Positions 1 through 64,000 of a stretch of DNA of 64,000 bases are shown here, piece after piece. The notes beneath the pieces were generated by a model. It was not told where the DNA came from and did not search any database. It was given only the letters and a program-made list of their open reading frames with translations. This stretch comes from Marinicella sp. (GTDB lineage: Bacteria; Pseudomonadota; Gammaproteobacteria; Xanthomonadales; Marinicellaceae). Positions within the stretch are counted from its first letter, which is position 1, and every line of letters starts with the position of its first letter. Location of the stretch: the NCBI GenBank assembly GCA_965230295.1, contig OZ246001.1, positions 1 to 64,000 of the forward strand, given 5' to 3'. Made by a program: the position numbers and the translations under genes.

Positions 1-2559
1 TGCGCCCAAATCAATTGATGTGTTGAGCGCATCACTGAATACTGGGGTGGTTGGAGAACCAAAACCACAAGCTGTACTTTGGGTGTTACAACAGGCATTG
101 CTGTCAGCCGTTTGACAGGTCCAAGAAACACTGCCCGCATCAAAGCCTGCCCCTGAACCTGAGAAGATCGGCAAAATATCTTCAACCGTGACACCTTGGG
201 CATCGATGAAGCCGTCATTCCTGACCACGATGGAGTAACTCAGGTCAGTACCAGGTGCGGCATTGGTAAGTCCATCGGTTTTGGTCACAATAATGTCAGT
301 ACCGATAACTATTGGGTTACTAAAATCGTCTACCAAATCGCTGGCATTACCAATATTTATGGTTTCCGAAGCATCTAATGTGATGCTTGCAGTGTTGCAA
401 ATTTCATTGGTAATCATTGTCGTATTGGGATCACAATCGCCACCCGAAGAAGGTCCAACACGGGCAAAGATTCTGATTTCCGTACTACTGCCAGCAGCTA
501 AACGCACCGGAAAATTCAATGTGCTGCCTGAATCTTGGGAAACTTCAACACTGATTGGGCAGTTATCTGGGCTGATGGCTGAACCTGGTACACCATCATC
601 ACTGGAGCAGTATTCCCAACATGGTTTTGAATCACCTGCAGTACACAATGAAGGGTGATCTAATAAAGTGGGATCAAGGATATCGTTCAATACCACACCA
701 TTTTCTGTAGGATCACCCATGCCATCCACTGCGGCCCCTAAATCACTGGGTCCTGCATTGGTAACTACAATGGTATAGGTGAAAGGTTCATTGGGCACCA
801 CAGATAAAGGATCAAATGGCGCAACTGAATCTCTTTTACCGACTTTGGTTAGCAACAAATCAACTTGTCTGGCCAAGGCATCGTCACCATCTGTGGCCAT
901 AACCGAAGAAGTGCCTGATACGAGAGGTGGGTTGGTGGCTGTGATTTGATACACCAATGGATCAATGAAAGCATTCGATGCATAACCCACATCAATGGTG
1001 AATGTGGCAGAATCTCCAGCAGCGATATCTACTGTGGTGTTGATCGCAGAATTGTTGGGGCCTGCTGAACAGCTGCTGGCTGGATCGGTTACAGAACAAC
1101 CCCACGAAATGGTGGCAAATTCAGCCACATTGCTATCAACCACTGTGGCACCCACTACGTTAGATGGTCCATTGTTCGTCAGCACAGCTGTATAGGTTCC
1201 GCTTAAACCAGGGGTGTAAGTGGTGGCTGAGTCAGATAAGGACAAGGCCAAATTGGATATCAGATTCAAGGCCAAAGACTTGTTATCAGAAGCGGGTGAT
1301 GTACCAACAGTGACCGAACCTGGATTGGTGGCAGTGACGACATAGTTCAGATTGGCAGTGGTTGCGGCCGAATCATAGGTCACATTGATGGTATAAGTCA
1401 CAAAGCTACCGGCTGGGATATCAACCGTGGTGTTTAAACTGGTTGCTCCAGAATCAATTGTGCAGGCACTGGTGTTTTCATTTTGACAGCTCCAATTGAT
1501 GGTGGCAAATTCAGTCAGGTTGTTATCGGTTACGGTCACACCAACCACATCCGAGGGTCCTGAGTTACTCACTACGGCCACATATGTTTCACTGGCACCA
1601 GGCGTATATTGCGTGGTCAGTGGAGCTTGTGTATTGAGGCTAACGCCTAAATTTGACTCCAACAACAAATCATTAGAATCTGATGCATTGGGTGATGTGC
1701 CAGTGGCATCAGGATCAGTCAGTGCAGTTTGAACCGTATAAACCAAAGGATCGGTGGTGGCACTGGCAGCGTAATTACCATTGATGGTGATCTCAGCTTG
1801 ACCAGTTGCATCTAAATCTAAGGATAAACTTAAATTACCCGTGTTATTGCTGGGTGTACATACACCATTGGTTACGTTGGTACAGTCCCAATCCGATATG
1901 GTTAACCCCGCTGGCAAAGCAGCTTGTGTGATTTGGATGCCATAGGCATAACTTGGGCCTGTGTTTGAAACAGTCATGGTATAGCTGGCCGCTGTACCAG
2001 GGGTATAATCTGCGTTTCCATCAGTTAAACTGACATTTAAATCAGTGAGAGATGCACGGCCAATGGAGGCTTGATCTGTGTCATTACCAGAAGTACCATC
2101 GGTATTGGCTGAAGCACCATTCATACCGAAATCACTGATGCTGACATCCAAATCTATGTCATTTGACAAATCAGTGTTGTAGCCGACATTGGTGAGCACA
2201 ATGGTCACATCATCATCGCCCATTAAATCAATGCCAGTGATGCTGAATGAATCTGATCCGGTTCCAGAAGCTGGACATGTCGAACTACCAGCACCACTAC
2301 AACTCCAGGACAGCGAGCTGACTATGGTATTGGGGTCACCACTGAAATCAATATCAATATCAATGCCAGTGATATTGGGGTCCCCCATATTGGGTTTTGA
2401 TACCACAATATTGAAGGCATTGGTTTGTGATGAACCGGGTTCGAAGGTCGATGGTGCCGTGGAAATATTGACCCCAATATCAACTGCAAATGCGGTTAGA
2501 TTTATCAACAGCAATAACGCAGCCGATACCCACTTAAATCGTCTCTCTAAATTTTTCAT
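1..2559 (-). CDS. Large secreted/surface protein with tandem DUF11-like (Ig-fold) repeats; 3' end runs off the window
   Basis: Not in the ORF track. ATG at 2559 (GGGTG upstream) reads MKNLERRFKWVSAALLLLINLTAFA (signal peptide). The frame is open to base 1 (853 codons) and repeats D/NLxVSLTD..YTPG..YT..V.N.GPS..V.D..W.C..C units, e.g. TDIIVTKTDGLTNAAPGTDLSYSIVVRNDG. Confidence 0.9.
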   Translation of the reverse strand, partial: MKNLERRFKWVSAALLLLINLTAFAVDIGVNISTAPSTFEPGSSQTNAFNIVVSKPNMGDPNITGIDIDIDFSGDPNTIVSSLSWSCSGAGSSTCPASGTGSDSFSITGIDLMGDDDVTIVLTNVGYNTDLSNDIDLDVSISDFGMNGASANTDGTSGNDTDQASIGRASLTDLNVSLTDGNADYTPGTAASYTMTVSNTGPSYAYGIQITQAALPAGLTISDWDCTNVTNGVCTPSNNTGNLSLSLDLDATGQAEITINGNYAASATTDPLVYTVQTALTDPDATGTSPNASDSNDLLLESNLGVSLNTQAPLTTQYTPGASETYVAVVSNSGPSDVVGVTVTDNNLTEFATINWSCQNENTSACTIDSGATSLNTTVDIPAGSFVTYTINVTYDSAATTANLNYVVTATNPGSVTVGTSPASDNKSLALNLISNLALSLSDSATTYTPGLSGTYTAVLTNNGPSNVVGATVVDSNVAEFATISWGCSVTDPASSCSAGPNNSAINTTVDIAAGDSATFTIDVGYASNAFIDPLVYQITATNPPLVSGTSSVMATDGDDALARQVDLLLTKVGKRDSVAPFDPLSVVPNEPFTYTIVVTNAGPSDLGAAVDGMGDPTENGVVLNDILDPTLLDHPSLCTAGDSKPCWEYCSSDDGVPGSAISPDNCPISVEVSQDSGSTLNFPVRLAAGSSTEIRIFARVGPSSGGDCDPNTTMITNEICNTASITLDASETINIGNASDLVDDFSNPIVIGTDIIVTKTDGLTNAAPGTDLSYSIVVRNDGFIDAQGVTVEDILPIFSGSGAGFDAGSVSWTCQTADSNACCNTQSTACGFGSPTTPVFSDALNTSIDLGA

Positions 2560-3055
2560 GTCACCCTTTCTTTTGTATTACAATGATTTTTAAGAATCTC
2601 ACCTAAGGTCTTAATATCACGTATTTATATTGCAGATATTGATCAGATCAATAGTCAATTTTTTACCCCTTGTAAATGACAATTCAACCTAGAAAGTTAA
2701 ATTATTTTCGAGCTCCCCTACTCTTTTTAAATAACCTGTCGAAACAATATATATAGGTTATTCATGACACTGCGTCACATCAAGTCTACTCATTTGATTC
2801 AGTTCAAAACACAAAAAAAACAACAATTGTACCTTAAAACACAAATATTTGCCGACTTGTCTTTAATAATGATTGTAAATGATTGGTTCTAGGGCTGACA
2901 ACAAATATTAAAATTTTGTTATATCAAAATACTTTCAATATTTACTGTAAGCTTTTGAAATTTAAGCAGGAATGCAAAAATAATTAACTCTGTAATTGAA
3001 TATTGGCTTTGACTTTAGCTAAAATGCATACAACATCATAAAATTAAGGGGAGTT

Positions 3056-3868
3056 ATGTTTAAATTATCAATCATTACCATCTTGTTATTATCCAGCAGT
3101 ATCAATGCACAAAGTAACAACAGAGGTGGTGCCGTATTATTTGATAACGGTCCCATAGTTACCAGTCTGGGTACAGGACTGGGTGGTTTGGATGAGAGCA
3201 TCCTCGAAAATGTAACTCTGGGCATGATCACTTTTGGAACAGGACATCAACCTGCCGCCAACTTGAGGGTTGCTGATGATTTTGTGATTACTGGCGATGA
3301 TTGGGCCATCAGCACAATTGATTTATTTGCTTACCAAACCGGTGAACCTGCTCCTTCGATCACTGCAGTCAATTTACGCATTTGGGATGGGGTTCCTGGA
3401 GCTGTTGGCAGCAACATCGTATTTGGAGACACCACCACCAACATCGTCAACAGCACCATGAATTCTGGCATCCTTCGGGTTGATGAAAACACGTCTGGTA
3501 TGGATAACCAGAGACAAATCACCATCACCAATGTCACCATAGGAACCACTTTGTCTGCTGGAACCTATTGGTTGGATTGGCAAGCAGAAGGAACCGGTGG
3601 CTCAGGCCCATTCGTGCCACACGTCACCATTGCAGGACAAGACACGACCGGTAACGCCTTACAATCAACCAACAACGGTGCATCTTATGCCAATTTAGTT
3701 GATCTGGGCACATTCACATCACAAGGCATACCTTTCATCATCAACGGCAGCATCCAAGGCAGCGCACCGGTATCCGTACCAGTAAATAGTCCATGGGGAC
3801 TGTTGATTTTAATTGTTACGATGTTATTGGTTTGTGCAATGAAGTGGCACAGATCAAATAAATTTTAA
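3056..3868 (+). CDS. Secreted protein with IPTL-CTERM (exosortase-type) sorting signal
   Basis: RBS GGGGAG; signal peptide ending SINA; C-terminal VPVNSPWGLLILIVTMLLV plus basic tail. Confidence 0.85.
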   Translation: MFKLSIITILLLSSSINAQSNNRGGAVLFDNGPIVTSLGTGLGGLDESILENVTLGMITFGTGHQPAANLRVADDFVITGDDWAISTIDLFAYQTGEPAPSITAVNLRIWDGVPGAVGSNIVFGDTTTNIVNSTMNSGILRVDENTSGMDNQRQITITNVTIGTTLSAGTYWLDWQAEGTGGSGPFVPHVTIAGQDTTGNALQSTNNGASYANLVDLGTFTSQGIPFIINGSIQGSAPVSVPVNSPWGLLILIVTMLLVCAMKWHRSNKF

Positions 3869-3920
3869 ATGCACCATTAACCATTTTAATTTTTGTATGG
3901 ACAAAACAAGTTAAACTTTT

Positions 3921-4528
3921 TTATTGAAAGTCACCACGTGCTTTTAATACCCCTTCTTGTTTCAATTTAAAAGTTCGTCGACATAGTTACCGTATACTGC
4001 AATCGCTTCGTTCTTTTTTATCATATAGTAGGGTTCTGGAAACCAGCGTTCAACATCCTCATTTTCTAATTCAGAAAGATCAAATGTGACTGGATTCATG
4101 AATTCGATCCTTTCTGGTTTTATGGTCGTGTTTTCGTTATATGAATGGTTGTAATCGTAGGTGGAATACGTACCAGCCCATCTACCATGTTTAGCTTTAT
4201 ATAGAGGAGTATATTGGTATTTAGAATGATAGTAACGTCCTTCATGTTTTATAAGATATAAAAGCACATGGTCATACTCTGAAAATGGAGGTTCACCATA
4301 GTGATCAAAAACTGTAAATTCAACTTCCTCACTGGTGTATGATCCTCGATACACATCTAATACCCTGTACTGTGCTAAAAATTGACTATCAAGCGATATT
4401 TGGCCATCTTCTGCTTGTACCGAACTTAACTTAATTTTTTCCCCTATAAAAACCAAATACTCACTGCTTTTATTTTCTGAATGTTATGAAAATGAAATAA
4501 ATAACAGTAAAAAAGTAAGAACTCTCAA
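3921..4528 (-). pseudogene. Disrupted secreted hypothetical protein (nonsense codon in the signal peptide, probable C-terminal frameshift)
   Basis: AAGGAG RBS then TTG at 4528 gives MRVLTFLLLFISFS*HSENKSSEYLVFIGEK, in frame with ORF 3962..4456 but with TAA at 4484-4486. At the 3' end, adding one T restores ...ELFKLKQEGVLKARGDFQ* (stop 3921-3923). Confidence 0.7.
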
Positions 4529-4721
4529 ATTAACTCCTTAAATCACGAATATATTATTAAGGGGGAATAAATATCATTTGTCTTCTGAATTCAAAGACAA
4601 AGACACCCCATATTTACAGATAATAGCATACCTTACTGACTTATGAGATATATAGAACTTGTTGTGGTCTTGTTTTCTATAGACAAAAAAACCATCGGAT
4701 GTTGAGGTATTTTCTACAGGC

Positions 4722-4754
4722 AAAAAAAAGCCCCAACAGATGTTGAGGCTTTTT
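4722..4754 (-). terminator. rRNA operon intrinsic terminator (a weaker related hairpin follows at ~4685-4713)
   Basis: Minus strand AGCCTCAACA-TC-TGTTGGGGCT followed by a T run, just after 5S. Confidence 0.75.
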
Positions 4755-4767
4755 CTATTAATAAGAT

Positions 4768-4882
4768 TCTGGCGATGTCCTACTCTCACATGGGAACTCC
4801 CACACTACCATCGGCGATGCTACATTTCACTTCTGAGTTCGAGATGGGGTCAGGTGGTTCTATAGCTCTGTTGTCACCAGAA
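4768..4882 (-). rRNA. rrf: 5S rRNA
   Basis: Reverse complement of conserved 5S motifs (ACCACCTGACCCCATCTCGAACTCAGAAGTGAAA...GATGGTAGTGTGG...CATGTGAGAGTAGG); ends approximate. Confidence 0.95.
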
Positions 4883-5063
4883 AACTGGTTGCTTAAGTCC
4901 AAAGTGTGAACACTTTGCTTAAGACTAACATTTGGGAATATGAATCATCAATCACATTGATTGTGTCTTGGGGTCTTGATAGTTTGTATCAAAATCGTTA
5001 CTTGTTAGAGAAATTAATCATTTTATGAAACTCACATAACTTCCAAATCTCTTGGGTGTTATA

Positions 5064-7931
<2,868 letters not shown>

Positions 7932-8256
7932 ATATAACCCCAAAAAATCTCAAGGTTACATGCTCGCGTTCATAAAATGGATTGATCTGGAACAACTGTT
8001 ACATTGCTCCGCTGGTCTCTATTTAATAACGATTTTTATATATACTACAAAAATTCTATTAAGACGCCATTGACTCAAATCAAATTGATTGATTTGTAGA
8101 AAATATTTGCTCATCACAAATATCTTCTGACTCATATTCCAAATTGTTAAGTTACAAGTATGTCGCTTCATGCGATCGAATCATTTCGACCCGATAAAAA
8201 ATCCTTATTAAGTAACCACTTACTTAATAAAGATTCTATTAAAAACATAACGACTC

Positions 8257-8339
8257 AATTTTGTTTTGATCAAGGCAAATTCAAACGAAGTGTGCAAAGC
8301 GCACATGAGTTTGAATTTAACGAAGATAAAAGCAAAATT
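8257..8339. repeat. Long imperfect hairpin element in the rRNA spacer (AAGGC...GAAG-stem-loop-TGAG...AACGAAG)
   Basis: AATTTTGTTTTGATC/GATAAAAGCAAAATT outer arms, AAATTCAAAC/GTTTGAATTT middle arms, TGTGC/GCACA tip. Confidence 0.7.
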
Positions 8340-8416
<77 letters not shown>

Positions 8417-8417
8417 A

Positions 8418-8538
8418 TTTGCTGCGTCTAAATGCTTTGATGCTGTGTTGTGCTTGTTCATCGTTCGCTCACATACATGTGTATGCTCCCTCTCTCTTCA
8501 CTGCGCACGCCTGGCCTCAAACCATTTATACTTGCAAA
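8418..8538. repeat. Second long hairpin element in the spacer, same architecture in opposite orientation
   Basis: Minus strand CAGGC...GGAG-CATAC-ACAT-GTATG-TGAG...AACACAG, with TTTGC/GCAAA outer ends. Confidence 0.65.
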
Positions 8539-8615
8539 CCTTCTGTTTATAAGCTGCTAGGCTACGCTTACGCTCGCCTATTCATAAACACACGAAGGTG
8601 TGCAAATGGTTTAAC

Positions 8616-8691
8616 TGGTGGAGCTATGCGGGATCGAACCGCAGACCTCTTGAATGCAAATCAAGTGCTCTCCCAGCTGAGCTATAGCCCC
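8616..8691 (-). tRNA. tRNA-Ala(TGC)
   Basis: GGGGCTATAGCTCAGCTGGGAGAGCACTTGATTTGCATTCAAGAGGTCTGCGGTTCGATCCCGCATAGCTCCACCA. Confidence 0.97.
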
Positions 8692-8772
8692 ATTATAGGT
8701 GTTATGCTTTTCATACTATTGATTTAGATAACTTGTGTGGACACCCGGATAAAACATACCAAGGTATTCTTT

Positions 8773-10315
<1,543 letters not shown>

Positions 10316-10543
10316 AATTTTGCGAAAGACATCAATGCCTCTCTAATTTATTGCGGCAAAATCTGTTACGATTCCACCAGTTTGACCACTAACTATATAT
10401 CAAAAAAATTACGTGATTCTAATTATGGTCACTTGTCGTTGTACCTTAAATACATCATCTCCAAGTGCCCACACAAGTTATCTATTACTTTTTAATTTAC
10501 TTAAAATTTACCCCCGAACATTTCGTTGCGGAAGGGATCCGAT

Positions 10544-10571
10544 ATTATCGCCATTTAATCCTTCTTGGCAA
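10544..10571 (-). promoter_or_regulatory. rrn promoter P3 (sigma70)
   Basis: TTGCCA-16 bp-GATAAT with an upstream A-tract. Confidence 0.65.
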
Positions 10572-10646
10572 GCTTTTTTTGAACATTTCATCCAAATCAA
10601 TCGGCTGTGCTTTTTTGCCCTGACCCTCCTTGCGGCAAGGCTGCGT

Positions 10647-10674
10647 ATTATCGCTGAAAAAATTCCCTTTGCAA
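10647..10674 (-). promoter_or_regulatory. rrn promoter P2 (sigma70)
   Basis: TTGCAA-16 bp-GATAAT, GC-rich discriminator ACGCAGCC, A-rich UP region. Confidence 0.75.
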
Positions 10675-10759
10675 GTCTTTTTTTCAATTAATTTTATTTA
10701 ATCAAAATCAACCCCAAAAGTCCCCGTCAATCACTCACGTCATTCACAAGAGGATGCGA

Positions 10760-10787
10760 ATTATAGCCGCACTTTTCTCCCTGTAAA
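10760..10787 (-). promoter_or_regulatory. rrn promoter P1 (sigma70)
   Basis: TTTACA-16 bp-TATAAT followed by TCGCATCC. Confidence 0.75.
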
Positions 10788-10895
10788 CCCCTTTATGACA
10801 AATTAGTGAAATTAATTTTGTAGACTTGAGGAACACATTTTCCCAAACCCATATATATGGGTGTTTCAGCTGAAATCAGGCAACCAACGCAAGCA

Positions 10896-11861
10896 TCATT
10901 TCTGACATGTGATGATGACCCTTTTGGGAGGCGGATGTCCCTCAACCGTTTGGCTTTGGCCAGCAGCAAGGAATTCAGGCAGTGAATGGAATCGCATCCA
11001 TTCAGTAGATCTTTGTTCATCTGTGGTGGTGGTTGACACATCTATGACCTGGATGTTTTCAAAACCCACTTTTTGCAACCACAAACTCAGCATGTCTACA
11101 CTGGGCAAAAACCACACATTGCGCATTTGTGCGTATCGACCCTGAGGTACTAAACAGGTTTGACTGTCTCCATCAACCACCAGAGTTTCCATCACCAAAG
11201 TGCCTTGTGGACTTAAAAAGCTTTTTAATTGTTCCAAATGTTCGATGGGAGATTTTCTGTGGTAAAGAATGCCCATTGAAAACACGACATCAAAACAACG
11301 CATGTTTGCTGGTAAATCCTGAACCTTCAGTGGCAACACAACTGCACCCGTTTTGGCGTATTTTTCAACAGCCCAAAATTGCACGTTCTGCAACAAGCCA
11401 GGTTCGATTCCCAACATCAAGCGAGGTTGGTGCTCCGCCATTTTCAACAGGTAATATCCATTGCCACAGCCCACATCTAGAATGGTGCGGTTTTTAAGGT
11501 CAGGTATCCCTGATAACAATCGCTGCCATTTATAGTCTGAACGCCATTCTGCATCCACATAGCATGAACCGACTTGAAACGGTCCTTTTCTCCATGGATG
11601 CAAATCAGTCAAGGCCTTTTCAATCAAAGACTCTTCTTCACACGGATTGGTTAAATTTATGGTCACGGCTGGCTGACCAGGAACCAGAGCGGTGTCACTG
11701 AGCTCTGGCAAGCTGTCATATGCTGTAATCCACCTTGACAAATCACCTTGGTTGATTTGGCTGATGGCAGTTTCAGTGATTTTCTGTAGGGTATTTGCCA
11801 CATTGCCAAATGGCGAATCTTGCAGCACAGGCCAGAACGGAGCCAGCTTTTCTTTAAACAT
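10896..11861 (-). CDS. cmoB: tRNA 5-methoxyuridine(34)/uridine 5-oxyacetic acid(34) synthase CmoB
   Basis: PWRKGPF, AEWRSDYKW, LDVGCGNGY, RYAQMRNVWFLPS; start moved to ATG 11861, just after the cmoA stop. Confidence 0.93.
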   Translation of the reverse strand: MFKEKLAPFWPVLQDSPFGNVANTLQKITETAISQINQGDLSRWITAYDSLPELSDTALVPGQPAVTINLTNPCEEESLIEKALTDLHPWRKGPFQVGSCYVDAEWRSDYKWQRLLSGIPDLKNRTILDVGCGNGYYLLKMAEHQPRLMLGIEPGLLQNVQFWAVEKYAKTGAVVLPLKVQDLPANMRCFDVVFSMGILYHRKSPIEHLEQLKSFLSPQGTLVMETLVVDGDSQTCLVPQGRYAQMRNVWFLPSVDMLSLWLQKVGFENIQVIDVSTTTTDEQRSTEWMRFHSLPEFLAAGQSQTVEGHPPPKRVIITCQK

Positions 11862-11862
11862 G

Positions 11863-12576
11863 TTATTTGACAGCCACGATAGAGATGAAATTAAACGCCT
11901 TGAACCAAACTTCTGTCTTCTTAAATCCTGCGTCATGCAAACGCTGTTTCCAGATCTCCAATGTGTCAGGCTTCAATGAATCTTCGAGCGCTTGTCGTTT
12001 TTGAGCAATTTCCATATCAGAATAGCCATTGACTTTTTTATAGCCATGGTAATAATCAATCATGCTTTGTGATGATTGAATTTTTTCAGAGAGCACAAAG
12101 ACCCCACCCTTGTTCAATCCATCATAAACTCTGCCACACATGCCTTCCCTACTTTCAACCGGCATGAATTGCAAAGTGAAATTACTGACCACCATACTGG
12201 CGTTTTCGATTTCAATTGTGGCCACATCTGCCAGCCATGATTTGATGCGGTTGTTTAACTGCAGCTGCGATAAATGTTCATTCAATGAATCAATCATGGG
12301 ACTGGAGTTATCGATGGCATGGATTTCAACCGATTGAGCACCGATGGCCTGATCTATGGTTAGTGACACAGCTCCTAATGAGGCACCCAAATCATAGACT
12401 CGGGTATCAGGCTGAACATATTTCATGGCCATCATGGCTGTACCTTTTAATATGGTGTCGTACCCTGGCACAGAGCGCTTGATCATATCCGGAAACACCG
12501 AGACCACTTTTTCATCAAAAGCAAACGCCTTGATGTCAGTGTAAGGTTCAGAAAATATGTCGTCTTTATGGCTCAT
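11863..12576 (-). CDS. cmoA: Carboxy-S-adenosyl-L-methionine synthase CmoA
   Basis: FAFDEKVVSVFPDMIKRSVPGY, YDLGASLG, NFTLQF, YSDMEIAQKRQALE. Confidence 0.95.
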   Translation of the reverse strand: MSHKDDIFSEPYTDIKAFAFDEKVVSVFPDMIKRSVPGYDTILKGTAMMAMKYVQPDTRVYDLGASLGAVSLTIDQAIGAQSVEIHAIDNSSPMIDSLNEHLSQLQLNNRIKSWLADVATIEIENASMVVSNFTLQFMPVESREGMCGRVYDGLNKGGVFVLSEKIQSSQSMIDYYHGYKKVNGYSDMEIAQKRQALEDSLKPDTLEIWKQRLHDAGFKKTEVWFKAFNFISIVAVK

Positions 12577-12616
12577 GATTTGGCATTCATGTTTGCAAGT
12601 TATGAGGACTTAATCA

Positions 12617-12961
12617 TCAGCCTGGAGGCCAAAGCATTTGTCGGCCTGCCAAGAAATGCATGTGTATATGGAACACCGTTTGACCACCGTTTTCATTACA
12701 GTTCATTACAATGCGGTAACCACTTTCGGCCACGCCTATTTCTGCAGCGTAGTTTTTAACGGCCAAATGAATCTTTTTTAAATAATCCACATTGGTTTCA
12801 TCGACATCATTGAGTGTCGCAATGCGAATTTTCGGAATAAACAACACGTGGATAGGTGCTTGTGGGTTCACATCTTTGAACCCCAGCACATCTTCATCTT
12901 CATAGACGATGTCGGCAGGAATTTCTTTACTCAAAATCAAATCAAAAATGGTCGGTTCCAT
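12617..12961 (-). CDS. hinT: Histidine triad nucleotide-binding protein (HinT family)
   Basis: GQTVFHIHMHFLAGR, WPPG end. Confidence 0.9.
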   Translation of the reverse strand: MEPTIFDLILSKEIPADIVYEDEDVLGFKDVNPQAPIHVLFIPKIRIATLNDVDETNVDYLKKIHLAVKNYAAEIGVAESGYRIVMNCNENGGQTVFHIHMHFLAGRQMLWPPG

Positions 12962-12969
12962 AGCTGCTC

Positions 12970-13557
12970 CTATAAATGTGTTCGGCTGGCAAATGCATGT
13001 GCCAAGGTGCTGTTATCTATGTATTCAAGATCACCTCCCAATGGCACCCCATGAGCCAGGCGAGTGGCCTTGATACCGCCTTGCTCTGCCATGTGGGCTA
13101 AATATTGTGCAGTGGTTTCACCCTCCAGCGTTGAACCGGTGGCAATGATCATTTCAACACACTCAGGTTTAGACAGCATGTCTACCAGTTTATCTAGCTT
13201 TAAATCCTTTGGACCCACGCCATCAATTGGGGACAGTTTTCCATGTAACACAAAATACTTGCCGTTGAAATCAGTGGCACTTTCGATGTGAATGATGTCT
13301 GCAGGCGTTTCCACCACACAGACTTGATTGTATGGCCTGTTTGCATTGGCACACAGTTTACAGATGTCGTTTTCAGTCAGGGTGCGGCAAATTTGACACT
13401 CACCAATTTTTTCAATGGCCAACTGCAATGTTTCTGCCAGATTCTTACCACCGGACTGGTCTTTTTGTAACAGATGGAATGTCAGTCTTTGTGCGGTCTT
13501 TGGGCCAACGCCAGGCAGTATCTGTAACGCTGACATCAAGTCACTGATTAATGACAT
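12970..13557 (-). CDS. recR: Recombination mediator RecR
   Basis: LPGVGPKTAQRL, C4 zinc finger, Toprim domain, RLAHGVPLGGDLEY. Confidence 0.96.
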   Translation of the reverse strand: MSLISDLMSALQILPGVGPKTAQRLTFHLLQKDQSGGKNLAETLQLAIEKIGECQICRTLTENDICKLCANANRPYNQVCVVETPADIIHIESATDFNGKYFVLHGKLSPIDGVGPKDLKLDKLVDMLSKPECVEMIIATGSTLEGETTAQYLAHMAEQGGIKATRLAHGVPLGGDLEYIDNSTLAHAFASRTHL

Positions 13558-13564
13558 GACAACA

Positions 13565-13888
13565 TCAAAATGGCATTTTAAAACCAGGCGGCAGGTTTAA
13601 ACCTTCAGTTAACCCGCCCAGATTGTCTTTTTGTAAGTCAGCGATCTTATTCAGGGCATCGTTGAAAGCAGCGATCAGCAAGTCTTCTAACATTTCGTGA
13701 TCGCCATCAATCATGTCATGATCAATCTTGATGCCTTTGACTTGTTGTTGGCCATTCATCGTTATTTTGACAATGTCTCCACCAGCAGATCCCACGACTT
13801 CTTTGTTAGCCATTTCTTGTTGTGCTTGTTGCATTTGTTCTTGCATTTTTTGCACTTGCTGCATCATGTTACCGAGTGTGCCTTTCAT
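13565..13888 (-). CDS. ybaB: YbaB/EbfC nucleoid-associated protein
   Basis: QKMQEQM..GSAGG..EMLEDLLIAAFNDA..LPPGFKMPF; dnaX-ybaB-recR synteny; ATG at 13888 with AGGTG RBS. Confidence 0.93.
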   Translation of the reverse strand: MKGTLGNMMQQVQKMQEQMQQAQQEMANKEVVGSAGGDIVKITMNGQQQVKGIKIDHDMIDGDHEMLEDLLIAAFNDALNKIADLQKDNLGGLTEGLNLPPGFKMPF

Positions 13889-13889
13889 A

Positions 13890-15605
13890 TCAATCACCTA
13901 ATTTATTCTGTATTATGGTTGCACCAAATTGTTGCTGTAGATCAGCCACCACATGATCCACTTGATGCTGTTCAGTTTCTTCTTGTGCTGCTGCCAAAGC
14001 CGACTGTTTTGCCAATGTGTCTGCATCTTCTTTCAAGACAAATTTTAACTTATAGTCCGGTGATGATGCCAACAACTCGTCCTGAATGACACGTTGGGCC
14101 TTTTCTGTCATGAAGTTTTTGGCCGCCTCATCCACTGCAAATGTAATGACTTTTTCGTGATTTTCAAGTATTTCCAGGTTCCTCGCCAATTCCCTGGCCA
14201 TGCCTTTGATCTTCAGTGATTTGAACACTTTTGGCCACGAATCCGGAACCAAGTCCGCCGCATTGATGTTTACAACAGGGTCGACTGGAATATCAACCAC
14301 CACTTCAGGTTCAGGGGCGGCAATGGCTGACCCATTGACCGTGTTGTTTGTACCTGGATCATTTACCGACGATTTTGGTGTCTGGCTGGCTGTTTTTGTT
14401 TGATCAGTTGAGCTGACTGACTTTGTCGACGTATTCGGTTGCTGAGCCGATTTTGTGCTGGATTTACCCCCAGTGCTTGATGAGTCAGAATCATGTTGAC
14501 TTAATTGGGTTTGCCCAGATGGAGATTGTTCGAAAGCCAACATGCGGATGATCGCCATCTCAAAGCTGACTTTTTTACTGGGCGTGAAACTGATTTGTTG
14601 CAATGCCAACACGATCAACTGGTAATACCACTGGATGCTTTCTGCATTGATGTCATGGGCAAAATCTTTCAACTGAGCAATTTCAAAATTCGATCCTCCA
14701 GTGACTTTGCCTAAAGTTTGTAACAAGGATACTTCATGCAGGAGTAAACAAAAATCTTCTAACAAGTGCGTGTAATCAACCGACATGTCATGCAACCACT
14801 CCAGCTTTTCAACCACTGCAGTTTCATTGCCTTCTGCAACCAGCCGCAGCAACTCAGTCACGTGTGAATGTTCTATGGTACCCAACATACTGCGAATTTC
14901 TTCAAATACAATTTGACCTGCACCGAAAGCCAATGACTGGTCTAACAAACTCAAAGCATCCCGCATGCTGCCATCGGCAACACGGGCAATCAGGTTAATG
15001 GCTTGATCATCAAACTGAACTGATTCTTTGTTCAACAACGAAATCAAATGATCAGCAATTTGTTTTTGTGTTAATCGCTTTAAATTAAATTGAAGGCACC
15101 TGGACAAAACAGTGACTGGTAGCTTATCCGGCTCAGTGGTGGCCAGCAGGAATTTGACGTGCTCAGGCGGTTCTTCCAACGTTTTCAACAAAGCATTGAA
15201 ACTGCTTTTTGAGAACATGTGAACCTCATCGATCAAATAGATTTTATATTGACCTTTGTTAGGTGCATACTGCACATTTTCTAACAAGCTCCTGGTGTCA
15301 TCAACACCGGTTCTGGATGCGGCATCCACTTCGATCAAATCAATGAATTCACCGTTTTTGATTTCATTGCAGTGTTGGCATACGCCACAAGGATTTCCTG
15401 ACACACCTTCTAAACAATTGAGTGCTTTGGCCAACACCCTGGCTATGGTCGTTTTACCTACACCGCGAGTCCCGGTGAACAAAAAGGCATGGTGTAATCG
15501 GTCATTATCTAAGCCATTGACCAAGGCTTGAACCACATGTTCTTGGCCAACAATTTCTTGAAAGTTTTGAGGACGGTATTTTCTGGCGAGTACTTGATAG
15601 GTCAT
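13890..15605 (-). CDS. dnaX: DNA polymerase III subunit gamma/tau
   Basis: YQVLARKYRP, GTRGVGKTT, DEVHM, SRC, low-complexity linker, tau C-terminal domain. Confidence 0.97.
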   Translation of the reverse strand: MTYQVLARKYRPQNFQEIVGQEHVVQALVNGLDNDRLHHAFLFTGTRGVGKTTIARVLAKALNCLEGVSGNPCGVCQHCNEIKNGEFIDLIEVDAASRTGVDDTRSLLENVQYAPNKGQYKIYLIDEVHMFSKSSFNALLKTLEEPPEHVKFLLATTEPDKLPVTVLSRCLQFNLKRLTQKQIADHLISLLNKESVQFDDQAINLIARVADGSMRDALSLLDQSLAFGAGQIVFEEIRSMLGTIEHSHVTELLRLVAEGNETAVVEKLEWLHDMSVDYTHLLEDFCLLLHEVSLLQTLGKVTGGSNFEIAQLKDFAHDINAESIQWYYQLIVLALQQISFTPSKKVSFEMAIIRMLAFEQSPSGQTQLSQHDSDSSSTGGKSSTKSAQQPNTSTKSVSSTDQTKTASQTPKSSVNDPGTNNTVNGSAIAAPEPEVVVDIPVDPVVNINAADLVPDSWPKVFKSLKIKGMARELARNLEILENHEKVITFAVDEAAKNFMTEKAQRVIQDELLASSPDYKLKFVLKEDADTLAKQSALAAAQEETEQHQVDHVVADLQQQFGATIIQNKLGD

Positions 15606-15624
15606 TTTGAAATGTCTGAATTAA

Positions 15625-15735
15625 AGGGACTCCCGCCAGCCGGTCCTCACACATAAAATCACAGCTGCGGCTGCTCCCTTCCGGGCCTGACCGGGTTCAC
15701 TGCTATTTATTGCGAGGTGACAAACGGAAGTCACC
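15625..15735 (-). ncRNA. ffs: Signal recognition particle 4.5S RNA
   Basis: Minus strand CCGGTCAGGCCCGGAAGGGAGCAGCC domain IV core inside a long hairpin; directly upstream of dnaX. Confidence 0.92.
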
Positions 15736-15743
15736 GAGGCGGT

Positions 15744-15772
15744 ATTATCTATGAACTGATTTGGTTTGTCTA
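15744..15772 (-). promoter_or_regulatory. ffs promoter (sigma70)
   Basis: TAGACA-17 bp-GATAAT followed by GC-rich ACCGCC. Confidence 0.6.
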
Positions 15773-15775
15773 CCA

Positions 15776-16480
15776 TCATGCCAGAGAATATTTATCCGGA
15801 TTATTTTTTATCACTTGTTTAATCAATGGCACCGTTACTTTGCGTTTGTATTTTAAGGATTCCACAGCCACCAAAGTAAACAACTGATATAACTCAGGAT
15901 ATGAGCTGCTCAGGTGTGTCCTTAAATATTGCATCACTGCCTCATCAACACCAATGCCATTCATTTCAAATTGCTGGGTGATACAAGCCAAAGATTGATC
16001 GCCTTTCAAAGGCTCCAGCCCTAATGTGAGTCCTGAACTTAATCGAGACACCAAATCAGGCAGTTGCCACACCGCATCTTTGGCATGAACGCTGGCTGTC
16101 ACAACCATTTTAATGGCATGGCTTTTACAGTGATTGAATATATTAAACAAGGCCAATTCACCCTGCTCTGAACCTGACAGCAGATCAACATCATCAATCA
16201 ATAAAAACTGTAACTCCCGAGGTAAGATAACGGACAAATCATGCTGTAGAATTTGATTTGAGGGTGCTGAAAAATATTCACAGCTGTTCTGTTGCAACAC
16301 CCCTCCCAAAGCGGCCAACAGGTGAGATTTACCGGTGTAACCCACACCCCAGATATAACTGAACTGTGGCAATTTGACTGGATCCTGAAGCACATTGACC
16401 ACTGCCTCATTGCCAAGGTAATGGGCAAAAGTTTGCTCAGCCAGTTGATTGAATGGAAGGGTTGCCTGTTGTTGACTCAT
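15776..16480 (-). CDS. hda: DnaA regulatory inactivator Hda
   Basis: N-terminal clamp-binding-like QATLPF, TGKSHLL, LPDLVSRL, RKVTVPLIKQV; upstream of purM. Confidence 0.88.
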   Translation of the reverse strand: MSQQQATLPFNQLAEQTFAHYLGNEAVVNVLQDPVKLPQFSYIWGVGYTGKSHLLAALGGVLQQNSCEYFSAPSNQILQHDLSVILPRELQFLLIDDVDLLSGSEQGELALFNIFNHCKSHAIKMVVTASVHAKDAVWQLPDLVSRLSSGLTLGLEPLKGDQSLACITQQFEMNGIGVDEAVMQYLRTHLSSSYPELYQLFTLVAVESLKYKRKVTVPLIKQVIKNNPDKYSLA

Positions 16481-17661
16481 TAACTGGTCTCATCCACCCC
16501 GTTTGCTCCTTCGTCTTGATTCGGCTCAACAGCCACTTGCCGGGCTTTCTTCTTGGGTTCAGGATCACCTTTGTTAGACAAACTGATGTCACTTTCTTTG
16601 CCGTACAGCTTACTGCCCATATAGCGCTCATGACCATGTCTTAATAACACCATGACCACTGCAGCCAGCGGCAAACCCAATAACACACCGACAAAACCAA
16701 ACAATTGGCCACCGGCCAACACTGAGAAAATCACCGCCACTGGGTGTAAACCAATGCGATCACCAACCAACCATGGGGTCAATACAAAACCTTCCAGCAA
16801 CTGTCCAGTACCAAAAACTATCAACACATAAAAGATATGATTCAAATCACCAAATTGCACCATGGCTGCGATCAATCCAGCCACCAAGCCCACAAAAGTG
16901 CCAAGATAAGGTACAAAGGAAATCAAGCCTGCCCCCATGCCAATCAACAGCGAGAGTTCAATACCGACTATCCATAATCCAATGGTGTAAATCGCCCCAA
17001 GTGCTAACATCACGCTTAATTGGCCACGCAGGAATGAACTTAAAACTGAATTGGCATCTTTGGCTATTTGGGTAACGGTGCGGTAATAAGGTCTTGGAAT
17101 CAATTCACTGACCCGATTGGTAATGATGTCCCAATCACGCAACAAATAAAAGGTGACTACCGGGATCAATAAAAAATTCATCAACCAATTAACAATCACC
17201 AAACCACTTTTGGTCACCGAACTGATGACTGACTGTGCAATGCCACCTGCACTTTCCCAATGAGCTTTTAATAACTGGGTTAATTCAGTGATATCGAATA
17301 AATTGGTCTCAATGCCAAAAGTTGATTGCAGCCAGGGTGAGACGTTGTCACTGAGCCACTGGAAATACACGGGCAAATTTCTGATGAAACTCGAGATTTG
17401 CCTCTCTAATGTAGGAATCAACACCAAGGCGACTGCAAACACAATCAGGCTGATCACTAAAAACACCAAAGTCACTGATATGGTGCGATTCAGTTTCCAT
17501 GTTTCCAACTTGTCTGCCAACGGATCGAACAAATAGGCCAACAATGCACCCACTGCAAATGGGGTTAATATGGGTGACAACAAATACACCAGGTACCCTG
17601 TTAATAAAACCAAAGCCAAAACATACCATTGTTTATTAATCTTGTTTGTCACCATAATCAC
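16480..17661 (-). CDS. AI-2E family (PerM-like) membrane transporter
   Basis: Multi-TM; PVVTFYLLRDW, FLRGQL, FVPYLG, GDRIGLHPVAVIFS. Confidence 0.9.
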   Translation of the reverse strand: MIMVTNKINKQWYVLALVLLTGYLVYLLSPILTPFAVGALLAYLFDPLADKLETWKLNRTISVTLVFLVISLIVFAVALVLIPTLERQISSFIRNLPVYFQWLSDNVSPWLQSTFGIETNLFDITELTQLLKAHWESAGGIAQSVISSVTKSGLVIVNWLMNFLLIPVVTFYLLRDWDIITNRVSELIPRPYYRTVTQIAKDANSVLSSFLRGQLSVMLALGAIYTIGLWIVGIELSLLIGMGAGLISFVPYLGTFVGLVAGLIAAMVQFGDLNHIFYVLIVFGTGQLLEGFVLTPWLVGDRIGLHPVAVIFSVLAGGQLFGFVGVLLGLPLAAVVMVLLRHGHERYMGSKLYGKESDISLSNKGDPEPKKKARQVAVEPNQDEGANGVDETS

Positions 17662-18230
17662 TCCTTAATTTGTTTCGCCTGTGTTTGTTTTTTCATTTTA
17701 ACACCCATCCAGACATAATCTAAGCCACTCCAGACAGTGAACACGGCCACCATCAAGATCAGGGTTGGGTGAAAGTCTGTTAAATCGAGTAGTCCAGCAA
17801 ATGAAACCAACAATACAACAATTAACAGGATTTGTAATACTGTGTTGGTTTTACTGATGAGGGTTGGCGTTGCTTTCTCAAGTTTACCAACCCTGAAGTG
17901 GTAGTATGTGGCACCTGCGACAATGAGTACATCTCTGCCCACCACCAGCAAATACAGCCACACAGGGATCACGCCTTGCAACACAAAGACACTGTAACAG
18001 CACAGCATCATTAACTTATCTGCCAATGGGTCCAAAACCCCGCCGAGCCAACCTTGCCAATTGTATTTTTTGGCCAAGAATCCATCCAATCCATCTGAAG
18101 CACCAGCAATGACTGCAACCAGTAGAGCCCCTTTATATTCTTTATGCCACATCAACCAAACCAATGGCAACAAAGCAATCATTCTGCCAATGGTGATCAG
18201 GTTAGGTATGTATTTAAAATAGGCCGTCAT
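17658..18230 (-). CDS. CDP-alcohol phosphatidyltransferase family protein
   Basis: IPNLITIGR, DGLDGFLA..GGVLDPLADK motif. Confidence 0.9.
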   Translation of the reverse strand: MTAYFKYIPNLITIGRMIALLPLVWLMWHKEYKGALLVAVIAGASDGLDGFLAKKYNWQGWLGGVLDPLADKLMMLCCYSVFVLQGVIPVWLYLLVVGRDVLIVAGATYYHFRVGKLEKATPTLISKTNTVLQILLIVVLLVSFAGLLDLTDFHPTLILMVAVFTVWSGLDYVWMGVKMKKQTQAKQIKE

Positions 18231-19252
18231 TGCACATATTTAAACAGGATTGATTGCCCTAAATCCAATGGGACATGTTCTAACAACCCTTCATTTTCAA
18301 CATAGTTCACAAATGTATCCGGCAACACCTTAATACGCATCACTAACTTCAACTGATTACCCTTTAGCTGATGTGCCTGATATTGTTCAACCAAAGCATG
18401 TTTATCCAGGTAGTCCAACAAATGCAACATGTGCTCCGCTTCATACAGGTTGTTAACCGTTATAGCGACCGTATTTTCACTGAACTCATCTGCAAAGAGT
18501 CTTTGACCATTCGCCAATACCGCTTGAATGGCAGAGGCTAAAGATTTCAGACCTGCCGCTAAATCAATAAATTTTAAGTTTTTAATCATCAGCGGCTGCT
18601 CTGCCTGAGCCAGTCCGAAGCGATAAGAGTATCCAGATCCTGTGTGCTGAACGAAAACCAAAAGCACCATACCAACCTCTTTGTTGGCCTGTATATAATC
18701 AATCAAGTCGGGGTTCAGGTACCTCACGTCTCTGGGTAGAAAGGTTAACAAGTCTTCAGCACTTGGATCGTAGAATTGTGTCGGCACGCCCATCACATCA
18801 AACCATTTTTTAAGCCAATATACGGCCTCGGAATCTGCTGCAGCATGTGACAGTGGCTGATCTTGAAATTCTTCTACCACCCAAACATAAAGCTCTGACC
18901 TTCTTTCAGGCCAGACAGGAATGTTTTGATCCAGCATGAATTGATGCATTTTTTCATCATCAACAATGAGGTGGTACCAAAGCGCATCTGAATCAAATCG
19001 TGCCGGAACGTTTTCGAAATAACTTCTTAACACCACCGAATTCAAAGTGTCATTCAATTCATACTGCTTCATAAGTTCGTCACCACTGATGCCGCTTTTT
19101 TTGATCAACACAGACAATAAGCTGGCTCGGGTCTTCTCCCCATCTGTCATTTCTCCAGGCGCTATCAAAGCGGCTGAATGGTTGGCATCTACTGTGGCCG
19201 CATGTAGATCAAAACAAAGGGTAACAAGTAACAATAAACTGAAGCATTTCAT
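18227..19252 (-). CDS. DUF2066-like secreted protein
   Basis: Signal peptide, PVWPERRSELYVWVV; conserved position divergent from purM. Confidence 0.65.
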   Translation of the reverse strand: MKCFSLLLLVTLCFDLHAATVDANHSAALIAPGEMTDGEKTRASLLSVLIKKSGISGDELMKQYELNDTLNSVVLRSYFENVPARFDSDALWYHLIVDDEKMHQFMLDQNIPVWPERRSELYVWVVEEFQDQPLSHAAADSEAVYWLKKWFDVMGVPTQFYDPSAEDLLTFLPRDVRYLNPDLIDYIQANKEVGMVLLVFVQHTGSGYSYRFGLAQAEQPLMIKNLKFIDLAAGLKSLASAIQAVLANGQRLFADEFSENTVAITVNNLYEAEHMLHLLDYLDKHALVEQYQAHQLKGNQLKLVMRIKVLPDTFVNYVENEGLLEHVPLDLGQSILFKYVQ

Positions 19253-19376
19253 GGGCACCAATTATAAAGGAATAAATTAGTGCCTAAGCAATTAAATTTT
19301 TGCTAATTTTCCACCCTATCAAGTGGCCAATGACATAAAATCAGCAACATTTTAAAAATCCACGAAAATTAATAAC

Positions 19377-20414
19377 ATGGCAGAGAGTAAATCTTATACC
19401 TATAAAGATGCTGGTGTTGATATTGATGCCGGCAATCAGCTCGTAGACAACATCAAACCACTGGTCAAAGCCACACACAGATCTGGTGTGATGGGATCAT
19501 TGGGCGGTTTTGGCGGCTTGTTTGATTTATCACAAGTCGCTGTTGAAAATCCGGTATTGGTTTCCGGCACAGACGGCGTGGGTACCAAACTGAAATTAGC
19601 TCACATTTTAGGAGATCACAGTACCATTGGCATCGACTTGGTGGCCATGTGTGTTAATGACATCATTGTGCTGGGTGCAGAACCACTGTTTTTTCTTGAC
19701 TACTATGCCTGCGGACAATTGGACCAACACCAAGCCACTCAAGTCATTGCTGGCATTGCCCAAGGCTGCAAAGAATCAGGCTGCGCTTTGATTGGCGGTG
19801 AAACAGCAGAAATGCCTGGCATGTATGAAGGTGACGACTATGATTTGGCTGGATTCGTGGTTGGTGTGGTTGATAAAACCAAAGTCATTGATGGCTCAAA
19901 CATTGAAGCCGATCAGACCCTCATTGGCGTGGCCTCATCCGGACCTCATTCAAACGGCTATTCTTTGATCAGAAAAATTGTCGATGACACTCAAGCTGAT
20001 TTGAATCAGCCTTTCGACGGTTCAACCTTGGGTAAAAAATTATTGGCACCAACACAGTTGTATGTAAAACCCATCTTAAACATCTTACAAAACAACACCC
20101 AAATTCATGGCATCGCTCATATCACTGGTGGCGGCATCATGGAAAATATTTCACGGGTGATGCCAGAAGGAATTGCCATTGAAGTCAACCAACACAGTTG
20201 GCAAAGACCCGCTGTTTTCGAATGGTTACAACAACAAGGTAACATTGAGGACATTGAAATGTTGCGTACTTTTAATTGTGGCATTGGTTTATGTGTGGTG
20301 GTGGACAATGACGATGCCGCTGATGTCATTAAGCAATTCAAAGCACAGCATATCAACGCATGGAACATTGGCAAAACCACACCCAATTCCGGGCAAGAAG
20401 TCATCATTAAATAA
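19377..20414 (+). CDS. purM: Phosphoribosylformylglycinamidine cyclo-ligase
   Basis: YKDAGVDI, TDGVGTK, GGETAEMPG, AHITGGG. Confidence 0.97.
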   Translation: MAESKSYTYKDAGVDIDAGNQLVDNIKPLVKATHRSGVMGSLGGFGGLFDLSQVAVENPVLVSGTDGVGTKLKLAHILGDHSTIGIDLVAMCVNDIIVLGAEPLFFLDYYACGQLDQHQATQVIAGIAQGCKESGCALIGGETAEMPGMYEGDDYDLAGFVVGVVDKTKVIDGSNIEADQTLIGVASSGPHSNGYSLIRKIVDDTQADLNQPFDGSTLGKKLLAPTQLYVKPILNILQNNTQIHGIAHITGGGIMENISRVMPEGIAIEVNQHSWQRPAVFEWLQQQGNIEDIEMLRTFNCGIGLCVVVDNDDAADVIKQFKAQHINAWNIGKTTPNSGQEVIIK

Positions 20415-21025
20415 TGAAAATTGCGGTATTGATTTCTGGTCGAGGTAGCAATCTGGAAGCCTTGATCAAACATCAAATTGGCTACCAAGTAGCCCATGTC
20501 ATCAGCAACAACTTTCATGCAAGAGGCTTACAAATTGCCAAACAGCATGGCATCATAAACACTTGTATTGACTGGACTGACCCGGTCAAAGCTGAAAAAA
20601 TGCTGGTGGATTTGTTGCAAGACAGCCCTATAGACCTGATAGTGTTGGCTGGGTTCATGCGCATTTTGTCGGCAGATTTTGTCAACCAATTCAGTGATAA
20701 AATTCTCAACATTCATCCGTCTTTGCTACCGAAATATCCCGGTTTAAACACCCACCAAAAAGTTCTTGATAACAATGACAAGTCACACGGTGCATCAGTA
20801 CATCTGGTTGACGAAGGACTTGACCAGGGTCCAGTTATAGCTCAGACTGCCATAACTGTGCATGAAAGTGATGACAAAGAGTCCCTGGCAGATCGATTAA
20901 TTTTAAAAGAACATAAACTTTTAACGACTGTGATGGGTCTAATTGCGACCGGTGACTTACAATGGAACAAGCAAAACATCACCTGGAAACAGAAAACATT
21001 AAATAAACCTTTGATGATTGAATAA
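20414..21025 (+). CDS. purN: Phosphoribosylglycinamide formyltransferase
   Basis: ISGRGSNL, LAGFMRIL, NIHPSLLP. Confidence 0.96.
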   Translation: MKIAVLISGRGSNLEALIKHQIGYQVAHVISNNFHARGLQIAKQHGIINTCIDWTDPVKAEKMLVDLLQDSPIDLIVLAGFMRILSADFVNQFSDKILNIHPSLLPKYPGLNTHQKVLDNNDKSHGASVHLVDEGLDQGPVIAQTAITVHESDDKESLADRLILKEHKLLTTVMGLIATGDLQWNKQNITWKQKTLNKPLMIE

Positions 21026-21028
21026 AAT

Positions 21029-21742
21029 TTGAGCAACACAGCACCCATAATAATTTTTCTGACATTATTGACTTGGCAGTCATCAGCACTGTGCACCCAA
21101 TACCTCCCAAGCTATGAAGCCACCTATACCATCAGCAGGGATGGCAAACCCACTGCCAAACAAAAAACCACTTTTGAACAGCAGACCAATAATCAATTTG
21201 TTCTTAAAGATGTCACCAAAGGCACCCATGGTCTGGCCTCACTCAGTGGATTTGAACGCACAGAAACCACCCATTTCGAACTGTCAGACATGAATGTCGT
21301 AGACATCAAACATAAAATGAAACAAGAAGTGGCGTTCAAGAGTAAAGTATTCAAATTCAATGCCAACGTCAACGACAACAGCATCAGCGGGAAAAACAAA
21401 AAAGAAGACTTTTCTGTGCAATCTGACATCACCCCCATCAGCTCACACATGCTGCCATGGTGGCTCAGTATCCTGGTTTGCGATGGTGCTCAATCCATTA
21501 CAATTCCAGTCATGAAATCAAAACGCATTAAAACGTACCAATTTAAAGTGACTGAAGAGAAACAGGGTTTAATCAAAGTAGATCGTGTTTATGAATCTGG
21601 CGTTGATCGCTCAACGTCAACTTGGCTTGATAAAAACATGCAATGTTTTCCAGTTAAAACCCGCCATCAGGAAAGCGATGATCCAGTGATTGAAACAGTA
21701 TTAATAAACCATCAATTCATGACCAACAGTACTGGTAAATAA
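21029..21742 (+). CDS. DUF3108-like secreted protein
   Basis: Signal peptide, beta-rich YEATYTI..TWLDK..FPVK; typical gene after purN. Confidence 0.6.
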   Translation: MSNTAPIIIFLTLLTWQSSALCTQYLPSYEATYTISRDGKPTAKQKTTFEQQTNNQFVLKDVTKGTHGLASLSGFERTETTHFELSDMNVVDIKHKMKQEVAFKSKVFKFNANVNDNSISGKNKKEDFSVQSDITPISSHMLPWWLSILVCDGAQSITIPVMKSKRIKTYQFKVTEEKQGLIKVDRVYESGVDRSTSTWLDKNMQCFPVKTRHQESDDPVIETVLINHQFMTNSTGK

Positions 21743-21803
21743 ATCACTTTTTCACATAATAGGGAAGCATCGCCCGTGAAGCAAAGTGTTTAAATAGATG
21801 CGC

Positions 21804-21850
21804 TTGTAATCACAATCAAACTTCAGGTATGATATACGAGGAACTTCGTT
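21804..21850 (+). promoter_or_regulatory. Promoter and putative BlaI-family operator
   Basis: TTGTAA-18 bp-TATGAT followed at once by the dyad ACGA-N6-TCGT (21836-21849) over the presumed start site. Confidence 0.5.
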
Positions 21851-21867
21851 AAACTATACTACTTACT

Positions 21868-22251
21868 ATGAACAATCTACCAAAACCAACCAAAACAGAA
21901 CTGGCTATTCTAAACATCATGTGGATGATTTCGCCGGCAACGGTGCGTCAAATTCATGAAGAAATCATTAAAAATGGCAAAACCAGTTACACCACCACCC
22001 TGAAGATGTTACAAGTCATGCATCAAAAAGGCCTGGTCACCAGAAACAGTGAGCACAAAGCCCATATTTACGAACCCACTTTGAGCAAGAAAGAAACCCA
22101 AAATCAAATGTTGGACGATCTTAAGAATCGCCTGTTTGGAGGTTCAATCAGCTCTTTGGTGCTACAAGCACTGGGTACCACAGACACCACCAAACAGTCA
22201 GAACTTGATGAAATCAAAGCACTGCTGGAAAAAGTTGAGAACAACCAATAA
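21868..22251 (+). CDS. BlaI/MecI/CopY family repressor
   Basis: PTKTELAILNIMW..ATVRQIH..YTTTLKMLQVM..KGLV..LFGGS. Confidence 0.93.
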   Translation: MNNLPKPTKTELAILNIMWMISPATVRQIHEEIIKNGKTSYTTTLKMLQVMHQKGLVTRNSEHKAHIYEPTLSKKETQNQMLDDLKNRLFGGSISSLVLQALGTTDTTKQSELDEIKALLEKVENNQ

Positions 22252-22261
22252 CTAAAAATTT

Positions 22262-24094
22262 ATGCTCGCATCAGAGACACAATTGCTTATTTCATCTATT
22301 GGATGGGCACTGATCCACTTCTTGTGGCAAGGGACATTGATAACCTTTGCTTATTGGATCATCACCAGAAACATGCAATCAGTGCATGCCAAATACTGGA
22401 CAGGCATGGCCATGGTGGTGGTCAGTCTACTGGTTCCCATTATCAACATAAGCACTGCCAACTCCACCTCGGTTACCAATGAAGGGTTGACCCACCTATC
22501 CACCGCTGTCATCTCACATCAACAGATTGGGGTTGATGGATTGATTCAATACTTGATTAATGCCAGTTTGCCTTATGTGGTCATGGTGTGGGCGTTTACT
22601 GTATTATTCCTGAGCTTTCGCCTCATCCGTTCATGGGTTCAATTGGCAGCCATTAAACATGACTGTGATCCAAGAACCTCCAGCCAGCTGAAGCAATACA
22701 TCAAAAACATAGCAATCAAGTTGGATTTACCCACCATCCCGATGCTTAAAATCTCTAGACAGGTGATGATTCCAGCTGCTTACGGCTTGTTTAAACCCAC
22801 CATTTTATTGCCTTTGAGTTTGATCAACCAAATCCCCAAGGAACAATTAGAAGCCATCATTAAACATGAATTGTGCCATTTAAAACGCAATGATTTTGTC
22901 CACAACATCATTCAGTTATGTGCCGATATTCTGTTGTTCTTCCACCCTGGAATCAGGTGGATGAACAATGACATCAGGCATATAAGAGAGCAATGTTGCG
23001 ACCAAATGGTGTTGTCACATGACACTGAAAAACTGACTTATGCAAAAGCCTTAACCAACATTGCGGCGTTTTCTAATGGCATGAATATTAAACCCAGTAT
23101 ACAACTGGGCATCAACGATGGCATGTTACTGAACAGGGTCAAGTTTTTATTACAAAATAATTCCAGCCAATCATCATTAATGATATTCATACCATTTTTG
23201 ATGTTGATCATGTTTATGATCGTTATGCTACAACCAGCCAACAATGAGTTTGACGAACGATTGGCATCACAAAACAGTTCAATCAACAACACTGCCTGGC
23301 CAGCCGAAAAAAGTGAGCCGCCTGCCATTCAACAAAAACGCATGAGCAACCGGTCTTTTTACCCCAGATTTGACACACCGCCAGCACCAGATTCCATTTC
23401 AAATACCCTAAGGGAATCAGTTGAATCTGAACAATTCATCAGTTTTGAGACTGATCAGGCTGTACCAGACAGGGAAGCTGAGTCTGTGCCTTTCCAGTCC
23501 CTCGACAGGAACAGTTTGCTCAATGACATTAAGTTAGACATTCAGCTACCCACAACCAATTTATCAGACGCAGAAATATTTCCAACAGAACATAGCTCAA
23601 ACCCAGATTTGATTCAGGAGATTGATGCCAACCTCACAGCCGCCTCGCCATTGAATGTGGCAGTTGTTGAACCGACTGATGACAACCTTCTGAACTCGAC
23701 TGCGTTGACCACCAGCACTTCTGAATTATCATCTTTCGATAACAAGGACATCATTAAACCCGAATTCAAGCGTTATGTGGCACCCAAATACCCACAGTAT
23801 TTTTGGTATAACCAAATTGAACAAGAAGTCATTGCAACATTTAAAATTCAACCCAATGGCCGTGCTTATGACATCAATCTGACTTCTCAAATTAATAATT
23901 TTGTTGCCTTTGAACAAGAAGTAGAAAAGGCCATAAAACGATGGAAATTTGATACCAGTTCATTGAACAACAGCACCTTACAAAGGACGTACCAACAGAT
24001 ATTCAGTTTTGTTATTTCTGATGAAATAATTAAAAACTGTGAGCAAAAAACCACGGGTACCAGACTCAGCAAACCCATGCCTTGTAATAAATAA
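22262..24094 (+). CDS. M56 (BlaR1/MecR1-type) metallopeptidase with C-terminal TonB-like domain
   Basis: WALIHFLWQG, HELCHLKRND, FFHP..W, REQCCD; C-terminal PKYP..FEQEVEKAIKRWKF. Confidence 0.9.
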   Translation: MLASETQLLISSIGWALIHFLWQGTLITFAYWIITRNMQSVHAKYWTGMAMVVVSLLVPIINISTANSTSVTNEGLTHLSTAVISHQQIGVDGLIQYLINASLPYVVMVWAFTVLFLSFRLIRSWVQLAAIKHDCDPRTSSQLKQYIKNIAIKLDLPTIPMLKISRQVMIPAAYGLFKPTILLPLSLINQIPKEQLEAIIKHELCHLKRNDFVHNIIQLCADILLFFHPGIRWMNNDIRHIREQCCDQMVLSHDTEKLTYAKALTNIAAFSNGMNIKPSIQLGINDGMLLNRVKFLLQNNSSQSSLMIFIPFLMLIMFMIVMLQPANNEFDERLASQNSSINNTAWPAEKSEPPAIQQKRMSNRSFYPRFDTPPAPDSISNTLRESVESEQFISFETDQAVPDREAESVPFQSLDRNSLLNDIKLDIQLPTTNLSDAEIFPTEHSSNPDLIQEIDANLTAASPLNVAVVEPTDDNLLNSTALTTSTSELSSFDNKDIIKPEFKRYVAPKYPQYFWYNQIEQEVIATFKIQPNGRAYDINLTSQINNFVAFEQEVEKAIKRWKFDTSSLNNSTLQRTYQQIFSFVISDEIIKNCEQKTTGTRLSKPMPCNK

Positions 24095-24097
24095 AAC

Positions 24098-24379
24098 ATG
24101 TCAGAAATCAACATATCTTATCCCTTGGAATGTCACATTGACCATTCGAAAGAAACCATCCAGACATTATTGAATGCACTTGAAAACAAGTATTCCATCA
24201 AGCATGAATTCACCAGTGAGCATGAATGCACACTATCAGGCTCTGGTGTGTCAGGACAGTTGGTTTTGGATGATGAAGGGATTGAAATATATGCCAAACT
24301 GGGCTTTTTTATGATCCCATTCAAAACCGTGATTGAAGCTGAGATCATGAATAAGTTGGATGAGTCTTTTCAAACATAA
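24098..24379 (+). CDS. Polyhydroxyalkanoic acid system (PHA_gran_rgn) family protein
   Basis: SGVSGQL..AKLGFFMIPFKTVIEAEIMNKLD. Confidence 0.7.
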   Translation: MSEINISYPLECHIDHSKETIQTLLNALENKYSIKHEFTSEHECTLSGSGVSGQLVLDDEGIEIYAKLGFFMIPFKTVIEAEIMNKLDESFQT

Positions 24380-24405
24380 AAAAACCGACTGATTAGTCGG
24401 TTTTT
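24378..24405. terminator. Bidirectional intrinsic terminator
   Basis: AAAAAAACCGACT-GATT-AGTCGGTTTTT between convergent genes. Confidence 0.85.
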
Positions 24406-24429
24406 CAATACTAAATTCTGATCAATTTC

Positions 24430-24879
24430 TTATACTTTTCTTTTAATCATTTCTGTTAACTCGTCCACTGTCCGGCTGTAGATTGAAACCGATTCGATGT
24501 GCTTGTATTTAATTTCTAAATTTTTATCAACGAGATACACTGACCTCTTTACACCAAACCAGCCAAAAGAATCATACATTTTTGCGACTTCACCTTCCGC
24601 ATCACTTAACAAAGTGAATGGCAACTCGTTGTCTTTTTTAAATGATTTGATAAAACTGGAATCATCACCACTGATGGCAATGACATCGACATTCAAATCA
24701 CTGAATTGATCATAGCTATCTCGATAGTCACTTAACTGCTGTTTACAAACAGGTAAGTTATCCCCTGGATAAAAAACCAAAAGTGCATTGCCTTTAACTT
24801 TTGAAGATAACTTGAAAGGCTTCCCATTGTCCGCAATCAATGAAAAATCAGGTGCTTTATCACCAGTCTCTAATGTCAT
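24430..24879 (-). CDS. Peroxiredoxin (BCP/AhpC-TSA family)
   Basis: GDKAPDFSL, FYPGDNLPVCKQQ, FTLLSD; ATG 24879 preferred. Confidence 0.88.
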   Translation of the reverse strand: MTLETGDKAPDFSLIADNGKPFKLSSKVKGNALLVFYPGDNLPVCKQQLSDYRDSYDQFSDLNVDVIAISGDDSSFIKSFKKDNELPFTLLSDAEGEVAKMYDSFGWFGVKRSVYLVDKNLEIKYKHIESVSIYSRTVDELTEMIKRKV

Positions 24880-25051
24880 ATTAAATCTCAGTACCAACTA
24901 AAAGCGCGTATTTTAGCTGTTTTGGCTCAAAATAAAAAGGTATCAAATTCCGCACTTCAAAAAAAAAGGATTTTTGAGTAAAAAAAATCTGGATTTGCCC
25001 ATTATTTTAGGATAAAGTACGCAGCCTCATTTGCTGATGAGCAACCCTTGC

Positions 25052-25142
25052 GGAGAGATGGCAGAGCGGTTGAATGCACTGGTCTTGAAAACCAGCATAC
25101 GTTAATAGCGTATCTAGGGTTCGAATCCCTATCTCTCCGCCA
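25052..25142 (+). tRNA. tRNA-Ser(TGA)
   Basis: GGAGAGATGGCAGAGCGGTTGAATGCACTGGTCTTGAAAACCAGCATACGTTAATAGCGTATCTAGGGTTCGAATCCCTATCTCTCCGCCA; long variable arm. Confidence 0.97.
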
Positions 25143-25206
25143 TTATTTGTATGTCATTCATGGCATAGAAATAATGAAAGATAGATCGATTCTAGAAGCC
25201 TCCCTC

Positions 25207-25305
25207 GGGTTCGAAAAAATTGTCAGGAACGATTTTTGACGCCGCAGGCGCCCACAGGGTGAAATGCAGGATGCATTTCATCAATCCCTATCTCTCCGCC
25301 ATTAT
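25207..25305 (+). pseudogene. Duplicated tRNA-Ser 3' end interrupted in the T-loop
   Basis: GGGTTCGAA-[67 bp]-AATCCCTATCTCTCCGCCATTAT; flanks identical to the real tRNA 3' end. Confidence 0.85.
25216..25282 (+). repeat. 67-bp four-hairpin element, copy 1
   Basis: AAAATTGT-CAGGA-ACGATTTTT / GACGCCGCAGGCG / CCCACAGGG / TGAAATGCAGGATGCATTTCA-TC. Confidence 0.85.
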
Positions 25306-25371
25306 CCTACTTATAATTCTTCAACTGGCACCAAAGAATGTCATGACTGTGTCATGAGCGGTTGAATGCAC

Positions 25372-25440
25372 GCCCTACTCTGTGTTTTAGCCAAGTCTTC
25401 TTTGGCTCACGCCAAAATCGACTTAACACAACACAGGGGC
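25372..25440. repeat. ~69-bp long-hairpin element (type A), copy 1
   Basis: GCCC..TGTGTT..AAGTC-TTC-TTTGGC-TCAC-GCCAAA-ATC-GACTT-AACACA..GGGC, inserted between the D-arm and anticodon stem. Confidence 0.75.
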
Positions 25441-25450
25441 TGGTCTTGAA

Positions 25451-25517
25451 AAATTTGTCTGGAACAAGTTTTAACGCCGAAGGCGCCCGTAGGGTTAAAG
25501 GCAGGAAGCCTTTGATT
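25451..25517 (+). repeat. 67-bp four-hairpin element, copy 2 (in the anticodon loop)
   Basis: AAATTTGT-CTGGA-ACAAGTTTT / AACGCCGAAGGCG / CCCGTAGGG / TTAAAGGCAGGAAGCCTTTGA-TT. Confidence 0.85.
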
Positions 25518-25555
25518 AAAACCAGCATACATTAATAGCGTATCTAGGGTTCGAA

Positions 25556-25622
25556 AAATTCTTCTGGAAAGAGTTTTGACGCCGCAGGCGTCCACAGGGG
25601 CAATGACAGGAAGTCATTGATC
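25556..25622 (+). repeat. 67-bp four-hairpin element, copy 3 (in the T-loop)
   Basis: AAATTCTT-CTGGA-AAGAGTTTT / GACGCCGCAGGCG / TCCACAGGG / GCAATGACAGGAAGTCATTGA-TC. Confidence 0.85.
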
Positions 25623-25746
25623 GTTCCAACAACTGTTCTAAATTACGACTGAATTTGTCTTGTTCGTTTTTTTCTGATTTACTTTTTTCATTGCTTGCTC
25701 ATATTTTTTGAAGTTTACAATGAGCCTAAACCTTTCCTTCTCTTAG

Positions 25747-25872
25747 CAAATCAGTCTAATTGGTCCACATGGTGCTGACAGGGTACATTTGAAAATTATT
25801 AAATTTTCAGACTTTATTAGGGATCCTGATAGTAATCTAATTGAGCTATCTAATTACAAACAAACAAAATGA
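25747..25872 (+). pseudogene. C-terminal remnant of a VOC/glyoxalase-family gene
   Basis: Frame reads ...FIRDPDSNLIELSNYKQTK*, matching the VOC C-terminal (Y/F)xRDPDGNLIEL motif; in-frame TAG at 25744 upstream. Confidence 0.55.
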
Positions 25873-26095
25873 CTCTCGAAGTGATGCCAGATAACTTTGT
25901 AATGGGTTTCCTGGCATCCTTTATTACCAATTTCTCACCAACTTCAACCGAAAGCTTTTGCCCTATTTATTGATTGGTTCAATTATAAGCGGCCATCAAT
26001 TCAGTTAAATTCATGACCTTTGACACAAGTTATTATTTATAATTAATTATATTCTTCATCCTGAAGTAATGCGCGAATTCCAAATTTTTTAGGTT

Positions 26096-26374
26096 ATGGT
26101 CACAAAGAAATCGACGACTCTTTTATGTTTAGTGATATTTTTCTACACTGGATTGCATGAGAAGAATAATCTGATAACTCAGGATATATCGAGTCATGAT
26201 AACTCCTACTCCATAAGCCTTGATCTTGACAGCGATGATTCGGACATTTGCCAGTTTGATGTAAAAGCTCAATCTACATTTGACAATAGTTGCAACCAAT
26301 TTCAAACATGGGTTCCCAGCCACAAACATGACTTCGGCTTCTTCACGCCGATGCGAGCCCCTCCTGTTGCATAG
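26096..26374 (+). CDS. Putative RAPP-type translation-arrest leader peptide
   Basis: N-terminal basic plus hydrophobic export-like segment, acidic middle with scattered His/Cys, ends MRAPPVA*. Confidence 0.65.
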   Translation: MVTKKSTTLLCLVIFFYTGLHEKNNLITQDISSHDNSYSISLDLDSDDSDICQFDVKAQSTFDNSCNQFQTWVPSHKHDFGFFTPMRAPPVA

Positions 26375-26432
26375 GCAACACACTTAAACAAAGTTTCACT
26401 TTTACTAAACATAACTTTTTGAGGAGGTTTTC

Positions 26433-26774
26433 ATGATCGTTTCTTCATGTTTCAACCATGTGAATAAGGAATTCATTCCTGAGCACTTTATTCTTATAGC
26501 CTGTAATTATTTTAAAAAATTATACCATTTAATAAATTCAATAAATGGCCGCTTCGGTCAAGTCACATCTGAATGTCATGGCTCTGATTGCACCAGTTGT
26601 CACTTGTCAATCAGATGTCCTCAAAAACGACACATTGATATTTATCAGTTAACTCCAGACTGTATGACAGCCTTAATAAACCCTTTAGAAAAAGCAGCAA
26701 CGCTTTTGTCCAAATTGGCATTGAAAACAAGTACCAGGTATCGAAGTTTTCAATCAGGAGAAATTGGACAATGA
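26433..26774 (+). CDS. Small Cys/His-rich hypothetical protein (Cx4Cx2Cx5C motif)
   Basis: Perfect RBS GAGGAGG 5 nt before ATG; CHGSDCTSCHLSIRC. Confidence 0.6.
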   Translation: MIVSSCFNHVNKEFIPEHFILIACNYFKKLYHLINSINGRFGQVTSECHGSDCTSCHLSIRCPQKRHIDIYQLTPDCMTALINPLEKAATLLSKLALKTSTRYRSFQSGEIGQ

Positions 26775-26983
26775 AAAAAGAAATGAATGAAATTAATCAA
26801 TTATTGCTGCTATTTGTCATTTTAATTTTTTTGTTTTTAGCTGCTGTCTCATACAGTTTGTACCAGACAACTGTGGAATTAAATCAACTCAAAACAAGAG
26901 TAAAACTCAATGAACCACAAATCAAAATTGTTAGCAAACCCACTTTATCTAGCCAACCATTACATTTACAAAATAATAAATAA
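26771..26983 (+). CDS. Small single-TM hypothetical protein
   Basis: ATGA overlap with the previous stop, AGGAG RBS, hydrophobic LLLLFVILIFLFLAAV followed by a short helical segment. Confidence 0.6.
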   Translation: MKKEMNEINQLLLLFVILIFLFLAAVSYSLYQTTVELNQLKTRVKLNEPQIKIVSKPTLSSQPLHLQNNK

Positions 26984-27041
26984 TTCAAGCTTTAGCCATC
27001 TTCAAATTTATCCAAAGACTTGAATTCGATAGGAGAATAGT

Positions 27042-27332
27042 ATGCTCGATCAACTACACACATTTACAGTACCAAACGCCTTTGTCGTATTTCTATTTAT
27101 TTTACTTTTCACGGCCCATGTATGCCTTTTCGTAGATATTTCCAGGTTCCAGAAAAACCCTTCAAGCAGGTTGAATTTTGTAATCTCTGGTTTTTTATCA
27201 GCATTCATTACAACATATTCCTTTTATTCAATAAGGTTGCCTTCAATCACACAAAAGTTATTCCTGATAGGTGCAATAGGGGTTATTTCAGCAACAGCAT
27301 TTACATTGACACTACAAAAATTATTTAAATAA
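27042..27332 (+). CDS. Small three-TM hypothetical membrane protein
   Basis: AGGAG RBS; three hydrophobic stretches. Confidence 0.6.
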   Translation: MLDQLHTFTVPNAFVVFLFILLFTAHVCLFVDISRFQKNPSSRLNFVISGFLSAFITTYSFYSIRLPSITQKLFLIGAIGVISATAFTLTLQKLFK

Positions 27333-27570
27333 GACATTACAGAGCTAAAGTATTTAGGGCGAGTCGAAAAAAGTCACAAAGGGGAGTTAATAATAGATGA
27401 TTACAGGTGCCTTAAGTGGCTGTCTTCGCCCTTATATGGATATGGCCAAACCTTAAAATCATAATTGCCCTTATCGAACTGACTGAATGAAAGTAATTAG
27501 TCAAACAATCCACCACCCATTTGAGGCAACCATTACTTTCTCCATATAGATTGGAAAAACATATTTGAGC

Positions 27571-27640
27571 GGATCGGGCAGAAACGTAGTCAAGGCTTCT
27601 TTGGCCACACCAAAATCGCCATGACGCTTATTCTCGATCC
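27571..27640. repeat. ~70-bp long-hairpin element (type A), copy 2
   Basis: GGATCG..CAAGGC-TTC-TTTGG-CCACA-CCAAA-ATC-GCCATGAC..CGATCC shares its core with 25372-25440. Confidence 0.65.
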
Positions 27641-27911
27641 CGAACTGGTGATGAGTGTCGGTTAATTCTTAAACTAAATCAAAATCACTTATGGCGGTTT
27701 TAATGCTACTTATCCCTTTAAATGAACTCTGCTGCTGTGTCATAACCTTCAAATAAGTCTGTCAGAATCAACTGAACTGTAAGATTTTGGCTCATTTATT
27801 AATATCGTCATTAAATCTTTATGTTTTATTCACCCTCCCCTTATATAAAGCCTATAAACCAGGCATCTCATGATGCTAAAATAGCTGCTTTTTTGCTGAT
27901 GGAACATTGCT

Positions 27912-29126
27912 TTGGACCTGAATGAACTCTTAATTGATCAACCACACCAATTCATCACCCATGACGGTGTTGAGTTTTTATTGTTAGGCACCGCCCATGT
28001 CTCACAAAAAAGTGCTGACGTGGTTAAATCACTGATCGAGACCAAAGAATTTGATACGGTTGCCATAGAATTGGATGAAATCAGGTATCAGGCGATAACT
28101 GATGAAAATCGTTATAAGAATATGGACTTGATCAGCATCATCAAAAACAAGCAAACTGGTTTAATTGCAACCAACTTGGCAATGAGCGCCTACCAAAACA
28201 GACTCGCCGAACAATTAGGTGTTGAACCTGGTGCTGAAATGAAACAAGCCATTAAATCTGTCAATGAAATGGGTTTGGATTTATGGAAGATTGATCGCAG
28301 TGTTGGCATCACCATGAAACGTACTTGGCGATCATTAAAATTCATTGAAAAAATTAATTTGATTTTCGGCTTTGGTGGTTTTTTTGAAAAAGAAGAAATC
28401 AGTGAAAAAGAAATCGAAAAACTAAAATCTGGTGACATGTTAGAAAGCACATTCAATGAATTTTCTGAAAATTCAGAATCCTTGTATAAATCATTGATAG
28501 ATGAAAGGGATCAATTCATGGCAGCCCGACTACAGCAAGCCATCACAAAGCCAACCGTCGGAAACAAACATGAAACTGAGAAAGTTTTGGTGGTCATTGG
28601 AGCCGGGCACTTAAAAGGCTTATCGGGTTATTTACAAAAACCCATGGACACCCACCAAACCATTAATAACCTCAACACCCTGCCCCCAAAATCCAATTGG
28701 ATCAAAGTACTTCCTTGGTTGATTACAATAATCATTCTAACCGGGTTTGCCTGGGGCTTTGCAAAAAACAATGACTTGGGCTTGGATTTGATCAAAACCT
28801 GGGTTTTGTACAATGGCGTTCTTTCAGGCATTGGAGCCGCCATCGCTGGAGCACATCCTGTTACCATTTTATCGGCTGTTGTGGCTGCGCCCTTCACCTC
28901 ATTGAACCCGACCATCGCAGCCGGCATGGTTGCTGCATTGGTTGAAACCATGATCAGAAAACCTAAAATACATAATTTTGAATCACTACAGAAAGATGCC
29001 ATGCACCTCAAAGGGTGGTGGAAGAACCCGGTAACTCGTGTACTCCTGGTCTTTGTTTTGACCAACATCGGTTCAGCGATTGCCACCTGGGTTTCTGGAT
29101 TCAAAATTTTCAACCAATTGATCTGA
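27912..29126 (+). CDS. TraB/PrgY (TraB/GumN) family membrane protein
   Basis: LLGTAHVS, VAIELD..R, PGAEM, LIDERDQFMA, VIGAGH, C-terminal TMs. Confidence 0.92.
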   Translation: MDLNELLIDQPHQFITHDGVEFLLLGTAHVSQKSADVVKSLIETKEFDTVAIELDEIRYQAITDENRYKNMDLISIIKNKQTGLIATNLAMSAYQNRLAEQLGVEPGAEMKQAIKSVNEMGLDLWKIDRSVGITMKRTWRSLKFIEKINLIFGFGGFFEKEEISEKEIEKLKSGDMLESTFNEFSENSESLYKSLIDERDQFMAARLQQAITKPTVGNKHETEKVLVVIGAGHLKGLSGYLQKPMDTHQTINNLNTLPPKSNWIKVLPWLITIIILTGFAWGFAKNNDLGLDLIKTWVLYNGVLSGIGAAIAGAHPVTILSAVVAAPFTSLNPTIAAGMVAALVETMIRKPKIHNFESLQKDAMHLKGWWKNPVTRVLLVFVLTNIGSAIATWVSGFKIFNQLI

Positions 29127-29127
29127 C

Positions 29128-30102
29128 ATGCAACCTTTCTCCATTGGCCCACACATAATTGAACACCCTGTGATGCTGGCACCAATGGCTGGTGTAACAG
29201 ATCGTCCATTCAGACAATTGTGTCGGCAATTAGGTGCCTCCTATGCGGTATCAGAAATGCTCACCTGTGACTTGTCTCTGCTGAAAACAGCAAAAACCCA
29301 ATTTCGCATGAATCATGACGGAGAGCCAGGTCCCATTGCTGTACAAATTGCTGGTTCAGAGCCAATGAAGTTAGCCAAGGCCGCCCAACACAATGTCGAC
29401 AATGGCGCACAGATCATTGACATCAACATGGGTTGCCCACAGAAAAAAGTCGCGAAAAAGAAATGCGGTTCTGCTTTACTGGCCTACCCTGATCTGGTGG
29501 CAGATATTTGCCAAAAAGTGGTTAAAGCTGTGCCAACACCGGTTACATTAAAAACCAGATTGGGTACCGATGAGGACAACAAGAACATCTTGGAAATAGC
29601 CACAATGGCTGAACAAGCTGGTATCGCAGCCTTATTCATTCATGGCAGAACCAAAACCCAAAAATTCCAAGGACACAGTGAATTTGAGCTCATTGCTCAA
29701 GTCAAGCAACAGCTTGATATACCTGTCATTGCAAATGGTGATATTGATGGCCCTGAAAAAGCGGCTCAGGTATTACAGCTAACAGGTTGTGATGGCGTCA
29801 TGATTGGCCGAGCAGCACAAGGTAACCCTTGGATATTCACCCAGATCAAAACATATTTAGCAACGGGCAGTTGCCCAAAAAAACCAAGTCAATCTGAAGT
29901 CATTCAGGTGATGTATCAACATGTAAAAAACTTACATGACTTTTACGGTCCAGAGACTGGGTGTCGCATAGCAAGAAAACACATCAAGTGGTTCTTACAA
30001 GGCATGAATCTGGACCCCATAGCCCGCACATTGATCACCATCAACAGTGCGGAGGAACAATTGTTGTTCATCAACCAAAACTTACTGCAAAAGGTGGCAT
30101 AA
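29128..30102 (+). CDS. dusB: tRNA dihydrouridine synthase B
   Basis: LAPMAGVTDRPFR, IDINMGCP, HGRT, ANGDI, MIGRAAQGNPW. Confidence 0.93.
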   Translation: MQPFSIGPHIIEHPVMLAPMAGVTDRPFRQLCRQLGASYAVSEMLTCDLSLLKTAKTQFRMNHDGEPGPIAVQIAGSEPMKLAKAAQHNVDNGAQIIDINMGCPQKKVAKKKCGSALLAYPDLVADICQKVVKAVPTPVTLKTRLGTDEDNKNILEIATMAEQAGIAALFIHGRTKTQKFQGHSEFELIAQVKQQLDIPVIANGDIDGPEKAAQVLQLTGCDGVMIGRAAQGNPWIFTQIKTYLATGSCPKKPSQSEVIQVMYQHVKNLHDFYGPETGCRIARKHIKWFLQGMNLDPIARTLITINSAEEQLLFINQNLLQKVA

Positions 30103-32840
30103 TGAGTATCATAAAATGGTTCAACAAACCCAAATGGCAAAGCCCTAACGAACAAGTCAGGATTGCTGCAATCAAATCAAGTCAAGACGCTGAATTGCTC
30201 AGTTCCTTGGCCAGTATCATAGCAACAGATCCCAGCTCTAAAGTCCAAAAAGCGGCTTTGTCCCGCATAGACGACAACCAAACACTGTTGGGCATCTCAT
30301 TGAATCATGATGACAAGTCCATCAGAAAACAAGCCAACAAAAAACTCATTCAAAACTTCAGCCAGAACAGCGCCGAAAATCAATTGGAATTGTTTCAGCA
30401 AATCAAAGATGCAGAAACCATCAAAGCAATGGCTCAAAAAGCGGTCAACACGGCCGTCAGAAAGTCAGCATTGCAGCACATTAAGCAACAAGGGCTGTTA
30501 AGTGAATTGTTATTTGAAGAGCCTGAACTCGAACTACAAAAACTCATCATAGAGAAAATAGATCAACCGGCCACACTGACCCGATTGGCCCAAAAAGCCA
30601 GCAAAAAAAATTCAAAGTTAAAAAAATTGATTCAAGCTAAACTGGGCGATCATGAGTCACAAGATCAAAATGACCAAGCCATTAAGATGTGTGTTGAATT
30701 AGAAGATGTGGTGCATGGTAGAAAAACAGATTTGGATCTGGCCAAAGTCAATGCCCAATGGAAAAACATAGAAGCGGCTGTTTCTCAAGCCAATCAAATG
30801 CGTTTCAATGGCGCATTTGCAGCAGCAAAAATGATGTTGGATCCAGAACACCGCAGCCAGTTTTTGCAAGAACAAAAACGCCAACGTGCCATGGCATTGT
30901 TAACAGAGTTGGAACAAGCACTCAACAAACAAACTTCATTCAGCTTAAAAGAAATTCAAGCAAGCTTCAATAAGTATAAAAACATCGAACCATCAGACCT
31001 CACACCTGAAGCATCTAGACGATACAAACAATTGGAGCAGCAATTAACAGCTGTCAGGGATGAAATTCAAAAAGAACAGCAGATTCCAGCCAAAGTCACC
31101 AACACACTAGACCAAATTAATCAGGCACTGGGCCAACACATTGTTCAACCTGACCAACTCAATCGTTTTAAGAAACAATGGTCTCAATCAACCAAGAACA
31201 TAAAAAGCAGCGATGCTTTTAAAGCCATTACACAACAATTCAAAGATGCCTGTTTAAAATTGGCTGAGAAAATTGAACAATCAGCAAAACTCAGAGACCA
31301 AGCTGCCAATGAGGCGGTGGCATTGATCGAACCAACCGTTAAAGAAATTAACGATGGGCATTTGACCAAAGCCAAAGAAATGACCAATCAAATGGCTGAA
31401 CAAAAGAAAATTGCAGGATTCAATCACCCCGTAATCAAGAAAAACAAATACCAACTAGACAGCGTGTGGCAACAATTAAAAGACCTTCGCAATTGGCAAA
31501 AGTGGAGCAACGACAAAGCCAGAGGTGACATCATTGATGAATTGAAAGACATGGTGGGCAAAGCACTGCACCCGGATGCCGTGATGAAAAAACTCAAAGA
31601 GGTCAATGAACGTTGGTATGCATTGGAGGACATGGAAAAATTACCAGGTGATAAGTTCCCAAGTCGCAATCAAAAAATGTGGCAAGATTTCAGATTGGTA
31701 TCCAAGGCTTTGTTTGAACCGACTCAACCCTTCTTTGAAAAACGCAGCGAACAACAAGATTCATACCTGGCTGACATTCTAGCCAGCATTCAAAGTATGA
31801 ATTCAGTAGATTTAGAAGAAGCCTCTGAGCGTGACTTAGCCAGAATGAGTCGAAACGCCATCAAACACCTCAAATCTCTGGATAAATTACCACCCAAAGA
31901 ACGCGGAAAAACGGCCAAAAGCCTGAGAAAGGCCATCAATCGAATTGATCAAAAATTAAACGAATTTTATCAATCGGCTGAAACCAAGAAGTTGAAGTTG
32001 ATTGAGCAAGCACAGGCGTTAAAAAATGTTGATGACATCAGTGAAGCCATAGAGTCTGCAAAGCAGCTACAACAACAGTGGAAATCTGCAGGTATCGTAA
32101 AACAACACACGGAACGGAAACTTTGGAAAAAGTTTCGTAAAGCCAACGATTCAGTATTTAACCGCAGAGATGCAGCCAAGCAAGCCCTCAATGAAGCCGA
32201 ACAGGCACAACGGGAACAAGCTCAGCAAATACTCAACACCCATAAAAAACAGCTACAAAAAGCCAAGGGTGTCGACGCTTTAAACAACATCAAAAATCAG
32301 CTTATGCAAAGTTGGGGCGATATGGACAAGTCAGAAAAACTGTTGTCTCATGAATACAATCATTTACTGCAAAACATCAATGATGCAGTGAAACAAGACC
32401 AATTCAAAGCCATCATTAATGCTTACAAAGACAAACAAAGACTGGATGAACTATATATTCAATTAGAACAAGGCAAAATTCAACCCGAACAGTTTGAGTC
32501 CAAATCTGCTAAAACAGCCACTCCTGAATTATTAAGTTTCTTCAACCAACGATCAGAGTCTGAGAACAGCACAGAAGTTTTAACCAATCTGATGATCCAG
32601 GGAGAGTTCATCACTGGTTTAGAAACACCTGAACAAGACATTGAAGCTCGCATGGCTTACCAGGTCAAAGTATTGTCAGAACGGATGTCAGGAGAAAAAG
32701 CCCAAACCAATCAAAGCCAAGCTACCGACTGGTTAGACCATTGGTTCTTAACTACAAAACCTGACACAGGTTTTTATTCTGCCAACAAAAAAAGGATTGC
32801 TGCCATCATCAAAGCCATGATGTCATTGTTGGTTGACTGA
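30102..32840 (+). CDS. DUF349 domain-containing helical protein
   Basis: Likely start is ATG 30102 (MSIIKWFNKPKWQS), overlapping the dusB stop; repeated LQQQWKSAG..ERKLWKKFRKANDSVF units. Confidence 0.8.
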   Translation: MSIIKWFNKPKWQSPNEQVRIAAIKSSQDAELLSSLASIIATDPSSKVQKAALSRIDDNQTLLGISLNHDDKSIRKQANKKLIQNFSQNSAENQLELFQQIKDAETIKAMAQKAVNTAVRKSALQHIKQQGLLSELLFEEPELELQKLIIEKIDQPATLTRLAQKASKKNSKLKKLIQAKLGDHESQDQNDQAIKMCVELEDVVHGRKTDLDLAKVNAQWKNIEAAVSQANQMRFNGAFAAAKMMLDPEHRSQFLQEQKRQRAMALLTELEQALNKQTSFSLKEIQASFNKYKNIEPSDLTPEASRRYKQLEQQLTAVRDEIQKEQQIPAKVTNTLDQINQALGQHIVQPDQLNRFKKQWSQSTKNIKSSDAFKAITQQFKDACLKLAEKIEQSAKLRDQAANEAVALIEPTVKEINDGHLTKAKEMTNQMAEQKKIAGFNHPVIKKNKYQLDSVWQQLKDLRNWQKWSNDKARGDIIDELKDMVGKALHPDAVMKKLKEVNERWYALEDMEKLPGDKFPSRNQKMWQDFRLVSKALFEPTQPFFEKRSEQQDSYLADILASIQSMNSVDLEEASERDLARMSRNAIKHLKSLDKLPPKERGKTAKSLRKAINRIDQKLNEFYQSAETKKLKLIEQAQALKNVDDISEAIESAKQLQQQWKSAGIVKQHTERKLWKKFRKANDSVFNRRDAAKQALNEAEQAQREQAQQILNTHKKQLQKAKGVDALNNIKNQLMQSWGDMDKSEKLLSHEYNHLLQNINDAVKQDQFKAIINAYKDKQRLDELYIQLEQGKIQPEQFESKSAKTATPELLSFFNQRSESENSTEVLTNLMIQGEFITGLETPEQDIEARMAYQVKVLSERMSGEKAQTNQSQATDWLDHWFLTTKPDTGFYSANKKRIAAIIKAMMSLLVD

Positions 32841-33051
32841 ATCCGGTTATTCCACACAAAGGGCCAAGGATGGCCTTGTTGGACAAATGGTTGTTCAGGA
32901 GATTTTAATTTTTGACTTGTCAGCACAGCAGTTTCTCATTGATTGGTGGTACAGCCACCCTCTTCTAGCGATCATTCGTGACCAAAGACACATCCAATAT
33001 CAACCATTACTCAATAAAATAAATCAGTTTTATTATCATTAGAGAGAACAC

Positions 33052-35091
33052 ATGAAAAAGACTTTGCTAATTTCAGCCCTGTCATTGGGATTAATGGCTT
33101 GCCACCAAGAATCTGTGAAAAAGGACTCTGTGGCCAAAGCAGTTAACCCAGTCACCTCTGGTATCAGACTTGAGAACATGGATAAATCAATCAGACCACA
33201 AGATGACTTTTACCGACACATCAACGGCAAATGGCTGAATGAATTTGAATTACCCGCCGACAAGTCAAATTATGGCGCATTCACCAAATTGGCAGAGCTC
33301 AGTCGTGAACGGGTCAAAGAAATCATTAACGATGTATCTAAGATGAAAAACGAGCAAGGCAGCGATGAACAAAAAATCGCCGATATTTATCGCGGATTCA
33401 TGGACACTGAAACAATCAACTCATTGGGCATGAAACCGATCAAAAAGGAATTGGCCCGAATTGATGCCATCAAAGACCGTGACGGGTTAAGTGAATACAT
33501 GGGATATGCTGATATCTATGCGTCTTCTCCTTTGGGCATGTTTGTTTACATTGATCAAAAGAAATCGGATGAACACATAGTTTATGTCGGTCAAAGTGGT
33601 TTGGGTCTACCCAACCGTGACTACTATTTCAAGGAAGATGAAAAGTCGCAAAACATCCGTGATAAATACCAACAACATATCAGCAATTTATTCTCTTTAG
33701 CAGGGATAGAAAAGCCAGATGCCGCCATGCAAGCGGTATACAACATTGAAAAGGATTTAGCAGCCGGTCAGTGGACACCAATCCAGAATCGAGACCGCGA
33801 TAAAACTTACAATAAAATGAGTTTTGCGGACTTCACTGCCAAAGTACCCAATGTAAACTGGGATGCCTGGTTAACCCATACCATGATTGATAAACCAGCC
33901 AATTTAGTGGTCATCCAGCCACCCTACCTGGACACCATGAATGAAGTGATAGCAAAATACAGTCTTGATGATTGGAAGCATTACTATAAATGGCATTTAT
34001 TAACCAATGCATCGACCTACTTAAGTGAGGATTTTGAGCAAGAAAACTTTGCTTTTTATGGCACTGTTTTGACTGGTACCACTGAACAAGAACCGAGGTG
34101 GAAACGTGGTGTTGACTTGGTTAATGGCTTAACCGGCGAATTGGTCGGTAAAGTTTATGTGAAAAAACATTTCCCACCTGAAGCCAAAGAACGCATGGTT
34201 GGTTTGATTGAAAACCTGCGTGATGCTTATGGTCAAAGCATCAAAGACTTGGAGTGGATGGGAGATGAAACCAAAGTCAAAGCACTGGATAAACTGGCAA
34301 AATTTGACCCGAAAATTGGTTACCCTGATGTTTGGCGTGACTACAGCAACCTCAACATCTCTGGTGATGACTTGGTGGCTAACTTGAAAGAAGCTACCCG
34401 GTTCTTTACCCATCGCAACCGCAGTAAAATGGGACAGCCTATTGACCGCAATGAATGGGGCATGAACCCACAAACGGTTAACGCTTATTACAACCCAACC
34501 AAAAACGAAATCGTATTTCCGGCAGCCATCTTACAAGCCCCATTCTTCAATTTAGTGGCAGATGAAGCTGTTAACTACGGTGGCATTGGTGCTGTCATCG
34601 GTCATGAAATGGGTCATGGCTTTGATGACCAGGGTTCTAAATACGATGGTGATGGCAACCTGAAAAATTGGTGGACAGACGAAGACCGAGCCAATTTTGA
34701 GAAACTAACCAACAAACTGGTGAAACAGTATGATGCTTTCACCGTGGTAGATGGTACACACGTCAAAGGTGAATTCACCCAAGGTGAGAACATTGGTGAC
34801 TTGAGTGGCTTGTCAATTTCGTACAAGGCATTCAAAGCCAATTACAAAGACGATCGAGTGATTGATGGATACACCCCCGAGCAACGATTCTTTATGGGCT
34901 GGGCACAAGTCTGGATGCGTAAGTACCGTGATGAAGAATTGTTGCGTAGGATTGATGTGGATCCACATTCACCCTCTGAATTCAGGGCCAATGGAATTTT
35001 AAGGAATTTACCTGAGTTCTATGAAGCCTTTGATGTCAAACCGGGTGATGGTATGTATTTACCTCCTGAAGAACGGGTTAAGATTTGGTAA
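33052..35091 (+). CDS. M13 family (neprilysin/PepO-like) metallopeptidase, lipoprotein
   Basis: Lipobox LMAC, VNAYY, HEMGHGFD, GENIGD, DPHSP. Confidence 0.95.
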   Translation: MKKTLLISALSLGLMACHQESVKKDSVAKAVNPVTSGIRLENMDKSIRPQDDFYRHINGKWLNEFELPADKSNYGAFTKLAELSRERVKEIINDVSKMKNEQGSDEQKIADIYRGFMDTETINSLGMKPIKKELARIDAIKDRDGLSEYMGYADIYASSPLGMFVYIDQKKSDEHIVYVGQSGLGLPNRDYYFKEDEKSQNIRDKYQQHISNLFSLAGIEKPDAAMQAVYNIEKDLAAGQWTPIQNRDRDKTYNKMSFADFTAKVPNVNWDAWLTHTMIDKPANLVVIQPPYLDTMNEVIAKYSLDDWKHYYKWHLLTNASTYLSEDFEQENFAFYGTVLTGTTEQEPRWKRGVDLVNGLTGELVGKVYVKKHFPPEAKERMVGLIENLRDAYGQSIKDLEWMGDETKVKALDKLAKFDPKIGYPDVWRDYSNLNISGDDLVANLKEATRFFTHRNRSKMGQPIDRNEWGMNPQTVNAYYNPTKNEIVFPAAILQAPFFNLVADEAVNYGGIGAVIGHEMGHGFDDQGSKYDGDGNLKNWWTDEDRANFEKLTNKLVKQYDAFTVVDGTHVKGEFTQGENIGDLSGLSISYKAFKANYKDDRVIDGYTPEQRFFMGWAQVWMRKYRDEELLRRIDVDPHSPSEFRANGILRNLPEFYEAFDVKPGDGMYLPPEERVKIW

Positions 35092-35118
35092 ACCTTTAAC
35101 CAACATAGACCCATGATC

Positions 35119-35146
35119 AAGGCGGAATCAAATTTCCGCCTTTTTT
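35119..35146 (+). terminator. Intrinsic terminator
   Basis: AAGGCGGAA-TCAAAT-TTCCGCCTT plus T run. Confidence 0.8.
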
Positions 35147-35147
35147 A

Positions 35148-35175
35148 TGCAACCATTTTGAAAGTCATGCGTATA
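35148..35175 (+). promoter_or_regulatory. Putative ECF-sigma promoter
   Basis: TGCAAC-16 bp-CGTATA (AAC/CGT pattern), 35 nt before the vWA start. Confidence 0.5.
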
Positions 35176-35209
35176 GACCCATAACACCAATATAAATAGG
35201 CGATATACC

Positions 35210-36868
35210 ATGAAAAACATTTTAATCATATCTATCTTGGCTTTGTTGACCGCTTGCGCAGGCCAGCAACACAACAACAAAGAACCAGAACAGGCAGAAC
35301 TAAAACCATTTCCAAAACAAGAACTTGAGGGTGATGTTGCACTCGCTGAAGAAGCCATAACTGTGACTGGTAGCCGCATCCAGGCAAACAGAAAAGCCGT
35401 TCATGACAGCTTGGCAATGTATGCTCCTGTTGCAGTCAAACCACACCAGCCGGTCCCTATTGATCGCGATAATTATCACCATTTCGAAGATCATGCGGTG
35501 CAATCAGTTTGGCAGAACCCTGTTTCTACTTTCAGTATTGATGTAGATACAGGCTCTTATGCCAACATCAGGCGCATGTTAAATAACGGCCAAATACCCA
35601 GAAAAGATGCAGTTCGTGTCGAAGAATTGATCAATTATTTTGATTATGACTACGCCACTCCTGAAGACATCAACCAACCATTTTTGGCCAATACTGAATT
35701 GGCACCTTCTCCATGGAATGCCAATGCACATCTACTGCATATTGGAATCAAAGGTTACCAACTGCAAAACACTGAAAGACCCGCTGCCAACCTGGTGTTT
35801 TTATTGGATGTTTCCGGTTCCATGAACAGTCCAGATAAAATCGGACTGTTAAAATCATCGTTAAAATTACTGAGTAAACAAATGACGGCCAATGACTATG
35901 TCAGCATCGTTGTTTATGCGGGAGCAGCTGGCGTGGTGTTAGAGCCAACACCAGGGAATAACCAAGCCAAAATAGCCATGGCTTTGGACCGACTCAATGC
36001 AGGAGGATCTACCAATGGGGCTGCAGGCATCCACTTGGCTTACCAAATGGCTGAACAAAACTGGGTGAAAGATGGTATCAATCGGATCCTCATTGCCACC
36101 GACGGGGACTTCAATGTGGGTACCACTGATTTTGAAGCTTTGAAAGAGTTGGTTGAGAACAAACGAAAAAAAGGTATTTCATTGACCACACTTGGATTTG
36201 GGACTGGTAATTACAATGACCACTTGATGGAACAGCTGGCTGATGTGGGCAATGGTAATTATGCTTACATCGATACCATTAAAGAAGCCAACAAAGTTCT
36301 GGTCGATCAAATCAATTCAACTTTATTCACCATTGCTAAGGACGTTAAAATTCAAATTGAATTCAATCCAAATGTGGTATCTGAGTACCGCCTTATTGGC
36401 TATGAAAATCGACAACTGAACAATGAGGATTTTGCCAATGACAAGGTGGATGCAGGTGAAATTGGCGCCGGCCATACAGTCACTGCCATTTACGAGGTGA
36501 TTCTACAGGGCAATCAAGGTTGGCTCAGTGAATCCAGATATCAAAAGTCCATTGAAACACAAAACAAAGGTGATGAAGTTGCTTATTTGAAAATCAGATA
36601 CAAAGAACCGGAAGAATCAAACAGCCAATTGTTACAATGGCCCATCATGAAAAGCCAAATCATCAGGCTCGAAAACGCAACAAATGAATTTAAATTTGCC
36701 GCTGCAGTGGCTGCATTTGGACAAATTTTAAGAGATGGAACTTACCTAAAATCATTCAGTTACGACAACATCATTACTTTGGCTCGAAATTCAAAAGGCG
36801 CTGATAAGTATGGATATAGGGGCGAATTTTTACAATTGGTTTCCTTGGCGAAAGGTTTGGCGAATTGA
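35210..36868 (+). CDS. YfbK-like vWA-domain lipoprotein
   Basis: Lipobox LTAC, STFSIDVDTGSY, DVSGSM MIDAS, TDGDFNVG, DAGEIGAGH. Confidence 0.92.
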   Translation: MKNILIISILALLTACAGQQHNNKEPEQAELKPFPKQELEGDVALAEEAITVTGSRIQANRKAVHDSLAMYAPVAVKPHQPVPIDRDNYHHFEDHAVQSVWQNPVSTFSIDVDTGSYANIRRMLNNGQIPRKDAVRVEELINYFDYDYATPEDINQPFLANTELAPSPWNANAHLLHIGIKGYQLQNTERPAANLVFLLDVSGSMNSPDKIGLLKSSLKLLSKQMTANDYVSIVVYAGAAGVVLEPTPGNNQAKIAMALDRLNAGGSTNGAAGIHLAYQMAEQNWVKDGINRILIATDGDFNVGTTDFEALKELVENKRKKGISLTTLGFGTGNYNDHLMEQLADVGNGNYAYIDTIKEANKVLVDQINSTLFTIAKDVKIQIEFNPNVVSEYRLIGYENRQLNNEDFANDKVDAGEIGAGHTVTAIYEVILQGNQGWLSESRYQKSIETQNKGDEVAYLKIRYKEPEESNSQLLQWPIMKSQIIRLENATNEFKFAAAVAAFGQILRDGTYLKSFSYDNIITLARNSKGADKYGYRGEFLQLVSLAKGLAN

Positions 36869-36892
36869 TTGAAAAATCGATAAAATAATGGG

Positions 36893-37453
36893 ATGAACAA
36901 AACCCAAGACAACAAGAAAAACTCACCAACCCAAAAGATCTTATGGGTCGGGTTGGTGGGTTTGATACTGGCAATTTCATTGTTCTTGTTTATCCCGACC
37001 AAGCAAAACAACCCATCAGAACAAACCAAACAGACTGGTCAAGAAATCAACCAACCTCTTGAACAAACCACACTTCAAAGTGACAAGAATGAAACCAACA
37101 CTGACTCCACTGACGCCCAACCAAAACAAGGCGCATCCATGGCAGAGATACAAGACATCATTGAGGAGCAAGGCCGTTTATCAATCACTGGCAAGCCCAT
37201 TGACAGAGCAGCATTGAAAGCCAATAAAGCCAAGATGATGGATGAGTTAATGATTAAGAAAAGAACCATCAACGCCAGTACCATGAGTCCCTTAATGGCC
37301 CTTGAGTATGAACAATTTGGTCGTTACCTTGATCGTGGACAATATGATTTGGCTGACCAACTACTTACTGACATGCAAGAATCCTGGCCTGAGTATGACT
37401 ATGAAGACATGATCTATCGACTGGCATTGGCTGAAACCGGCACGAACCAATAA
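36893..37453 (+). CDS. Single-TM hypothetical protein with C-terminal TPR-like helical hairpin
   Basis: One TM, Q/T-rich linker, YLDRGQYDLADQLLTDMQESWPEY. Confidence 0.65.
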   Translation: MNKTQDNKKNSPTQKILWVGLVGLILAISLFLFIPTKQNNPSEQTKQTGQEINQPLEQTTLQSDKNETNTDSTDAQPKQGASMAEIQDIIEEQGRLSITGKPIDRAALKANKAKMMDELMIKKRTINASTMSPLMALEYEQFGRYLDRGQYDLADQLLTDMQESWPEYDYEDMIYRLALAETGTNQ

Positions 37454-37462
37454 TCACAGAAA

Positions 37463-38356
37463 TCAGTTCAAGGCATTGGCCACTTGACTGTTTGGCGATC
37501 TACCAAGGACTTGTGAAATCTGTTTTCCTGCAGCCACCAATAAAGGTAAATCAATACCAGTTTTTATGCCCATACCATGCAGCATATAAATGACATTTTC
37601 TGTACTGACATTACCAGTGGCTCCTTTTGCATACGGACACCCACCGATGCCAGCAACCGATGAATCGATCACTGTTGCACCCAACTCTAAGCAAGCGTGA
37701 ATATTGGCCAGGGCCTGCCCATAAGTGTCATGAAAATGCAACGCCAATCGATTGATAGGAATGTCTTCTGCACATAAACTGAACATGTGTTGTGCAGCCT
37801 TTGGGGTTCCGGTTCCAATGGTGTCTCCCAGAGAAACTTCATAACAACCCATATCATGCAATTGCCTGGCCACTGTTGCCACCATGGCAGGATCAATTTC
37901 GCCTTCATATGGACAGCCCAAAACACAAGACACATAGCCTCGGACTTTCATGTGATTTGCATGGGCATGTTCAATTACGGGTTTGAATCGTTTGAATGAT
38001 TCTGCTATGGAACAATTGATGTTTTTTTGATTGAAGGATTCTGATGCTGCGGTAAACACCGCGACTTCTTTGATGCCTGATTCTATGGCTGCTTCTAAGC
38101 CTTTCATGTTCGGTGTCAATGCTGAATAGTGGACTTCAGGGTCTTCTGTTAATCCCGCACAAACTGCTTTGGCATCTGCCAATTGAGGCACCCATTTGGG
38201 TGAAACAAACCCGGTCACCTCTATGTTCTTGACCCCTGCTCTTCTTAAACCATTAATCAATGCCAGTTTATCAGCGACTGAAATGACTTGTTTTTCGTTC
38301 TGTAAGCCGTCCCTGGGTGAAACTTCAACGATCTTAATGCTTGATGGCAAATTCAT
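37463..38356 (-). CDS. liuE: Hydroxymethylglutaryl-CoA lyase
   Basis: EVSPRDGLQNE, HFHDTYG, GGCPYA, GNVSTE. Confidence 0.93.
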   Translation of the reverse strand: MNLPSSIKIVEVSPRDGLQNEKQVISVADKLALINGLRRAGVKNIEVTGFVSPKWVPQLADAKAVCAGLTEDPEVHYSALTPNMKGLEAAIESGIKEVAVFTAASESFNQKNINCSIAESFKRFKPVIEHAHANHMKVRGYVSCVLGCPYEGEIDPAMVATVARQLHDMGCYEVSLGDTIGTGTPKAAQHMFSLCAEDIPINRLALHFHDTYGQALANIHACLELGATVIDSSVAGIGGCPYAKGATGNVSTENVIYMLHGMGIKTGIDLPLLVAAGKQISQVLGRSPNSQVANALN

Positions 38357-40245
38357 GCTGGATCCAGTTCGACCAATACAACTTCAGCCTGAACCTGGTC
38401 AGTCGTTTGGAAAAGAACTTCTTTAATGGTTGCATCGCGCTCTGCTTTTAATTCCAACTCCATTTTCATGGCTTCCATAACCACCAAAGTTTGACCTGCT
38501 TTCACTGCTTCACCTGATTTCACTTTCATTTCAATGATCTTACCAGGCATGGGGGCATAAATGGCATTGGCGTTTGATGCAGATGATTTGGCTTCAAAGT
38601 CAGGTAAAGTGAACTCATAACGAAGGTCATTGTGGATCACTTGAACCTGATTGCGGTGCGTGTGGCATTGATCATGTTGAGTAGGAAAATAATGATCCTG
38701 GCCATTGATCAAATAGGCGTCGTGCTCCCATGTCACACTGAACTGGTGTTCGTCGCCTTGGTGAGTGAGGTTTATGATCAGTGGTTCATTACCTTGTATT
38801 CTCCAGCCATTTGCTTGTTGCCAAGCAGCCTCGGATTCAGATTGATTCAATAAATGATTGGCGAAAATCACCACCACTTCAGGTACCAATGTCGTTGCCA
38901 ACTCCAATTCCCCATTGTCTAAGGAATTGGTAAAAATCTGATGTTTCTTAAAGGCTTTTGTTGCCAACAACTGGGACAAAAAGGCCACGTTGGTTTTCAC
39001 ACCAAAAATGGCACTTTGATTCAGAACATGCTGCATTTTCTTGATACAAGCGGATCGGTTTTCGGCCCAAACCACCAATTTAGCGATCATCGGGTCATAA
39101 TGAATGGTGACTGAATCACTGGTCCTGACTCCAGAATCCACCAAAACATGTTCACCTGGAAAAAATTTCACCTGCTCCAATAAGCCAGTTGATGGTAGGT
39201 AGTTATTTTGTGGGTCCTCTGCATACAGCCTGACTTGTATGGCATGACCACGTTCATGTATCTCTGTTTGTTTTAATGGTAGATGATGTCCTTCAGCGAC
39301 TCGTATTTGCCACTCAACCAAATCAATACCAGTGATCATCTCAGTCACACGATGTTCTACTTGTAAACGGGTGTTCATTTCCATGAAATAAAATGAATCA
39401 TCACCATCCATGATGAATTCAATCGTACCGGCACCGACATAATCAATGGCTTGTGTTGCTTTGATGGCGGCATTGAGCATGTCAGTTCTTGTGGCATCAC
39501 TCAAGCCGGCTGCTGGCGCCTCTTCAATGACTTTTTGGTATCGGCGCTGGGTTGAACAATCTCTTTCAAACAAATGAACCACATGACCATGCTGGTCAGC
39601 AAACACTTGCACCTCAATGTGTTTAGGTTGGGTGATGTATTTTTCTAAAATCACTTGGTCATCACCAAAAGCGTTCATGGCCTCTCTTTTGGCTGAATTC
39701 AGTTGATTGGCGAAATCGTCACGGCTATGAACAATTTTCATGCCTTTACCACCGCCGCCTGCAACTGCTTTGATCAACACCGGATATCCAATCTCATCAG
39801 CAGCATGCTGCAGCGTGGCTTCAGCCTGATCTTCATCCTGATAGCCTGGGACACAAGGCACATCAGCTTGCAACATGGTTTGCTTGGCAGCTGATTTTGA
39901 GCCCATCAAACTCAAAGCAGATGCCGGGGCTCCGATGAAAATTATCCCGCTGGCCTCTAAGGCTTCAGCAAATGCTGCACGCTCTGACAAAAACCCATAA
40001 CCGGGATGTACAGCATCAGCACCATGTTTTTTAGCGGCTGCAATGATTTTCTCAATATTGAGGTAAGAATCTGCCAGATCAGTGCTGCCTAAATGACAAG
40101 CTTCATCTGCCATTTGAACATGTTTGGCATGCCTGTCTGCATCGGCAAAAACTGCCACGGTTTTGATGTTTAAGTGGCGACATGTGTTGATGATTCGAAC
40201 CGCAATTTCACCACGATTGGCAATCAATATTTTTGAAATGGGCAT
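38353..40245 (-). CDS. liuD: Biotin carboxylase/BCCP subunit, probably methylcrotonyl-CoA carboxylase alpha
   Basis: ANRGEIA, GGGGKGM, EMNTRLQVEH, EAMKME biotin site; coupled to HMG-CoA lyase. Confidence 0.82.
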   Translation of the reverse strand: MPISKILIANRGEIAVRIINTCRHLNIKTVAVFADADRHAKHVQMADEACHLGSTDLADSYLNIEKIIAAAKKHGADAVHPGYGFLSERAAFAEALEASGIIFIGAPASALSLMGSKSAAKQTMLQADVPCVPGYQDEDQAEATLQHAADEIGYPVLIKAVAGGGGKGMKIVHSRDDFANQLNSAKREAMNAFGDDQVILEKYITQPKHIEVQVFADQHGHVVHLFERDCSTQRRYQKVIEEAPAAGLSDATRTDMLNAAIKATQAIDYVGAGTIEFIMDGDDSFYFMEMNTRLQVEHRVTEMITGIDLVEWQIRVAEGHHLPLKQTEIHERGHAIQVRLYAEDPQNNYLPSTGLLEQVKFFPGEHVLVDSGVRTSDSVTIHYDPMIAKLVVWAENRSACIKKMQHVLNQSAIFGVKTNVAFLSQLLATKAFKKHQIFTNSLDNGELELATTLVPEVVVIFANHLLNQSESEAAWQQANGWRIQGNEPLIINLTHQGDEHQFSVTWEHDAYLINGQDHYFPTQHDQCHTHRNQVQVIHNDLRYEFTLPDFEAKSSASNANAIYAPMPGKIIEMKVKSGEAVKAGQTLVVMEAMKMELELKAERDATIKEVLFQTTDQVQAEVVLVELDPA

Positions 40246-40487
40246 GGTAATCGAGTGCTAGATAAAGTGTCATATTATACCCCAGCTAACGGTTAATTGA
40301 TTGACCCAAAATCAACTTAAAAACAACTAATTAATGAGCGGTTTTACTGACTGGTATATGATCCTTCCGGTGTCGAAAAACTGATCAGACAGTTGGCATA
40401 AACACGCCTGTTAAAAAACCAGTCTTTTTGCTGCTGAACAATTTTTAGTTTGTTAAGATAATAGAACTGAATAATCAGGAGTCAGTC

Positions 40488-41897
40488 ATGCGAAACCGAT
40501 GTCATGCAATTTTAATCTTGTTGCTTCTTGCTGTGTCATGCTTGAGTATAGGCGCTGATAAAGGTCTGTTACCACCCAGTAAGAACACCTTAAAATCATT
40601 AAATGTGCAAGCTCGTTCAGCCGATAAGGCCATACCTGTTGAGCAAAGTTGGCACCTCTCTAAAAGCGAATCCCAAGGTTTAATGAACAGCCGACTCAAC
40701 GAAAAAGTATCAATCTCTGGTTTTCCGGCAGCCATTACAAATACACATTCAGACACACACACGAAGCGATTGAAAGATGTGGAACTTACTCGCTACGATT
40801 TCATGTCACCAGGGGCCACAATCACTTTGATCAGCGACTCTGGTCAAGTGACTATAAAGCAACCGGAATTAATGGCTTTCAGTTCATCCGAACATGGCAT
40901 TGGTATATTGTTAAACCCAAAAACTGGTGACATCACCGGCATGTTCAATCAATCTGGTGTCTCAATGGACATCAGTGGTAACATCCAAACCGGCCTCGAT
41001 TTAAGGCGCAATGATGAAGGCATACCTGGGGATGAAAGAAGTCAACAATGCCATACGGCCATGGCCGATCAGCCAGGTGATGTATTGGCAGATTTAACAA
41101 CAGATATGATGTCTAACTCACTGGCACTCAACAACCGTGGGACGATTGATTATGAAACCGTCGTTGCTGTGGATACCGACAATGAATGGATGCTTGGCAA
41201 AGGTAACAACACCACCACGGCTTTTAACTACATTGCCAGCTTATTTGTGAATATGAATGTCTTCTTCGAACGTGATTTGGCCTTGCGTGTACTGATTGGC
41301 AATGTCACCTTGCGAACCACCTCCGACCCCTACCCAACTGTTTCCAGCATAGTCGATTCATTGAATGATTTTGGAGAGTATTGGCGGGTCAACAATGATG
41401 CCATAGATCGAGATTTTACTGTTTTGTTGAGCGGGCAAAGCATTGGCAGTCTTTCTTTTTCAGGTATAGCATGGATCAATCAGTATTGCGAAAATGGCTT
41501 TTTACAAAATGGTGGCACCGAAACTGTGGGCAGTTACAGCGTAAACCGAATTGGTAGCAGCCTTTCAACAAGCTTCACGGCACCTTTTTTGGCACACGAA
41601 TTGGGCCACAACATGGGATCACCCCATACCCATTGTTATATACCAGCTGTTGATGAGTGCTTTAATGGCGAAAGCGGTTGTTTTTCAGGCAGTGTTGTTT
41701 CTTGTCCGGCGGGTGGTTCAGGGACCATCATGAGCTATTGCCATTTTGGCCCACCCAATGGTGCCGACTGTGGCCCCAGCGACGAAGAATTTCACCCCAC
41801 AGTGATTTCATTGTTTAACAGCAGAATTCTCAGCAATTTTCCCAGCTGTATTCAGGCTTTAGGTTCGGACATTATTTTTGCTGACAGTTTCGACTGA
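40488..41897 (+). CDS. Secreted M12 (reprolysin-like) zinc metalloprotease
   Basis: Signal peptide, HELGHNMGSPH, Met-turn TIMSY, C-terminal DIIFADSFD. Confidence 0.9.
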   Translation: MRNRCHAILILLLLAVSCLSIGADKGLLPPSKNTLKSLNVQARSADKAIPVEQSWHLSKSESQGLMNSRLNEKVSISGFPAAITNTHSDTHTKRLKDVELTRYDFMSPGATITLISDSGQVTIKQPELMAFSSSEHGIGILLNPKTGDITGMFNQSGVSMDISGNIQTGLDLRRNDEGIPGDERSQQCHTAMADQPGDVLADLTTDMMSNSLALNNRGTIDYETVVAVDTDNEWMLGKGNNTTTAFNYIASLFVNMNVFFERDLALRVLIGNVTLRTTSDPYPTVSSIVDSLNDFGEYWRVNNDAIDRDFTVLLSGQSIGSLSFSGIAWINQYCENGFLQNGGTETVGSYSVNRIGSSLSTSFTAPFLAHELGHNMGSPHTHCYIPAVDECFNGESGCFSGSVVSCPAGGSGTIMSYCHFGPPNGADCGPSDEEFHPTVISLFNSRILSNFPSCIQALGSDIIFADSFD

Positions 41898-41900
41898 AAA

Positions 41901-42599
41901 TTATTGTGAATTGAGGTTGTGACCTGATGCAGTTGTTGGTTTGATCAACAGGGCTCGGCTTTGAATTGTTTTGCCATGAACCATATGATCAATGACTGAA
42001 CGCATCAAATGATTGATCTCTTTCAGCATCGTTGATGACAGTGGTTGGCCTTTGATGAATTGGCTGAAGGAAGCTGCCGTGCATGTTTTGAGCCGGTCAC
42101 TGACAACCAGGCCATTAACAGGACAAAACGCCACAAAATCTGTCGAATCGATGTGTTTGGGCAAACTCAGCTGATATCCTTGTGAGCAACACAAGCGCCA
42201 TTCAAATTGACGCAAAATCAAGCTGACTTTCGCTGCCGACTGCAACGCCTTGATGGTGCGCGCATACAATTCGAACAACTCGGCGTGGTAGTCTTCATTG
42301 AAAGTTAAGAGCAAGATAAGCTCATTACAATACAACATTGACACATGATTAAGGTAGGCACACACCGGATTAACACCAACCTGTTCAGACTGCACCAAGG
42401 TCTTTAAGTCAGATCGGCCTGAATAACTGATTTGACATTCGATGAAAGGTTGCAACTGACCTTTTACTTTTGATTTTGGGTTTCTGCTGCCCTTGCTGAC
42501 CAAATCTATCACACCCGACTGCTTTCCCAACACTTTGATCAATTCGCTGCTGTCCTTAAATGGCCGCTTGTGCAACACATATGCCTGATCTGAGATCAT
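41901..42599 (-). CDS. recO: DNA repair protein RecO
   Basis: AYVLHKRPFKDSS, LQPF, LYCNEL, LRQFE; rnc-era-recO synteny. Confidence 0.9.
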   Translation of the reverse strand: MISDQAYVLHKRPFKDSSELIKVLGKQSGVIDLVSKGSRNPKSKVKGQLQPFIECQISYSGRSDLKTLVQSEQVGVNPVCAYLNHVSMLYCNELILLLTFNEDYHAELFELYARTIKALQSAAKVSLILRQFEWRLCCSQGYQLSLPKHIDSTDFVAFCPVNGLVVSDRLKTCTAASFSQFIKGQPLSSTMLKEINHLMRSVIDHMVHGKTIQSRALLIKPTTASGHNLNSQ

Positions 42600-42611
42600 T
42601 GTGCTTAATTC

Positions 42612-43550
42612 TTACTGATCTTTAAAATCATCATTATAGCCCAAAGCTTCAATGGCTCTGATGTCATCAGTCCAGGAAGACTTGACTTTCACCCACAGCT
42701 TTAAATTAACCTTGGCATCTATAAACGCCTGTATTTCTTGTCTGGCCTTGATTCCAATTTGTTTTATGGCCTCACCCTTAGAACCAATGATGATGCGTTT
42801 TTGGTTGTTCCTTTCAACCCATATATTGGCATGGATGTGGTGAGTCTGACCTTTAATCTCATAGGCTTCAATATTGACCGTCACACTGTATGGCAATTCC
42901 TGATGAAAGCGATCCATCAACTGTTCCCGGATCAATTCAGTGATAAAAAACCGGGTTGACCGGTCTGAAATTTGCTCCTCATCGAACATAGGCTCACCCA
43001 CCGGCAAGTAATCATGAATGACATCCAATAACGGTTCAACATGCTTATTCTTTAACGCACTGATGTAATGAATGGCATCAAAATCAAAATCTTGCATGAT
43101 CTTTTCAACAAATGGGATCATCTGTTCTTTGTGCTTAACTTTATCAACTTTATTGACCACCAGGATCTTTTTTGCATTTGATTGTGCCATCACTTTGGCA
43201 GCCCGTAAATCTTCGTCAGTCCATTTCAAAGCTTCAACCAAAAACAACAGCACATCAACGCCATGTGAAGATGACTGGGCAGTTTGATTTAAATGCTTGT
43301 TCAATGCAGTGCCCTTTTGGTTATGAATTCCAGGCGTGTCAATGAATACCATTTGTCCACGATCAGTGGAGTGGATGGCCAAAATTTGATGTCTGGTGGT
43401 TTGGGGCTTATGCGAGACAATAGACAGTTTTTGCTGTAAAACTTGATTGATTAAAGTGGACTTACCCACATTCGGGCGACCTATGACTGTCACATACCCT
43501 GCTTTATAGTTTTCAACCATTCCGTCATGGCTTCCTGATTCGACCATCAT
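42612..43550 (-). CDS. era: GTPase Era
   Basis: GRPNVGKST, QTTR, DTPG, NKVD, KH domain. Confidence 0.97.
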   Translation of the reverse strand: MMVESGSHDGMVENYKAGYVTVIGRPNVGKSTLINQVLQQKLSIVSHKPQTTRHQILAIHSTDRGQMVFIDTPGIHNQKGTALNKHLNQTAQSSSHGVDVLLFLVEALKWTDEDLRAAKVMAQSNAKKILVVNKVDKVKHKEQMIPFVEKIMQDFDFDAIHYISALKNKHVEPLLDVIHDYLPVGEPMFDEEQISDRSTRFFITELIREQLMDRFHQELPYSVTVNIEAYEIKGQTHHIHANIWVERNNQKRIIIGSKGEAIKQIGIKARQEIQAFIDAKVNLKLWVKVKSSWTDDIRAIEALGYNDDFKDQ

Positions 43551-44206
43551 GTTGCCTTTAATGACTCAATGATTTTGTGGGCTGCAGACTGTTCTGCTTT
43601 TTTAATCGAGCTGCCTGTAGATACAATGGACAATTTGAGTTCATTGACCATGCACTGAACCTTGAATTTAATTTCATTGTTGACTTCAATTTCTTCAATG
43701 GTTTGGTAGACGGGTAAAGGTAAACCTTGTTGTTGGAGTATCTCTTGCAGTTCAGATTTGGGGTCTTTTTTGATCAACTCAGGATTGATGTCTTGTAACC
43801 AAGGTTGCATCACAGCTTCAATGAAAGATTTGGCTTGGGCATACCCTTGATCCAATAATACAGCGCCAAACACAGCTTCTACTGCATCTGCCAACACCGA
43901 GGATTTATTCACTCCACCAGATTTAATTTCACCGGGTCCAAGTTTAATCATTTGGCCCAAATGGTAGTGACGGCCTACTGCTGCCAAGGTTTTTCCTTTT
44001 ACCAACTGAGAACGCAACCGCGACAATTCACCTTCAGTTAAATCAGGGTATTGTTGGAATAAATAGGTGGAAATGACCAGAGATAAGATAGAGTCGCCCA
44101 AAAACTCCAACCTTTCATTATTCTGCTTGCCAGCGCTTCTGTGTGTAAGGGCTTGTTTAATCCAATCAGCATCCTGCCAATCAATTTTTTGACCCAAGAT
44201 TTTCAA
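43547..44206 (-). CDS. rnc: Ribonuclease III
   Basis: ALTHRS, NERLEFLGD, dsRBD DPKSELQE. Confidence 0.97.
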   Translation of the reverse strand: MKILGQKIDWQDADWIKQALTHRSAGKQNNERLEFLGDSILSLVISTYLFQQYPDLTEGELSRLRSQLVKGKTLAAVGRHYHLGQMIKLGPGEIKSGGVNKSSVLADAVEAVFGAVLLDQGYAQAKSFIEAVMQPWLQDINPELIKKDPKSELQEILQQQGLPLPVYQTIEEIEVNNEIKFKVQCMVNELKLSIVSTGSSIKKAEQSAAHKIIESLKAT

Positions 44207-44216
44207 TGTCTTGTCT

Positions 44217-44576
44217 TTAATTCAAAGGCACACTTTCTTCGAATTTTATTCTGAAAGATAAGTTTCCAATGAATTCTTTTTCTACGTCATATTTAACACG
44301 TAGCTCACGACCATTGCCCCTGACCACTTTGAAGTCACCAGGTTTAACTTGGTCAACATAACTGACGTATAACAATTTAGTAATCCTGCTTTTAATTTCA
44401 CCTGGAGACGGGTTACCACCCTCATCAGCCACAGTCTTCATGGCTTTTACCACTGACATATGGTCCATATAAACCGGTCCAATTTGCATACCTGCATACA
44501 GAAAAAAGCCTAAAACACCCAAAACAAAGACAAATCCTATTAATGTGATTCCCTGTGCTTTTTTTAATGATTTCAT
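44217..44576 (-). CDS. DUF4845 family protein
   Basis: Pilin-like QGITLIG N-terminus, PVYMD; conserved position between lepB and rnc. Confidence 0.8.
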   Translation of the reverse strand: MKSLKKAQGITLIGFVFVLGVLGFFLYAGMQIGPVYMDHMSVVKAMKTVADEGGNPSPGEIKSRITKLLYVSYVDQVKPGDFKVVRGNGRELRVKYDVEKEFIGNLSFRIKFEESVPLN

Positions 44577-44649
44577 AGTTTTACCTCATTTATAAGACGT
44601 ATTTAATGTAATTTCATAGGAATTATTATCAATTGCCATCAAACCAATG

Positions 44650-45447
44650 TCAAATAATCTTCGTTCCAATCCTTTTCAAGCCTTCCCAAAAATTTGGAAT
44701 GCGCCAATGCATCCAAATAAATTGCGCTTTACCAACCAAGTTTCTTTCTGGGACAAACCCCCATTCCCTGCTATCCTTGGAGTTGTCTCGATTGTCTCCC
44801 ATGACGAAGTAATGTCCAGCTGGTACTGTCACGCGGGTGTTTCTGAAATTATGTCGTGCACCATTGATGGTTAACATTTTATGACCAGTTTCTGTCAGAT
44901 ATTCAGTTTTCTCAACATTTCGCACCCGTTCATAATTGCCATCGAGGAAACCTTCATACTGACCATCTACATTTTGCTTGACTGGGTCTCCATTGATGTA
45001 CACCATCTTCTTCTTGGTGTCATAGTACAACTCATCACCCGGTAAACCGATGACTCTTTTGATGTAATCATCCTTTTGATTGGGTGGGTACCTAAAAACC
45101 ACCACATCCCCCCTTTCCGGATGACCAACCTCAATGATGGTGCCATGTGTTACCGGCATTTTCAGCCCATAAGAAAATTTATTGACGTAAATAAAATCTC
45201 CCGTTAACAAGGTCGGCATCATCGATCCGGACGGAATACGAAATGGTTCAAATACAAAAGTCCTGATCACCAAAACGAAGATAAAAACAGGAAAAAACGA
45301 ATACCCAAAGGAAATGATCGAAGTCATGATGCTCTTCGACTCAGGTTCTTTGCCTCTGTACTTAAACTTACCAATCAACCACATCACCAGGGTGATGGCA
45401 CTGGCCAAAGTTAAAAAGGCCTCAAAATCAAAATGTATTTCATTCAC
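44650..45447 (-). CDS. lepB: Signal peptidase I
   Basis: IPSGSMMPTL, DYIKRVIGLPGD, GDNRDNS.DSR. Confidence 0.97.
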   Translation of the reverse strand: MNEIHFDFEAFLTLASAITLVMWLIGKFKYRGKEPESKSIMTSIISFGYSFFPVFIFVLVIRTFVFEPFRIPSGSMMPTLLTGDFIYVNKFSYGLKMPVTHGTIIEVGHPERGDVVVFRYPPNQKDDYIKRVIGLPGDELYYDTKKKMVYINGDPVKQNVDGQYEGFLDGNYERVRNVEKTEYLTETGHKMLTINGARHNFRNTRVTVPAGHYFVMGDNRDNSKDSREWGFVPERNLVGKAQFIWMHWRIPNFWEGLKRIGTKII

Positions 45448-45460
45448 TGGGGGTTGTCCT

Positions 45461-47245
45461 CTATTTATCTACTTTTAATACTGCCAGAAACGCTTCTTGT
45501 GGTACTTCAACACGACCAATCTGCTTCATTCGTTTTTTACCGGCCTTTTGTTTTTCTAACAACTTTTTCTTTCGTGTGGCATCACCGCCATAACACTTGG
45601 CAGTTACATTTTTCCGCAAGGCTTTGACCGTTGTCCTTGCAATGATTTGCGAACCAATGGCTGCTTGAATGGCCACATCAAACATCTGACGAGGAATGAG
45701 TTCTTTCAGTCGTTCAGTCAAATCCCGACCTCGTCGTTGTGCATTTTCGCGGTGAGTTAGGACCGATAAAGCATCAACCCGCTCTCCATTAATCAAAACA
45801 TCCAACCTAATGAATGGGCCTGCCAAATAATGGCTGAATTCATATTCAAATGAAGCATAACCGCGACTGACTGATTTCAGCCTATCAAAGAAATCAAGTA
45901 CCACCTCACTCAAAGGTAAGTCAAAGGTCAATTGAACTTGGTTACCCAAGTATTGCATGTTTTTTTGAACGCCGCGTTTTTCAATACACAAACTGATGAC
46001 TGAACCGACATAATCTTGTGGCAATAAAATATTGGCGGTGATGATGGGTTCTCTGATTTCCTCAAACATCGGTGGCAAGTCTGCCGGGTTATCTAACATC
46101 ACTTGATTGCCACCCTTGTCTATCATTTCATAAACCACTGTGGGTGCTGTGGTGACCAAATCGATATCAAATTCACGTTCAATGCGTTCTTGAATGACTT
46201 CCATGTGCAACATGCCTAAGAAGCCACAGCGAAAACCAAAACCCAAAGCCGTTGAAGACTCAGGTTCAAAAGTTAAAGAGGCATCATTCAGACGAAGTTT
46301 TTCTAAAGCTTCTCGCAAATCCTGGTAATCATCTGCTGAAGTCGGAAACAAGCCTGCAAATACCCTGGGTTGTGACTCCATAAATCCTGCCAAGGGTTCT
46401 TTGGCTGGGTTTTGTGTGAGGGTGATGGTATCACCAACAGGCGCACCATGTACGTCTTTTATGGAAGCACTTAAATAACCAACTTCACCACATAACAGGC
46501 CTTGGCCAGGTGTTCTTTTGGGGGTGAACTTACCCAGGCCTTCCACCAATTGGTCGGTTTTCAGCGACATGATCTGAATCTTGTCTTTGACTTTTAATTC
46601 ACCGTTGAATATCCTGATCAAAGAAACCACACCCAGGTAATTATCAAACCATGAGTCGATGATGGAAGCTTGTAGGGGTTCAGCTGGAGACCCTGAGGGT
46701 GCTGGAATGAGTTCGGCGATCGCTTCTAGAACCGACTCAATGCCTTGTCCAGTTTTGGCAGATACCAACAAAGCATCCGAGGCATCAATTCCAATGATTT
46801 CTTCAATCTCTTGTTTTACCCGTTCAATGTCTGCAGAGGGTAAATCAATTTTATTGATCACAGGGATCACCTCTAAACCCATTTCTATTGCGGTGTAACA
46901 ATTGGCCACTGATTGCGCCTCAACACCTTGAGCGGCATCAACAACCAATAAGGCGCCTTCACAGGCTGCCAATGATCTTGAAACTTCATATGAAAAATCC
47001 ACATGCCCAGGGGTATCAATCAGGTTGTATTGATACACTTCACCAGAGTTTGATTTGAACTCCAAACACACGGCTTGAGATTTGATGGTGATTCCGCGTT
47101 CTCGCTCAATGTCCATACTGTCCAAAACCTGTTTGTCCATTTCGCGCTCTGACAAACCACCGCAAACCTGAATAAAACGGTCAGCTAAGGTCGATTTGCC
47201 ATGATCAATGTGGGCAATGATGGAAAAGTTACGAATATTTTTCAT
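45461..47245 (-). CDS. lepA: Translation elongation factor 4
   Basis: [31 protein letters not shown]. Confidence 0.98.
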
Positions 47246-47301
47246 GGGTTAGTATGGGTTCACTCATCAGCGAGACCAGTTTTAATGATTATCTGGCCCC
47301 T

Positions 47302-47337
47302 AAAAACAACAAATCCCATGGGGCTCATGGGATTTGT
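47302..47337 (-). terminator. Hairpin/terminator between mucD and lepA
   Basis: ACAAATCCCATG-AGCCC-CATGGGATTTGT followed by TGTTTTT on the minus strand. Confidence 0.7.
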
Positions 47338-47359
47338 GGGTATTTTATACTGTAAATGC

Positions 47360-48718
47360 TTAGCGTTCAATCACTATAAAGGTATTCCCGGCACCTCGTT
47401 TAACCAATAAAACCAAAGATTCATCATCATCCAAGTCGTCAATGGCATCACTGAAATCTGATAAATCAGCGATGTCATTTTTACCAATCCTCTTGATCAC
47501 ATCCCCTACCCTTAAATTGGCACGCTCAATGTCTTTCTCAGTGATGTCGGTCACGATCACTCCTGATGTTTCACCGGTTCTTTCTTTATCCTGTTCAGAC
47601 AGCTTACTGACTGAGAATCCGATACCGGCCTGAACTTGTTCATTCCCGCTGGCTGATGTACTGGCCTGTAGGTTGTCATTGAATATACCCAGTACAGCAG
47701 TCAAATCTTTGACCTTTCCGTCTCTGAACACTTGTAAAGACACTTCGGTATCTGGCATCACACTGCCGACCACTGGTGGTAAAGATTGTCTGGTTTTGAT
47801 GGATTTTCCATTGAAACTAACGATGACATCACCGACTTCTACACCTGCTTTTTGTGCAGCACTGTTTTCAGAGACTTGATTAACCAGCGCACCCATGGGT
47901 TTATCCATGCCTAAATAATCAGCCATGGCTTGATTGACATCATCAATACCCACACCAAGCAAACCACGTTTCACAACTCCATTGGCTTGTAGCTGATTGG
48001 CTACGTTCATGGCGACGTCTATGGGCACAGAAAAGGAGATCCCCATGTAGCCACCTGTGTTAGAAAAGATCAAAGTGTTGATACCGACCACTTCACCATC
48101 TAAATTGATCAATGGTCCACCTGAGTTACCCCTATTAATGGGAACGTCTGATTGAATGTATGGGACGTATTGTTGTGAGCCGATTTGCCTACCTTTGGCA
48201 CTGATGATGCCCTTAGTGATTGAATTTTCGAAACTCAATGGCGAGCCAATGGCCATCACCCATTCACCAATTTCCAGATCATCAGACTCAGCCAATTTTA
48301 AAGTTGGAAAATCTTTACCTGTGATTTTCAAAACTGCAATGTCACTGGCTTCATCTTCACCCACCAATTCAGCTTCAAATTCACGGCGATCCATCAAGGT
48401 AACAATGATTTTATCTGCACCTTCAACCACATGTCGGTTGGTCAAAATGGTACCATCTTTAGAAATGATGAAACCTGAACCCCCAGACACACGGTCTCTG
48501 TTTTGTGGTTGATTTGGAATACCAAAAAAACGATACAGTTCACTGTTTGGGTCTGCCGTAGTGTCTGCATTTTCATCAGCATTGTCTCGTGCCACAATGT
48601 TAACCACTGCCGGACCAGTTCGTTTGGCCAAATCTGTAAAGTTGGGTAATGTCATTTCAGCAGCCATCACTGTCGCGCTTAATGACCAAATTGAAATAAG
48701 TAACAATAGTTTTCTCAT
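47360..48718 (-). CDS. mucD: DegP/MucD-like periplasmic serine protease (two PDZ domains)
   Basis: TNRHVV, SDIAVLK, GNSGGPL; ATG 48718 with AAGGAG RBS and signal peptide. Confidence 0.88.
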   Translation of the reverse strand: MRKLLLLISIWSLSATVMAAEMTLPNFTDLAKRTGPAVVNIVARDNADENADTTADPNSELYRFFGIPNQPQNRDRVSGGSGFIISKDGTILTNRHVVEGADKIIVTLMDRREFEAELVGEDEASDIAVLKITGKDFPTLKLAESDDLEIGEWVMAIGSPLSFENSITKGIISAKGRQIGSQQYVPYIQSDVPINRGNSGGPLINLDGEVVGINTLIFSNTGGYMGISFSVPIDVAMNVANQLQANGVVKRGLLGVGIDDVNQAMADYLGMDKPMGALVNQVSENSAAQKAGVEVGDVIVSFNGKSIKTRQSLPPVVGSVMPDTEVSLQVFRDGKVKDLTAVLGIFNDNLQASTSASGNEQVQAGIGFSVSKLSEQDKERTGETSGVIVTDITEKDIERANLRVGDVIKRIGKNDIADLSDFSDAIDDLDDDESLVLLVKRGAGNTFIVIER

Positions 48719-48803
48719 TATAAACTCCTTCATATAGGTAAACTTAACGATCATGTGTTTTAAAATGCTATAGACTGCCAGTTGCAGCCTTAGTGCCAGT
48801 GAT

Positions 48804-49268
48804 TTATAAAATCGTGACTTTCGGCCTAAATTTCAAGGGTTTAATCAATGAATCAGATTGTGACATGAAGAAAACAATGATCAACCCTAAAACAAAGCCG
48901 ATTGCAGCTGACAAATCAGCTGACCACTGATTCAGTTGCCCCAAAAAATGACCTGCACTTAACATCAGTAAGACAATCATCAGTGGAACTAAATACAACA
49001 AAGCACTTGATTTCATCAAATCCTGATTGTTGATGTTGATACTGACCAGTTGATCCAACAGCTTGGGTTTATGGAACAGGTCATTCTTATCAACCACCTT
49101 ATATTGTGAGGCGTTTTTGTCCAGGGTGAAATGATTTTTCCGCAAGGCGAATAAATCAACCAATGGTTCATTACAATTGGCAGGACAATTGGCGCATTTT
49201 TCTGCTTTAATTAATTGCAAAGTGATGGCACGGTGGTTGCGGGCCACCACCCTACCTAATCGCTTCAT
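48804..49268 (-). CDS. rseC: RseC/MucC family protein
   Basis: CANCPANC Cys cluster, LLYLVPL plus two TMs; rpoE operon position. Confidence 0.75.
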   Translation of the reverse strand: MKRLGRVVARNHRAITLQLIKAEKCANCPANCNEPLVDLFALRKNHFTLDKNASQYKVVDKNDLFHKPKLLDQLVSININNQDLMKSSALLYLVPLMIVLLMLSAGHFLGQLNQWSADLSAAIGFVLGLIIVFFMSQSDSLIKPLKFRPKVTIL

Positions 49269-49858
49269 TCTTCCGCAGTATTTTGTCGTGCTTTTTGCTG
49301 GGACTGTTGAATCAATCTATTGGCATATTCAGTGTTGTAATAGACCGGAATTTGAGGCTTGTAATTACTCTCTGTCAAATACTGCTGAATCTGCGGAGTT
49401 AAAGAAGGGTAACGGGTAAAGCCTGTGGGTTGTTCTACACGAACCACTTGGGCGTTGGGAGGCTTGATCAGTTGTTCAGCGGTTTTGGCATAAACGGGCA
49501 CACCCTCGCTGACCGGTGTTATTTGGTTTTGGTTGAATGTAAAGACCGCAACCAAAGCCACCGATGCAGCAATGGCTGTACCTGTAACAGATTTCACCCA
49601 TCCAGAGAATTTTCCTGTTTCATTAACTTCATCCAATGCCACACCTTGTTGAAGTTCTTTGACTACTGACGCACCTAAATTTTCCATCAGCGGCGCATCA
49701 TTATCTTGTTGTAAACAAGAACGCAGCATATGGTAACTGTTCCAACTGGATTGCAATGAATCATCAGATTGCATGCGTTTTAACAGAAAACGGCTACAAT
49801 CATTGGACAATTCACCATCCATCAACTCAGAAATATTTTGTTTTGACTTATCTGACAT
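49265..49858 (-). CDS. rseA: Anti-sigma E factor RseA/MucA
   Basis: ISELMDGEL, W.SYHMLR, AIAASVALVAV TM. Confidence 0.9.
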   Translation of the reverse strand: MSDKSKQNISELMDGELSNDCSRFLLKRMQSDDSLQSSWNSYHMLRSCLQQDNDAPLMENLGASVVKELQQGVALDEVNETGKFSGWVKSVTGTAIAASVALVAVFTFNQNQITPVSEGVPVYAKTAEQLIKPPNAQVVRVEQPTGFTRYPSLTPQIQQYLTESNYKPQIPVYYNTEYANRLIQQSQQKARQNTAEE

Positions 49859-50453
49859 TTTGCTTTCTCAAACTCTCATCTTCTAACAGAGGACGCAATG
49901 CCAAATCAATGGCATCACGGGCTCTGAAAATTCTTGATCTTACTGTACCTATTGGGCAATCCATTTGTTCAGCTATTTCTTCATAGCTGAGGCCGTCAAC
50001 TTCTCTCAACACGATGGCCTTTTTTAAATCTTCTGGCAATTGTGCAATGGCTTTTGACATGGTTTGTTCTAACTCTCCGCGTGAATAGACCGCATCAGGC
50101 GTATCTAAGTTCCGGTGGTCTTCATTGCTGACGAAAGATTCGGCATCTTCGTATTCAACCTGGGTGTTTTGTATTCTTCTTGATTTTGCCACCAAATGAT
50201 TTTTTGAGGTATTAACAGCAATGCGATAGATCCAAGTATAAAATGAACTGTCACCTCGAAAATTTGGTAACGCTCGAAAAACCTTGATGAACACTTCTTG
50301 TGCCACATCTTGAATTTCATGGCGGTCTTTAATGAATTTTGCAATCACATTGGCTACTTTTTGCTGATATCGATTAACCAGCAGTTCAAAGGCAGCCATT
50401 TTTCCCTGTTTGGCTTGTTCGACCAATTCTGCATCCAATGTTTTTTCTGACAT
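49848..50453 (-). CDS. rpoE: RNA polymerase sigma factor RpoE
   Basis: DVAQEVFIK, FRGDSSFYTWIYRIA, CPIGTVRSRIFRAR; ATG 50453 (AGGA RBS) preferred over 50477. Confidence 0.95.
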   Translation of the reverse strand: MSEKTLDAELVEQAKQGKMAAFELLVNRYQQKVANVIAKFIKDRHEIQDVAQEVFIKVFRALPNFRGDSSFYTWIYRIAVNTSKNHLVAKSRRIQNTQVEYEDAESFVSNEDHRNLDTPDAVYSRGELEQTMSKAIAQLPEDLKKAIVLREVDGLSYEEIAEQMDCPIGTVRSRIFRARDAIDLALRPLLEDESLRKQNVR

Positions 50454-50489
50454 CTTATCCTGATTATTTGAATTCATTTAATTGCCTGC

Positions 50490-50517
50490 TTGGACTGCAC
50501 TGATCCGTAAATAGTTC
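50490..50517 (-). promoter_or_regulatory. Sigma-E autoregulatory promoter
   Basis: GAACTA-16 bp-GTCCAA directly upstream of rpoE. Confidence 0.7.
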
Positions 50518-50524
50518 ATTGCTT

Positions 50525-53080
50525 TTAATTATTTTTTAATATTTTTGCACGTTGAGACAGAATCCTTTCAATTTCTTTGGCCGGTACAGGTCTACAATAC
50601 AAATACCCTTGGAAATAATCACAGCCTTTTTGTGACAAATACAACCTTTGCTCTTCAGTTTCCACACCTTCAGCAACAATGTAATGTCCAACACGCTTTG
50701 CCATATCTATGGTTGCATCTAAAATCGCTTCATCGTCTGGACTGAGACCAATGTTTTTGACAAACACCTGGTCAATCTTCAATGTTTTTGCTGGTATTTT
50801 ACGCAAATAGTCTAATGTTGAATGGCCCGTACCAAAATCATCAATTGACAAAGTACAACCCAAGTTAACCAGCTTTTTAAACATCAACAAGGCATCTTTA
50901 ACACTTTTGAATTTCTCGCTCTCGGTTATTTCAAAATCCAAGTGCTTAGAATAAATACCTGATCTGTCAATGATCTGACTGATTTTTTCAGTCAAATTTT
51001 TATCATTCAATTGAACGGGCGATAAGTTCACTGACATGGTCAGTGGCAGGTTATAAGTTCTTTGCCATTTCTTTAATGTTCGGCAGGATTTTTCAATCAC
51101 CAGCAGGCCAATTTGGTGAATCAAATCAGATTGCTCTGCCAAGGGAATGAATAATCCAGGGCTGATGATTCCCAATTCCGGATGTTCCCACCTAACCAAG
51201 GCTTCAAAGCCCATGATGTCTTCGGTGTTGGCGTCTATTTTTGGCTGAAAATATACATCTATCTGACCATTTTCAATCGCCATTTGAAGGTTTTTGACCA
51301 TCTCCTCATTTTGTTTGGCATGGTCACCATCCAAAGTGTCGTCATAAATGGTAAATCGATTCTTACCATTCAATTTTGCATCATACAAAGCGATATCGGC
51401 ATGCTTAATCAACTTGTTTACAGTTTGACCATGTTTAGGAAAGTGAGTGATTCCCAAACTGATGGTTAAATTGATTTCACTGCCATTTCTTAATTTAATG
51501 GGATTGGCGACTGATTTTAAGATTGATTTGGCAATTTGGTTGGTTTTATTTTCATCGACGTCTTTATACAACAGAATTAAAAACTCATCACCCGCATAAC
51601 GGGCAGCTACACCATAGCCATTCACATGTTTTTTCAGGATTTGTGCAATGTTAACCAGCACATCATCACCGACATCATGCCCCAGTGAATCATTGATTAC
51701 TTTGAATCGATCCAGATCCAAAAACATAACAGCCATAAAACTGGGGCTACTTTCAATGGTTTGTTCAATCGCTTTAACAATATAACGCCGGTTCAACAAA
51801 TTTGTTAAAACATCATACTGGCTTTCAGATTCATGAGACTTCTGCAAAACTTTGAACGCCATAGATTGCTTGTAGTGCAATGACAGTTGTTGAAACAACA
51901 GTTTTAAGGTCGACCACTTTTTAGGTTTTTCAACACAACCACACACCAAAACGGCTTCATTGTCTTCATCAACAGAACATTTTGAAACTAAAAAAGCATT
52001 GATTGAATAGAAACTAAGAAAGTCATCGCCCGGAATGTTCTCATAGGCTTTGTCTTCAACAGAATAAGTTCCATTATTTTGAATCTTCCGCATCACAAAA
52101 TCATGGTTACCAGTGATGAACTTTTGGGCAAAATTACTTAAGGAGCAATCCCATATCACATCGTTGAAATAACCAGACCGGTCTTTTCTGACGATGAAAC
52201 AAAAATCAAAATGGGCCCATTTCAACAACTCCTTCATGGAACTTGTTTGTTGTGTATTATCGAAGTCCAAGGTGGTCACCAAGGTCAGGTAGTTGAGAAA
52301 CCTTTGTTGATATACCTGTTCTGTTCGGTCATGCAATTCAGCCAAGTAATAGGAGTCATCACCAATAGATATGTAATTAATGCGCAGTATGATGGCTTTA
52401 TAGCCGCCACCAAAATCAATTTGTAGTTTCTCTTTGATCTGTCCCTTTTCAGTTAAGTCAGATTTCAATTTTTCAATGGTACTGATGTCCTTGGCTTCTA
52501 TCAACTCATACCAAACCTTTCCTTCAAGAACCGTTTCATCAATACCAAAAACTGTTTTGATTGATTCATTGATGTGTTGAATTTTATGGTCTGAAACGCT
52601 GATCAATACTTGTGGTAAACCAGAGGGTTGAAAATAATGGGTTAAGAACACCTCCAGTTCGTCATGTGATTCTGCCTTTTGTTGATTTAGATCAGGTGAG
52701 GAATTTCCCGCCACCTCTCTGGCTGTGAGTTCATGTTGCATCACCGGCGAAAACAACAATTCATTAACATGGGATCGAATTTCATTGTATTGCTTGGCAT
52801 TCAATCCAATCTGGGTTGACACCAAGCCCACCAATTTTATTCCAGGGTATTTGACTTTAAGGTCTAAGATTTGATTGTTACTTTGGATCCAGTTTTTGGA
52901 GATTTCAAAGATCAATACATCAATTTTGTCATCTTTATTACCCAACATTTCATACATCTGATCTATATCAGTTGCTGTATAAATGGTTTCTGCGTCTAAT
53001 TCGTCGAAGTAATTAAAAAATTGTAACCTGTCTTTCTTTTCACCACAGGCTATCAGTATGTTGCAATTAAGGAAGGTCAT
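50525..53080 (-). CDS. REC-like/PAS/GGDEF/EAL c-di-GMP signalling protein
   Basis: Degenerate receiver N-terminus, PAS-like segment, DLDRFK..GHDVGD..RYAGDEF, FEALVRW, DDFGTG; ATG 53080 preferred. Confidence 0.9.
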   Translation of the reverse strand: MTFLNCNILIACGEKKDRLQFFNYFDELDAETIYTATDIDQMYEMLGNKDDKIDVLIFEISKNWIQSNNQILDLKVKYPGIKLVGLVSTQIGLNAKQYNEIRSHVNELLFSPVMQHELTAREVAGNSSPDLNQQKAESHDELEVFLTHYFQPSGLPQVLISVSDHKIQHINESIKTVFGIDETVLEGKVWYELIEAKDISTIEKLKSDLTEKGQIKEKLQIDFGGGYKAIILRINYISIGDDSYYLAELHDRTEQVYQQRFLNYLTLVTTLDFDNTQQTSSMKELLKWAHFDFCFIVRKDRSGYFNDVIWDCSLSNFAQKFITGNHDFVMRKIQNNGTYSVEDKAYENIPGDDFLSFYSINAFLVSKCSVDEDNEAVLVCGCVEKPKKWSTLKLLFQQLSLHYKQSMAFKVLQKSHESESQYDVLTNLLNRRYIVKAIEQTIESSPSFMAVMFLDLDRFKVINDSLGHDVGDDVLVNIAQILKKHVNGYGVAARYAGDEFLILLYKDVDENKTNQIAKSILKSVANPIKLRNGSEINLTISLGITHFPKHGQTVNKLIKHADIALYDAKLNGKNRFTIYDDTLDGDHAKQNEEMVKNLQMAIENGQIDVYFQPKIDANTEDIMGFEALVRWEHPELGIISPGLFIPLAEQSDLIHQIGLLVIEKSCRTLKKWQRTYNLPLTMSVNLSPVQLNDKNLTEKISQIIDRSGIYSKHLDFEITESEKFKSVKDALLMFKKLVNLGCTLSIDDFGTGHSTLDYLRKIPAKTLKIDQVFVKNIGLSPDDEAILDATIDMAKRVGHYIVAEGVETEEQRLYLSQKGCDYFQGYLYCRPVPAKEIERILSQRAKILKNN

Positions 53081-53561
53081 TGGCACTGATCCACTTCCCG
53101 TCCCGCAACACAAAATTACCATCTAAGCCCATATTGAAGTCGATGATCCTGCCGTTATCTTCAAAAAATTTATGTGAACTTCCTTTTGGCAATATGAACA
53201 GGAATTTAACAGCCCCTCCCAACTCGGGTGTGTTTCTTGAGAAATACAATTTGGCTTCTAACCAACTTTCCTTCTCATTGATTGGAAATATAAAGACGGA
53301 AAAATGTTTCCTCTCACTGGCAAATTTAATGGCAGCTTTGAACTCTCTGGTTTTTGGTGGCGGCGGTTCTGAACTTTTTAAGTTCATCAAACCTTGACCA
53401 TCAACCCACAAATAGGTTGCCCATCCAGTTCGCAATGACAAAGATTTTAAACTTTTTGATAAACCTTCAGTTGAATTTTTATGAACATACAAAGCCTGCG
53501 AGGCTGACCTCAACTCATCCTCTAAATTGAGCAACTCATGACTGCTAAGGAACTCACTCAT
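53067..53561 (-). CDS. Conserved hypothetical protein
   Basis: Tightly coupled between pilZ and the GGDEF/EAL gene; TGWATYLWVDGQGL motif. Confidence 0.7.
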   Translation of the reverse strand: MSEFLSSHELLNLEDELRSASQALYVHKNSTEGLSKSLKSLSLRTGWATYLWVDGQGLMNLKSSEPPPPKTREFKAAIKFASERKHFSVFIFPINEKESWLEAKLYFSRNTPELGGAVKFLFILPKGSSHKFFEDNGRIIDFNMGLDGNFVLRDGKWISANDLP

Positions 53562-53562
53562 T

Positions 53563-53919
53563 TCACATGGTTAAGGAAGGAATTTCCTCTCCACTGTATG
53601 GCGCCAGAATGGTGTTGATTTTGGTTTTAACCACTTCCATATCGGCATCATCACTTAACTGTACTCCAATGCCTTGAGAGCGCCCTCCCTGAGAGCCTTT
53701 GGGTGTGATCCAAACAACTTTACCTGTGATGGGCATACGCTCATCCTGGTCCAATGTTAAAATCATAAATACATCGTCACCCACTTTGAAATTCTTTGTG
53801 GTTTTTACGAACAGTCCGCCATTGGTTATGAATGGCATGTAACACTGATGCAACTCTGCTGCACCCTGAATGTTTAATGACAAAATTCCTTTTTTAGCCA
53901 TACCTCCTGCAAATGCCAT
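53563..53919 (-). CDS. pilZ: Type IV pilus assembly protein PilZ
   Basis: ILSLNI..YMPFITNGGLFV..GKVVWITP..GIGVQ; follows holB. Confidence 0.92.
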   Translation of the reverse strand: MAFAGGMAKKGILSLNIQGAAELHQCYMPFITNGGLFVKTTKNFKVGDDVFMILTLDQDERMPITGKVVWITPKGSQGGRSQGIGVQLSDDADMEVVKTKINTILAPYSGEEIPSLTM

Positions 53920-53921
53920 AA

Positions 53922-54899
53922 TTAACTCCCGTAACTTACTTCGTTCTTAATTTCAACCAAAAGAGACTCGAGCAACAATTGAGTCTTGATTTGAGTATTT
54001 AAGTTTAGCATGAATTGTTGGATCAATTCATTAAATTTTATAATAATATGAGTCACTTTCGGGCTTTTCTTAATTATTTGATTTAATGGGTGAGTGGCAA
54101 ACACCTCATGTTGATTTTTGTGGTATTGTGATTTAATCAAGTGTAAACAGTACCGTTGCATCAATGCCCAATCGGCAGGTTCAAGTTCTTCGGTTAATTG
54201 TTTGGCAACTTGTGAAATTGGCGATTGGTTTGTAAATACCTGATGAAAGCCATCTAATTGATTTTTGAAACCTTTCAATTGACCTGATTCAAGCAAGCTT
54301 TTGGCCGTCAGAGGTTGGAAGTCACTGAGTATCAAAGCATCATTGACGACATACTTGTCATGACCGGTTTGTTCTTGTAGCCAAGCTGACAACCTTGACT
54401 TATCCTCCTTATTCAAATGAACATCGAGGGTAATACACCGACTTCTGATGGTAGGCATCAACTGATGTTTGGTGTCAGTCACCAGCAACAACAAGCCACG
54501 ACTGGGTGGTTCTTCCAATACTTTCAACAAAGCGTTGGCTGCGGCCACATTCATGGTCTCGCATCGGTCAATAACAGCAATCTTGTAATCAGAACAATGG
54601 GGGGTTGAGGTAAAAAATTCAGTCAGCTCTCGGATCATCTTTACTTTGATGATGTTTTTTTCTGGTTCCACTTGATCTACATCAGGATGATAGCCTTGTC
54701 TTAACAAGGTACAATTTTGACATTGGCCACAATGCCCATGAAGTTTTTCACGACAGACCATATCAGCCATGATCAAATCCAGTAACAGATGTTTTCCTAT
54801 GCCAGGCACACCGCTGATAATGACGGCTTGGGGCTTGTGGTCAGTGTCAATGGCTGCTTGCCACTGGCTTAAGTGCTTCTCCAACCAATAGTTATTCAT
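53922..54899 (-). CDS. holB: DNA polymerase III subunit delta'
   Basis: CGQCQNC, HPD, AANALLKVLEEP, TIRSRC. Confidence 0.93.
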   Translation of the reverse strand: MNNYWLEKHLSQWQAAIDTDHKPQAVIISGVPGIGKHLLLDLIMADMVCREKLHGHCGQCQNCTLLRQGYHPDVDQVEPEKNIIKVKMIRELTEFFTSTPHCSDYKIAVIDRCETMNVAAANALLKVLEEPPSRGLLLLVTDTKHQLMPTIRSRCITLDVHLNKEDKSRLSAWLQEQTGHDKYVVNDALILSDFQPLTAKSLLESGQLKGFKNQLDGFHQVFTNQSPISQVAKQLTEELEPADWALMQRYCLHLIKSQYHKNQHEVFATHPLNQIIKKSPKVTHIIIKFNELIQQFMLNLNTQIKTQLLLESLLVEIKNEVSYGS

Positions 54900-55528
54900 A
54901 CAGACAATCCGGCTTTGAAAGCTTGCATGGTTGCCTTGATGGCGTGACCCACTTCATCAATGGATTGATTGGCATCAATGAGCTTAATGCGATTGGGCTC
55001 CAGATCTGCACGTTTTAAGTAACCTTTGCGAATGTTTTCAAAAAACATTAAATCCTCTTTTTCTATGCGATCTTTAGCAGACCTTTGAGCGGCACGTGAT
55101 AAGCCCACTTCAGGAACCACATCTAACATGAGCGTCAAATCTGGTTTGGTGTCTTGTACAACGAATTTTTCAAGAAACTCAATGGTTGACCATTCTATGC
55201 CGCGGCCAAAACCCTGGTAAGCATAACTGGCATCAACAAAGCGATCAGAAATGACCCACTGCCCGCTGGCCAAAGCAGGCCTGATGACTTTTTCCACATG
55301 CTCGTTGCGAGCAGCAAACATCAACAACAACTCGGTTTTTGCTGCCAAATGATCGCTGTGTAATAACAACGATCTGATTTTTTCTGCATTGGCTTCACCG
55401 CCAGGTTCCCTGGTGTGTATGAAAGGTACGTTCCAATCCTTTAATTGTGCAGTCATGACCTCAATCGCAGAAGACTTGCCAGCGCCTTCAGAGCCCTCAA
55501 GGCTGATGAATTGAGCTTGTTGCATCAC
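54896..55528 (-). CDS. tmk: dTMP kinase
   Basis: EGSEGAGKSS, TREPGG, DRFVDASYAYQG. Confidence 0.96.
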   Translation of the reverse strand: MMQQAQFISLEGSEGAGKSSAIEVMTAQLKDWNVPFIHTREPGGEANAEKIRSLLLHSDHLAAKTELLLMFAARNEHVEKVIRPALASGQWVISDRFVDASYAYQGFGRGIEWSTIEFLEKFVVQDTKPDLTLMLDVVPEVGLSRAAQRSAKDRIEKEDLMFFENIRKGYLKRADLEPNRIKLIDANQSIDEVGHAIKATMQAFKAGLSV

Positions 55529-56526
55529 TCTCCTCGCAAATAAGCTTCAACAGCTTTTTGGTGCTGCTCATAGGTTTCACTGAAGGTGTGGCCTCCCTTG
55601 TTATTGGCCACAAAGTATAACTCTTTACCCTGGTTTGGATGCGCAGCCGCTTCAATGGATGCACCGCTGGCCATGGCGATAGGTGTTGGAGGCAAACCTA
55701 TTCTTGTGTATGTGTTGTATGGTGTATCAGTTCTTAAATGAGCTGAAGTGATGTCACCTGCATAAGCTGAGCCAATGCCGTAAATGACGGTAGGGTCTGT
55801 TTGTAGTTTCATGCCTTTTTGCAGCCGACGGTGGAACACTCCGGAAATGGTGTTTCGTTCACTGTGTTGTGCGGTTTCTTTTTCAATGATTGAAGCCAAA
55901 ATCAACAGCTCATAAGGAGACTTTAAGGTGATGCTCGTATCGCGGTTTTCCCAGGCTGTCATCAATACATCATTGAGCGCATGGTGAGCCCTTTTGAGCA
56001 CATCAATATCGACATCCGTTTTGATGTATTGATATGTTTCCGGTAAAAACTGGCCTTCCAGGTTACCGGTTTTGATGTTCAGCATTCTTTTTAAATCTGT
56101 GTCTTTGGCATCAACCAATTCATGCTTCAAAGGACTGCTCAAAAATGCTTTTTTGACCTGCTCCCATTGGTGTCCTTCAATGATGGTGATACTGTATGTT
56201 TTTACTTTATTTTCATCAATATAGGTGACCAGCTCTCTGGGTGTCATGGGGTCAATAATTTCGAACTCACCGGTCTTGATGGAATTTTCCAACTCATTGA
56301 ATCGGGCCATTATTTTCCAGTTCAGCTCACTGCCTTTACCACCTTTGTCATGCAGCATCTTAATGAAATCGGCAAAAGTCGTGCCCTTTTCAATGTCCAG
56401 GACGACCGGAAGCTGTCTGAACACAGGCTCAATCAAAAACTGTCGGTATTGTTGATAAACATAGGCGCCTGCGCCCGTTACCAAGACAATCAGTATGAAC
56501 AGCGTTGAAAGAATTATTTTTTTCAT
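55525..56526 (-). CDS. mltG: Endolytic transglycosylase MltG
   Basis: ASIIEKET, LQTDPTVIY, YNTY..GLPPTPI. Confidence 0.95.
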   Translation of the reverse strand: MKKIILSTLFILIVLVTGAGAYVYQQYRQFLIEPVFRQLPVVLDIEKGTTFADFIKMLHDKGGKGSELNWKIMARFNELENSIKTGEFEIIDPMTPRELVTYIDENKVKTYSITIIEGHQWEQVKKAFLSSPLKHELVDAKDTDLKRMLNIKTGNLEGQFLPETYQYIKTDVDIDVLKRAHHALNDVLMTAWENRDTSITLKSPYELLILASIIEKETAQHSERNTISGVFHRRLQKGMKLQTDPTVIYGIGSAYAGDITSAHLRTDTPYNTYTRIGLPPTPIAMASGASIEAAAHPNQGKELYFVANNKGGHTFSETYEQHQKAVEAYLRGE

Positions 56527-57350
56527 GAATTAAATTGTGCTTCCCATTGTTTGCTTATTTTATCTTGAATAGGTAATGATTTGCCAAATGAAATGACATC
56601 TTTTAGCGGTTTTCCATCAACCAAAGAAACAGGGCGAAATCCTCTGATCGAGTTACAAAGCATCAACCCATCAAAGGCTGTTATTTCATTGATCCTGATC
56701 ACCTTCTTTTTCACTTTGTATTTAGATTTCAACCACTTAAGCGCAACTCCTTTGACTCCACATTGATTCAGTTTGGGCGTCACTAATGCATCACCTTTAA
56801 CAAAAATCACGTTTTGATAAGTGGTCTCAATGACATGTCTTTTGGTATTCAAAACCAACAAATCATCAACCCCATCATGTTTTTTCAACTCGGCAGCAAG
56901 CATCACTTGCTCTAAACGGCTCAGGTGTTTCAAACCAGCGAGCATGGGCTGGATGGACAACGTATGCTTTGCCACCGCTAATCTAAGCGAATCCTGGTTA
57001 TTCAACTCGTTTAAGGCGCTCACTGTAACAAACCATTCAGAGCTTCTGGTTGCTGGACAATACCCGCGTTTTTGAGCTGCCCTGAAAACAACCAGCTTTA
57101 TCACACAAGATGAAGACTTTTCCGGCGGGCAGTTTAATTTGATCTTGCTCAACAGTTCAACTGGGTCAATCGGAGATAAGTCCAGTTTTTCAAGCCCGCG
57201 CCTTAATCGATCCATGTGTAAGTGATAAAGCGGTATTTCGCCCAAATGCATGCGCATGGTTTCAAACAGGCCATCACCATATTGGAGCCCCCTGTTGTTC
57301 AGCATGGCCTGATCATTGAGTTTAAAGGATGCCGCTATGATCATGTTCAA
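56523..57350 (-). CDS. pabC: Aminodeoxychorismate lyase
   Basis: RGLQYGDGLFETM, GLKHLSRLEQV, CNSIRG. Confidence 0.9.
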   Translation of the reverse strand: MNMIIAASFKLNDQAMLNNRGLQYGDGLFETMRMHLGEIPLYHLHMDRLRRGLEKLDLSPIDPVELLSKIKLNCPPEKSSSCVIKLVVFRAAQKRGYCPATRSSEWFVTVSALNELNNQDSLRLAVAKHTLSIQPMLAGLKHLSRLEQVMLAAELKKHDGVDDLLVLNTKRHVIETTYQNVIFVKGDALVTPKLNQCGVKGVALKWLKSKYKVKKKVIRINEITAFDGLMLCNSIRGFRPVSLVDGKPLKDVISFGKSLPIQDKISKQWEAQFNS

Positions 57351-58672
57351 CCTTGATTGGCTTGTAGAATGTTATCATTCAATTCTAAAGCATTGATCAT
57401 GCCTTTGGCTTTGTGCCTCGTCTCTTGGAGTTCTGCATTGGGGTCTGAATCAAAAACTATACCAGCCCCGGCATTGAACTTAATGACTTCATCATGCACA
57501 CCAACTGTTCTGATCAAAATATTCAGATCAACCTGTCCATCGTGGTTGATGTAACCCAAACTTCCTGTATAACAGCCTCGATCTCTTTGCTCTATTTCAT
57601 GAATCACTTCCATACACCTTATTTTAGGACACCCTGTTATGGTGCCACCAGGAAACAAGGCCTTAATGGCATCAACAACGGTCACATCCGACCTCAACTG
57701 ACCTTTGATATTCGATACTATGTGATGGACATGTTCATAACTTTCCACAACCATCAACTCATCAACATCCACACTGCCAGTAAGACAAACTTTTCCAATG
57801 TCGTTGCGTTCCAAATCTATCAACATGATATGCTCTGCACGTTCTTTCGGGGTATCAAGCAATTCATTGATCAAATCCGCATCGGCTGTCTCTGTTTGGC
57901 CCCTTGGTCTGGTGCCCGCAATCGGCCGGGTTTCAATGATGTTATTACTGATGCTGAACAGTCGCTCTGGTGAGGAACTCACCACTGCAAAGCCTTGCAC
58001 TTGTAACAAAGCAGCAAAAGGCGCAGGGTTTGACTTTCTGAGTCGGGTGAATAAAGCAGCTGGAGTGATGGTCGGATTGTTTTCACAGGTGTATTGCCTG
58101 GATAAATTTGCTTGGTAAATATCACCTGATTTGATTAAGTCTTTGGCATGTTGAACAGCCCGTTTGAAGTGAATGCCATCCTCTTGTTTGATGTGGGGTA
58201 ATTCAATCGGATCATCGCCACTTTTGCATTTCTTATCCAAATACATTTGGATGCCATCAGCCGTGGATTCTGACTGGGCCCATAAAGTGGTTATGTTGCT
58301 GAGGTGGTCATGAACAACAGCACCTTGACAATAAATGGCGATGGCCAATGGTTCTTTGGTTTCTGTGATCAAGTGAGCCAGTTTGGGTTCCATAAAATAG
58401 GCAGACTCATATGAAAAATATACCAACCAACCATACTGAAAAGCTGTGTGAGATGACTGAACATTCGGCTGGATATCTATGGTTTTTAACAGCTCATGTA
58501 ACTGTTGTTGGTCAAAAGCAACCAGTTGGACACTGGGAGCCGCCATCAAAATATCATATCGGCCAATTTTTTTGTTTACAGATTGACTTTCTAATAAAGC
58601 AGGAAAAAAGCCTGATTGATTTGCCGCCAGGGCCAATAAATCAGGCTTATCAATTAATTTTCTTTCAATCAA
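57347..58672 (-). CDS. pabB: Aminodeoxychorismate synthase component I (chorismate-binding family)
   Basis: SSSPERL, RPIAGT, KERAEHIMLIDLERND, PGGTITGCPK; coupled to pabC. Confidence 0.8.
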   Translation of the reverse strand: MIERKLIDKPDLLALAANQSGFFPALLESQSVNKKIGRYDILMAAPSVQLVAFDQQQLHELLKTIDIQPNVQSSHTAFQYGWLVYFSYESAYFMEPKLAHLITETKEPLAIAIYCQGAVVHDHLSNITTLWAQSESTADGIQMYLDKKCKSGDDPIELPHIKQEDGIHFKRAVQHAKDLIKSGDIYQANLSRQYTCENNPTITPAALFTRLRKSNPAPFAALLQVQGFAVVSSSPERLFSISNNIIETRPIAGTRPRGQTETADADLINELLDTPKERAEHIMLIDLERNDIGKVCLTGSVDVDELMVVESYEHVHHIVSNIKGQLRSDVTVVDAIKALFPGGTITGCPKIRCMEVIHEIEQRDRGCYTGSLGYINHDGQVDLNILIRTVGVHDEVIKFNAGAGIVFDSDPNAELQETRHKAKGMINALELNDNILQANQG

Positions 58673-58694
58673 TGTGGTTCACTGAGCTGTTTTC

Positions 58695-59936
58695 TTATTT
58701 AATAGAATTAAAGACCAAAGATCCATTGGTACCACCAAATCCAAATGAATTACTGATGACCACATCCACCTTCGCATCTCTGGCTGTGTTGGGCACATAA
58801 TCCAGATCACACGCCGGATCTGGATTGGTTAAATTAATGGTGGGAGGCAAAACTTGATCAGCCACAGCCATCACACTGAATATGGCTTCAATACCTCCAG
58901 CTGCTCCCAACAAATGCCCCGTCATGGACTTGGTTGAAGAAACAGCCAAGTCTTGAGCATGGGTGCCAAAAGCCACTTTAACCGCATCACTTTCGCCTAT
59001 ATCACCTTGTGGTGTAGAGGTACCATGTGCATTCACATAATTAAACTGATCCACACTGAATCCAGAATCCTTAATGGCATTAACCATACACCTGGCAGCA
59101 CCTTCTCCACCTGGAGATGGAGCTGTCATGTGATGGGCATCTGAACTCATACCAAAACCAGACAACTCAGCATAAATCTTGGCACCACGCTTTACAGCAT
59201 GTTCATACTCTTCTATGACCAATACGCCCGCACCATCACCTAAAACAAAGCCATCACGCTCTAAATCCCATGGTCTGGAGGCAGCCGTTGGGTCATCGTT
59301 GCGGGTCGACAAGGCTTTGGATTGCGAAAAACCGCCTATGGCAATGGGTGTTGATGCATACTCTGCACCACCACATACCATCACATCGGCATCGCCATAA
59401 ACAATAGAGCGGTAGGCCATGCCAATGCTGTGTGTGGCAGAACTACAAGCAGACACCATGGCTAAATTGGGGCCTTTTAACCCATATTTAATACTCAAAT
59501 GACCTGAAGCCATGTTAATAATGGTACTTGGAATAAAGAAGGGGGAGATTCTTTTTGGCCCCTTGGTCAACCAGGTTTCAGTGGTGTTTTGAATGCCCAA
59601 TATACCGCCAATACCTGCCCCAACATAAACCCCTATACGTTCAGCGTTGGCTTCTGTGACTTCCAAACCAGAATCTGAAATGGCATCTTGCCCGGCTGCC
59701 ATGGCATAGTGGATGAAAGGATCCATCTTTTTAGCATCCTTGGCAGAAATGTAGTCTTTGACGTTAAAATCTTTGATTTCACCAGCAATCTTAGCCGTAA
59801 AATCTGTGGTGTCAAAATGCGTGATTGGCGCAATGCCGCTCACACCATTGATGATGTTTTCCCATGCTAATTTCAGTGTATTACCGACTGGTGAGACAAT
59901 ACCCATGCCCGTAACCACTACTCTGCGTTTTGTCAT
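58695..59936 (-). CDS. fabF: Beta-ketoacyl-ACP synthase II
   Basis: [28 protein letters not shown]. Confidence 0.96.
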
Positions 59937-60024
59937 AATTTGTCCCCGTTTAAACGAACAGCCTTAAATATAATCAACTACATTCTGGGCCGCTCGAGGC
60001 TTCAAATCGAAGCCATATAAACTC

Positions 60025-60053
60025 GAAAAGCCACGATTAAATCGCAGCTTTTC
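60025..60053 (-). terminator. Hairpin downstream of acpP
   Basis: GAAAAGCTGCGAT-TTA-ATCGTGGCTTTTC on the minus strand. Confidence 0.6.
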
Positions 60054-60077
60054 AATCAATTCATTCAGCAAAAATGA

Positions 60078-60317
60078 TCAGGCGTTTTCAGTCACGTAAT
60101 CAATGGCTTGTTGAACTGTGGTGATTTTTTCAGCGTCTTCTTCAGGAATTTCACACTCAAACTCCTCTTCCAAAGCCATAACCAATTCAACAGTATCCAA
60201 TGAATCAGCACCCAAATCATCCACAAAAGAAGCTGAATTACTTAATTCCGAAACTTCTACATCTAAATCCAATTGTTCAACAACAATCTCTTTAACTTTA
60301 TTTTCTACGTCACTCAT
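60078..60317 (-). CDS. acpP: Acyl carrier protein
   Basis: [20 protein letters not shown]. Confidence 0.97.
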
Positions 60318-60459
60318 TTAGTGTTTACCTATGTAAAAAAGCATATTGTATGCAAGGTTTATAAAATATTCCACCCTTATATTAAGGTGGCCTACTGAAT
60401 ATCAAGTCAATGAAGGCAATTTGTATCAAACGTCTGTTTGAGACAAATTTATTTCATTA

Positions 60460-61209
60460 TTATGACATATACATGCCACCATTGACATGCAAAGTTTCTC
60501 CAGTGATATAGGCTCCTGAATCCGCAGCCAAGAACAACACCGCATTGGCTATGTCTTGGGTCGTCCCCAAGCGGTTCAATGGCACTTGATCCATCAAACT
60601 GTTTTTCTGGCTCTCATCTAAGTCATCTGTCATGTCTGTTTGGATGTAACCAGGCGCCACTACATTAACTGTAATACCGCGAGAACCGACTTCCCTGGCC
60701 AAAGATTTGGAAAAACCAATCATCCCGGCTTTGGCCGCTGCATAATTACTTTGACCAGGATTTCCCATATCCCCAATCACAGAGCCGATGTTGATGATGC
60801 GGCCGGTTTTGGCTTTCATCATGCCACGGATACAGGCTTTGCTCATTTTATAAATGGATGACAAATTGGTGTTGATGACCTGATCCCAATCATCAGCACC
60901 CATGCGCATCAAAAGCTTGTCATTGGTGATTCCTGCATTGTTCACCAATACTGTTGGTAAGCCTACAGAGATTTTCAAGTCAGCCAACAAGGCATCGATG
61001 CTGTCTTGTTCTGCCACGTTCAACACTGCCCCCTTGCCGCCAAACTGGGATAAATAAGCACTGATGGATTCGGCCCCTTTTTCTGAAGTGGCTGTGCCAA
61101 CCACCAAAGCACCTGCGTTGGCCAAAGTTTCCGCGATCGCACGGCCTATACCCCTACTGGCTCCAGTAACTAATACCACTGTACCTTTTAAATTAAAAAT
61201 TTCACTCAT
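60460..61209 (-). CDS. fabG: 3-oxoacyl-ACP reductase
   Basis: TGASRGIG, NNAG, YAAAK. Confidence 0.96.
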   Translation of the reverse strand: MSEIFNLKGTVVLVTGASRGIGRAIAETLANAGALVVGTATSEKGAESISAYLSQFGGKGAVLNVAEQDSIDALLADLKISVGLPTVLVNNAGITNDKLLMRMGADDWDQVINTNLSSIYKMSKACIRGMMKAKTGRIINIGSVIGDMGNPGQSNYAAAKAGMIGFSKSLAREVGSRGITVNVVAPGYIQTDMTDDLDESQKNSLMDQVPLNRLGTTQDIANAVLFLAADSGAYITGETLHVNGGMYMS

Positions 61210-62132
61210 GATGATTCCTCGATAAATTTATCCATGCCTTTGGCATTCAGTAATGGAATGATTTGTAGGCTGCGGTCAAATCTTTTGAACAAGCCTGACA
61301 AGACCTTGCCTGGTCCACACTCAACAACCACATCTACACCCATTGATTGACAGGCTTCCATGGTTTGCGTCCACCTGACGGGTGCATATAGCTGTTGTTG
61401 TAATACAGCTTTTATTTGTGTTTGATCCCCGTGGGATTTGACATCCACATTGTGTAACACGGTAACAGCTGGCGTCTTAAATTCAATCGCAGTCAAATCA
61501 TCACCCAACTGTTCTGCTGCAGGTTTCATCAAATCACAATGAGAAGGCACACTGACGGCCAACGGCATGACTTTCTTAGCACCGGCATCCAGGCATAACT
61601 GACCGGTTTCAGTCACCGCTGCAGCTTCTCCAGCAATGACGATTTGCCCGGGAGAGTTGTAGTTTGCGGGACTGACTTGTCCTTTTGCCTGTTGACAAGC
61701 TTGTTCAATGGTTGCAGCATCCAACCCCAAGATGGCTGCCATTGACCCAGTACCAGCGGGTACCGCTGCTTGCATATACAACCCACGTTTATGTACCAAT
61801 TCTATAGCGGTTTCAAAATTCAATGCACCAGAACAAACCAAGGCAGAGTATTCACCCAAAGAATGTCCTGCCATCACCGCGGGAGAAAACGAGGTGCGGG
61901 CTTGTAAGGCTTGAAAAATACCCACTGACGCAGCCAGTAAAGCAGGTTGTGTCCATTGGGTTTGGTTCAGTTCTTCGGCAGGTCCTTGATTGACCATTTG
62001 CAGCAGATCTACACCAAGAACATGATTGGCTGTTCTCATACAATCGGTCACTTCAGGATAGTTAATCAAACCATCCAACATACCGACCGATTGTGATCCC
62101 TGACCAGGGAAAACAAAAGCTATTTTCTTCAT
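61206..62132 (-). CDS. fabD: Malonyl CoA-ACP transacylase
   Basis: FPGQGSQ, GHSLGEY, SVPSH. Confidence 0.96.
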   Translation of the reverse strand: MKKIAFVFPGQGSQSVGMLDGLINYPEVTDCMRTANHVLGVDLLQMVNQGPAEELNQTQWTQPALLAASVGIFQALQARTSFSPAVMAGHSLGEYSALVCSGALNFETAIELVHKRGLYMQAAVPAGTGSMAAILGLDAATIEQACQQAKGQVSPANYNSPGQIVIAGEAAAVTETGQLCLDAGAKKVMPLAVSVPSHCDLMKPAAEQLGDDLTAIEFKTPAVTVLHNVDVKSHGDQTQIKAVLQQQLYAPVRWTQTMEACQSMGVDVVVECGPGKVLSGLFKRFDRSLQIIPLLNAKGMDKFIEESS

Positions 62133-62147
62133 TGTTGTTAGTAAAAG

Positions 62148-63119
62148 TTAGTATTTAATGAGTGCAGAACCCCAGGTGAATCCACCACCAAAGGCTTCTA
62201 ATAACAACACGTCCCCACGTGCAATTTTTCCGCTTCTGATGGCTTCATCCAGAGCCAATCCCACAGAAGCGGCTGAAGTGTTGCCATGCTTGTCCACAGT
62301 AACAACGACTTGATCCATGCTCATGCTGAGTTTTTTGGCAGTCGCAGAGATGATTCTTAAATTGGCCTGATGCGGTATCAGCCAATCGATGTCAGTTTTT
62401 TCCATGTCATTGGCCTTGAGCGTTTCTTTGACTATGCGACCCAGTGTCATCACTGCCGTTTTAAACACTTCATTGCCTTTCATGCGAATTTTCAGGCCAC
62501 CATTGGGCTCATTTTTTAAGCCTGCTGAAACACCGACCGTGGCATTCAACAGATGGTCATGGGCTCCATCGGCATGCAAATGTGTGGACAATACACCAGG
62601 TTCTTCACTGGCTTCCAAAACCATAGCACTGGCACCATCCCCGAACAATACGCAAGTGGTTCGATCTGTCCAATCCACCATACGTGTTAAGGTTTCTGCT
62701 CCAATAACCAAAGCCCGTTTGTGTTGACCGGATTGAATGAATTTATCGGCCACTCCTAACGCGTATATAGAGCCACTACAAGCCGCATTAACATCCATGG
62801 CAGTGATGCCATTACAACCCAAGCCCTTTTGGATCAAACAGGCGGTACTTGGGAACACCAAGTCTGGCGTCGTGGTTCCGACCACAAGCAAATCAATCTC
62901 ATCCGCCGTTACACCTGCTGCATCTAATGCTTTCTTGGCAGCTGCCAATCCTAATGTGGAAGTGGTCTCACCCTCTCCTGCCACATGTCGCTGCTTGATA
63001 CCGGTGCGATCTTGAATCCACTGATCATCGGTATCAACTATCTTCTCCATATCGGCATTGGTTAAAATTTTCTCTGGTAACTCACTGCCCGTTCCACGGA
63101 TTTTTGAATAAATTCTCAT
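62148..63119 (-). CDS. fabH: Beta-ketoacyl-ACP synthase III
   Basis: AACSG, PHQAN, GNTSAAS, FGGG. Confidence 0.96.
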   Translation of the reverse strand: MRIYSKIRGTGSELPEKILTNADMEKIVDTDDQWIQDRTGIKQRHVAGEGETTSTLGLAAAKKALDAAGVTADEIDLLVVGTTTPDLVFPSTACLIQKGLGCNGITAMDVNAACSGSIYALGVADKFIQSGQHKRALVIGAETLTRMVDWTDRTTCVLFGDGASAMVLEASEEPGVLSTHLHADGAHDHLLNATVGVSAGLKNEPNGGLKIRMKGNEVFKTAVMTLGRIVKETLKANDMEKTDIDWLIPHQANLRIISATAKKLSMSMDQVVVTVDKHGNTSAASVGLALDEAIRSGKIARGDVLLLEAFGGGFTWGSALIKY

Positions 63120-63127
63120 GATTGTAT

Positions 63128-64000
63128 TTATTTCCCCACACTCAGATTTATTTGACGCCCTTGTTTGATGTATTCAGCAGTTCTCACCAAGGCATGAAAA
63201 AATTCAGTTTGATCACTGTTGCCATGCGCTTTGACCACCAACCCATCTAATCCCAATAACAACGCTCCATTATATTGGCCTGGATTAAAATTAACACCAT
63301 TATATAGCCCAAACCATTTCATCAATAATTTTTGCGCCCAATTCAAGGGTTTTGCAGGCATGAATCGTTGTAACAAACCCTCACAAGCTTTCAGTGTGAT
63401 GTTGCCCACAAAACCATCACAACAGATCACATCTGCATACCCTTTGAATAAATGTGACCCTTCACAAAACCCTAAATAGTTCAGATCTGAATCTTGCAAT
63501 AAACGATCGGCCTGTTGAACAGTGTCATGTCCTTTGATGTGCTCAGTGCCAACATTCAATAAAGCCACTTCAGGTTTTTCACCACACCCCAACAAGGAAG
63601 GTGCGGCCGCAACACCTAATTCTGCCAAAGCATATAAATCATCAGCACGGTATTCTAAGGTAGCACCAATGTCTAACAACAAAGTGGGTTTCGGCGATCC
63701 AGGTAAAACTGTTGCCAAAGCAGGACGTTCGATAGGAAAATTGGCTTTTAACCAAAACTTAGCAAAGGCAACCAGTGCACCACTGTTGCCAGCTGTTAAA
63801 ACAGCATCAGCTTGTTTATCTGCCACTGCCTTGATGGCCATCGACAAACTGCTGTGCTTTTTCTTGCGCAAAGCCAACAAAGGTGATTCATCCATAGAAA
63901 TGTCGTGTTCAGCCAAGATCACTTCTACCTGCTTCGGTAAGTGACTGAAGTGTGCTTTATTCTTGTCTAGGTTGGCCTGATTGAGAAATAAATGGATGTT
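63128..64000 (-). CDS. plsX: Phosphate acyltransferase PlsX (5' end outside the window)
   Basis: AGNSGA, ERPALA, LLNVGTE..KG, DGFVGN, VVKAHG; frame open to 64000. Confidence 0.92.
   Translation of the reverse strand, partial: NIHLFLNQANLDKNKAHFSHLPKQVEVILAEHDISMDESPLLALRKKKHSSLSMAIKAVADKQADAVLTAGNSGALVAFAKFWLKANFPIERPALATVLPGSPKPTLLLDIGATLEYRADDLYALAELGVAAAPSLLGCGEKPEVALLNVGTEHIKGHDTVQQADRLLQDSDLNYLGFCEGSHLFKGYADVICCDGFVGNITLKACEGLLQRFMPAKPLNWAQKLLMKWFGLYNGVNFNPGQYNGALLLGLDGLVVKAHGNSDQTEFFHALVRTAEYIKQGRQINLSVGK

Follow-up and report, generated by a model that had tools for sequence, protein, structure and literature searches.

A DNA element of 69 nt, which contains no genes and is composed of four successive hairpins whose loops are conserved and whose stems vary, interrupts pseudo-tRNA sequences that follow an intact tRNA-Ser(UGA) gene in Marinicella sp., where its three copies occupy two T-loops and one anticodon loop, as a preliminary description of the region had recognized. 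The locus was analysed within a stretch of 64,000 nucleotides (contig OZ246001.1, positions 1 to 64,000; the window), and its features described below all lie on the plus strand. The element belongs to a widespread family of miniature mobile elements in Gammaproteobacteria, which has apparently not been described. The mode of movement of REP-like mini-elements is poorly understood, and a tiny element whose sites occur naturally in filled and in empty form, which inserts at a defined word in a fixed orientation and has many compensatory changes, renders its mechanism directly testable, with oligonucleotides and two candidate enzymes.

Results

Organization of the locus downstream of tRNA-Ser(UGA)

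The intact tRNA-Ser(UGA) gene (25052..25142; ARAGORN, Rfam tRNA 60 bits) provides the uninterrupted reference, with a T-loop of the sequence GGGTTCGAATCCC and the anticodon loop CTTGAAA. It is followed by a spacer (25143..25205), in whose sequence a hairpin paired with the CCA end and the trailer precedes an AGAAGCC box that is conserved immediately 5' of the next T-arm half, a layout that is shared by the spacers of other loci. The first element copy (25215..25283, 69 nt; 89.9 bits and E 2e-17 with the covariance model R1), which folds into four hairpins, is located in a T-loop, with a pseudo T-arm 5' half (CGGGTTCGA; 25206..25214) as left flank and the corresponding 3' half, the acceptor 3' strand and CCA on its right (25284..25301). 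The latter were identified by repeat search as part of a 23-nt repeat (25283-25305), which has an exact counterpart at 25124-25146, in the intact gene and its trailer.

A second pseudo-tRNA-Ser starts with a D-loop/D-stem piece (25356..25371) that is identical to the gene in 16 of 16 positions and continues into an unrelated insert at the junction between D-arm and anticodon stem, as defined by sequence and cross-species comparison. This fourth insert of the locus is present as had been proposed, but it ends at 25439 instead of 25440 and thus comprises 68 instead of 69 nt (25372..25439). A genome search found it to be single-copy in its own genome and not a dispersed repeat, and other Marinicella species have a related insert at this position of the pseudo-tRNA. 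The repeat search assigned the following segment to the 5' strand of the anticodon stem and the loop through TTGA (25440..25449), which form the left flank of the second copy in the anticodon loop (25450..25518; R1 90.9 bits), and the next one to what remains of the anticodon arm, followed by the variable arm and the 5' half of the T-arm (25519..25554), a segment covered by a 38-nt repeat (25518-25555) with 97% identity to the gene. The third copy (25555..25623; R1 86.8 bits), placed by its flanks in a T-loop, lacks the tRNA 3' part expected after it. Within this arrangement, the repeat search detected a 91-nt unit in three copies (at 25197, 25432 and 25537) of 69-75% identity, and of the tRNA pieces among the repeats, one of 38 nt is 97% identical and those of 23, 16 and 13 nt are exact.

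Upon excision of the intervals noted initially, tRNA sequence is restored, with 25 of 25 positions matching in one piece (tRNA 66-90) and 61 of 62 in the other (13-74). Since two extra A remained at both of the two junctions tested, the insert has to be described as 69 nt, or as 67 nt plus AA, rather than as the 67 bp assigned before. The AA target duplication that had been considered is excluded by a copy in a D-loop at genome position 3115241, where at most one A can be duplicated.

Contigs from a DNA run, which may be the source sample of the assembly, tile 24900-25900 with zero differences, one of them, of 2621 nt, covering 25278-25900, and the misassembly that had been named as a potential concern is thus not borne out. 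Contigs from RNA or possibly-RNA runs cover the tRNA gene and, as single contigs, 25343-25376 and 25739-25787, leaving the element copies uncovered; with at most 8% of the sampled words contained in the best RNA run, this coverage is silent on transcription. In Rfam, no element family was matched at gathering scores across the whole window or at E <=10 between 24950 and 25750, and the earlier record of the family that had been considered possible was not found there; a match to sX4 at 49 bits stays under its cut-off of 70 and is due to the tRNA-Ser sequence.

Structure and covariation of the element

The hairpins of the element fall into two types. Hairpins 1 and 4, which are long and located at the ends, have variable stems and the loops CWGGA and AGGAW in direct orientation, and the two central mini-hairpins are closed by C-G pairs and contain GNA triloops, those of hairpin 3 varying between GTA, GAA, GCA and ACA. 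When folded with DNA parameters, five out of seven copies, including the three of the window, form all four hairpins, and the D-loop copy and one other copy each deviate in one of them; the stems quoted in the preliminary description do pair as claimed.

Its proposal of a structure that is conserved between copies is confirmed by strong covariation in a set of 73 copies (68 distinct). The fraction of paired cells amounts to 95.6%, compared to 71.9% in shuffles and 36-56% in slid controls, 20 of 23 pairs vary on both sides with a total of 302 compensatory cells, and none of 500 shuffles matched the observed value on any of five measures. On the strand that carries the tRNA sequence, helix cells include 30 G.T and 7 A.C combinations, an excess that rests on an alignment fitted to the model, and about 65 non-pairs. 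The window copies are found by R1 with E-values of 1e-17 to 1e-16.

Insertion sites and orientation

Insertion of the element is precise and occurs 3' of the word YGA with a target duplication of no more than one nucleotide (A). The target YGA^A that had been proposed from the window is found in different contexts, namely in T-loops (TCGA^A), the anticodon loop (TTGA^A), a D-loop (CTGA^A) and a protein gene (ATGA^A), and one subfamily in a sister lineage uses CAC^A instead. The element is devoid of terminal inverted repeats. Of the 73 copies, 37 are bounded on both sides by the halves of a single tRNA loop or, in one recombinant, by halves of two different loops; these comprise 30 T-loops, three anticodon loops, three D-loops and one anticodon/T recombinant. 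Among the remaining copies, a tRNA half is found on one side in 24, of which many belong to the six abutting element pairs, and on neither side in 12. Hairpin loops are the commonest targets, as had been suspected, but other targets exist as well. The motif GGTTCGAATCC is present in only six of the 41 tRNA genes of the genome, three of which are Ser genes.

The strand of the element is that of the neighbouring tRNA-Ser in all 37 copies with scores of at least 55 bits and in 53 of 56 copies overall. With respect to replication (origin at ~1.70 Mb, terminus at ~3.84 Mb), the four loci of this one genome are distributed as two per template strand. All three of its tRNA-Ser genes have element modules, one copy being located 5.2 kb away behind an integrase island. 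The interrupted tRNA copies examined all lack 5' or 3' parts or are mutated, and an intact tRNA gene adjoins them wherever the contig includes the surrounding DNA, which led us to reject their interpretation as tRNA introns of the group I or the archaeal bulge-helix-bulge type.

Empty sites, recombination and array dynamics

Empty counterparts of filled sites were found in two other Marinicella species (G004 and G024), which share the pseudo-tRNA-Ser(UGA) downstream of the gene, together with the insert between D-arm and anticodon stem, and in which its anticodon and T-loops are uninterrupted. These loops support the view that the copies of the window were inserted independently and did not arise by simple duplication. 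Equivalent relationships are found outside tRNA sequence. In genome G203, the element is present in one MITE copy, at GATCTTCA^ATCG, and absent from four sister copies, and joining of the element flanks in two genes coding for an HUH protein (Y1big, see below) yields ...TGHLWESRFKSQALL (L128) and ...TGRLWEGRFKSQALL (L096), which corresponds to the uninterrupted gene of the Marinicella genome investigated here. In these multi-copy HUH (RAYT-like) transposase genes, removal of the element restores the reading frame.

One copy (L014:1796) is a recombinant whose left flank is of the anticodon-loop and its right flank of the T-loop type. Amplification in tandem is apparent between 3115543 and 3115928, where three identical 158-bp units are found. 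Since in this genome copies at different sites diverge by about 20-30% and identical copies are found only in tandem, no recent jumps can be demonstrated in it. The upstream leader sequence was duplicated along with the 5' parts of pseudo-tRNAs, which identifies these duplications as events at the level of DNA. The arrays vary strongly among species, and the tRNA-Ser(UGA) loci of G004, G020, G024 and G012 contain no copies. In the same loop of the same pseudo-tRNA of three species, the hairpins were kept by compensatory changes, which could reflect a function for the host and not mobility.

Distribution of the family

A search for copies elsewhere, as had been suggested, identified nine in this genome at four loci, with E-values down to 1e-17, and hundreds of places in other genomes. 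The family was detected in 42 of 44 genomes of the Marinicellaceae, in 65 of 151 genomes in a sample of the order and in 44 of 151 in a sample of the class. Copies were also found in antisense orientation in protein genes, within MITEs and among housekeeping genes of a sister genus. High counts in G015 (46), G203 (15) and G073 (19) stem from modules carried within larger repeats. None of these could be assigned as autonomous element, as the module resides inside a MITE of about 335 bp with inverted ends in G015, inside a different MITE with inverted ends in G203 and inside a palindromic repeat of about 700 bp in G073. No description of such an element was found in the literature covered, which includes a minority of subscription journals and passages of PMC3590771 and PMC3733652.

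Candidate transposases

The genome encodes two candidate enzymes, a RAYT-like protein of 187 residues at 1669261-1669821 and a RAYT-like HUH protein of 322 residues, termed Y1big, at 3171273-3172238. A RAYT model counts two matches in this genome, a number that comes without positions. The window contains no Y1 or RAYT-like gene, in line with the transposase-free region noted initially, and the two places found in the genome are at 1.67 and 3.17 Mb. No R1 match with E <=0.01 was found at the 187-aa gene (L001), at a canonical IS200 TnpA locus (L060), at Y1 genes coding for 239 to 252 residues (L062, L063 and L065) or at ten intact Y1big genes. At 228-aa RAYT-like genes of one genus (L066 and L068), copies are located about 0.8 to 1 kb away, on one side each and on differing sides, and we thus rejected the pattern of a rayT gene with flanking repeats.

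The preliminary description had suggested a test of co-occurrence with HUH/RAYT-type or IS200/IS605 transposases, and no HUH gene could be convincingly tied to the element, co-occurrence being weak or absent for RAYT-like genes and for Y1big. PF01797 is present in 30 of the 44 genomes of the family Marinicellaceae and missing in 12 that are positive for the element, among them G004, G012 and G001 with completeness of 99-100%. NF047646 is not discriminating because it is present in 124 of 151 genomes. Y1big attracted attention with copies at two fixed sites inside its gene, but we rejected this as a link since co-occurrence fails across the order: the gene is found in 16/17 and 17/17 genomes of the families f7 and f11, where the element is present in 2/17 each, compared to 5/17 and 3/17 genomes of f8 and f12, where the element is present in 13/17 and 12/17. 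The simpler reading is that Y1big is a multi-copy selfish gene that offers the element a safe landing place.

Discussion

We give an even chance to an explanation where the element is non-autonomous mobile DNA of the REP or IS200-IS605 kind that moves as single-stranded DNA. The strand with the tRNA sequence folds into the four hairpins, and a single-strand transposase of the HUH (Y1) class would excise the element and paste it 3' of a short word (YGA here, CAC in the sister lineage), so that the target would not be duplicated and the orientation would be fixed. In its full preferred form, GGTTCGA^ATCC, the word exists almost only in T-loops, and since a hit in a working tRNA gene would be lethal, surviving copies would be confined to dispensable DNA such as pseudo-tRNAs next to the functional gene, MITEs and transposase genes that belong to other mobile elements, a survivorship that may underlie the bias for tRNA-Ser. 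Array size would then rise and fall through unequal crossover, with either element copies or tRNA pieces as partners. A puzzle that recurs in annotations, tRNA-Ser fragments arrayed next to functional tRNA-Ser genes, is explained by the element, which also shows that T-, anticodon and D-loops can receive insertions of a kind other than integrases and introns. The family would merit an entry in Rfam or a repeat library if its breadth is that suggested by the class sample.

Derivatives of IS200/IS605 such as the MITEs of the PATE type are mobilized by a peel-and-paste mechanism of single-strand transposition that is catalysed by the Y1 HUH transposase TnpA (IS608/ISDra2). The element resembles them in its lack of terminal inverted repeats, in similar hairpins of direct orientation near both ends and in its insertion 3' of a fixed 3-4-nt word with fixed orientation and without target duplication. 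It differs in its length of only 69 nt, two extra GNA mini-hairpins and a left cut at the foot of hairpin 1, and no related autonomous element was found, the TnpA locus identified being without a copy. The four loci of one genome, two per template strand, give no sign of a lagging-strand bias. In common with REP, BIME and REPIN sequences with their RAYT proteins (PMC3116915, PMC8266576), it is short, without genes and conserved in its hairpins, it forms mosaics with other modules, and RAYT-like genes are present in the genome; the occurrence of REPs within coding genes at recurring sites is reported in PMC3733652. Distinct from REPs, which consist of one imperfect palindrome of 20-40 nt or an inverted pair, it has four hairpins in 69 nt, no conserved GTAG/CGTC tag, GTAG being only one of several loops of hairpin 3, and a low copy number of nine, with copies that are not grouped around a rayT gene; a tRNA-loop target was not found described in the portions of the REP literature covered (PMC3116915, PMC8266576, PMC3733652).

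The phrase 'tRNA-linked repeats', by which a known family had been alluded to, is rare in the literature searched. In E. coli, such repeats are represented by the 178-bp repeats of tyrT and RtT RNA (Rfam RF00391). As in tyrT, units follow a tRNA gene, each terminates with a repeat of the tRNA 3' end and amplification proceeds in tandem, but RF00391 is not matched at its gathering score or at E <=10, and each unit here is a pseudo-tRNA divided by the insertion of an element that is also found far from tRNA genes. Tiny hairpin units with precise, duplication-free insertion into structured or repeated DNA are also known as double-hairpin elements of fungal mitochondria and, as reportedly described by Elhai and colleagues in 2008, as small dispersed repeats of Nostoc; sequences, sizes and taxa differ from ours, and the likeness is one of description, with no homology claimed.

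A broader version of the single-strand explanation, which we put forward tentatively as a possibility, would place the element in a general, unrecognised class of mini single-strand elements with the 7-nt loops in the arms of tRNAs as their targets. Strong transcription of tRNA genes would make these loops accessible on the non-template strand, and domesticated HUH enzymes of the host would move the elements in trans. The pseudo-tRNA arrays found next to tRNA-Ser genes in many phyla would then be a by-product, and some copies might have been co-opted as conserved 3' modules of tRNA operons.

It is unlikely, although in agreement with the fact that no HUH gene co-varies with the element, that the element is mobile by other means. 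These could be the reverse transcription of an RNA intermediate, a site-specific recombinase that acts on the symmetry of loop and stem, or template switching at hairpins in the course of replication and repair by the host. T-loops and anticodon loops are said, in work by Williams from 2002, to be classic crossover sites of tyrosine integrases, and the even distribution of the four loci with respect to replication would also fit such a process. Conversely, the missing terminal inverted repeats and the target duplication of at most one nucleotide argue against it, the duplicated upstream leader points to events at the DNA level, and a double-stranded circle of 69 bp would probably be too small for recombinase chemistry.

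We consider it improbable that the element is instead a functional RNA module with an old history of mobility, which would be co-transcribed with tRNA-Ser and freed by tRNA-processing enzymes at the T-arm and acceptor pieces. Precedents are known in RtT RNA, from the tyrT operon of E. coli, and in small RNAs derived from 3' external transcribed spacers, and this role would explain the sense orientation of all 37 strong copies beside tRNA-Ser, the prevalence of G.T over A.C on the sense strand, the compensatory preservation of hairpins at the same site in three species and the modules at every tRNA-Ser gene of the genome. It is at odds with copies that are antisense in protein genes, inside MITEs or scattered among housekeeping genes of a sister genus, and with the strong differences of the arrays between species, including their absence at the tRNA-Ser(UGA) of four genomes. 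Moreover, RtT and other Rfam families are unmatched, and the G.U cells are outnumbered by non-pairs.

Highly improbable is an origin of the interrupted sequences as att-site scars of genomic islands lost from tRNA-Ser, with the hairpin unit as island remnant. A real island of 5.2 kb, encoding a tyrosine integrase, an AlpA-like gene and an ATPase, is found between tRNA-Ser(GGA) (69044-69134) and a tRNA 3'-end repeat at about 74312, but this repeat comprises the acceptor 3' end without T-loop, and the copies are not ends of the island. Copies are also found in protein genes, in the loops of anticodon and D-arms and in upstream pseudo-tRNAs whose 5' part is complete, and the structure of the unit is conserved across nearly the entire family Marinicellaceae. 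An assembly artefact or a chance similarity has next to no probability, and the element is confirmed as real by the agreement of the DNA-run contigs, by its nine significant copies in this genome and by its recurrence at hundreds of places elsewhere.

Organization of the array at tRNA-Ser(UGA)

The three copies of the four-hairpin element in the window reside within duplicated tRNA sequence. An intact tRNA-Ser(UGA) gene on the plus strand (25052-25142) is followed on its 3' side by two incomplete pseudo-copies, the first of which is reduced to a T-arm with the 3' terminal part (25206-25214 and 25284-25301) and carries element copy 1 in its T-loop (25215-25283). The second pseudo-copy starts in the D-loop (25356-25371) and contains copy 2 in its anticodon loop (25450-25518) and copy 3 in its T-loop (25555-25623), where its tRNA sequence ends. 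An unrelated 68-nt insert is found at its D-arm/anticodon-stem junction (25372-25439). This insert is single-copy in the genome, and a relative occupies the equivalent pseudo-tRNA position upstream or downstream of tRNA-Ser(UGA) in other Marinicella species.

The preliminary description held that near-perfect tRNA-Ser sequence remains upon removal of the inserts. Script excision of its four intervals bears this out, with the remaining pieces matching the gene at 25/25 and 61/62 positions, although two surplus A are left at each junction, and the proposed size of 67 bp thus has to be amended to 69 nt, or 67 nt plus AA. The duplication of an AA target that had been considered is ruled out, since a D-loop copy in a pseudo-tRNA-Ser(GCU) elsewhere in the genome begins with C, so that at most one A could be duplicated. 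Relatives in other families likewise begin with C, and the cut is there located between TTCGA and ATCC.

Contigs of a DNA run, which may be that of the source sample, tile the array region with zero differences, which speaks against the local misassembly that had been raised as a possible refutation; this agreement and the matches to our covariance model here and across the family rule out an assembly artefact or chance. A contig of this DNA run (X14) shows, at a joint of positions 25125 and 25234, the tRNA T-loop directly fused to an element whose first hairpin differs, presumably the own copy of a related organism in the same sample.

Hairpin structure and covariation

When folded with DNA energy parameters, five of seven copies, including all three from the window, form four hairpins in series, and the D-loop copy and one other depart from this arrangement in one hairpin each. 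The two outer hairpins have stems of variable sequence, AT-rich and 9 bp long with a CWGGA loop in hairpin 1, and 7-8 bp long with an AGGAW loop in hairpin 4. Between them lie hairpin 2, in which a GNA triloop caps a GC stem of 4 bp, and hairpin 3, whose stem of 3-4 bp is closed by GTA, GAA, GCA or ACA. GNA triloops closed by C-G form unusually stable DNA mini-hairpins.

Covariation was analyzed in 73 matches (68 distinct, in 33 loci) to R1, a covariance model built from five copies of this genome. In an alignment that was fitted to R1 and is thus somewhat favourable to the model, standard pairs occupy 95.6% of cells, compared to 71.9% after shuffling and 36-56% with slid partners, both-sided changes are found in 20 of 23 pairs with 302 compensatory cells, and none of 500 shuffles equals the observed value for any of five measures. 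The variation of stems with retained pairing, initially seen in the window, extends to the larger set. In the same alignment, to which the same caveat applies, 30 G.T cells compare to 7 A.C cells, and this excess points to the tRNA-sense strand as the one that folds.

Insertion sites and orientation

The window covers the first 64 kb of a genome of 4.008 Mb assembled in one contig, in which the R1 search detected nine copies, all on the plus strand and three of them in the window. One of the others, in a T-loop-like site (74392-74460), is assigned to tRNA-Ser(GGA), from which it is separated by a 5.2-kb island. Around tRNA-Ser(GCU), the last of the three tRNA-Ser genes (UGA, GGA, GCU), one copy is found upstream in the D-loop of a 5' pseudo-copy (3115241-3115311) and three in identical 158-bp tandem units downstream (3115543-3115928). 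A divergent copy (1984122-1984191) shows no left tRNA flank and has the weak T-loop-like word ATCTC on its right. The island (69135-74310, or L069:5135-10310 in the extracted locus, outside the window) has the 3' end of tRNA-Ser(GGA) as its integration site, and a repeated tRNA acceptor 3' end forms its boundary. It encodes a 405-aa tyrosine integrase along with an AlpA-like regulator, a winged-helix protein and an ATPase of the AAA type.

Among the 73 copies, 30 interrupt the T-loop after position 58, between a TTCGA-type left and an ATCC-type right flank; three are located in the anticodon loop of tRNA-Ser(UGA) (flanks CTTGA and AAACC), three in the D-loop of tRNA-Ser(GCU) (GGCTGA and GGCG) and one between a left anticodon-loop and a right T-loop flank. 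A single tRNA half is found at 24 copies and none at 12. Six element pairs, arranged head to tail without a gap in one T-loop, contribute many of the one-sided cases; such pairs would arise if a second element inserted at the TCGA^A junction regenerated by the first. Crossover between copies also reshapes arrays, as shown by the recombinant with mixed loop flanks (L014:1796) and by the tandem units of identical sequence.

In 19 of the 33 loci, ARAGORN identified an intact tRNA-Ser (UGA, GCU or GGA). The Marinicella loci that lack it are for the most part short contigs or, in the case of this genome, separated from the gene by the island. Where the gene is present, the element lies on the tRNA strand in 53 of 56 copies, and in all 37 that score 55 bits or more; the three exceptions belong to a three-hairpin variant whose first hairpin is common with its neighbour. 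In this genome, orientation appears to track the tRNA gene rather than the replication fork: the origin lies near 1.70 Mb and the terminus near 3.84 Mb, which places the UGA and GGA loci head-on to replication and makes the GCU locus co-directional. The bias of the insertions towards tRNA-Ser in this genome is partly accounted for by the restriction of GGTTCGAATCC to 6 of 41 tRNA genes (three Ser, Leu-UAG, Tyr and Arg-ACG). T-loop insertion adjoins tRNA-Glu, tRNA-Arg(ACG) and tRNA-Ser(CGA, GGA, GCU) in other families of the order, and tRNA-Arg(ACG) and tRNA-Ser(GGA) at the level of the class.

A widespread family of miniature insertion elements

Exact-pattern scanning of species genomes identified the relatives as Marinicella, a genus placed in the Marinicellaceae, Lysobacterales, Gammaproteobacteria (NCBI taxonomy). 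Counting this genome, R1 finds the copies anticipated in related genomes in 42 of 44 Marinicellaceae (E 0.01 or better), in 65 of 151 sampled genomes of the order, representing 11 of 12 families (E 0.001 or better), and in 44 of 151 sampled genomes of the class at about one per family (E 1e-4 or better), where only the last number depends on unpublished genomes, two of its 44 positives (G214 and G316). The element represents a genuine family of miniature insertion elements with a wide distribution; Rfam holds no family for it, and searches of full-text papers, mostly from outside subscription journals, gave no description of a tRNA-loop-inserting hairpin element. High counts in three genomes result from the hairpin module riding inside larger repeats, which are a ~335-bp MITE with inverted ends (L110-L115, G015), another inverted-end MITE (L150-L163, G203) and a ~700-bp palindromic repeat (L071-L077, G073). 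In another family of the order (L082:905-1398), an insert of ~220 bp bearing perfect inverted ends of 16 nt splits hairpin 2 of two copies.

We consider it very probable that the family members are insertions. The tRNA-Ser(UGA) loci of two genomes (G004, G024) contain the equivalent pseudo-tRNA downstream, in which the D/anticodon junction holds its insert and the anticodon and T-loops are uninterrupted, in line with the proposed independent insertion into these loops, and both loops are filled in three others (G000, G014, G008). Elements also interrupt the gene of Y1big, a 322-aa RAYT-like HUH protein: an antisense subfamily at codons GH(F/L)^WE in Marinicella and a sister genus (target CCCAC^AAATGACC on the element strand) and a three-hairpin subfamily in sense at W(F/Y)M^K (TTATGA^AGG). 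When the flanks are joined, the conserved peptide is regained in L128 and L096; other copies have decayed. Finally, one MITE copy in G203 holds an extra element at GATCTTCA^ATCG, which four sister copies do not contain. The observation underlying the preliminary description is thus confirmed and its interpretation supported.

A functional RNA that is co-released with the tRNA would fit some of these facts, as the copies are in sense orientation, G.T pairs are in excess and hairpins are maintained in same-site copies of three species, but it does not agree with antisense copies within genes, with copies carried in MITEs and with the tRNA-Ser(UGA) locus of some species being devoid of any copy. 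Integrase scars as a source of tRNA pieces and inserts explain only the 5.2-kb island.

Mechanism and candidate enzymes

For the insertion of the element, HUH-type single-strand transposition is in our view the most likely mechanism, with about an even chance of being correct. The ends of the element are not inverted and carry similar hairpins in direct orientation, and it inserts 3' of a 3-4-nt word in strict orientation with a duplication of at most 1 nt. Such a combination is characteristic of single-strand, peel-and-paste transposition as carried out by Y1 HUH enzymes (IS200/IS605, RAYT). Because TTCGAA is palindromic, sense-only insertion would require a longer target word or a non-template strand exposed by transcription.

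The HUH genes of the genome encode a 187-aa RAYT-like protein and Y1big, the latter with motifs HFHIV and YVDLNPIRA. Neither protein could be tied to the element by neighbourhood or co-occurrence. Most RAYT-like loci searched are without element copies, the exceptions being two 228-aa RAYT-like genes of one genus with a copy ~0.8 to 1 kb away on a single side each. PF01797 is present in 30 of 44 family genomes and missing from 12 element-positive ones, and NF047646, with matches in 124 of the 151 genomes sampled from the order, is too common to discriminate. The multi-copy Y1big gene (genome 3171273-3172238, minus strand; L117:1771-2739) is part of a unit of ~1.35 kb that is bordered by inverted ends of 17 nt (TAATCAAGGACAGGCAT). 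It occurs in 38 of 44 family genomes with 1 to 22 matches each, many copies containing one or two in-frame stops despite ~87% identity. Within the order, Y1big is common and the element rare in families f7 and f11, with the reverse in f8 and f12, although R1 may miss divergent copies.

Pseudo-tRNAs and flanking sequence

In upstream pseudo-copies the 5' part remains and the 3' end has been lost; in those located downstream it is the 3' end that remains, often together with a terminator-like hairpin that includes the CCA end. Since the upstream leader was duplicated together with the 5' pseudo-copy, the pseudo-copies are DNA duplications. The duplicates in G004 and G024 exist with loops unhit and can therefore precede the hits, which leads us to interpret the pattern as one of survivorship: the word preferred by the element is almost confined to tRNA genes, so that hits in a working tRNA gene would be lost and those in a spare tRNA copy, a selfish multi-copy gene or a MITE would persist.

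A conserved box, GGTTGAGAAGCC or a near-match, is located 3-6 nt 5' of many downstream T-arm halves (window 25180-25205; L003, L006, L082 and others). It is shared by the three Ser loci, recurs in another family of the order and may be a remnant of the anticodon arm or D-arm. In the ~2.3 kb 3' of the array (25624-27900), open frames are short and overlapping, with none exceeding 113 aa. This region contains a low-copy dispersed repeat (25656-25793), which is also matched in other Marinicella genomes and has four more partial copies of 74-81% identity in this one (2079793, 2686802, 3704977 and 3835655).

Follow-up and report, generated by a model that had tools for sequence, protein, structure and literature searches.

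A Marinicella leader family ending in R-[AG]-P-P and co-inherited with a small membrane protein gene, a probable member of the RAPP/RGPP class of stalling switches

The window (the whole 64,000-nt stretch of Marinicella sp. DNA that was analyzed) carries, on the plus strand, a leader ORF of 92 codons and a stop (26096..26374), an ORF of 113 residues (26433..26774), an ORF of 70 residues with one hydrophobic segment (26771..26983), and a gene for a membrane protein of 96 residues (27042..27332), for which an AlphaFold2 model predicts three helices. The 92-residue leader had been described in the original prediction as basic and then hydrophobic at its N-terminus and as ending R-A-P-P-V-A-stop, and both descriptions are exact: the N-terminus, MVTKKSTTLLCLVIFFYTGL, runs from a basic into a hydrophobic stretch, and the terminal codons are CGA GCC CCT CCT GTT GCA TAG. 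The N-terminal codons (26096..26158, plus strand; MVTKKSTTLLCLVIFFYTGLH), basic then hydrophobic, presumably encode a Sec signal or signal anchor, as judged from an alignment of seven leaders. The R-A-P-P codons (CGA GCC CCT CCT, 26354..26365, plus strand), with the Pro-Pro codons CCTCCT at 26360-26365, are the presumed stall site and also the segment proposed here to pair with downstream initiation regions. The ORF at 26433, which contains the motif HGSDCTSC and whose reality as a gene is uncertain, is preceded by a strong Shine-Dalgarno (SD) sequence (AGGAGG, 26422..26427, plus strand, 5 bases before the ATG); its stop codon and the first codon of the 70-residue ORF overlap (ATGA). The initiation region of the membrane protein gene (27028..27048, plus strand), comprising an SD AGGAG at 27031-35 and the AUG at 27042-44, is complementary to leader positions 26354-58 and 26361-68. 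G+C content is 32–38% across approximately 25600-28400, compared with 44% for the genome, and a tRNA-Ser lies upstream at 25052-25142.

Homologues of the leader came from a six-frame search of 41 related genomes, in which full-length matches were weak, and from profile searches; a word search with the leader as a single query retrieved none. They define a family restricted to Marinicella, of 92–97 residues and ending R[AG]PP-x-x, and all same-size ORFs matched in the six-frame search terminate in RAPP or RGPP. The motif is C-terminal in 7/7 genome loci, 2/2 metagenome loci, and 13/13 metagenome protein clusters, several of these clusters, which were obtained with the leader profile, coming from lineages already counted among the genome loci. 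The consensus end is [KQ]-S-x-R-[AG]-P-P-x-x-stop, with six residues after the Pro-Pro in one lineage; most relatives have RAPP, and the type represented by genome G014 has RGPP. Elsewhere the sequences diverge widely (18–24% identity to the window leader in the seven-leader alignment), such that the only invariant columns among the seven are Leu10 in the hydrophobic segment, Arg87, Pro89, and Pro90, and the Arg and two Pro, which are the sole invariant residues of the mature part, are invariant in the 13 clusters as well. Inspection of the alignment by eye showed one or more basic residues (K/N-K) followed by 13–15 hydrophobic residues in all seven leaders. The mature part also has several histidines and a semi-conserved acidic DD-x-[DE]-L-C segment, whose cysteine, located approximately 35 residues before the RAPP, is the only semi-conserved one in the mature part and gives way to tyrosine in genome G002. 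Judged by sequence, the leader ORF is a real, conserved gene, and its fast-evolving body combined with an invariant R-x-P-P matches what has been reported for arrest peptides of the RAPP type.

Within the 4.0-Mb genome, 3 of 17,412 six-frame ORFs of at least 50 residues have R[AG]PP within their last 10 residues. One of the other two has a CxxC...RGPP arrangement and precedes a gene for a TonB-dependent receptor, a layout like that published for CruR. A match to an Ignavibacteriae sequence (L014) was judged unrelated, being located within an ORF of 455 residues. No Pfam family scored meaningfully against the leader or against the 113-residue, 70-residue, or 96-residue ORF.

The first conserved gene to follow the leader is, in all related loci, a homologue of the membrane protein gene at 27042-27332 (38–64% identical, 96–106 residues), with the leader always upstream and on the same strand. 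The leader profile and the membrane-gene profile match the identical 7 of 44 family genomes, all of one genus, and both genes are absent from the remaining 37. The carriers are Marinicella, including M. gelatinilytica, M. litoralis, M. sediminis, and metagenome-assembled genomes; samples of the order (401 genomes, 394 others) and of the class (401 genomes, 399 others) yielded no further carriers except one marginal class-level match (G662, E = 7.9e-4) inside an ORF of 299 residues. Twelve distant relatives of the membrane protein, found in metagenomes only, fall outside this co-occurrence count. On this comparison of genomes, the conserved partner of the leader is the membrane protein gene and not ORF 26433, and the membrane protein gene is likely the regulated gene of the module.

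The membrane protein belongs to a family of 19 clusters at E ≤ 0.001 among 1.84 billion representatives, with the motif T-x-H-[IV]-C-L-F-x-D-x-S-x-x-Q-K-x-P, in which His26 and Leu29 are more than 90% conserved. A first AlphaFold2 model was poor (pLDDT 61); the second has a mean pLDDT of 82.8 and shows three helices. The protein has no Pfam or NCBIfam match, its sequence profile found nothing in the PDB below E = 0.39, a Foldseek comparison of the model with the PDB gave no match at E ≤ 0.001, the ESM Atlas gave only matches below 0.9 to unnamed clusters, and the cluster look-up returned no name beyond “hypothetical protein.” The original prediction that the downstream genes are not the sec/yidC or TonB-receptor targets of known leaders is borne out, in that the conserved partner belongs to no named family.

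The distance from the leader stop to the membrane-gene start is 136–291 nt in the relatives, where the spacer contains stops in all three frames, and 667 nt in the window, where it is occupied by the 113-residue and 70-residue ORFs with good ribosome-binding sites. Both ORFs are peculiar to this version of the locus. ORF 26433 is carried by 0/8 related loci, has no credible homologue in 43 other family genomes, finds only itself among 5.8 billion proteins, and has no Pfam or NCBIfam match; tblastn of the two ORFs against the relatives’ spacers gave matches at E > 0.6 only. Codon scores (0.055 for ORF 26433, 0.018 for the leader, and −0.03 for the membrane protein gene, compared with 0.265 ± 0.084 for long genes) cannot decide whether ORF 26433 is a gene, because the leader and the clearly real membrane protein gene score similarly. 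A conserved U/C-rich element of approximately 17 nt begins approximately 6 nt past the leader stop. Rfam has nothing between the leader and the membrane protein gene, a consensus scan of 25100-27950 found neither a plus-strand promoter ahead of the leader nor any terminator on the plus strand, and the spacers of two relatives contain no intrinsic terminator. Promoter-like matches at 26142-26170 and 26950-26977 lie inside ORFs.

The neighborhood varies among the loci. In M. gelatinilytica, pyrC is followed in turn by a MerR/CadR-type regulator, IhpA/CzcC-like and IhpB/CzcB-like genes, a CusA/CzcA-family pump, the leader, and the membrane protein gene; in genome G002 pyrC is followed by a 112-residue C-terminal remnant of a CusA/CzcA-type pump and then the module; in genome G009 the module comes directly after pyrC; and unrelated neighbors surround the module in the remaining loci, the window among them. 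Because of the czcCBA-type neighbors in some relatives, a link of the module to divalent-metal handling is possible but weak.

The original prediction centered on ORF 26433, whose SD was noted to be exactly complementary to the Pro-Pro codons of the leader, with two inner hairpins between the strands. The sequence match is exact, and the minimum-energy fold of 26330-26450 (ΔG −28.9 kcal/mol, z = −2.89, with 1 of 200 shuffled sequences folding as well) contains the CCUCCU:AGGAGG helix, its strands 57 nt apart, together with both hairpins: UGUUGC-AUAG-GCAACA over the stop codon (26365..26380, plus strand) and AAAGUU...AACUUU between the stop codon and the next SD (26390..26418, plus strand). In a partition-function fold of 407 nt, the probability that this SD is paired with the Pro-Pro region is 0.46, and the window is the only locus that uses CCU CCU for Pro-Pro. 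Synonymous recodings of R-A-P-P paired with the ORF 26433 initiation region at least as well in 359 of 2000 cases, and in 204 of 1000 when a wider segment was recoded; the CCTCCT:AGGAGG match is not beyond chance given the fixed amino acids. The means of the recoding nulls, −7 to −11 kcal/mol, indicate that Ala-Pro-Pro codons are inherently complementary to SD sequences.

The original prediction proposed that a ribosome stalled at RAPP would cover the anti-SD strand and so switch on ORF 26433, with a fold in which 26350-26375 is masked as a check. Masking 26350-26375 or 26346-26376 lowered the probability that the SD is unpaired from 0.15 to 0.04 or 0.03, respectively; the SD stays paired because the place of the Pro-Pro segment is then taken by GGCUUCUUCA at 26336-45. 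We infer that a second ribosome, queued behind the first, would cover this alternative strand. In a wider context, masking shifted the probability of an unpaired SD from 0.23 to 0.33. With 359 of 2000 recodings pairing as well, an SD that stays paired under masking, and an ORF that has no homologue, activation of ORF 26433 through an anti-SD is not supported. What stands of the proposed arrest-peptide switch is the leader, with its full sequence signature and a co-inherited downstream gene; its proposed output is an orphan.

The conserved partner gene offers a second complementary region. Applied to seven relatives, RNAalifold predicts a two-part helix at long range, in which GAGCA of the Arg-Ala codons is paired to UGCUC, from the AUG-CUC of the membrane protein gene, and CUCC within the Pro-Pro codons pairs with GGAG of its SD. 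Of the cells of this helix, 59/63 are paired, compared with 27–54% when the partner is slid by 1–3 columns. The window helix joins 26354-58 with 27044-48 and 26361-68 with 27028-35 (13 pairs, ΔG −15.4), spans 667 nt across two ORFs, and is the best of 896 windows scanned. The mRNA of R-A-P-P is complementary to the SD and AUG-CUC of the membrane protein gene in the window and in most relatives. The original prediction had suggested looking for homologous leaders with a conserved RAPP and a covarying anti-SD/SD pair; R[AG]PP is present in all relatives, and compensatory covariation is not seen, with 0/9 pairs of the membrane-gene helix changing on both sides, because the 3′ side of the helix never varies.

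In the window, 65 of 2000 synonymous recodings of R-A-P-P pair as well with the membrane-gene initiation region. Across nine loci the recoding-null p values are 0.033, 0.022, 0.053, 0.40, 0.011, 0.27, 0.071, 0.045, and 0.005, and the combined p of 9e-6 is overstated because the loci are kin and their synonymous sites are far from saturated. Codons elsewhere in the leader are also uniform (CTG in 7/9 and GTC in 7/8, compared with CCT for the first Pro in 7/9), and the test with a wider segment is weak, 2/9 loci falling below 0.05. Leader codons 7–12 are as complementary to the membrane-gene SD in 5/9 loci. In full-length folds, the probability of pairing between the membrane-gene SD and the Pro-Pro region is 1.00, 1.00, 0.99, 0.97, and 0.70 in loci G014, G023, L022, G002, and G005, respectively, and about 0 in G015, G009, and L021, of which G015 and G009 encode the prolines as CCA CCC. 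In full-length folds of the window, the membrane-gene SD pairs elsewhere, and its probability of pairing with the Pro-Pro region is 0.02. When a 31-nt footprint was masked, the probability that the membrane-gene SD is unpaired rose to just 0.15–0.29 in 4/8 relatives and was unchanged in the rest.

These observations suggest a model in which the leader heads a two-gene module restricted to some Marinicella species and would be exported, its C-terminal R-A-P-P stalling its own ribosome, as in ApdA/ApdP, CruR, and SecM. By analogy with the CruR toeprint (Fujiwara et al., 2025; PMC12992588), the ribosome would stall with its P site on the first Pro codon (26360-62) and its A site on the second. 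In free mRNA the R-A-P-P segment (CGA GCN CCU CC) would mask downstream initiation regions; a parked ribosome would enclose these codons, making masking impossible and turning downstream translation on. As in the SecM paradigm, where pulling by export ends the stall (PMC10987492), Sec export of the N-terminal part of the leader would pull the chain, end the stall, and allow the mask to re-form, turning the module off; stalling, export, release by force, and the sign of regulation are all modeled on such systems. The Asp/His/Cys-rich periplasmic part of the leader might, to speculate from the czcCBA neighborhood in relatives, modulate release. That the leader is an arrest leader controlling downstream genes is, on the sequence evidence, a proposition with good odds; that the switch works through stall codons that mask an initiation region we propose tentatively, at somewhat less than even odds; and the explanation as a whole, combining a RAPP stall, codon masking, and Sec release, stands at about an even chance.

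The main alternative, though unlikely, is of the CruR/TnaC type, in which the RAPP-stalled ribosome would block Rho-dependent termination or polarity in the spacer without unmasking a ribosome-binding site. CruR, the most thoroughly studied proteobacterial RAPP leader, acts in this way across an intergenic region of 162 bp (PMC9426467). The 136–291-nt spacers of the relatives, with their stops in all frames, would suit such a mechanism, as would the U/C-rich element of approximately 17 nt, which falls at the leading edge of a stalled ribosome, and the poor release of the SD on masking in silico. However, the spacers are neither C-rich nor G-poor (C/G 1.02–1.45; best 78-nt window with (C−G)/78 of 0.05–0.21), the two ORFs in the window spacer would, if translated, leave little naked RNA to Rho, and the complementarity of the RAPP codons to the membrane-gene initiation region would be left unexplained.

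Somewhat lower in probability is the reading of the leader as a plain periplasmic or membrane-anchored partner of the membrane protein, in which R[AG]PP-x-x is kept for C-terminal recognition or as a targeting pause and the RNA complementarity is a by-product. Such a by-product could arise from the inherent complementarity of Pro-Pro codons to SD sequences evident in the recoding nulls, and the helix shows no covariation; the acidic DD-x-[DE]-L-C segment and the histidines would suggest a folded or ligand-binding part. A body that is 18–24% identical while R-x-P-P alone is invariant is, in contrast, the pattern of an arrest peptide, and proteomes are described as strongly avoiding RAPP/RGPP outside leaders of this kind (Fujiwara et al., 2025; PMC12992588).

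We regard as improbable a more elaborate version of the masking model, in which two-part anti-initiation codons clamp the SD and the AUG-CUC across 136–667 nt and binding of a divalent metal of the Zn/Cd type to the Asp/His/Cys-rich periplasmic part of the leader tunes the stall; if true, the module would parallel the copper sensor CruR but act on translation and be linked to czcCBA, and both its sensor domain and its three-helix output protein, from a family with a His-x-Cys...Asp motif, would be new. Least probable of all, in our estimation, is that ORF 26433 and the ORFs coupled to it are the main output via the local CCUCCU:AGGAGG helix, which draws on a perfect 6-nt complement 57 nt away in the minimum-energy fold, a pairing probability approaching one half, CCU CCU codons unique to the window locus, a strong SD, and an overlap with the next start, but which has to contend with an ORF lacking homologues in the family genomes and protein databases searched, a pairing readily matched by synonymous recoding, an SD that remains paired when the stall site is masked, and 8/8 related loci that keep the leader, none of which has ORF 26433.

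Taken as an arrest leader acting on the membrane protein gene, the Marinicella leader resembles a class for which considerable precedent exists. RAPP/RGPP motifs near the C-termini of small exported proteins encoded upstream of diverse genes are described across phyla, and 7/7 Streptomyces lividans leaders and CruR stalled in vitro (Fujiwara et al., 2025; PMC12992588). Like the RAPP/RGPP arrest peptides (ApdA, ApdP, the RQH family, and the S. lividans leaders), the Marinicella leader is a small protein with an N-terminal localization signal, has R[AG]PP a few residues before the stop as its only conserved feature, is followed by a co-directional gene, and has a patchy, narrow phylogenetic distribution. 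Its partner, from an unnamed three-helix membrane family, is neither sec/yidC nor a member of the named metal, Dsb, or sigma-factor groups listed in that paper (PMC12992588).

The leader also resembles CruR (Bp2923, DUF2946) of Bordetella pertussis, another proteobacterial upstream ORF, whose exported product has RAPP 2–3 residues from its C-terminus and is described as needed for expression of the next gene (PMC9426467); a long spacer and a possible metal link are common to both. The leaders are not members of DUF2946 (PF11162), to which 0/12 leader family members match at E ≤ 10 and the window leader finds nothing at E ≤ 0.1, and, as originally predicted, they lack the conserved CxxC that lies approximately 45 residues before the RAPP in DUF2946. 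The downstream genes differ also, that in Marinicella encoding a three-helix protein of 96–106 residues and not a TonB-dependent transporter or copper proteins. Whereas CruR is reported to work via Rho termination (PMC9426467), the RNA of the Marinicella module suggests masking of an initiation region.

In this last respect the module would be similar to SecM-secA of E. coli and uDF_RQH-secDF2 of Alteromonas, where an exported monitoring substrate is encoded upstream and its stalled ribosome is thought to open an SD-masking stem-loop (PMC10987492). In those systems the mask is a local stem-loop, whereas in Marinicella the complementary strand is supplied by the stall codons themselves, with a partner 136–667 nt away. 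RNA that hides an SD and overlaps the stall site is predicted for ORF 26433 in the window and for the membrane protein gene in 5/8 relatives, without covariation and with poor release on masking. Unlike the targets of SecM, VemP, and MifM, the membrane protein is no SecA, SecDF, or YidC as judged by Pfam, NCBIfam, PDB sequence, and Foldseek comparisons. In TnaC-tnaA, the leader stalls near its stop codon and a long untranslated spacer precedes the regulated gene; TnaC, which lacks a RAPP motif and is not an exported protein, responds to tryptophan sensed within the ribosomal tunnel. The Marinicella leader shares with TnaC a presumed stall close to the stop and a long spacer, and differs from it in its RAPP motif and presumed export.

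A literature search, with the supplementary tables of PMC12992588 outside its scope, found no paper linking Marinicella with arrest peptides. The original suggestion that both input and output of the switch may be new holds insofar as the leader is not a DUF2946 protein and its partner is unnamed; it loses force in view of the 2025 report of RAPP/RGPP leaders ahead of diverse non-sec genes (Fujiwara et al., EMBO J; PMC12992588). On its sequence features, the leader probably joins this known class of RAPP/RGPP stalling switches instead of representing a new type of switch; what is new is a leader family without a known domain together with an output protein family without a name. The module also provides a test case for whether the C-rich codons forced by RAPP serve as a ready-made anti-Shine-Dalgarno sequence. 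If stalling is confirmed, the RAPP/RGPP arrest peptides would gain a genus-restricted, previously unannotated leader family, and, because no database names the membrane protein family, the leader would be the first handle on the function of that protein, the need for which would be signaled by export or periplasmic conditions.

The module, i.e. the candidate RAPP-type arrest leader (26096–26374, forward strand) and its co-inherited membrane gene (27042–27332, forward strand), lies entirely within a stretch of the window at ~25600–28400 that has a G+C content of 32–38%, versus 44% for the genome. A tRNA-Ser(UGA) gene (25052–25142) precedes this stretch, and the low-G+C segment following the tRNA, with the module it holds, may be an acquired islet. 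An Rfam match to the sRNA sX4 overlaps the tRNA but is sub-threshold (49 bits versus 70). Upstream of the leader there are perfect TTGACA and TATAAT hexamers (26020–26043), which the promoter scan did not call because they are separated by only 12 nt.

Analysis of the spacers between the leader stop and the membrane-gene start in six related loci (L009, L011, L012, L021, L022, and L006) enabled the identification of two conserved elements: a U/C-rich run, roughly TTTCTTAAAACGATTCT, ~6–22 nt 3′ of the leader stop (alignment A6, columns 69–90), and a hairpin, GGGTCAT...ATGACCC, ~25–47 nt 5′ of the membrane-gene start (columns 316–336), for which one two-sided change is observed. The spacers of the relatives also resemble decayed coding sequence, e.g. 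K-K-F-L-K-T-I-L in the −1 frame directly 3′ of the leader stop. In the leaders of five of nine loci (L009, L021, L022, L010, and L006), codons 7–12 (F-N-V-F-L-C; TTT AAT GTT TTC CTG TG) equal the RAPP codons in complementarity to the Shine-Dalgarno region of the membrane gene (CACAGGAGATTAAT type), and form the best duplex with that region.

In the relative G014 (locus L036, 3219–11683), the module follows pyrC, a gene for a MerR-CadR-type regulator, and genes for an IhpA-IhpB-CzcA-type heavy-metal efflux pump; in another species (G002, locus L037, 3242–6084), the pump is reduced to a 112-residue C-terminal remnant. In the window, a BlaI-type repressor gene is followed by one for a 610-residue BlaR1/M56 peptidase that carries TonB_C as its C-terminal domain (21868–24094). 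An orphan 113-residue ORF (26433–26774), which has no match in Pfam, contains H-G-S-D-C-T-S-C, fitting the H-x3-C-x2-C pattern of zinc-binding anti-sigma factors.

The same genome encodes, outside the window, a second candidate arrest leader of 91 residues (3135623–3135898, minus strand; 2624–2899 of extracted locus L035), with a signal-like N-terminus, a CEVC motif, and the C-terminal end IRGPPQFSFI-stop. A 767-residue ORF located 112 nt downstream ends in FRLTF, a C-terminus typical of TonB-dependent receptors. The 91-residue ORF differs from CruR, the DUF2946 leader of Bordetella pertussis, in that it has no DUF2946 match in Pfam; the RGPP ORF and the 767-residue ORF, as a pair, nonetheless share the CruR-type layout.
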